In this document: piece after piece, positions 1-24,801 of the stretch
Numbering within the stretch: the first letter of the stretch is position 1
Layout of the letters: each line of letters starts with the position of its first letter
Source: a virus
Lineage: Duplodnaviria > Caudoviricetes
Strand: one strand, 5' to 3'
Virus record (IMG/VR): IMGVR_UViG_3300030005_000010
Location: 1-24,801 of that record
Length of the DNA: 24,801 nucleotides
Notes under the pieces: generated by a model
What the model was told of the DNA's origin: nothing
Databases searched by the model: none
Seen by the model: the letters and a program-made list of their open reading frames with translations, nothing else
Translations under genes and position numbers: made by a program

Positions 1-48
1 AAAGATGCGCTTAAAGAAAAATTAAAGCAGAAAGCGGATGCCATTTAA
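1..48 (+). CDS. 3' end of an unidentified convergent gene (…KDALKEKLKQKADAI*)
   Basis: Open frame from base 1 to TAA at 46-48, helical Lys-rich peptide; too short to identify. Confidence 0.4.
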   Translation, partial: KDALKEKLKQKADAI

Positions 49-105
49 ATCGGCCCTCGCGTTCCGCGCTCCACTTCGTTACGCGACTCCACTGGGGGGT
101 CGCGC

Positions 106-696
106 TCATCCATGATCGCTTCCAATGGCGACGGTATGCGCCGGTTTATAGCGGTTAATCAGGCATTCGAGCAATTGATTGCCCCAGGCGGCCAACGCTT
201 CATTCACGCCGCCGGATATTCTGAACCAGGCGACCGTCGTTGTCGGCGCATTGACCTGCCAGGCGAAATACCAATCAGGCCCATAAATGGAATCGGCTAC
301 CGTCATGCCGACGTTAAACGGATTGAATTCGGTGATGGTGATGCTAAAACCGGCTGCCAACGCTAAAGCGATAAAATAAGCCCGTGACTGGCCGCCGATA
401 CTGATCATCTGCGAGACCAGCGCATCATGGCGCTGCTGCACCGTTTGCTCAATGCCATACATGCACGCGGTCGGCAGGCCAAAGATGCGCTCATAATCGG
501 TCAGCAATTCATACGTAACGCGCGGGTCCGCTTCCTCAATCAGCACATCAGCACGCGCCTGAACACGGGCAAATTCCTGCGCCCAGGCGTTAAGCTGCAA
601 CGTCAGCGTGGCGGCATCATCATCCGTTGACCAGGCAGGGCCCGGCGGCAACAACGCGGCTAATTGCCGGGCGTAATCATCCGCACTCAGGTCCAT
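106..696 (-). CDS. Baseplate wedge protein, Mu gp48/YmfQ (DUF2313) family; extreme C-terminus possibly replaced
   Basis: Motifs LxxLLPPGPAW, EADPRxTxELLxDYERxxGLP, GGQSRAYF, LECLINRYKPAHT; directly follows the baseplate J gene. Confidence 0.92.
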   Translation of the reverse strand: MDLSADDYARQLAALLPPGPAWSTDDDAATLTLQLNAWAQEFARVQARADVLIEEADPRVTYELLTDYERIFGLPTACMYGIEQTVQQRHDALVSQMISIGGQSRAYFIALALAAGFSITITEFNPFNVGMTVADSIYGPDWYFAWQVNAPTTTVAWFRISGGVNEALAAWGNQLLECLINRYKPAHTVAIGSDHG

Positions 697-1736
697 GTGA
701 TGGTTCCCATGACGCTAATAGCGCCGGTTACATTAGTTACATTGGCTGCGGGCGTCGTCAGAACGTGATCAAACTCATCGGTTGCAATACTGATAGCCTC
801 GCGAATATGACTTAAATAAATCGTGCCTCCCGGTACGGCTTCCCGTTTTATCAAGTCGGTTAATTCCTGAGTAATGGCCGCTTTTACAGTCGTATTCGAT
901 GGAGATAAGGCGTTGATTGTAAAATTCAGCGGCACGGCAACGGGAGCCGCCACGGTAACGGCCGCTGTTACCGGCCGAAGCGGGTCAATGTAAGCGGCAA
1001 CCACGGCGACATCGCCGGATAGAGGAATGCCATCCGAATAATTATCATCCATCATAAAGCGCACGGTCACCGCGCCAATGCCCAATTCCTGTGGATAAAC
1101 CCAGGCACGCGTCACGCCAGGCACAGCTAGCGCCCAGGCTTCATAATCCGCCCGGTCGCCGCCTTGGGGCGGTTGTTTGATACGAAGCAACAGGCGATAA
1201 CGCAAACTGTCATCGGTTTCAATATCGTTGCCGCCGGTCATTGCTCCAGCTAAAGCGCCTGAATTAACGCCGGAAACCGGCGCTTGTAGCGTAAAAGTCT
1301 GTCCGGTTAACCGGTTGCCTGCCAGACCTGGAATAACGGCGTTAACCGTTGCCCAGACGATTCCAGCGGAAATAGTTGCATCAGCAGCGGTCGCAAACAA
1401 TTGGCCGTCGTATGCTGCCAACTGAGTGCCGGCCGTAATAACGATGCCGTTGGTTCCGGTAAACTTCACCTGTCCGGTGGCCACCGTCGCCTGTTTCCGA
1501 GTTATCCCCCAAATACTGGCCCAGCGTTCGAGCATATCACCGTCAGCCGTGTCGTAAATGAGTTGACGTGACAGCCAGTCCAGATAGCCGTACAGTCCGT
1601 GCGCCGTACCGGACATCGCGCGGGCGTATACTTCGCCGTCCGAACGCCTGAGTAGGTCAGGGTTTGGCAGGCGTGAGACAATATCATCGCGGGTGCGGTT
1701 GATAAGTTCAGGTAACAGCGGGCGGCTAAACGGCAT
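687..1736 (-). CDS. Baseplate J / Mu gp47 family protein
   Basis: MPFSRPxLxEL start (ATG at 1736 preferred over 1760), GITRKxATxAxG, ETDDSLRxRLL, PPQGGxxxDYExWALxVPGVTRAW; synteny. Confidence 0.95.
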   Translation of the reverse strand: MPFSRPLLPELINRTRDDIVSRLPNPDLLRRSDGEVYARAMSGTAHGLYGYLDWLSRQLIYDTADGDMLERWASIWGITRKQATVATGQVKFTGTNGIVITAGTQLAAYDGQLFATAADATISAGIVWATVNAVIPGLAGNRLTGQTFTLQAPVSGVNSGALAGAMTGGNDIETDDSLRYRLLLRIKQPPQGGDRADYEAWALAVPGVTRAWVYPQELGIGAVTVRFMMDDNYSDGIPLSGDVAVVAAYIDPLRPVTAAVTVAAPVAVPLNFTINALSPSNTTVKAAITQELTDLIKREAVPGGTIYLSHIREAISIATDEFDHVLTTPAANVTNVTGAISVMGTITWT

Positions 1737-2163
1737 TGAATATATCCCAAACGTTTGCAAAACGGACAGTGAGCGACGATTGATCGCCCCGTATTATTTT
1801 AATACCCAGGGCCAGCATAAATAAATCCTGCCGTTCAGACTGCACCTGAACAGATGCTGCAACGCCGTCATCGATGAGCCATTGCAAAGCTTCCTCGGCA
1901 TATTCCTTGGCGCGTAAAACCGTTTCTGTGGTCAGTTTTGCACGGGACAGAAGCCATAAACGTGAGCCAATACGGTCGTTATCGATTTGCGGATAGGTGT
2001 CACCCCACCAACCGTATTTGTTGGTACTCGGAAGATCATCATCCGGATTAGCACGACGCCAGGTGAACAGGGAAATAATCACTGCCCTGGCTAATGCGTC
2101 AGTGACATCGGAAACCGCAGTGGTAATGCCATCGACCACCAGTATTAACGGCTGTCCGCTCAT
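1726..2163 (-). CDS. Mu gp46 family baseplate protein
   Basis: LARAVIISLFTWRRA, GWWGD, IGSRLWLLxRxK, AKEYAEEALQWLIDDG. Confidence 0.95.
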   Translation of the reverse strand: MSGQPLILVVDGITTAVSDVTDALARAVIISLFTWRRANPDDDLPSTNKYGWWGDTYPQIDNDRIGSRLWLLSRAKLTTETVLRAKEYAEEALQWLIDDGVAASVQVQSERQDLFMLALGIKIIRGDQSSLTVRFANVWDIFNAV

Positions 2164-2666
2164 GCCGGAACGTCCGTTTGTCCTGAACCGATAGAACCGC
2201 CGTTATGCTTATGGCCTTTCAGGCTGATCGTATCGGCCTTGACATCGCCGCCGGTGATTTGCAGCAAAGGCGTAGTCATTTCAACTTTTGTCGTGGCATT
2301 AATCGTCAAGGTTTGCGTGGTCATTTGAATCACATGCCCGTTTTTCAGGATAATGGAATCGCCTTCATGCGTATAAATCGCCACTTCGCCCGGTAATAAC
2401 GCCTGCACACGGTAGCGACGGTCAGACGCGGCGATAATAACGCCGTGCGAACGGTCGCCATCGATGAACGCCGCCAGAACTTCAGCGCCCGGCAAGGGAT
2501 GGCTAGTATAACCATAGGGTTCCAGATGCTCAACCGCATCTTTTGATTCATTGGCCAACAGTGAAACCTGCAAGGTTTGCAGTTTACCGGCGGCATTGGT
2601 CAGCGTGACCGCGCCGCGTGACAGCATATTACTAATACTGCTGGATAGGGTTTTAGATAAACTCAT
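2160..2666 (-). CDS. Baseplate spike, Mu gp45 / gpV family
   Basis: EHLEPYGYTSHPLPGAE, GDRSHGV, DRRYR, GEVAIY; C-terminal metal-binding HxH (SLKGHKH). Confidence 0.95.
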   Translation of the reverse strand: MSLSKTLSSSISNMLSRGAVTLTNAAGKLQTLQVSLLANESKDAVEHLEPYGYTSHPLPGAEVLAAFIDGDRSHGVIIAASDRRYRVQALLPGEVAIYTHEGDSIILKNGHVIQMTTQTLTINATTKVEMTTPLLQITGGDVKADTISLKGHKHNGGSIGSGQTDVPA

Positions 2667-3769
2667 TCGTCAAGCCACGATGGCTCTGTACTTCGTTTTA
2701 CTGTTTTACGCTTAACCGCCTTGGCCTGCTTTTCCGGTTCGGTCATAAACGCCGCCGCCGGAATACATACTAGCTCGGCAATCATGCCGCTTTCGTCCAG
2801 CGTCAAAATCACTTCAGAAATAAGCAAGGCGCTATTAACCCCCATCACCACATCTTTGATGTTGACGGTGATATTGGGTCGCCATAGCGAGCCGTCCCCT
2901 TGCCGCCAACCGGCGACACGGTAACGGATTTCCCCGGCTTTTGCCAACCGGACTTGCTGCTCATAGGTCGCCCGTTGCTGACAGGTATTGGCGTCTGCCT
3001 GGCCGGCTTGCCTGACCACCAAAACGCGGCGGCGTTGAAGGCTGCCATCGCTTGCACTACCTTGGGCCTGCGACATCTGGGCCGAAGAGGCGTCGGTCCA
3101 GTCGTTATCTATTCCGTGTTTGCTAGCCTGGCCCTTAACCGAATAGTGGCTATACACATCGGTATAATCAAAACCCGCCGACCCCGTTAAAATATTGACG
3201 CCTAACTCCAACCCGCTGAACGCATGACCGCCGCTGCCGGGTGAGGCCAATACGACATCGCCTGCCGCATTGTCGGTAATTAATATTTGCCGCTGTTTGC
3301 CGAGCCGGTCCAGCGACTCGAACGCGGTTTCGCCTTGCTGGATCTGATGATCGCTTATTACCGCGCCGGTGTCTGTTTCGTTGATGACGTTTAGGCCGTA
3401 TTGTCCGGCCAGTTTTTGCGCGATAACTTCGGCTTTCAAGCCCTTAAATTGCCCGGTTTCATTATCCGCCGAGCAATCAACCAGATCGGCGGTTTTGCTG
3501 CGTCCACGAATTATAATTGAAACGCTGTTGGCGTCGTAATCAATCGGCGTCGCATCCACATAACCGGTGCAGACCAGATCACCGCCGATGCGCACCTCGC
3601 ACAAATCTCCAGGCTTGATCCGGCGCACCTTCTCCACGCTGCCAGGCCATTGATCGGTTACGGAAAGTTCGAAGCTGCGGCATTGTCGCTCGACGCCTGC
3701 CTCAATGCGCACAGATTTCCAGCCTTGAAAATCCAGGCCGTTGACGCTGAGTGTGACAAGTTCGGTCAT
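2663..3769 (-). CDS. Baseplate hub, Mu gpP/gp44 family
   Basis: VxLxVNG..GWKSVRI, TGYVD, GRSKTADLVDCSA, GETAF, GWRQGDGSLWRPN. Confidence 0.95.
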   Translation of the reverse strand: MTELVTLSVNGLDFQGWKSVRIEAGVERQCRSFELSVTDQWPGSVEKVRRIKPGDLCEVRIGGDLVCTGYVDATPIDYDANSVSIIIRGRSKTADLVDCSADNETGQFKGLKAEVIAQKLAGQYGLNVINETDTGAVISDHQIQQGETAFESLDRLGKQRQILITDNAAGDVVLASPGSGGHAFSGLELGVNILTGSAGFDYTDVYSHYSVKGQASKHGIDNDWTDASSAQMSQAQGSASDGSLQRRRVLVVRQAGQADANTCQQRATYEQQVRLAKAGEIRYRVAGWRQGDGSLWRPNITVNIKDVVMGVNSALLISEVILTLDESGMIAELVCIPAAAFMTEPEKQAKAVKRKTVKRSTEPSWLDE

Positions 3770-3774
3770 TTATT

Positions 3775-3948
3775 TTATTCGTCAACAAATTTCAAGTGTT
3801 TTTTGTAGAAATCTTTTTCGACGTATGATTTATCGGATTGATAAAAAATATCTATTAATTTCTTAAAAATATCAAGTTCCTCTGGTTGAGTTAAAGTTTT
3901 AAATTCTATTGTCTCGGTAAAATATTCTGTATCAATTGTAACTTTCAC
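3775..3948 (-). CDS. Small hypothetical protein, 57 aa (not in ORF track)
   Basis: GTG start overlaps the upstream TGA (GTGA). Reads MKVTIDTEYFTETIEFKTLTQPEELDIFKKLIDIFYQSDKSYVEKDFYKKHLKFVDE* and fills the gap to gp44. Confidence 0.65.
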   Translation of the reverse strand: MKVTIDTEYFTETIEFKTLTQPEELDIFKKLIDIFYQSDKSYVEKDFYKKHLKFVDE

Positions 3949-4202
3949 TTTTTAGCTTCCCCATGTATTTCATTAATTTCATCCTTGAGCATCTTTACTT
4001 CTTTTACAAAATTCACATTGAGTGCTTTTATGCTTTCCAATTCTTTGTGTAAATTGAATATCTCGTCCCGTAATTCATTCCAAGCATATTCAGAATGCGG
4101 ATTTTTCTTCTTTTCCTCGATGAAAAAATCACAAAGCCGGGTGAGGCTAACCAATCTATCACCCGTGCGTCTGTCATTGTTTCGTTCTTTAAATTCCGTC
4201 AC
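3945..4202 (-). CDS. Hypothetical coiled-coil protein
   Basis: GTGA coupling at both ends; heptad-like C-terminal half; AT-rich. Confidence 0.65.
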   Translation of the reverse strand: MTEFKERNNDRRTGDRLVSLTRLCDFFIEEKKKNPHSEYAWNELRDEIFNLHKELESIKALNVNFVKEVKMLKDEINEIHGEAKK

Positions 4203-4411
4203 GGATACCCATGCCTAAAAAATGGCCCCTGCCCGTCCAGTATTCCAAAACAAGACAATGCGTAGAGCAAAATCAGCAAGCCCACCAAAATCCGTATCAG
4301 GGCAATAATCTTTGGGGGGAGCGGTAGAAACTGGGCAAACACGTATTCTAAAACAAATAAAATTATGAGGGCCACAATCGCGTAAATGATGACTCCGATA
4401 AGACAAGACAC
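4199..4411 (-). CDS. Small two-TM membrane protein
   Basis: Two hydrophobic helices separated by LPLPPKI; begins 2 nt after the upstream stop. Confidence 0.7.
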   Translation of the reverse strand: MSCLIGVIIYAIVALIILFVLEYVFAQFLPLPPKIIALIRILVGLLILLYALSCFGILDGQGPFFRHGYP

Positions 4412-4413
4412 AG

Positions 4414-4596
4414 CTATATCCTAGTAGTTGGTTTAGTTTCCCTGAACAGGTGCGTTAACCAGTTTTCTTTATGCGCCTCCAGCTCAAGCGCGTCTTCTTC
4501 CGCCTGTTTTTGCAACTCGTCAAAATGATCACGCTCCGCAAGAACATCTTCCGAAAACTGATACAGCGCGTCTTTTAGATATTTAGGTATTTCCAT
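4414..4596 (-). CDS. Hypothetical acidic protein, ~60 aa
   Basis: ATG at 4596 preceded by AAGGA. The ORF-track start at 4656 lies inside a hairpin. Confidence 0.6.
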   Translation of the reverse strand: MEIPKYLKDALYQFSEDVLAERDHFDELQKQAEEDALELEAHKENWLTHLFRETKPTTRI

Positions 4597-4623
4597 TTCA
4601 ATTTCCTTACAAAATTTGTTGAT

Positions 4624-4660
4624 AAAAACCTGTTGCGGTGCAGTTAGAAACCACAACAGG
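4624..4660 (-). terminator. Putative intrinsic terminator
   Basis: Minus strand CCTGTTGTGGT-10 nt-ACCGCAACAGG followed by TTTTTAT. Confidence 0.55.
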
Positions 4661-4697
4661 AAACTAGCAGGTACTGATCTGTTTGTTTTTTAGGGGA

Positions 4698-4752
4698 TGC
4701 ACCGGCAACCTTGGGTATAAGGGTTCGGCGATGGATTAACCTAGCCGGTGCA
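4698..4752 (-). ncRNA. c4-like (c4-2-type) three-way-junction phage RNA, copy 2
   Basis: TGCACCGGC-TAGG…CCGAA-C-CCTT(ATACCC)AAGG-TT-GCCGGTGCA; same layout as 17529-17580. Confidence 0.55.
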
Positions 4753-4765
4753 AAACTTTTGCGGC

Positions 4766-4793
4766 GTAGAGACGCAAAATCTTGCGTCTCTAC
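4766..4793. repeat. GTAG-type REP palindrome, copy 1
   Basis: GTAGAGACGCAA-AATC-TTGCGTCTCTAC. Confidence 0.92.
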
Positions 4794-4807
4794 GTGAGCA
4801 ACATCGG

Positions 4808-5161
4808 CTAAACGATTGAATCCGGTATGATTGCGTCGATTGCATTAACTGCATCCTGAACAGCCACAACAGAAGCGGCTTGTTCGTCAGTCAATTCAAC
4901 AGCGGCTAATTGTTCGGTTAATTTATCAATCGCCGTTTGTAATTCAGCTAATTTTGTGATGATTTCCTGATCAATTTTGGTGAGTTGGTCTTTGATCGAA
5001 TTATTAATTGTGAGCAGTTCTTCTAATTTCATGATTATTTCTCTCTCTAGGTGGGTTATAAGATACTTCGGTTCTTCTTTTTTGTCTTCATTTCTTTCAT
5101 GATGTTTCATTAATAAAGCCTTGATTATATTAATTAATTTATTAATCAAAGTTATGTCCAC
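4808..5161 (-). CDS. Hypothetical phage coiled-coil protein (true start may be the internal MKLEELL at 5032)
   Basis: Amphipathic heptads ending in IDAIIPD; co-oriented and overlapping the upstream ORF. Confidence 0.65.
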   Translation of the reverse strand: MDITLINKLINIIKALLMKHHERNEDKKEEPKYLITHLEREIIMKLEELLTINNSIKDQLTKIDQEIITKLAELQTAIDKLTEQLAAVELTDEQAASVVAVQDAVNAIDAIIPDSIV

Positions 5162-5546
5162 GGTATAACAATTTAGGTTGGCAGAACAGAATCACATTTT
5201 TTGCGTGACCCCCATACTCAAAATTCTTTCGGTTTTTTCCGGTCCGAATGTTCCAAACATCGCCTTTAACAACGTCATTCGTCGTGGCCGCTGCCCTGTC
5301 TGCATAGTGTTGTAGGCGTTTTTCGGGGTCCTGATAGCCCTTATGTTTTACCGGGTTGGTTTTGACCCAGGCCTCAAAAATAGCGCGGTCATAACCCATA
5401 TTAGGCCTGCTGGTTTTGTCGTTATGGATTCTAACGGCAGGGGTTGGGATCAGCCCTTTCTTTTCCATGTTCCACAGCGACTTTACGCCCACGCCAAGCA
5501 GGTTTGCGCCTTCTAAGCGGGTGATGTAATGTATCAAGTCGCTCAT
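5142..5546 (-). CDS. Putative excisionase/MerR-like helix-turn-helix protein
   Basis: YITRLEGANLLGVGVKSLWNMEKKGLIPTP…YDRAIFEAWV fits a Xis/AlpA-type winged HTH. ATG at 5546 overlaps a TGA (ATGA). Confidence 0.65.
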   Translation of the reverse strand: MSDLIHYITRLEGANLLGVGVKSLWNMEKKGLIPTPAVRIHNDKTSRPNMGYDRAIFEAWVKTNPVKHKGYQDPEKRLQHYADRAAATTNDVVKGDVWNIRTGKNRKNFEYGGHAKNVILFCQPKLLYRGHNFD

Positions 5547-5629
5547 AGCCACCACGCAAAAATCAACAGCAAAATCAAAATAACCCAGATCATCCATTCG
5601 TCAACGGTATCAAGTATTTTCAGGATCAT
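5543..5629 (-). CDS. Putative 28-aa single-TM micropeptide (not in ORF track)
   Basis: MILKILDTVDEWMIWVILILLLIFAWWL*; overlaps the upstream ORF end and is ATGA-coupled to the HTH gene. Confidence 0.5.
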   Translation of the reverse strand: MILKILDTVDEWMIWVILILLLIFAWWL

Positions 5630-5852
5630 GTGAATTTTTTTTACAACTTTTTTTTAAGTCATGTATTTCAATATGTTCGACGATCAATTTAAACACTTTT
5701 CCCGATAAAAAATTCAGTAAATCAGGGTAATTATGATGAATAATATGCACCTCGACGATTTTTACCTTGTCATTTTCAAAACGCCAATCGACAATCAAAT
5801 CCAGGTTGTAAAGCGCCATTTTGTGCTTATGTACAATTGAATCCGGTTTCAT
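5610..5852 (-). CDS. Hypothetical protein
   Basis: 80-aa ORF in a very AT-rich, co-oriented stretch. Confidence 0.6.
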   Translation of the reverse strand: MKPDSIVHKHKMALYNLDLIVDWRFENDKVKIVEVHIIHHNYPDLLNFLSGKVFKLIVEHIEIHDLKKSCKKNSHDPENT

Positions 5853-5890
5853 GTCTATTTTTTAGAAAGTATCTAAATATGTTGTATATG

Positions 5891-6076
5891 TTATTGATAC
5901 TTATCATTATTCTCAACATCATCAAAGCGCCGGTTTCTGTCATTGCCCTTTGATTGGTGCTGAATTCGTTTGTCTTCGCAATCGGCGCAAATATAATTAC
6001 CCTGGCGTGGGGTATGAATTTTTGAATCTTTGTGAGCCCAGTGTTGCCCATACCGGCAGTAAAAATCATTGCTCAT
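5891..6076 (-). CDS. Small putative Zn-binding protein
   Basis: ATGA overlap with the gpN stop; C-x3-QH…CADC motif. Confidence 0.55.
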   Translation of the reverse strand: MSNDFYCRYGQHWAHKDSKIHTPRQGNYICADCEDKRIQHQSKGNDRNRRFDDVENNDKYQ

Positions 6077-7386
6077 GCGCTCAACACCTTCAAAGGCGCA
6101 ACCGGCACAAAGCCCGGATGCCTGATTTTATTGCGCTGGGTGATTTCAGCATCGCGTCCAGCGTTTTCGTAATAATCGTAAGCGGTCACCAGCATGGGCA
6201 ACACATCGGGCGGCGTGACCGTGTTCAGGCGGGCGCTGTTGCGCGAGCGTTCGGTCAAGTCACGGTGCATCGCCGCGCGGGCTTCCATCAACGCTTGGTA
6301 GAGCTCATCGTCGTCAGCAACCTGCGTCTCGGCATCCAGCGCCGCTGCCAGTTCATTTTTAACCGCTAAAACATCATCGTAAATCGAACAATCCAGATAG
6401 CTGGACAGTCCGACCGCCTGCACCAGCAACAATTGCCGGGTATTCGCCAGGATTGCCGACTCATTGGCGTTAACTTGCGCGGCGGTCGCCGTGGTATACG
6501 TTCGCGTTGCCGGTTGCGCCAGGATCGGATCAACCGCCATGCGCGTTAACCCTCGCACAATCGGCATCATCAGGGTATCGTTTGCCGCTGCCGTAGTACC
6601 GCTGGCCAGTCCGAAAGTTGACAGACTGACTGTGCTACCGGTAGCCAATCCCAAGGCCGATACACCGACGATTCCGGTTAATGCGCCCGTTCTTGCCTTG
6701 CCAGACAAATTCAGCAACCCGGCAAAATTCCAGCCCAGATTAATCGGCATCCCGAACAACGCGGACAGGCTGCCCAGATTGCCCAACAAATCGCCGAAGC
6801 CGAGCAGACTGGCCAGGGCGAAAATAGGGTTGGACAAAAACGACAGCACTTTCCCATAAAGCGTCAGCGCCTTAACCGCCAGAGCGTTAATCTTGCCGAG
6901 CACGGCGAAAACTTTGGCGAAGCGGCTGACGCTGACTTTCTCAAGTTTAGCGGCGGCCTTGCGTGATAATGCGGCTGTGGAGGCAGCCGATGAGGGAAAC
7001 GCAAGCTCGCCTGACTCAACAAATGACAGGCTGAATAGTGCGTGACCCAACCCTCTGTCAAACACCACCCGACAGGTCAACACATTAACTTTCAGCGTTC
7101 CGAACCAGGGATGAATCAATGCGCCTGAACCGTATTCTTCCAGTGCGCCCAATAAGGCATTGGCTTTCTCGACGTAATCTTCGCCGATAACAAAGGCGTC
7201 AAACTCGATGTGGCGCGTGGCGCGGCCCATATCCTGGGAATAGGGCTTATCCCGTTGCGGATATTCGTGGACCTGGGTTCGCCGCCCGGTTTCAAATTCC
7301 GTGCCGTCAACTAGAAACGGAACTTTACGGAAGGAAGCGGGACGAAGTTTCTCGTATAACTGCTGTTTTTTTGCGGGTTCGGCCAT
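6073..7386 (-). CDS. DNA circularisation protein, Mu gpN family
   Basis: LRPASFRKVPF, GRRTQVHEYPQRD, GxLIHPWFG, FVESG; C-terminal RNKIRHPGFVP. The ORF-track start (7413) lies in the REP, so ATG 7386 is preferred. Confidence 0.95.
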   Translation of the reverse strand: MAEPAKKQQLYEKLRPASFRKVPFLVDGTEFETGRRTQVHEYPQRDKPYSQDMGRATRHIEFDAFVIGEDYVEKANALLGALEEYGSGALIHPWFGTLKVNVLTCRVVFDRGLGHALFSLSFVESGELAFPSSAASTAALSRKAAAKLEKVSVSRFAKVFAVLGKINALAVKALTLYGKVLSFLSNPIFALASLLGFGDLLGNLGSLSALFGMPINLGWNFAGLLNLSGKARTGALTGIVGVSALGLATGSTVSLSTFGLASGTTAAANDTLMMPIVRGLTRMAVDPILAQPATRTYTTATAAQVNANESAILANTRQLLLVQAVGLSSYLDCSIYDDVLAVKNELAAALDAETQVADDDELYQALMEARAAMHRDLTERSRNSARLNTVTPPDVLPMLVTAYDYYENAGRDAEITQRNKIRHPGFVPVAPLKVLSA

Positions 7387-7401
7387 GTTTTTATGCGGAT
7401 T

Positions 7402-7429
7402 GTAGAGACGCAAAATCTTGCGTCTCTAC
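7402..7429. repeat. GTAG-type REP palindrome, copy 2
   Basis: GTAGAGACGCAA-AATC-TTGCGTCTCTAC. Confidence 0.92.
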
Positions 7430-7478
7430 GTATGTATTTACGTGAGATTAATTTGGTAACACTATGTTTTTTTTGTCT

Positions 7479-9449
7479 TTACGCACTACCACCTGCAAAG
7501 GAACGATAGCCAACATTCGGCGTTACCGATACCGGACCGCCTGCTTTCGTGGGCGTGACCCGCATCCCCTGAGGGGCATTTTTGAAGTTGACATCGATAT
7601 TACCGCGTACAGGTTGTTGTGGCTGTACCAGGCTTTTGCGGGGTCCGGGGCTTGTGCCTGGCTGATTGCCTGATGCTCTGGGCAGAAAATCAGCAGCATT
7701 GGCAGCGACTTTCAGCAGTGGCATAGACTGTGCGGCTTTCGGCATCTTGATGACGTTGGCTACGTTTTGCAGCGGCATGGCTTGTGCGGCTTTCGGCATC
7801 GGGATGACATTACTGACTTTAGGCACCGTCGTTGCGGCTTTAGGAATGGCAGGAATGCCGGACTGTCCCGGCGGCCTCATGCCGTTCGGCGTCTGTCCGA
7901 AAAAGTTGGAGATGCCGCTAATGACTGACTGGATGCCGCTAATGCCGGATTTTATGAACGCAACGAACGCGTTAAATTTTGCCGTGATCTGATCAATAAT
8001 GCCGCTAAAGACCGCCACGACCGACTCTGGGATAAGGTTCTTAAACCATTCGCCAACGGCTGTGATTTTAAGCATTATCCAATCAGAAAAGTTTGTCCAG
8101 CATGATGTCAACCAATTAGTAAAATTATCAAAAATGGATTTTGTCCCGTTAGTAGTACCTTGCCAGGCCGTTTTGAAGAAGTCACAGATTGCTCCCCAGT
8201 TTTCATAAATCAACGGTGCTAGTGTAACTATAGCCGAGAGCAACAATATCCAAATATTGGTAGCCATAACTCCGTTCAATACCCTAAAAGCCAAACTAGC
8301 GCCCCATAAAGCCAATTTAAGCGCGACAAATGCCCCCGCCATTTCCAGCACCATTTTTATCGCGGGGCCGTTGTTGGTGGCCCAGGTCTGCAAACTTCCG
8401 GACACATCATTGATGGATTGTGCAAGCTGTTTCATTTCCGGTGCGTAGGCGGTTGCGAATGCCACCATCGCATTCGTGAACGTACCGGTTGCGGCATCCC
8501 AAAGATTAGTCAGCGATCCCAGCGCCGCATTAATGCGCATCTGTAAATCGGCCTGATTTTTCATTTTTTTAACCATTTCAGCATAATTGCCAGTTGAAAT
8601 AATTAAGGCTTTTGAGGCGTGTTCTGCGCCGAAACGCTCTGTAAATTCTGGGAAAAGCTTGGTCATTTTCAGTTTACTAGCCTTTTGCAGATCTTTAACC
8701 AAATTGGCGATTGACGTGAACTTTCCTTCCCCGGCAGCCTCTGAAATCATCTTCTTGAGGCCGGTTCCCGCTTCGCTGGCTTCGACCCCGGACTGCACCA
8801 ACATTGCTATTAAAGGGGCCATCTGGTTAGCGACTTCCAATCCCTGAACCTTAAGACCTTTTAACGGGCCACCGGCTTTAGACATGGCCTGCACAAAATC
8901 ATCGATGCCGACGCCCATGTGAACAACGCGCTGCATGGTATCGGCAAGACCTACCAGGTCACTGTCTGCGACTGAAAAAACATTAGATATTTTGGCTATA
9001 CCAACAGCTGCCGTGTCGTAGGTTTCGCCGAGCCCCTTTGTGGCTACGGCGAGATAAGCGGCGGCTTTCAAGCCCCCGTTGATCAACACCGAGGTATTCA
9101 GATTGTTGGCCTTCATGACGGTGGCCATGTGCGCGAAATCCGCTGTGGTTCCCGGCAGTTTGTTGCCCAGATCGGTGGCGATTTTCATCAGGTCTTCAAA
9201 CCCGCCTGACAGCCCGTCTCGGGTCATCAGCACGCTTTTTAACTGCGTTGCCGCGTCTTCGGCTTCCATGAACGCACGGGCAGGAATCAGAACCGCTGCG
9301 GCCAGTCCTGCCGCCATCGGAATAGCGCCACGACCTGCCCGCTCGAATTGCCGCCCCCAAGCACGGATTTGGCGCGATTGGGCGTTTAGGACAGGCGTGA
9401 GGCGATCGACGCAACTGATGATAGCGCGGAGGTTGAAGGAATTGGCCAT
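7479..9449 (-). CDS. Tail tape measure protein
   Basis: F.LRAIIS.VDRLT start, LGNKLPGTTADF core, Trp/Phe-periodic amphipathic region, C-terminal IxVxFxNAPxGMRV…NVGY; located between chaperone and gpN. Confidence 0.93.
   Translation of the reverse strand: MANSFNLRAIISCVDRLTPVLNAQSRQIRAWGRQFERAGRGAIPMAAGLAAAVLIPARAFMEAEDAATQLKSVLMTRDGLSGGFEDLMKIATDLGNKLPGTTADFAHMATVMKANNLNTSVLINGGLKAAAYLAVATKGLGETYDTAAVGIAKISNVFSVADSDLVGLADTMQRVVHMGVGIDDFVQAMSKAGGPLKGLKVQGLEVANQMAPLIAMLVQSGVEASEAGTGLKKMISEAAGEGKFTSIANLVKDLQKASKLKMTKLFPEFTERFGAEHASKALIISTGNYAEMVKKMKNQADLQMRINAALGSLTNLWDAATGTFTNAMVAFATAYAPEMKQLAQSINDVSGSLQTWATNNGPAIKMVLEMAGAFVALKLALWGASLAFRVLNGVMATNIWILLLSAIVTLAPLIYENWGAICDFFKTAWQGTTNGTKSIFDNFTNWLTSCWTNFSDWIMLKITAVGEWFKNLIPESVVAVFSGIIDQITAKFNAFVAFIKSGISGIQSVISGISNFFGQTPNGMRPPGQSGIPAIPKAATTVPKVSNVIPMPKAAQAMPLQNVANVIKMPKAAQSMPLLKVAANAADFLPRASGNQPGTSPGPRKSLVQPQQPVRGNIDVNFKNAPQGMRVTPTKAGGPVSVTPNVGYRSFAGGSA
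7700..7850 (-). repeat. Imperfect 57-nt (19-aa) tandem repeat in the tape measure C-terminus
   Basis: VSNVIPMPKAAQAMPLQN / VANVIKMPKAAQSMPLLK plus a degenerate PKAATTVPK; TGTGCGGCTTTCGGCATC is repeated at DNA level. Confidence 0.75.
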
Positions 9450-9452
9450 TGA

Positions 9453-9662
9453 TTATCCCCGTAGAGACGCAAGATTTTGCGTCTCTACCTCGATTTTGAA
9501 AATACAGCCAGATTCTTTGTGCATACCGGTTTCGATATAGGAGTAATGCCGATCTATTGGGTCACGTCCTATGGTCACGTACCGCAAACAGGCGGCTGTT
9601 TCGGTGCAATCGCGACCTTTGCAGCGCGTCAAATTGGCTGGCAGTGTGTCAGCAGGTGTCAT
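9453..9662 (-). CDS. Small Cys-rich hypothetical phage protein whose C-terminus is encoded by a REP
   Basis: RCxGxxCxxxxxCLRY motif; ATGA-coupled to the chaperone frameshift product; ends VETQNLASLRG. Confidence 0.65.
   Translation of the reverse strand: MTPADTLPANLTRCKGRDCTETAACLRYVTIGRDPIDRHYSYIETGMHKESGCIFKIEVETQNLASLRG
9461..9488. repeat. GTAG-type REP palindrome, copy 3
   Basis: GTAGAGACGCAA-GATT-TTGCGTCTCTAC. Confidence 0.92.
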
Positions 9663-9822
9663 GTTTTATTTGTCAGTTCGGCGATGCGTTCAGCCTGGCT
9701 GGAATACAATTCAAACTTGTCCAGCGTTAACGCGAAAACCTGAGCCGGGTCGATCTTGAAGAACCACGCAATTTCAAATATCCTGTTTAGGAGTTCGGAG
9801 GCGTCGCCGCCTCGTCCCCGAA
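9659..9822 (-). CDS. -1 frameshift extension of the tail assembly chaperone (gpGT/GpE' equivalent)
   Basis: -1 frame after G GGT TTT TTC reads RGRGGDASELLNRIFEIAWFFKIDPAQVFALTLDKFELYSSQAERIAELTNKT*. Confidence 0.85.
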
Positions 9823-10083
9823 AAAACCCATCACCGCTGTTTGCAGATTGCTCAGGTCACCCAGCGAGATAGTTTTCAGACTGCTGGGCGGTACACCGGC
9901 CAGGCGTGACGCATATTTCAGGACGGCTTTAACATCCAGCTTGATCTCTGTGCCATTGTCGGTAGGAATCATCGAAAACGGATAGCCGATGTCGGTAACA
10001 TCCTCGACGGTGGGTTCCCGTAAGTCCAGCTCGGCCACAGGTTCACCGGCCACCGTGATCGGCTTTGACAGTTTTACAATCAT
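9787..10083 (-). CDS. Tail assembly chaperone (Mu gp41 / P2 gpE-like)
   Basis: LSKPITVAGE…LxLREPTxxD…IGYPF…VMGFF; ATG at 10083 overlaps the tube stop. Confidence 0.92.
   Translation of the reverse strand: MIVKLSKPITVAGEPVAELDLREPTVEDVTDIGYPFSMIPTDNGTEIKLDVKAVLKYASRLAGVPPSSLKTISLGDLSNLQTAVMGFFGDEAATPPNS
9820..9829 (-). promoter_or_regulatory. Programmed -1 ribosomal frameshift slippery site
   Basis: In-frame G GGT TTT and overlapping T TTT TTC heptamers near the chaperone 3' end. Confidence 0.85.
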
Positions 10084-10439
10084 TGCCAAACGCCGGTAAT
10101 GCCGGAAAATTCAATTTCCACCGTTCCTTCTTCGCCATTGCCGGTCATCTCGCCTTCGACATACGCGTTAGTCAAGGTGTAAACCTTGCCGTTAGCTAGT
10201 TCGGCAGTCACGGTCATGTTGGTGCCTTGCGCTAATTTGTTCAGCGGAAAATCGCGCGTAAAGATGGCGTCAACTTTTAAATACTGACGCTGAGCCGTTT
10301 CTTTATACCCGGCGTTGCCTGCCAGCGACATGACTGTTTCCCGTGCTAATTGAACTAACGGCTCTTCTATTTTGCCCTTGATTTCAAGTTGAGTCCCGTC
10401 GCATTTGACGAAACAGATTCCTGCGACTCTACCACCCAT
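10080..10439 (-). CDS. Tail tube protein, Mu gpM/SfV family
   Basis: RVAGxCFVKxDG, RETVM…GYKET, MTVTAELANGKVYxL; GGAG RBS upstream. Confidence 0.93.
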   Translation of the reverse strand: MGGRVAGICFVKCDGTQLEIKGKIEEPLVQLARETVMSLAGNAGYKETAQRQYLKVDAIFTRDFPLNKLAQGTNMTVTAELANGKVYTLTNAYVEGEMTGNGEEGTVEIEFSGITGVWQ

Positions 10440-10479
10440 GATATTTTCTCCAGATTAGGGCGAGAATTTCGCCCGATAA

Positions 10480-11052
10480 TTAAATTGCCCAGCCTCTCAT
10501 CAAGGCTAATCCCGTATTAAATGCCCGATATTCAAAATTAGCCAAACCTGAACCGGTCATTTTCCGATTGAGTACCACGCTGACATTGGTATTGACAGTC
10601 GTTATTGTTGCTCTATATAAAATTGTTCCGCTGCCATCACCACCTAAATCTATAGCCGCGCCGCCTGCGGTTAAAGCAAGCTGGAATATATTAGTCGTTG
10701 CATTGACGACATAATACGGCGTATAGATAGCAATGCCCGTCGTGGTGACCAGCGTTGCAAACGAGACTAGATCGCCATTTGCCAAGCCATGTGCGGTTGC
10801 CGTTACCGTATCGTTCGCGCCTTGCAGCATACAGGCCAAAGCCGTGGTTAAGGGACTGCCGACACCGTTAACCTGCATTCCCGACAAAACACCTGTCGTT
10901 GAAGCCATTGTGATAAGGGTTGAGCCTGCTGTCGATGTCCCGGTAATAATAACCGGGGGCGGCGCTAATACTAATTGGGCAAGGTAGGCGACATCTTGCC
11001 CCGTCAATACTTGGTAACCGCCTACCGTTGTCCCTGTTTTTAACTGTGCCAT
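10480..11052 (-). CDS. Accessory virion protein with an HGLxxGD beta-rich domain
   Basis: TAHGLANGDLVxF…YYVVN…FQLALTAGGAAIDL; TAATG-coupled to the upstream ORF. Confidence 0.7.
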   Translation of the reverse strand: MAQLKTGTTVGGYQVLTGQDVAYLAQLVLAPPPVIITGTSTAGSTLITMASTTGVLSGMQVNGVGSPLTTALACMLQGANDTVTATAHGLANGDLVSFATLVTTTGIAIYTPYYVVNATTNIFQLALTAGGAAIDLGGDGSGTILYRATITTVNTNVSVVLNRKMTGSGLANFEYRAFNTGLALMRGWAI

Positions 11053-11312
11053 TAGATATTTCCCACCTGTTCAGTCAATTGGCAAGCCATCAAACCTGAT
11101 TGATCATTCAATCTTAAGATATTAGCCATCTCAATAAACTCATAGGCTTTAATATTGCCTTGGGTGTCCAATGATACGGGCCCGTTTCCTTCAATAAACT
11201 CGCCTAAACAACGGAGTTCTAAATCAGAGGTTATTCTAACGAGAACAATCCCTAGAAGGGGCCCTAGATTAACCTGATAAAATGCTGGGTTAAAGGCAGG
11301 ACTAAAGGCCAT
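11052..11312 (-). CDS. Hypothetical protein with a repeated EFIE motif
   Basis: Tightly packed ORF; three short beta-like repeats ending EFIE/EFIE/QLTE. Confidence 0.6.
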   Translation of the reverse strand: MAFSPAFNPAFYQVNLGPLLGIVLVRITSDLELRCLGEFIEGNGPVSLDTQGNIKAYEFIEMANILRLNDQSGLMACQLTEQVGNI

Positions 11313-11313
11313 C

Positions 11314-12705
11314 TTAAATTAAAGGGCTATAGGCAGTCACTTCAAGGGGTGTAATCGTTTGATAACCAACGACTGATGGATGCGTTGCATCCGGTGAATC
11401 GACAACGCCCCAAGCTAGCGCAATGGGGTTTACAAAACGTACATTCGCATTGCCGTAGGCGGTCACCAAATTACCGATTGTTATATTATCAGCTGTTTTA
11501 AGCGTCGTCGTTGAACCCGCCTCGCCCAACACGGTTAAATTTCCACGTACAATGATTTTTCCATAACCTTTCGTTAACATTGCGGTGATTATGTTTGTTA
11601 TATTCGTTTGCGCCGTTGCATCCAATACGCCAATATCATTAGCGCCTAGTTGAAGGATGCAAACATCAGTAGATGCCACGGTTTTTGCGGCTAACAAGGC
11701 CGTCATTCTGGCAACAAACCCGGCTATGTTTTCTCCGGATATGCCATAAGTGGAACCTACCAAACCTAATGCGGAAGCCACGGACATCGTATCAACCTGC
11801 CCGTCTGAATTGGACGCGCCTACCCCGGCGCCTGCTGTCGTTGATGAACCATATTGATCCATCCGCCTTTTTGTACCGCAATCGACGACCGCCGCATCAA
11901 GCCCGACAGCAAAAACGTTAAACGTCCCCCGTGCTGAGCTTTGCCATACGTTATAGGTGTGTGTAGCGCCATCCAGTGGAATGTGGGTCGTATGATAGAC
12001 CTGAGTCGCCAAAGAACACTTGTACCGGGTGTAAGCCGCTCCGTCTATAGAAACAAAAACATACGGATCAGGATTAATGACGACCATCCGGGTTGCGTTA
12101 GTTTTAAATTTTACCGACGGTATGGCAGTCCCTGAAACCAGGCTTATTGATCCTGGCAAGTAAGCGGGGACATAGTTAGTGCCGCCGCCTCCGGTTGCCG
12201 CCACATTACACGAACTCCAAGCAGTTAAGGCATTGCCGTCATTGCATTGAACCCACGTTAAAACGGGTACAATAGACGGCGAATAGGCTCCGTCAACAAT
12301 AAACAACGGATTAGCTTCCGTGCTTGTGTTCGTCATCCACTTTGGGTTGAATGCAGAGCCTTTGAACCGTATACAGACTTGATACTGGCTATGGGGTTTT
12401 CCAGTAAAAATAGTATAGAAACCTGGCATTGAGGAAAGGTAAGAGGGCGTAAACCAAAGGCCATCATCAATGCTGACTTCCAAAAGAGCGGCGACAGTGC
12501 CCGATCCTGAAGAAGCCGTCATATATAAATCTGTCCCGGTCACCCAGCCATTCCAGGTCGTCGCGCCATTGACGATGCCATAGAGCGTATTAGCTGTAGT
12601 AGTCGCATCCAATGGCCCAGTAAAGCCTGATGAAACTTGAGCGTACGTATACTTCTTCCTGACTAAGGCAGAAGCTACTAGACTACGGGCATTGAACGGC
12701 CTCAT
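11314..12705 (-). CDS. SGNH/GDSL hydrolase-domain protein with a beta-rich N-terminal region
   Basis: Block I YGSSTT, block II GISG, block III LGAND, block V DATHP. Confidence 0.8.
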   Translation of the reverse strand: MRPFNARSLVASALVRKKYTYAQVSSGFTGPLDATTTANTLYGIVNGATTWNGWVTGTDLYMTASSGSGTVAALLEVSIDDGLWFTPSYLSSMPGFYTIFTGKPHSQYQVCIRFKGSAFNPKWMTNTSTEANPLFIVDGAYSPSIVPVLTWVQCNDGNALTAWSSCNVAATGGGGTNYVPAYLPGSISLVSGTAIPSVKFKTNATRMVVINPDPYVFVSIDGAAYTRYKCSLATQVYHTTHIPLDGATHTYNVWQSSARGTFNVFAVGLDAAVVDCGTKRRMDQYGSSTTAGAGVGASNSDGQVDTMSVASALGLVGSTYGISGENIAGFVARMTALLAAKTVASTDVCILQLGANDIGVLDATAQTNITNIITAMLTKGYGKIIVRGNLTVLGEAGSTTTLKTADNITIGNLVTAYGNANVRFVNPIALAWGVVDSPDATHPSVVGYQTITPLEVTAYSPLI

Positions 12706-13682
12706 TAATTTTGCTCAGGTGTTAGCTCTACAAAATAAGTTTGACCGCTGGCAGGCGTGAAAACGTCTTTGGTTTGCAATGCCCCATATAAAGTCCTGGA
12801 GGCGGCGGCACATAAAAACGCTAATCGGCAGGTCGCGTTTAGAGACTCTGCGATGTCTGAACCCGCCCCTTCGGTTGCCATCGGGTCAAAATCGATATAA
12901 CCGATTTTATTGGCTTTATTAGCCGATAAATTTGTATACGCCGCGCCATCGTTAATAGCGGTCGGCGCTACATTGTAAAGATGCAATCGATAACGCGCCG
13001 TGTTGGTGCTTTGATTGGTTATTAATCGCGCTTTCGTGATATAGCCGCTCCCCGCGTTTACTCTGCCCATATTGGCAAACGTGAGAATAGTGGGCGCAGT
13101 TGTTGAATCCGAGATTGACGCTAAAGCCGCATAAGCCGTTGCGTTCGCAGGTCTGTTGAACGTGGCCGTCACGACGATACTGCTGCCTGAAACAAAGCCT
13201 ATGTGGTTCTCACTGGGATAAAGTCCTGCTTGAATAGCAGATAACAAGGTGGCTTGCGCAGCTGCTGTTGCAGGCGCTGCAATAATCTTGGCTAAAATAG
13301 CGGCAAGATTACCCCCGTTCTCTAAGGCTAAGGTTCCAAGGGCTGTTGTTTGCGTATCTTGTTTTGCAGAAGTCGCAACACTACCTATATCGGCCACATT
13401 AACGTATAAAGAACCATCTGAATCTAATTGCAAAGCTGACCCTTGCCCGGATGCCAACGTTAATCTTGATGCGTTATAAATACCCCCGCCAATTAATGAT
13501 TTGCTGGGTGCGCTCCCTGCGCCTATGGTTCCTTCCGCATTGGTTGCAACAGGAATCGTGGGCTGATCGCTTGCCAATACGACAGGGAGACTGGCAGCAG
13601 CGAGCGCTTGTCCGAGTGCGGGATTCGTATTGATAGTCTGCGGCACGCCGTCAGAATCTAAAACTTTTATAGTGGTTGGCAT
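12705..13682 (-). CDS. Accessory virion protein; C-terminal domain paralogous to 19088-19720
   Basis: SLPVVLASDQ, ATSAKQD stalk motifs; shares HIG, RPAxxTAY, GSGYIxKxRL, RLH and FTPASGQ with its paralogue. Confidence 0.75.
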   Translation of the reverse strand: MPTTIKVLDSDGVPQTINTNPALGQALAAASLPVVLASDQPTIPVATNAEGTIGAGSAPSKSLIGGGIYNASRLTLASGQGSALQLDSDGSLYVNVADIGSVATSAKQDTQTTALGTLALENGGNLAAILAKIIAAPATAAAQATLLSAIQAGLYPSENHIGFVSGSSIVVTATFNRPANATAYAALASISDSTTAPTILTFANMGRVNAGSGYITKARLITNQSTNTARYRLHLYNVAPTAINDGAAYTNLSANKANKIGYIDFDPMATEGAGSDIAESLNATCRLAFLCAAASRTLYGALQTKDVFTPASGQTYFVELTPEQN

Positions 13683-13692
13683 AATAAATTTT

Positions 13693-14181
13693 TCACTGAA
13701 TTAGGGTTATGAGTCCAGAACCTTGTATCACACTAAAATCCATCGTTCCTGCCGAGTAGGAAATGGGTGTCGTAAAGTTACGCTGTAAGGTACACAGCAA
13801 ATAGGCGCCATTGTAATAACAACTCAGTACATCAATTGAACCCGCTTTAGTGCTCAACGATGAACTGCCCGAAACTTTATACAGTGTGTCAAACGTCAGC
13901 AGCCGCTTACCGGTTGAATCTTGCGTAAATATAAATAACAGCGTGTCACCCTCAACCAAATGCGTCGGGTTTTCTAAAAAATGATTGCCTGACAGAACCG
14001 CTTTAAATGACGTAGATACTGAGGTATCAACGGCGATATTAGTGCCGGTCTGTGCTAATTCATGGGGTATTGAATTACCGACGACATGGCTATCATTCCA
14101 GTTGGAGGGCTGTATTAAGGTAAGGTCTGAACTGTCAGGCTTAGCACTGGCAAACCGGTGAGTTATCTGTATCTCTCGCAT
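13693..14181 (-). CDS. Fibre-associated hypothetical phage protein
   Basis: N-terminal ITHxFxSxKPD…QPSNWNxxH; domain LxGNxxLxNPT…QDSTGxRxL…LSTxAGSIDVL recalled from phage fibre proteins. Confidence 0.65.
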   Translation of the reverse strand: MREIQITHRFASAKPDSSDLTLIQPSNWNDSHVVGNSIPHELAQTGTNIAVDTSVSTSFKAVLSGNHFLENPTHLVEGDTLLFIFTQDSTGKRLLTFDTLYKVSGSSSLSTKAGSIDVLSCYYNGAYLLCTLQRNFTTPISYSAGTMDFSVIQGSGLITLIQ

Positions 14182-14186
14182 GGTTA

Positions 14187-14504
14187 TCAGCCAAGATAGG
14201 TAAAGTCTAAACTATTCGTATTAGGGTTATAAGCCAGACGATATTTATTATTAAAATCAATAGTTCCAGTTATATTGGGTAAGTTAATTATGGCATTCAA
14301 ATTACTGATACTACCCGTATCCCCCTTGTCACCTTTTGCCCCTGTCGCCCCTGTCGCCCCTGTTGCACCCGTTGCCCCTGTCGCCCCTGTTGCGCCCGTT
14401 GACCCCGGCGGACCTTGTTCGGCTGTCTTTATTACATTGACCGATTGTGGGTCTGTAACAAGTACATCAATGACCGGCGTGACTAAAACAATTGTGTCGG
14501 TCAT
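14187..14504 (-). CDS. Short collagen-like (Gly-X-Y) protein
   Basis: GPP GST (GAT)6 GAK GDK GDT; ATGA-coupled to the upstream gene. Confidence 0.8.
   Translation of the reverse strand: MTDTIVLVTPVIDVLVTDPQSVNVIKTAEQGPPGSTGATGATGATGATGATGATGAKGDKGDTGSISNLNAIINLPNITGTIDFNNKYRLAYNPNTNSLDFTYLG
14336..14400. repeat. 9-bp tandem repeat encoding (Gly-Ala-Thr)n
   Basis: GCCCCTGTC / GCCCCTGTT / GCACCCGTT units. Confidence 0.85.
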
Positions 14505-14854
14505 CGCGTTATTTGTTCGCTAAACGGCAGCATACCGGAACACAAGCGCACCGTGTCCCCGTTTAAAAAATAGATTTCCAGATCATAAAAACCGCCCGCG
14601 CCTATTAGCGCGTCGGTATCATGAGCGGTGACATAAAAGTCTATTTTCCCCGTGGACGGCGTAAGCGTAATGCGGCTGTTCTCGGTGCTAAGTTCAAGCA
14701 AAGCCGTTATCGCCGCAGGGTCCTCACGTACCTGTAATTTTGCGGTACAATTAGTCAGGTTAATCGGTTGGCCGTTTGAATCCTGCCAGATCAGCGTATG
14801 CCGATACGTTGCGCCTTTTTCAATAACAGGTAGGTTTAATTTAGCGGCCGTCAT
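14501..14854 (-). CDS. Ig-like fibre adaptor protein (BppU-N-like)
   Basis: IEKGATY…WQDSNGQPINLTNCTAKLQVR…YDLEI…VRLxxG…xITR pattern, usually found before collagen/fibre genes. Confidence 0.72.
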   Translation of the reverse strand: MTAAKLNLPVIEKGATYRHTLIWQDSNGQPINLTNCTAKLQVREDPAAITALLELSTENSRITLTPSTGKIDFYVTAHDTDALIGAGGFYDLEIYFLNGDTVRLCSGMLPFSEQITR

Positions 14855-14885
14855 GATTTCTTAATCTATTCGCTTGGAATTATTT

Positions 14886-14913
14886 GTAGAGACGCAAAAT
14901 ATTGCGTCTCTAC
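14886..14913. repeat. GTAG-type REP palindrome, copy 4
   Basis: GTAGAGACGCAA-AATA-TTGCGTCTCTAC, 9 nt after the sheath stop. Confidence 0.92.
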
Positions 14914-14922
14914 GGCTTTTTT

Positions 14923-16440
14923 TTACGCGGCGGCCTGAACAGGATACTGTAGACGGAATTGATTGAGCACAGCGAAAACCCTTAGCTGATTCACGTAATC
15001 TGGAGGGAATAGCACATTGACGCGATTGGGATTAAGCCCATCACGTTCGACAATCAGATAGGTATTAAACGCTTCTTTATTCTCAACAATACCTAACATC
15101 ATCAGTGTATCGTAAGCCGCCAACAGCTCGCCGCGAATCACTGATGGCGTGACAATGGCGTTGCCTGGTCCAAAACGGGTGCCGTCATTGGCCAGTTTGT
15201 GGCGTGCGTATTTCTGCGTGATGGCGTAGCGCAGATAGCGCAACACGTAGGCCGCTGTATGCAAGGTTTCCGAATCCAGATAACTGGGATCGGCCTGTGC
15301 AAAGGTGTTTTTCTGATAAGTCGTGATGGCCCGCTCAATCTGGATCACGCCGGATACGATAAAGCTGGTGGCGATGCCGTAGTTAAGCAGGACATTGCGT
15401 TCAGACCAGATAAACTTTTTCCCCGCCCGTGGAGCCATCAAGCCGGTGAGTTCACCGGTTTGCGTGGGTCGTGCCGGATCGGCGGCGATATAAACCGCAT
15501 TGCGTGCGCCGTAAGCCGCTGCGTATTCCCAACAGGGATGCTGGCAATCAAGATCGATGGCGGCAATGGTATGGTGCGGATCGTTACGCAAACCACCGGC
15601 GGTGCTGAGTGCGCCTAATGCGCCGCGTAAAGCTGAATAACAATGCCCGTAAACTTGCCGAGACCACGACCAGCGTCCGGAAGAATCGCCATATTCAGTG
15701 GCGAATACATCCAGGCTGCCGCTGTCGGTGAAAGGATGAATAACAAAGTCGTAGGCGTCATCGCCCATGGCCGTAATCGCGCCGGTCAGTGTCGGGTTAG
15801 TTGCGCCTGTTGTAAGGAAATTACTGCCTGTATAGGTCAGCGCCACGCCAGTGGGCAGCGCTTCACCGCCTGCACTGCCCCGATAGGAATCCAGCACGGC
15901 AATATCGTTGCCGGTCGCCCCTTTCCAACGGCAGGTGAGCGTTACGACAGCGCTTGCCACGGTTGACGTGACCGGCAAATCCAGCGCCGCGTTGATGGCG
16001 GCGTTAATGTTGGTCGCGATGGCGGTAGCAATATCGGTACTGCCGACCGCGACTTGCACGCGTTGGCCGCCGATATAAAGATTGATCGTACCCGCCGCCG
16101 TGGCAGGACCGGTTACCGTGATCGTCCCGGTCGCCTGCACGCCGCCACCAGCATCAGCCACGGCCATGCACCAAAGCTCGCCGGTCGGATCGGACAGGCG
16201 GTAAATGGCATGCATACGGGCCAGCATGGAGCCTTGACCAAACAGGGCTATGGCCTGGCTGGTTTGCGAAACCAGATAAGGCACGTTGGCGACGGCAGTA
16301 CCGGCGGCCAGTTTTTGCCCGATCATCAAGGATCTCAACGACTGGGTGAAATAACCGGCTTGGCTATTGTCCATTTCCGCATAAAACAGCGGGACGCGAA
16401 CGCCGTTACCGGCGGGAATATAATTAAATGAGACGGCCAT
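14923..16440 (-). CDS. Contractile tail sheath protein, Mu gpL family
   Basis: VSFNxIP…RVPLFYAEMDNSQA, FGxGSMLARM, DPARPTQT, IERAITTYQKN, KYARHKLANDGT, PDYVNQLRVFA. Confidence 0.97.
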   Translation of the reverse strand: MAVSFNYIPAGNGVRVPLFYAEMDNSQAGYFTQSLRSLMIGQKLAAGTAVANVPYLVSQTSQAIALFGQGSMLARMHAIYRLSDPTGELWCMAVADAGGGVQATGTITVTGPATAAGTINLYIGGQRVQVAVGSTDIATAIATNINAAINAALDLPVTSTVASAVVTLTCRWKGATGNDIAVLDSYRGSAGGEALPTGVALTYTGSNFLTTGATNPTLTGAITAMGDDAYDFVIHPFTDSGSLDVFATEYGDSSGRWSWSRQVYGHCYSALRGALGALSTAGGLRNDPHHTIAAIDLDCQHPCWEYAAAYGARNAVYIAADPARPTQTGELTGLMAPRAGKKFIWSERNVLLNYGIATSFIVSGVIQIERAITTYQKNTFAQADPSYLDSETLHTAAYVLRYLRYAITQKYARHKLANDGTRFGPGNAIVTPSVIRGELLAAYDTLMMLGIVENKEAFNTYLIVERDGLNPNRVNVLFPPDYVNQLRVFAVLNQFRLQYPVQAAA

Positions 16441-16443
16441 AAC

Positions 16444-16626
16444 TTACCCCTTGTCCTTTTCCGCTTTAACCGGCGCATCGACCGGCGGCGTTGTTTCTAT
16501 TACGTCGCCATCTTCCAGACGGCGCAGCCAGTATTGATGTGGTTCGACGTTTCGCCCTTCGGGAGGCAAAATATCGTTGCGATCCGGATCAGTCACAAAC
16601 AGTCCGGAAGCGGGTTTTACAAACAT
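16444..16626 (-). CDS. DUF2635 / Mu gp38-like protein
   Basis: MFVKP..G..V.DP…LP.EGRNV…YWLRRLxDGDV, immediately before the sheath. Confidence 0.93.
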   Translation of the reverse strand: MFVKPASGLFVTDPDRNDILPPEGRNVEPHQYWLRRLEDGDVIETTPPVDAPVKAEKDKG

Positions 16627-16634
16627 GGTAACTC

Positions 16635-17228
16635 CTAGGGCAAAACGCCGGTGGGGGGTGATTTTACAATATGTTCTATGCGCCCGTCCGGGCCGGGGTA
16701 ATGCAAATTAGGGTCGGCGGCAGGATCGATGTCGTCAACGTTAATCGTTGCACCAACAAAATGCGGCAAGGCGGCCAGTTCAACGCCCTGCCAACCGTCT
16801 TCCGGGGCTATTTCCATGTACGCGCCAAAATCGAATTGATACCATAGGCGAGAGCGGTCCAAATCAAGCAGGTTGCCACCCTGGTATTCGACGCCGCGAT
16901 AGGTCACGGGGTCGGGTTGCCAGCCTATTAAGGCCTTCCAGAGCTCAGCCCGAATGCTGTCATGCGCAGAATTAATAGCTGCCTGACCGCGTTCATCCGG
17001 CGTGTTGCTGAGCGCTACGATGATGGCAAATGATTCGGTAATCGGCTGCCTGACATCGTTAAGACTCATCCGTTCGCCGGGGTTGTCGTCCAACGGGATC
17101 ACGTAGGCGGCCGGGACGGTCAGGTTGCCCGCTTCATCCAAACGCTTGAAACGCGCAGAACCGGCCACGCGCCCGCCGAAAGACGGGCAATACGTGCGCA
17201 GTTGAGCAATGACGAGGTTTAAATTCAC
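16635..17228 (-). CDS. Tail terminator / completion protein (Mu gp37-like position)
   Basis: IAQLRxxCPxFGGRVAG, PAAYVIPLDD, ELWKALxGW, LWYQFDF. Confidence 0.85.
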   Translation of the reverse strand: MNLNLVIAQLRTYCPSFGGRVAGSARFKRLDEAGNLTVPAAYVIPLDDNPGERMSLNDVRQPITESFAIIVALSNTPDERGQAAINSAHDSIRAELWKALIGWQPDPVTYRGVEYQGGNLLDLDRSRLWYQFDFGAYMEIAPEDGWQGVELAALPHFVGATINVDDIDPAADPNLHYPGPDGRIEHIVKSPPTGVLP

Positions 17229-17235
17229 AATTTAG

Positions 17236-17495
17236 TTATTCGCCATGACACACAAATTCTTTGTGGATATGTTCCCTTACTATTTTTATATTCATTTCTG
17301 CTTCTTCTAAAGTATCAAACCGTTTTGAATAAGTGCATAATATTTTGAATATAAAACAATCCTTAGATACCCATGAATTAAACAATCTACGGTATCTCCA
17401 ACCTTTACCCGTCTAGCTCTTGGCTTTATCCATTTTACGATTCCGGTTTGTGGATCGTAATTTATGTGTTCTCTTACTATTTCTTGCGTTAACAT
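17236..17495 (-). pseudogene. Internally deleted HNH-AP2 homing endonuclease
   Basis: N-terminus MLTQExVRExxxYDPQTG…GYLRI…YYA. In another frame, an AP2-type C-terminus RFDTLEEAE…REHIHKEFVCHGE*. The HNH core is absent. Confidence 0.8.
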
Positions 17496-17528
17496 TCTGA
17501 CACCTCATCAAAATACCTACTTTAAAAA

Positions 17529-17580
17529 TTGTGTCAGGAGGGTAGGTTTCCCTCTTTTCAGCCGCTAAACCTAGACACAA
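17529..17580 (-). ncRNA. c4-like (c4-2-type) three-way-junction phage RNA, copy 1
   Basis: TTGTGTC-TAGGTTTAGCGGCTGAAAA-GAGGG(AAACCTA)CCCTC-CT-GACACAA; a -10-like TATAAC lies 4 nt upstream. Confidence 0.65.
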
Positions 17581-17606
17581 AACTGTTATAACGTATTGAT
17601 TATACT

Positions 17607-19088
17607 CTAGTTATGGCTCACTGCCCATCCTGCTGCTACTAATGCAGCTTTCGCTGCAAGCCCTGTCGCTGATGGAGTTGCGTTAGTCCCGCCTGTCATA
17701 TTTAGAGTGCCGTTAATCAAACTTGGCGTATTCAATCTCGACTGATTAATAGACACCAGAATATTATCAACGGATGTTTGAGACAATGCACAGTTTCTAA
17801 AGGAATTTGTATAAACAGTAGCTTTAGCATTATCAAAAAAGTTAGGAGGGAATGTGGTCAATGAAGTATCCCCGTCCCATGATAAGTTAAAATTGGTAGC
17901 GGCTATCGTATTCAATAGCGGAAAGATAACTAAATTAATTAAAACTCTAAATGCTGATGTAAAGTTGGTAACTTTAGTGGTGTCAATACTTGGAAAAGTC
18001 GGTACAGGTAATTGATACCATGCAAGACTTAAATTTGTTGCGTTAGACGTGTTAATTTTTGGAAAATATTTTGCACTAAACCAGGGATAGGTTTGAAATG
18101 CGCTAGTAAAATTTGAGGTTGCCGCATAGCTAGTATCAAAAATCGTCGTCAATGTGCCATTAACCAAACCAGCACAAACAGAAGGCGTTAGATCACTCGG
18201 ATAATATGTCCAACTACTGATATTAATAATGCCCTGTTCACACAGTAAAATCGTCGTCGGCGTTGGAATATATTGATATTCAACAGGATTTACACCCGCT
18301 TGCGCATTGGGCAAATAGAGATATGCACTATTATCAATGTTTTTATTGTACCGAATGGCATACGTGCCTTCGCCCGTTAATAAGGGATTCCACACACCGA
18401 TATTACCAGGAGCCGATGAGTATTTTCCAGATGCTTTGATAACAAAAGTGCCTTGCTCGGCGTTGTACCAACTTAAACCTACACCTGTTAAACTGGCAAC
18501 ATCGGCCACACGAGGCGTATTGTTAGGAATATAACTAGACATAGTAGGACCAGCTTCAAACTGTCCATTAGTGTTAGTTCCAGAAAATGTCAGCGTTAAA
18601 GTCCCGGCTGTAGCTGGTACTGTTAATGAAACTCTATCCGTTGCGCCTGTTCCTGTTAGTGTTCCTGTCGCTGTTCCTGTTAAAACACATGTGCCTGTCC
18701 CCCACATTGAAACAGTATAGGGCTGTGCAGTCGTCGTTATATTCTGCGTTGCTGGTGTAGCGGGTGTTACCAGTAAATTAGTACGGGCTTCCTCCGCCAA
18801 CAAGGTAATTGGCAATGGTATTGCCGAGCCATCATTTAATATTGCGCTCCAATTATTCTGACCGATACGCCTTGCATTGTTAAAACGTGGTTCATTAGCC
18901 GCACACGTTGTTAATATCGGCAAATCGCCTGCTACGGCTGTGGGTGCATAAGCCATGCAGGTTGCGGTAATGTTACGCGCCCACGTTATGCGGGAATCAA
19001 TCTGTGGCGTGGTGGCATAATTTTGGTAAAAGCTGGGAATTGCAGCAGCTTTAGACGTAAATAATCGCCTTTCACGAAGCCGGAACAT
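17607..19088 (-). CDS. Accessory virion protein: head-spike/fibre-like N-terminal region plus C-terminal LRR-like surface repeats
   Basis: LLAEEARTNLL, QFEAG…SSYIP…RVAD, WYNAEQGTF; ~22-aa repeats FPxIxTxxxTNFxxAW; cap NCALSQTSVDNIL…GWAV. Confidence 0.72.
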   Translation of the reverse strand: MFRLRERRLFTSKAAAIPSFYQNYATTPQIDSRITWARNITATCMAYAPTAVAGDLPILTTCAANEPRFNNARRIGQNNWSAILNDGSAIPLPITLLAEEARTNLLVTPATPATQNITTTAQPYTVSMWGTGTCVLTGTATGTLTGTGATDRVSLTVPATAGTLTLTFSGTNTNGQFEAGPTMSSYIPNNTPRVADVASLTGVGLSWYNAEQGTFVIKASGKYSSAPGNIGVWNPLLTGEGTYAIRYNKNIDNSAYLYLPNAQAGVNPVEYQYIPTPTTILLCEQGIINISSWTYYPSDLTPSVCAGLVNGTLTTIFDTSYAATSNFTSAFQTYPWFSAKYFPKINTSNATNLSLAWYQLPVPTFPSIDTTKVTNFTSAFRVLINLVIFPLLNTIAATNFNLSWDGDTSLTTFPPNFFDNAKATVYTNSFRNCALSQTSVDNILVSINQSRLNTPSLINGTLNMTGGTNATPSATGLAAKAALVAAGWAVSHN

Positions 19089-19720
19089 TAGTTATTGTCC
19101 ATCACAGCCGTTATATTGAATTTTTGCCCAGATGCCGGGGTGAATCCGTCCAAGGCTTCATAAACGACAAACAGATCGCGTGATCCATTGGCCGCAGTAA
19201 CGGCTATTCGACAGTTTAAATCCAATGTCCGACTCATATCGGAATTGGTAGTATCGGCTGCTGTTATCATCGCGGGCATATCCCAATAACCCAGGCGCTT
19301 GTCTGAATCAGCGTAAAGTTCTTTATACGGCGCGTTATCTGCTGCTACTGTCGCGGTGTTGACATTGAAAATATGCAGTCTCAATCGTGGCGTAATTGAT
19401 TTTTTATCAGTGACCAGACGCAGTTTAACGATATAACCACTGCCGCTAGCCACCCTGAAAATATTGGCTAACTGCACGGGTGTTGTCGTTGTCGCGTTAT
19501 TGCTGACCACATCACCAGCCGTATAAGCCGTGGTGTCGGCTGGCCGTGTCATTTCGGCGGAAATCGTAAGCATATTGCCGCCGACTTCACCTATATGGGC
19601 CTCGCCCGACGCTAACGCGCCTGATGCTGATTTAGTTAACATGGCGTTAGTTGCCGCATCAACAAAAACGGGTATATCACCGCCGCCCACTGCGTTGGAT
19701 TGTCCACGTAATAAGCTCAT
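19088..19720 (-). CDS. Accessory virion protein, paralogue of the 12705-13682 C-terminal domain
   Basis: AGGA RBS; shared motifs as listed for 12705-13682; TAATG-coupled to the downstream gene. Confidence 0.78.
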   Translation of the reverse strand: MSLLRGQSNAVGGGDIPVFVDAATNAMLTKSASGALASGEAHIGEVGGNMLTISAEMTRPADTTAYTAGDVVSNNATTTTPVQLANIFRVASGSGYIVKLRLVTDKKSITPRLRLHIFNVNTATVAADNAPYKELYADSDKRLGYWDMPAMITAADTTNSDMSRTLDLNCRIAVTAANGSRDLFVVYEALDGFTPASGQKFNITAVMDNN

Positions 19721-19742
19721 CTTTTTTTCCTGCTTTGTAAGT

Positions 19743-20165
19743 CTAGCGCAATTGCGCTCTAAGTGAATTAGCCAGGGACGCTGAAATAGCCGCCCTGATT
19801 TCGGCCTGTTTGTTGTTCAAGGCGGCCTCCATAAAATCTTTACGGGGTTGCAAGCCGCGCCGGGTGCCGACGGCCAGATAAGCCGGATAAAAATCGTCGC
19901 CCATTTCCGCCGTTCTGTACGGCATAATCCGCACATAACCGCCGCCTGAACCTACCTTAATCTTGATTGCCCTGCTCATCGTGCCGGAATCATAGCCGGG
20001 GAAATCGCCGGCCGAGGATACCGCGCGGCTGGAAATCAAGCGCCTGGATTCCCTTCGCACGACAGCGCCGCTTTTGCGGATGGCCGCTTTAAGTTGGCGT
20101 TTGTCAAACAGCAACCGGTTAAAATGCGGTTCCAGGGTAATCCGGAGATTGAGCAAATCGGTCAC
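19743..20165 (-). CDS. HK97 gp10-like tail completion protein
   Basis: Basic protein with FDK..L..A.RK, PGYDSG.MSRAI, FYPAYL..G…PRKDFM; GTG at 20165 overlaps the upstream TGA. Confidence 0.8.
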   Translation of the reverse strand: MTDLLNLRITLEPHFNRLLFDKRQLKAAIRKSGAVVRRESRRLISSRAVSSAGDFPGYDSGTMSRAIKIKVGSGGGYVRIMPYRTAEMGDDFYPAYLAVGTRRGLQPRKDFMEAALNNKQAEIRAAISASLANSLRAQLR

Positions 20166-20533
20166 GTTATTGCCCCCAAATCCTTGCATTCAACCATCGT
20201 AAACATCTGCGCGTCGCTGCTATTCGTTGTCCGCACGACGCGAAAGCGCCGGTTGCCTTGTGAATAATCAATAACATGCTGGCCCGTTATTTCTTCCGTC
20301 CGGGTGCCTGGGCCATAGCGCAACCAGATACGGTGCGTGATGTCCTCACCGATTTGTTTCGCGCCATAATACGCTTCGCCCAGAACCGGCTGAATTTTTG
20401 CCCAACGGGTGATACCGGCATCAAAATTCTGGTCGATGCCAAAACCAATATTGGCGGTGTCCGTCCAGCGCCGAATGGTGACGCGGCGCACCAGTTCGCC
20501 GGTGTCCGGCCAGCGGGCGACAGCGGCTGTCAT
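20162..20533 (-). CDS. Head-tail adaptor / head closure protein (SPP1 gp16-like)
   Basis: GELxRRVTI, WAKIxP, ITHRIWLRY; synteny. Confidence 0.9.
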   Translation of the reverse strand: MTAAVARWPDTGELVRRVTIRRWTDTANIGFGIDQNFDAGITRWAKIQPVLGEAYYGAKQIGEDITHRIWLRYGPGTRTEEITGQHVIDYSQGNRRFRVVRTTNSSDAQMFTMVECKDLGAIT

Positions 20534-21411
20534 AGGATTACCATCCGGTAAGGATCAAGCAACCGGTCAACATAGGGGTTATTGGTGATCACGCCAGGCG
20601 TATTGATCAATTGACCTCTGTATGAATATCGGGTTTCAACCGCCATCAATAGCCAGGCTAATAGTCCGCCGGGTATTTCCCCGGCGCTGCCGTTGAAGCC
20701 GGTTTGCCCGACAAAATTAAGACCGGTTCCCACGTTGGTAATATCGATTACAGCGCCGCCGAATGTTGCAGCCAGTGTGTAAACGCCGGGACTGACAACA
20801 GACTGGATGAAGTAATCGGTCTTAATCGTTAATGGCGCTGGCAACGCGCCGCCGGAATTGCTAAGCCTGACGGTGTCGCCTACCAACAGCGTTTTCCAGC
20901 CGCTGATAGCAACGGTGTTTGACGTTGCATTGGCAACAAACGCCGCGACATAGCCCGCGTCGAAAGTCACGCGCACCGATCCTATTTGCGGCAAGGTAAT
21001 CGGCCAAATCTTGCCGAATACCGGCGTAATCCGGGGCGGATCGCACGTAAGGTCAACGGTGTAATCCGTGGTCGGCATCGTTTGCGTGCTGCCATCCATC
21101 GCGGTATATTCGATGCTGATAACCTGTATAAGCGGGCCAACCGGCATCTGAATGGCGTGCCGTGGAATGCCGAACGCTTTGCCCATGGGTACGCCCATCA
21201 AACTCGGGCCAGGGAATGCGTCAAGGATGTACTGATAACGCGCGGCCACTAATTGCCGCTGGGTTTCCATTTGCGCACTGGCCACCGCTTGCGGCAGATA
21301 GATAGTGGTAATCAGATTGTCGTCGTCGGTGATGTCCTGCCGCAAATGTTGACGTACATCGGCGATGTGCAAGGGCAGCGCAACCGGCGGCGTGAGTATT
21401 TTTAGCGGCAT
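20530..21411 (-). CDS. Head-tail connector (phiE125 gp8 / HK97 gp6-like) with an inserted ~80-aa domain
   Basis: PPxxxPLxxxDVRQHLR…DDxLI, ETxRQL, WP…VRVTFxAGY, [insert], IPxxLxxWLL…Y, VDRLLDPYR. Confidence 0.88.
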   Translation of the reverse strand: MPLKILTPPVALPLHIADVRQHLRQDITDDDNLITTIYLPQAVASAQMETQRQLVAARYQYILDAFPGPSLMGVPMGKAFGIPRHAIQMPVGPLIQVISIEYTAMDGSTQTMPTTDYTVDLTCDPPRITPVFGKIWPITLPQIGSVRVTFDAGYVAAFVANATSNTVAISGWKTLLVGDTVRLSNSGGALPAPLTIKTDYFIQSVVSPGVYTLAATFGGAVIDITNVGTGLNFVGQTGFNGSAGEIPGGLLAWLLMAVETRYSYRGQLINTPGVITNNPYVDRLLDPYRMVIL

Positions 21412-21414
21412 AAA

Positions 21415-21858
21415 TCAGACGACTTGAACGACAGCGGCTGGGTTAAGTGAAGATGCCGGTGCATAACGGGGCATGGCGACCAGTTCCGCCGATACCAGAC
21501 TGGCGGCAGCGGCAACAGTGACCGATAAACCAACATGGGTAAACCCGCCGTTGGTGTCCAGTTCCTGCGTGCGCACGTTGATAATCGCCTGTTTGCCGTC
21601 GCCGGTCGCTTTGACGATCTGGGTAATCGCTTTACCGGTAATGTCTTTCGCGCCGGTGCCGCTGGCATCTTGCGCCTGCTGTAGCTTGGCGTCAACCGTC
21701 GCCGCTGTGCCCAGCACGCCGGTATTGATGATCGCTGCAAGTTGGTGGTAGTTTTTAACAGGGACCCAGGCGGTAGCGGCCGAGCCGACGCCCTGACTGA
21801 TGGGGGCGATGTTGGCTACCATCACCAAGGATTCTGATATTTTTTGATTCGGAAACAT
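21415..21858 (-). CDS. Conserved protein downstream of the capsid gene, probable head decoration protein
   Basis: GGAG RBS; TVDAKLQQAQDASGTGAKDITGKAITQ…ELDTNGGF; position after the capsid gene. Confidence 0.65.
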   Translation of the reverse strand: MFPNQKISESLVMVANIAPISQGVGSAATAWVPVKNYHQLAAIINTGVLGTAATVDAKLQQAQDASGTGAKDITGKAITQIVKATGDGKQAIINVRTQELDTNGGFTHVGLSVTVAAAASLVSAELVAMPRYAPASSLNPAAVVQVV

Positions 21859-21891
21859 GCTTTACTCCTGAAATAAATAATTTCGGTTTTC

Positions 21892-21919
21892 GTAGAGACG
21901 CAATAGCTTGCGTCTCTAC
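21892..21919. repeat. GTAG-type REP palindrome, copy 5
   Basis: GTAGAGACGCAA-TAGC-TTGCGTCTCTAC, 5 nt after the capsid stop. Confidence 0.92.
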
Positions 21920-21924
21920 ATCGA

Positions 21925-23229
21925 TTAACGGGCTTCGAGCTGGATGAACGCAGACAGGGTTTTGCTGCCTTTCGCCTGCGTGACCGGCGCTGCAATTTTG
22001 GGTTGGGCGTCAACGCGGAAAGTGGCTCTGAACGCAGTGGCATCGGCATCGAAAGCAATATGAAGCGAGCTTGCGGTCTGGATGCCGCCCGCTTTGGTGA
22101 TTGAGCGAATATAGCTTGGATCGATAAGCGAAATATCCCCTTGCGATGAAAATGCCGGTGAATGTTGGCTGACCATAATCGGCCTGCCCATCAGGGTGCC
22201 GTAGGGATTGCCCTGAATGCCCTGATTGACCGGCAGGTAAATTGGATAATTACCAAGTGTCAAACCGAATAGCGAAGGCAAAGCATCCGGCGTGATCAGC
22301 CATTGAGAGCGGGGGAAACAACCGGGTATCAAGCGCGCTATCATGTTGAGAATGTTGGCTGTTGAAACCGTGCTGGCTGACTGGTTACCGTCCTTGGCTT
22401 GCATGACTGACGCGGCGCTTGAGAAACAACCCAATGGTTGACCGTTACCGGTGCCGAACAATAGCGATTCATTAGTTTTCCAGCGAATGGAATCTGCAAA
22501 TTTGCGGGGCAGGTACGTATTCATTGCGTTAATGTCGTCTATCATTTCATCTGATAGATACACTAAAGCCATCAGTTTTTGCAGGCGCAAAATCGAGGTG
22601 CCAAATTTCGGCTTGGTGGCTGTGGCTGCGGTAGCTTCCGCCTGCCAATAGGCGCGGACGCCATCAGTACCCCATGGAGTAGTCTCGTCTTTAGGGAAAA
22701 CCATGGAATTGCCGCTGATTTCGATGTTGTCGGTCAACGGTAACAGGGAATCTTCAGTCAGTGATAAGCTAAATATTTCTCTGCTAAATTCAGGGGGGGC
22801 TAAAAATCCACCGTCAGTGCCGGTTGATTCCCCGCCAAAAGTACTAGGGGCCGCTGCCACTAGTGACAGGCGTTCATCCATGGCATTACGACCGGCTGAA
22901 GACACTTTCACAACATGTAAGAACTCACCAAAGCTTTTAAAGCCCCGCTTTTCGTCCTTTTCCCGGTTGTCGCCCATGTCGATGACGCTGCTACCCGCGC
23001 TGAAACCAAGACTGGCTTCCTCTGCGAGCAATTCATTTTCACGATCGATGGCCGTGTTGATGGCGGTTATCTGATCGCGCAACGCTTCAAATTGGGTGCT
23101 TTCTTCGGCGGAAATATCGCGCGTTTCGCTTTCTGCCAAATCGGTCAACGCGCGGGCGGATGCGACCAAACCGGCTTTCTTTGCCTGGAGATCGCGCAAT
23201 TTTTTACTGGTACGCATAAGTTTACTCAC
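21925..23229 (-). CDS. Major capsid protein, HK97 fold
   Basis: Coiled-coil delta domain, DGGFLxPPEF, PKDETTPW, AYWxxE, GTGxGQPLG, GTLMGRPI, FDxDxTAFRxxFRVD. Confidence 0.96.
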   Translation of the reverse strand: MSKLMRTSKKLRDLQAKKAGLVASARALTDLAESETRDISAEESTQFEALRDQITAINTAIDRENELLAEEASLGFSAGSSVIDMGDNREKDEKRGFKSFGEFLHVVKVSSAGRNAMDERLSLVAAAPSTFGGESTGTDGGFLAPPEFSREIFSLSLTEDSLLPLTDNIEISGNSMVFPKDETTPWGTDGVRAYWQAEATAATATKPKFGTSILRLQKLMALVYLSDEMIDDINAMNTYLPRKFADSIRWKTNESLLFGTGNGQPLGCFSSAASVMQAKDGNQSASTVSTANILNMIARLIPGCFPRSQWLITPDALPSLFGLTLGNYPIYLPVNQGIQGNPYGTLMGRPIMVSQHSPAFSSQGDISLIDPSYIRSITKAGGIQTASSLHIAFDADATAFRATFRVDAQPKIAAPVTQAKGSKTLSAFIQLEAR

Positions 23230-23252
23230 TTTAAATGGGCCCTTAAGGGCAT

Positions 23253-23274
23253 AAAAAAGCCCGCGTTAGCGGGC
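23253..23274 (-). terminator. Intrinsic terminator-like hairpin upstream of the capsid gene
   Basis: GCCCGC-TAAC-GCGGGC-TTTTTT on the minus strand. Confidence 0.7.
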
Positions 23275-23406
23275 AGGTGGGAAGTCATCTTCATCTTTAA
23301 TTGCGTTTTTCTGATCTTCGTACATCAAAATTCTACCGATACCATGGAGCATCCAGATGACGGTGCCGCAAATCAATGCCGTAAAAATAACGGTTACTAC
23401 AATCAT
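23266..23406 (-). CDS. 46-aa single-TM protein (not in ORF track)
   Basis: MIVVTVIFTALICGTVIWMLHGIGRILMYEDQKNAIKDEDDFPPAR*; ATGA-coupled to the holin. Confidence 0.6.
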   Translation of the reverse strand: MIVVTVIFTALICGTVIWMLHGIGRILMYEDQKNAIKDEDDFPPAR

Positions 23407-23729
23407 AATTTTTCCTTTACTTCGTCATCCAATAATTTTTTTTCTATGCGGCGCTCAACTAAAAATAGGAATCGGGTGGCCATGTGTCCGCCGATACCCG
23501 CTGAAGCTGCACTTAGCCCCATAGGTTGGTTAAGCGAATCGATAAACATAAACAGACCGACGCCTACAAAGCCGCTGGTGAAAAGTTCCCCAAACAATTC
23601 AAAAATGCTGAATTGTCCGGCGATAAATTTTTTACTTTGCCCAAACCAGTTGATCAAACCACCGGATAGCGCCATGGTTAGCGCAATGATCCAGGTAATG
23701 GCCGGCCATGTGGTGGGGTCGTTTTGCAT
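23403..23729 (-). CDS. Holin, LydA-like family
   Basis: DPxxW, GGLINW, FSIFELxGELxTSGFVG, AGIGGHMATR; about 3 TM helices and a charged C-terminal tail. Confidence 0.85.
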   Translation of the reverse strand: MQNDPTTWPAITWIIALTMALSGGLINWFGQSKKFIAGQFSIFELFGELFTSGFVGVGLFMFIDSLNQPMGLSAASAGIGGHMATRFLFLVERRIEKKLLDDEVKEKL

Positions 23730-23748
23730 AAATATTAATTTTTGTTTT

Positions 23749-23787
23749 GTAGAGACGCAATATTTTGCGTCTCTACGGCGTCTCTAC
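23749..23787. repeat. GTAG-type REP palindrome, copy 6, plus an extra half copy
   Basis: GTAGAGACGCAA-TATT-TTGCGTCTCTAC (23749-23776), then GCGTCTCTAC (23778-23787). Confidence 0.92.
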
Positions 23788-24686
23788 ATCAACGCCAAAT
23801 CGCGCCGTGCGCTGGCGAGTTTCGAGCGGCTGGGTTTCGCTGACCGGATCATATTTTCTAGCAGGGCATCGAAGGTGATGACGCCATCAATCATATTTTC
23901 AGCCTGCGCCGCTTCAGCGCCCAACATGCGGCCCTGGCCCATGCCTTTTTGTACGGTTGCGGCGTTAACACCGCGACCACGGGCGACGGCGGCTATAAAT
24001 AGCGTGTAATACTCGTTTATACGCATTTCATAAGCGGTTTTGGCTTCTTCCGAGAGCGGTTCAAACGGGTTGCCCTCGGTTTTGTATTTTCCGGCGCTGA
24101 TTAAGGTCGTTTCAATGCCGTCTTTTTCCAGCATCTTGCCCAGGTAGCGGTGCGCGCCATAAACGCCTATGCTGCCCGCTTCGCCGCCCGGTGTGCAGTA
24201 TAATTCGCTGCATTGGGAGCCTAGCCAATACGTGGCGCTGGCCGCCATGCTGTTGACGATGCCAATGATAGGTTTTTGCGCCCTGGCCTGGTAGATTACG
24301 TCGGCGGCTTCGGAGGTGCCGAAAACGCTGCCGCCGGGTCCGTCTAAATCGAGCAAAATTTGTGCCACGCTTGAATTATTGGCCGCCGCTTTGACCGCGT
24401 TGGCGATTGAGGCGGTGGAGGTGCCGCCAGGGCCGCTGATATTTTGCGGGGGTCTTTGGGTCAGTACGCCGTAAACAGGAATAACGGCGATAGCGCCGGA
24501 TTTTTGTCCTTGCGTTTGCCTGGCTGCCCGGATTTGTTTGTCGTCGTCGATTTTTTCCTGGATTTCAGCCGATACCGGGGCGTCAATTGCCCAGCGGGTC
24601 AAGACATCGGCCATTAATGCCAGGTAATCAGGCGTTAGCGCCCAGGGCGTTGAGGCAAATTGGGCTAATAACAACTGGCGTTTCAT
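23784..24686 (-). CDS. S49 (SppA / lambda gpC-type) prohead protease
   Basis: IAVIPVYGVL, LDxDxPGG, MAASATYWLGS, GSIGV, AGKYKxEGNP, F…VARGRG; AAGGA RBS before ATG 24686. Confidence 0.95.
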   Translation of the reverse strand: MKRQLLLAQFASTPWALTPDYLALMADVLTRWAIDAPVSAEIQEKIDDDKQIRAARQTQGQKSGAIAVIPVYGVLTQRPPQNISGPGGTSTASIANAVKAAANNSSVAQILLDLDGPGGSVFGTSEAADVIYQARAQKPIIGIVNSMAASATYWLGSQCSELYCTPGGEAGSIGVYGAHRYLGKMLEKDGIETTLISAGKYKTEGNPFEPLSEEAKTAYEMRINEYYTLFIAAVARGRGVNAATVQKGMGQGRMLGAEAAQAENMIDGVITFDALLENMIRSAKPSRSKLASARRDLALM

Positions 24687-24700
24687 GGTTTTTCCTTTTC

Positions 24701-24801
24701 TTAAAAGACCCAAATGACCCATTACCAAGGCCGGTAAAGTTGGGCGCAAAAATAACAGCCTGGAAGGTGGAAGAACTGCGGGCCTACCTTGAATCATTCG
24801 G
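24701..24801 (+). pseudogene. C-terminal fragment of an AlpA-family regulator/excisionase
   Basis: Plus frame reads LKDPNDPLPRPVKLGAKITAWKVEELRAYLESF, matching the AlpA pattern PxPVKLGxxxxAWxxxE. No HTH N-terminus upstream; runs off the window. Confidence 0.65.

What the first reader, a model, noticed from the sequence alone, without database searches (positions are those of the whole stretch)
11314..19720. Repeated two-gene module: conserved ~170-aa domain TAATG-coupled to an exchangeable cargo protein
Seen: the C-terminal ~170 aa of 12705-13682 and most of 19088-19720 align (HIG.V.G, RPA..TAY, RV..GSGYI.K.RL.T, R.RLH..NV, GY.D..M, SD, CR.A, SR.L, FTPASGQ, terminal N; roughly 35-40% identity by eye). 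They lie in two separate insertions. Each stop overlaps the next start as TAATG. The partners are unrelated to each other (463-aa SGNH esterase; 493-aa spike/LRR-like protein), but both start with a short basic-hydrophobic leader (MRPFNARSLV…, MFRLRERRLF…). Inference: a modular display system in which the conserved domain is an adaptor that docks the partner's N-terminal leader onto the virion, so receptor-binding or enzymatic tips can be swapped. I know of no named family for this pairing.
Basis: partly seen in the sequence, partly recalled or inferred. Interest (0 to 1): 0.8.

Follow-up and report, generated by a model that had tools for sequence, protein, structure and literature searches.

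The report
Plug-and-socket mount for phage fibres
This phage carries two copies of a widespread, unnamed protein domain, each followed by a different fibre or enzyme gene that starts with a short arginine-rich tag, and the domain likely acts as a socket that grips the tag so that swappable host-binding parts can be hung on the virus particle.

Summary
The two domains are 38% identical over 189 aa (E 1e-37), both junctions are TAATG, and the partners are unrelated. The domain is a predicted single jelly-roll with 4,852 relatives at the 50%-cluster level and no Pfam, PHROG, NCBIfam or PDB sequence family. In relatives the next gene usually starts with an Arg-rich then hydrophobic leader: 34 of 48 against 26 of 247 background genes, cross-validated AUC 0.82. 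A frozen motif matched only 5 of 16 new, mostly more distant clusters. TAATG is common but not the rule (20 of 48). Cargo bodies vary and include homologues of the RcGTA head-spike fibre, which is known to dock by an N-terminal peptide. One natural fusion joins domain and fibre and lacks the leader. Best reading (0.65): a virion socket that docks the cargo's leader, working like RcGTA Rcc01079/Rcc01080 and the KP32 branching-domain/peptide pair but belonging to neither family by sequence. Binding, oligomer state and presence in particles are inferred, not shown. Verdict: new variant of a known kind, interest 0.65.

The parts
19088..19720 (-). Socket 1, 210 aa: short low-confidence N-terminal arm plus C-terminal jelly-roll domain (about residues 46-210)
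19086..19090 (-). TAATG stop/start overlap, module 1
17607..19088 (-). Cargo 1, 493 aa: Arg-rich leader (residues 1-12), diverged GTA head-spike-fibre domain (18-211), phrog_34853 C-terminal part (309-493) whose homologues carry BspA-type LRR or DUF285 hits
12705..13682 (-). Socket 2, 325 aa: N-terminal 'hook' motif (IKVxDxxG), Ala/Thr-rich stalk, C-terminal jelly-roll domain (about residues 157-325)
12703..12707 (-). TAATG stop/start overlap, module 2
11314..12705 (-). Cargo 2, 463 aa: leader plus C-terminal SGNH/GDSL esterase domain (285-451) with catalytic motifs present
13693..14181 (-). 162-aa linker: tail-fibre C-terminal-like domain ending in a 'DFS-x3-(N/G)S' tag that co-occurs with the hook of the next gene
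14187..14504 (-). 105-aa collagen-repeat protein; a collagen-like start is fused to the 162-aa homologue in L207
14501..14854 (-). 117-aa LtfC-like beta-sandwich (phrog_1084 E 1e-20; phrog_3304 E 5e-6; Pfam LtfC below cut-off), first gene of the inserted cassette
10453..14884 (.). Insertion between sheath and tube genes that holds module 2; absent from relative L085
10480..11312 (-). Two further ORFs of the insertion (86 aa and 190 aa, joined by a third TAATG); the 190-aa ORF has a tail-fibre-type segment; role not worked out

Best explanation
The conserved domain is a predicted jelly-roll that likely works as a socket on the virus particle, gripping the Arg-rich N-terminal leader of the protein encoded next and so displaying a swappable glycan-binding or glycan-modifying cargo. 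Inferred steps: (1) close spacing or overlap of the two genes gives matched amounts of both proteins; (2) the socket oligomerises (probably a trimer at the end of a short stalk) and is anchored through its variable N-terminus, directly or through a linker protein; (3) the cargo's first 10-18 residues bind the socket, Arg against conserved acids and the 3-4 hydrophobic residues in a pocket; (4) the flexible cargo makes first, reversible contact with capsule, EPS or O-acetylated surface glycan. Because only the leader must be kept, recombination behind it swaps the cargo. In the window, module 1 (neck genes) would carry a spike-fibre/LRR-like cargo, and module 2 would end a chain LtfC-like anchor, collagen, tagged linker, socket, SGNH esterase.
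For: Leader in 34 of 48 clusters against 26 of 247 background genes (motif written after seeing the data). Leave-one-cargo-family-out AUC 0.82, null 0.40-0.57. All six Arg codons are used, so the signal is at protein level. Leader in 16 of 25 cargo-body clusters. Rhizobium phages RHEph16 and Y38 keep the socket and an Arg-rich leader in front of visibly different cargo bodies. Cargo L009 matches RcGTA fibre Rcc01080 (E 2.8e-22); NF048003 also hits L016, L100, L042. That fibre docks by residues 2-10 (PMC7296036, passages). Reverse test: of 49 distinct spike-fibre proteins only L124 and L180 have the domain upstream, and by eye only these have the leader (L180 was in the query). Fusion P0413 joins domain and fibre, and its match to the split homologue starts at cargo residue 19. 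Best fold matches include capsid cement proteins. 14 columns of alignment A2 are at least 80% acidic. 14 of 25 loci have head, packaging or connector genes nearby, and a homologue lies two genes after the DJR capsid gene of vir556.
Against: The frozen motif matched only 5 of 16 new clusters (p 0.028 against background). 14 of 48 first-set clusters lack it and 6 of 54 have no close ATG-started next gene. In at least two loci the leader is on the second gene downstream (L019; L205). Fold scores are middling (best Z 7.0, none at 8 or more) and carbohydrate-binding modules score about as well. The conserved acids could be a Ca2+/sugar site. There is one fusion only, on 2 contigs, and it could be a chance in-frame deletion. 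No proteomic or EM evidence was found for any member.
Confidence: 0.65

Rival explanations
1. The jelly-roll is itself a cement, decoration or lectin knob. The cargo's leader docks on another virion protein, and the two genes travel together because they are assembled at the same place.
For: Fold matches to Pam1, KHP40 and GP4 capsid proteins and to CBMs. The domain ends the chain in 252 of 252 and 43 of 44 homologues, like a fibre knob. phi24B gp84 docks an esterase directly on the major capsid protein (bioRxiv 2026.04.10.717836, passages).
Against: The leader tracks this domain across unrelated capsid types and is missing where the same fibre body follows other genes or is fused to the domain.
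Confidence: 0.17
2. The domain is an assembly or folding chaperone that binds the leader transiently and is not kept in the particle.
For: Gene adjacency and coupling are typical of fibre/chaperone pairs (recalled).
Against: N-terminal extensions of very different length (median about 57 aa, up to 372), one with coiled-coil hits, look like structural stalks. One chaperone would have to serve unrelated folds.
Confidence: 0.08
3. The pair is a non-virion moron: the leader is an export signal and the cargo modifies the host surface during lysogeny.
For: Lower GC and an insertion; an SGNH esterase cargo; twin arginines in many leaders.
Against: 0 of 48 leaders have the Tat consensus and none has a 12-residue stretch of mean hydropathy 2.0 or more. 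The module occurs in cultured Schitoviridae and Autographiviridae, lytic groups from recall.
Confidence: 0.05
4. The leader is only a by-product of translational coupling or a DNA recombination handle.
For: TAATG is enriched (20 of 48 against 29 of 247).
Against: The leader lies downstream of the stop, persists at spacings from -1 to +14 nt and uses all six Arg and all six Leu codons. The domain's fixed terminal Asn codon plus TAA may favour the overlap by itself (205 of 254 end in Asn).
Confidence: 0.05

Closest known systems
RcGTA head spike: base Rcc01079 plus fibre Rcc01080 (PDB 6TB9/6TBA/6TSU/6TUI; PMC7296036)
   Same: Jelly-roll base; a fibre held only by its first residues; some cargoes here are homologues of Rcc01080; the fibre binds capsule (PMC7296036 passages; PMC10218006 abstract).
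   Different: The RcGTA base is a six-strand pentamer and its peptide is an Ile/Leu-Gly repeat. Here the domain is about 170 aa with ten predicted strands, sits at the end of a variable stalk, has no PDB sequence match at E 5 or less, and the leader is Arg-rich then hydrophobic. Cargoes include SGNH, LamG, propeller and CBM bodies.
Klebsiella phage KP32/K11/KP34 branching domain plus conserved peptide of RBP2 (PMC13352976)
   Same: A short conserved N-terminal peptide docks a swappable second receptor-binding protein; deleting it abolishes incorporation (passages).
   Different: There the socket is a T4 gp10-like domain inside RBP1 on a podovirus tail. Here it is a free-standing C-terminal jelly-roll in its own gene, with no Pfam or PHROG hit, found in myo-, sipho- and podo-type phages and one DJR virus.
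Trimeric capsid cement proteins of Pam1 (7EEL), KHP40 (7DOU), Ralstonia GP4 (8H89)
   Same: Best structural matches: Z 6.8-7.0, rmsd 3.8-4.9 A over 114-126 residues; N-terminal arm plus beta-sandwich.
   Different: Identity 9-15%; scores are tied with plant-virus capsids and CBMs; the gene is not fixed beside the capsid gene; the passages I read describe no docked peptide on these proteins.
phi24B gp84 capsid-decorating esterase (bioRxiv 10.64898/2026.04.10.717836)
   Same: An esterase whose N-terminal part attaches to the capsid.
   Different: It uses a folded DUF1737 domain that binds the capsid protein directly, with no separate socket gene, and is cleaved.

Membership tests
RcGTA spike base (Rcc01079) | Sequence homology to Rcc01079 | tested here: not met
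   Profiles A2 and A5 give 0 PDB matches at E 5 or less, though the RcGTA spike entries are in that copy; no NCBIfam family shared by the 19 members
RcGTA spike base (Rcc01079) | Jelly-roll fold | tested here: met
   AF2 model, pLDDT 86-97 per block over residues 51-210; fold matches are jelly-rolls. This is the fold class only
RcGTA spike base (Rcc01079) | Pentamer on capsid vertices | not testable with these tools
   needs cryo-EM
RcGTA spike base (Rcc01079) | Partner leader is an Ile/Leu-Gly repeat | tested here: not met
   Leaders are Arg-rich then hydrophobic
GTA head-spike fibre domain (NF048003), for cargo 17607-19088 | NF048003 above its cut-off | tested here: not met
   No hit for the window cargo; no PDB match
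GTA head-spike fibre domain (NF048003), for cargo 17607-19088 | Homology to the family by profile | tested here: met
   Profile of 55 spike-fibre segments: best domain E 1e-9 over residues 18-168, second stretch to 211; a 4-sequence profile missed it
SGNH/GDSL hydrolase, for cargo 11314-12705 | Pfam hit above cut-off and catalytic Ser/Asp/His motifs | tested here: met
   PF13472 42.2 bits against cut-off 32.9; motifs at 286, 354, 439
SGNH/GDSL hydrolase, for cargo 11314-12705 | Esterase activity | not testable with these tools
   needs an assay
KP32-type branching domain/conserved peptide | T4 gp10-like domain inside RBP1 | tested here: not met
   No Pfam or PHROG hit to either socket beyond two weak unrelated rows at E 0.04-0.05; free-standing gene
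KP32-type branching domain/conserved peptide | Conserved N-terminal peptide on exchangeable cargo | tested here: met
   weaker out of sample
KP32-type branching domain/conserved peptide | Peptide needed for incorporation | not testable with these tools
   needs deletion mutants
Pam1/KHP40/GP4 cement proteins | Structural match that stands clear of unrelated jelly-rolls | tested here: inconclusive
   Z 6.8-7.0, tied with viral capsids and CBMs
Tat/Sec signal peptide, for the leader | S/T-R-R-x-F-L consensus and hydrophobic h-region | tested here: not met
   0 of 48 for both

The most novel reading that the evidence does not exclude
A general, chainable peptide address code for virion accessories. 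An upstream protein's C-terminal DFS tag catches the socket's N-terminal hook, the socket's jelly-roll catches an Arg leader, and the same fibre bodies carry other leader classes for other sockets. One socket family would thus mount enzymes and lectins on heads, necks or tails across tailed phages and a tailless DJR virus.
Probability: 0.3. Interest if true: 0.82.

Novelty: new variant of a known kind. Interest (0 to 1): 0.65.

Why it matters
If true, it gives a function to a large unnamed viral family (4,852 clusters at 50% identity) and a rule for spotting displayed accessory proteins from their first dozen residues. It would explain how phages add or swap glycan-binding and glycan-modifying parts without touching core virion genes. 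It is testable now in cultured Rhizobium and Caulobacter phages, and a short leader with its socket could serve as a display tag.

Tried and rejected
Complex prediction (3 copies of residues 36-210 plus the 32-residue leader): 'no answer', score 0.00, controls not folded; it carries no weight either way. Single-sequence fold of the 463-aa cargo: pLDDT 31, unusable. Rcc01079 is not among the 50 fold rows listed; this is inconclusive. I suspected that the 87-aa gene upstream in RHEph16 and the 124-aa gene in L140 are Rcc01079-like bases; Pfam, NCBIfam, PHROG and PDB searches gave no support, so this stays a resemblance by eye. The first spike-fibre comparisons missed the window cargo. Single-sequence locus searches with cargoes gave one short hit or identical copies only. 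The genome search draws no relatives for a virus record. Sequencing runs: no RNA holder listed; all 24 peat-metagenome rows are flagged as possible sources, and I laid no reads. Earlier findings by sequence and by place gave nothing. The tree is the quick one; the careful search did not finish. The motif count on the set was read by eye, not computed. Rejected: signal peptide and DNA-level motif; recent duplication of the two window copies (38% identity, different subclades, SH-aLRT 97).

Full report
Setting. The window is the structural region of a phage, all on the minus strand: S49-type protease-like gene, holin, HK97-type capsid, neck genes, then a Mu-like contractile tail (terminator, sheath, tube, tape measure, DNA circulation protein) (the protease and baseplate genes are named from sequence and order, not scanned). 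The held genome is this one contig.

Observation. The two ORFs share 38% identity over 189 aa (E 1.4e-37; score 319 against a shuffled maximum of 68). Both stops overlap the next start as TAATG. The partners are unrelated. The 463-aa partner is an SGNH esterase by Pfam and motifs. The 493-aa partner begins with a diverged GTA head-spike-fibre domain (profile of 55 segments, E 1e-9). Relative L085 has module 1 at the same place (83% and 66% identical) and lacks about 10453-14884, so module 2 is a true insertion and module 1 is only GC-poor. The two copies fall in different subclades of a quick tree of 47 domains (SH-aLRT 97), so they were probably acquired separately.

The domain. It has 250 homologues by word search and 4,852 representatives at E 0.001 or less among 1.84 billion. 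It has no Pfam, PHROG or NCBIfam family above chance and no PDB sequence match. The nearest Atlas clusters are unnamed and 87-93% viral. AF2 gives a confident all-beta domain at about residues 46-210 behind a low-confidence arm. Fold searches return single jelly-rolls; the top rows are a GP4 capsid chain and the KHP40 and Pam1 cement proteins at Z 6.8-7.0, tied with plant-virus capsids and CBMs, so only the fold class is shown. The domain ends the protein in 252 of 252 full-domain hits among 254 proteins and 43 of 44 longer homologues, behind N-terminal extensions of up to 372 residues.

The leader. I fetched 112 loci. With the window they gave 120 domain hits. I dropped 8 as partial or lacking a stop and 6 for short flanks; the 106 left form 54 clusters at 75% identity. 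48 of 54 have an ATG-started next ORF within 60 nt, 46 of those within -8 to +14 nt, and 34 of 48 match an Arg-then-hydrophobic motif. The same rule on other ORF ends in these loci gives 26 of 247; mean Arg in residues 2-12 is 2.2 against 0.6; TAATG is 20 of 48 against 29 of 247. The motif was written after seeing the data, so I ran two stricter tests. Holding out each of 26 cargo-body clusters gave AUC 0.82, with 16 of 26 above the 90th background percentile; six null runs gave 0.40-0.57. On new loci (L124 and six GenBank records; 41 hits, 13 dropped as seen before, 18 clusters of which 2 are fragments without a next ORF), the frozen motif matched 5 of 16 (p 0.028), with TAATG in 3 of 16. The leader is therefore real, strong in the core of the family and looser in distant members. 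It is not a signal peptide and not a DNA motif.

Cargo exchange. Cargo bodies fall into 25 blast clusters, 16 with the motif. Pfam names 9 of 46 scanned: LamG (5), CBM_4_9, propeller, arabinofuranosidase-B, DUF4082, plus one doubtful row. Some clusters share a fold, so they are not all independent. Rhizobium phages RHEph16 and Y38 (one genus) keep the socket and an Arg-rich leader before visibly different bodies. In Lullwater and Quill a 40-43-aa gene lies between socket and a GDSL or other large protein. L207 carries the same LtfC-like, linker, socket, SGNH cassette (77, 45, 47 and 29% identity) inverted among Mu-like head genes (those genes named by eye), so gene position does not fix the site on the virion.

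Link to a solved system. Cargo L009 matches RcGTA fibre Rcc01080 (E 2.8e-22), and NF048003 hits L009, L016, L100 and L042. In RcGTA a pentameric jelly-roll base holds residues 2-10 of that fibre, which binds capsule (PMC7296036, passages; PMC10218006, abstract). Reverse test: 80 loci found through the fibre body gave 49 distinct proteins; the domain occurs in 2 of the 80 (L124, L180), and by eye only those two start with the Arg leader. L180 was in the query, so L124 is the one independent case. P0413 fuses the domain (about residues 11-184) to an NF048003 fibre, and its 48% match to the L124 cargo starts at cargo residue 19: where the link is covalent, the leader is gone. It is one sequence on 2 contigs.

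A second pairing. Socket 2 starts with an IKVxDxxG hook and the gene before it ends in a DFS-x3-(N/G)S tag. Among 54 loci with an intact 5' side (6 skipped), 5 have both, 0 the hook only, 1 the tag only and 48 neither (motifs written post hoc). In new loci one hook cluster lacked the tag by the strict pattern but shows a variant by eye. This suggests a chain of peptide links and is less well supported than the leader.

Location. Of 25 loci scanned (105 proteins, mostly four genes up and two down; I added eight by eye, and three of the 14 positives rest on those), 14 have head, packaging or connector genes nearby and 3 have tail genes. A homologue (39.5 bits) lies two genes after the annotated DJR capsid gene of vir556, followed by an Arg-rich leader. 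The head is the likelier site in many members; module 2, led by an LtfC-like gene, may sit on tail or neck. None of this is shown on particles.

Mechanism and verdict. Shown: homology, fold class by prediction, gene pairing, leader, cargo exchange, one fusion. Inferred: oligomer, binding, display, glycan targets. I put the socket reading at 0.65. The principle is known from RcGTA and from KP32-type branched receptor-binding proteins (PMC13352976, abstract and passages); phi24B shows another esterase mount (bioRxiv, abstract and passages). Passages of PMC12796354, PMC11440229 and PMC9973310 describe other head fibres and decorations, none resembling this pairing. Eight literature searches showed no description of this family or leader; an unnamed family is hard to find by words, subscription papers are missing, and I read no supplements, where virion proteomes of the cultured phages could lie. 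Novelty: new variant of a known kind; interest 0.65.

Noticed in passing
window 14886-14915 and 9459-9488 (weaker copies near 23748-23779 and 5543-5604): Short palindromic element, REP-like from recall. The 14886 copy marks the upstream edge of the insertion and is present at the empty site in L085.
   Followed up: partly
window 17230-17500: Low-GC broken reading frame that looks like an HNH-endonuclease remnant by eye, between cargo 1 and the tail terminator. L085 has a 115-aa gene there instead.
   Followed up: no
window 20530-21411 and 10480-11052: The head-tail adaptor carries an inserted segment weakly similar to the 190-aa ORF of the insertion (35% over 37 aa, E 0.006); the latter hits tail-fibre PHROGs.
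   Followed up: partly
P0255-P0374 (homologues of window 17607-19088): Related fibre bodies carry several other recurring N-terminal leader classes (Gly/Leu-rich, LRSPL-type, ITPS-type, LINLNL-type); 26 of 120 match the Arg/Lys motif. Possibly one class per socket type.
   Followed up: partly
L113 5471-5876 and L114 3309-3717 (Rhizobium phages RHEph16, Y38): An 87-aa beta-rich gene and a 46-47-aa micro-gene ending in the DFS tag precede the socket, right after RNAP2, where N4 has its decoration gene (recalled).
   Followed up: partly
L117 (dsDNA virus vir556, BK063675): Socket homologue and Arg-leader cargo in an 18.8-kb virus annotated with a DJR capsid and a Methanosarcinales host.
   Followed up: partly
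L093 4174-5229 and L095 10198-11250: A 351-352-aa ORF that looks like a reverse transcriptase by eye lies just downstream of the cargo in these loci; possibly a diversity-generating retroelement acting on the cargo. Not scanned.
   Followed up: no
window 3945-6069: Low-GC block of small ORFs between the DNA-circulation gene and the baseplate genes.
   Followed up: no
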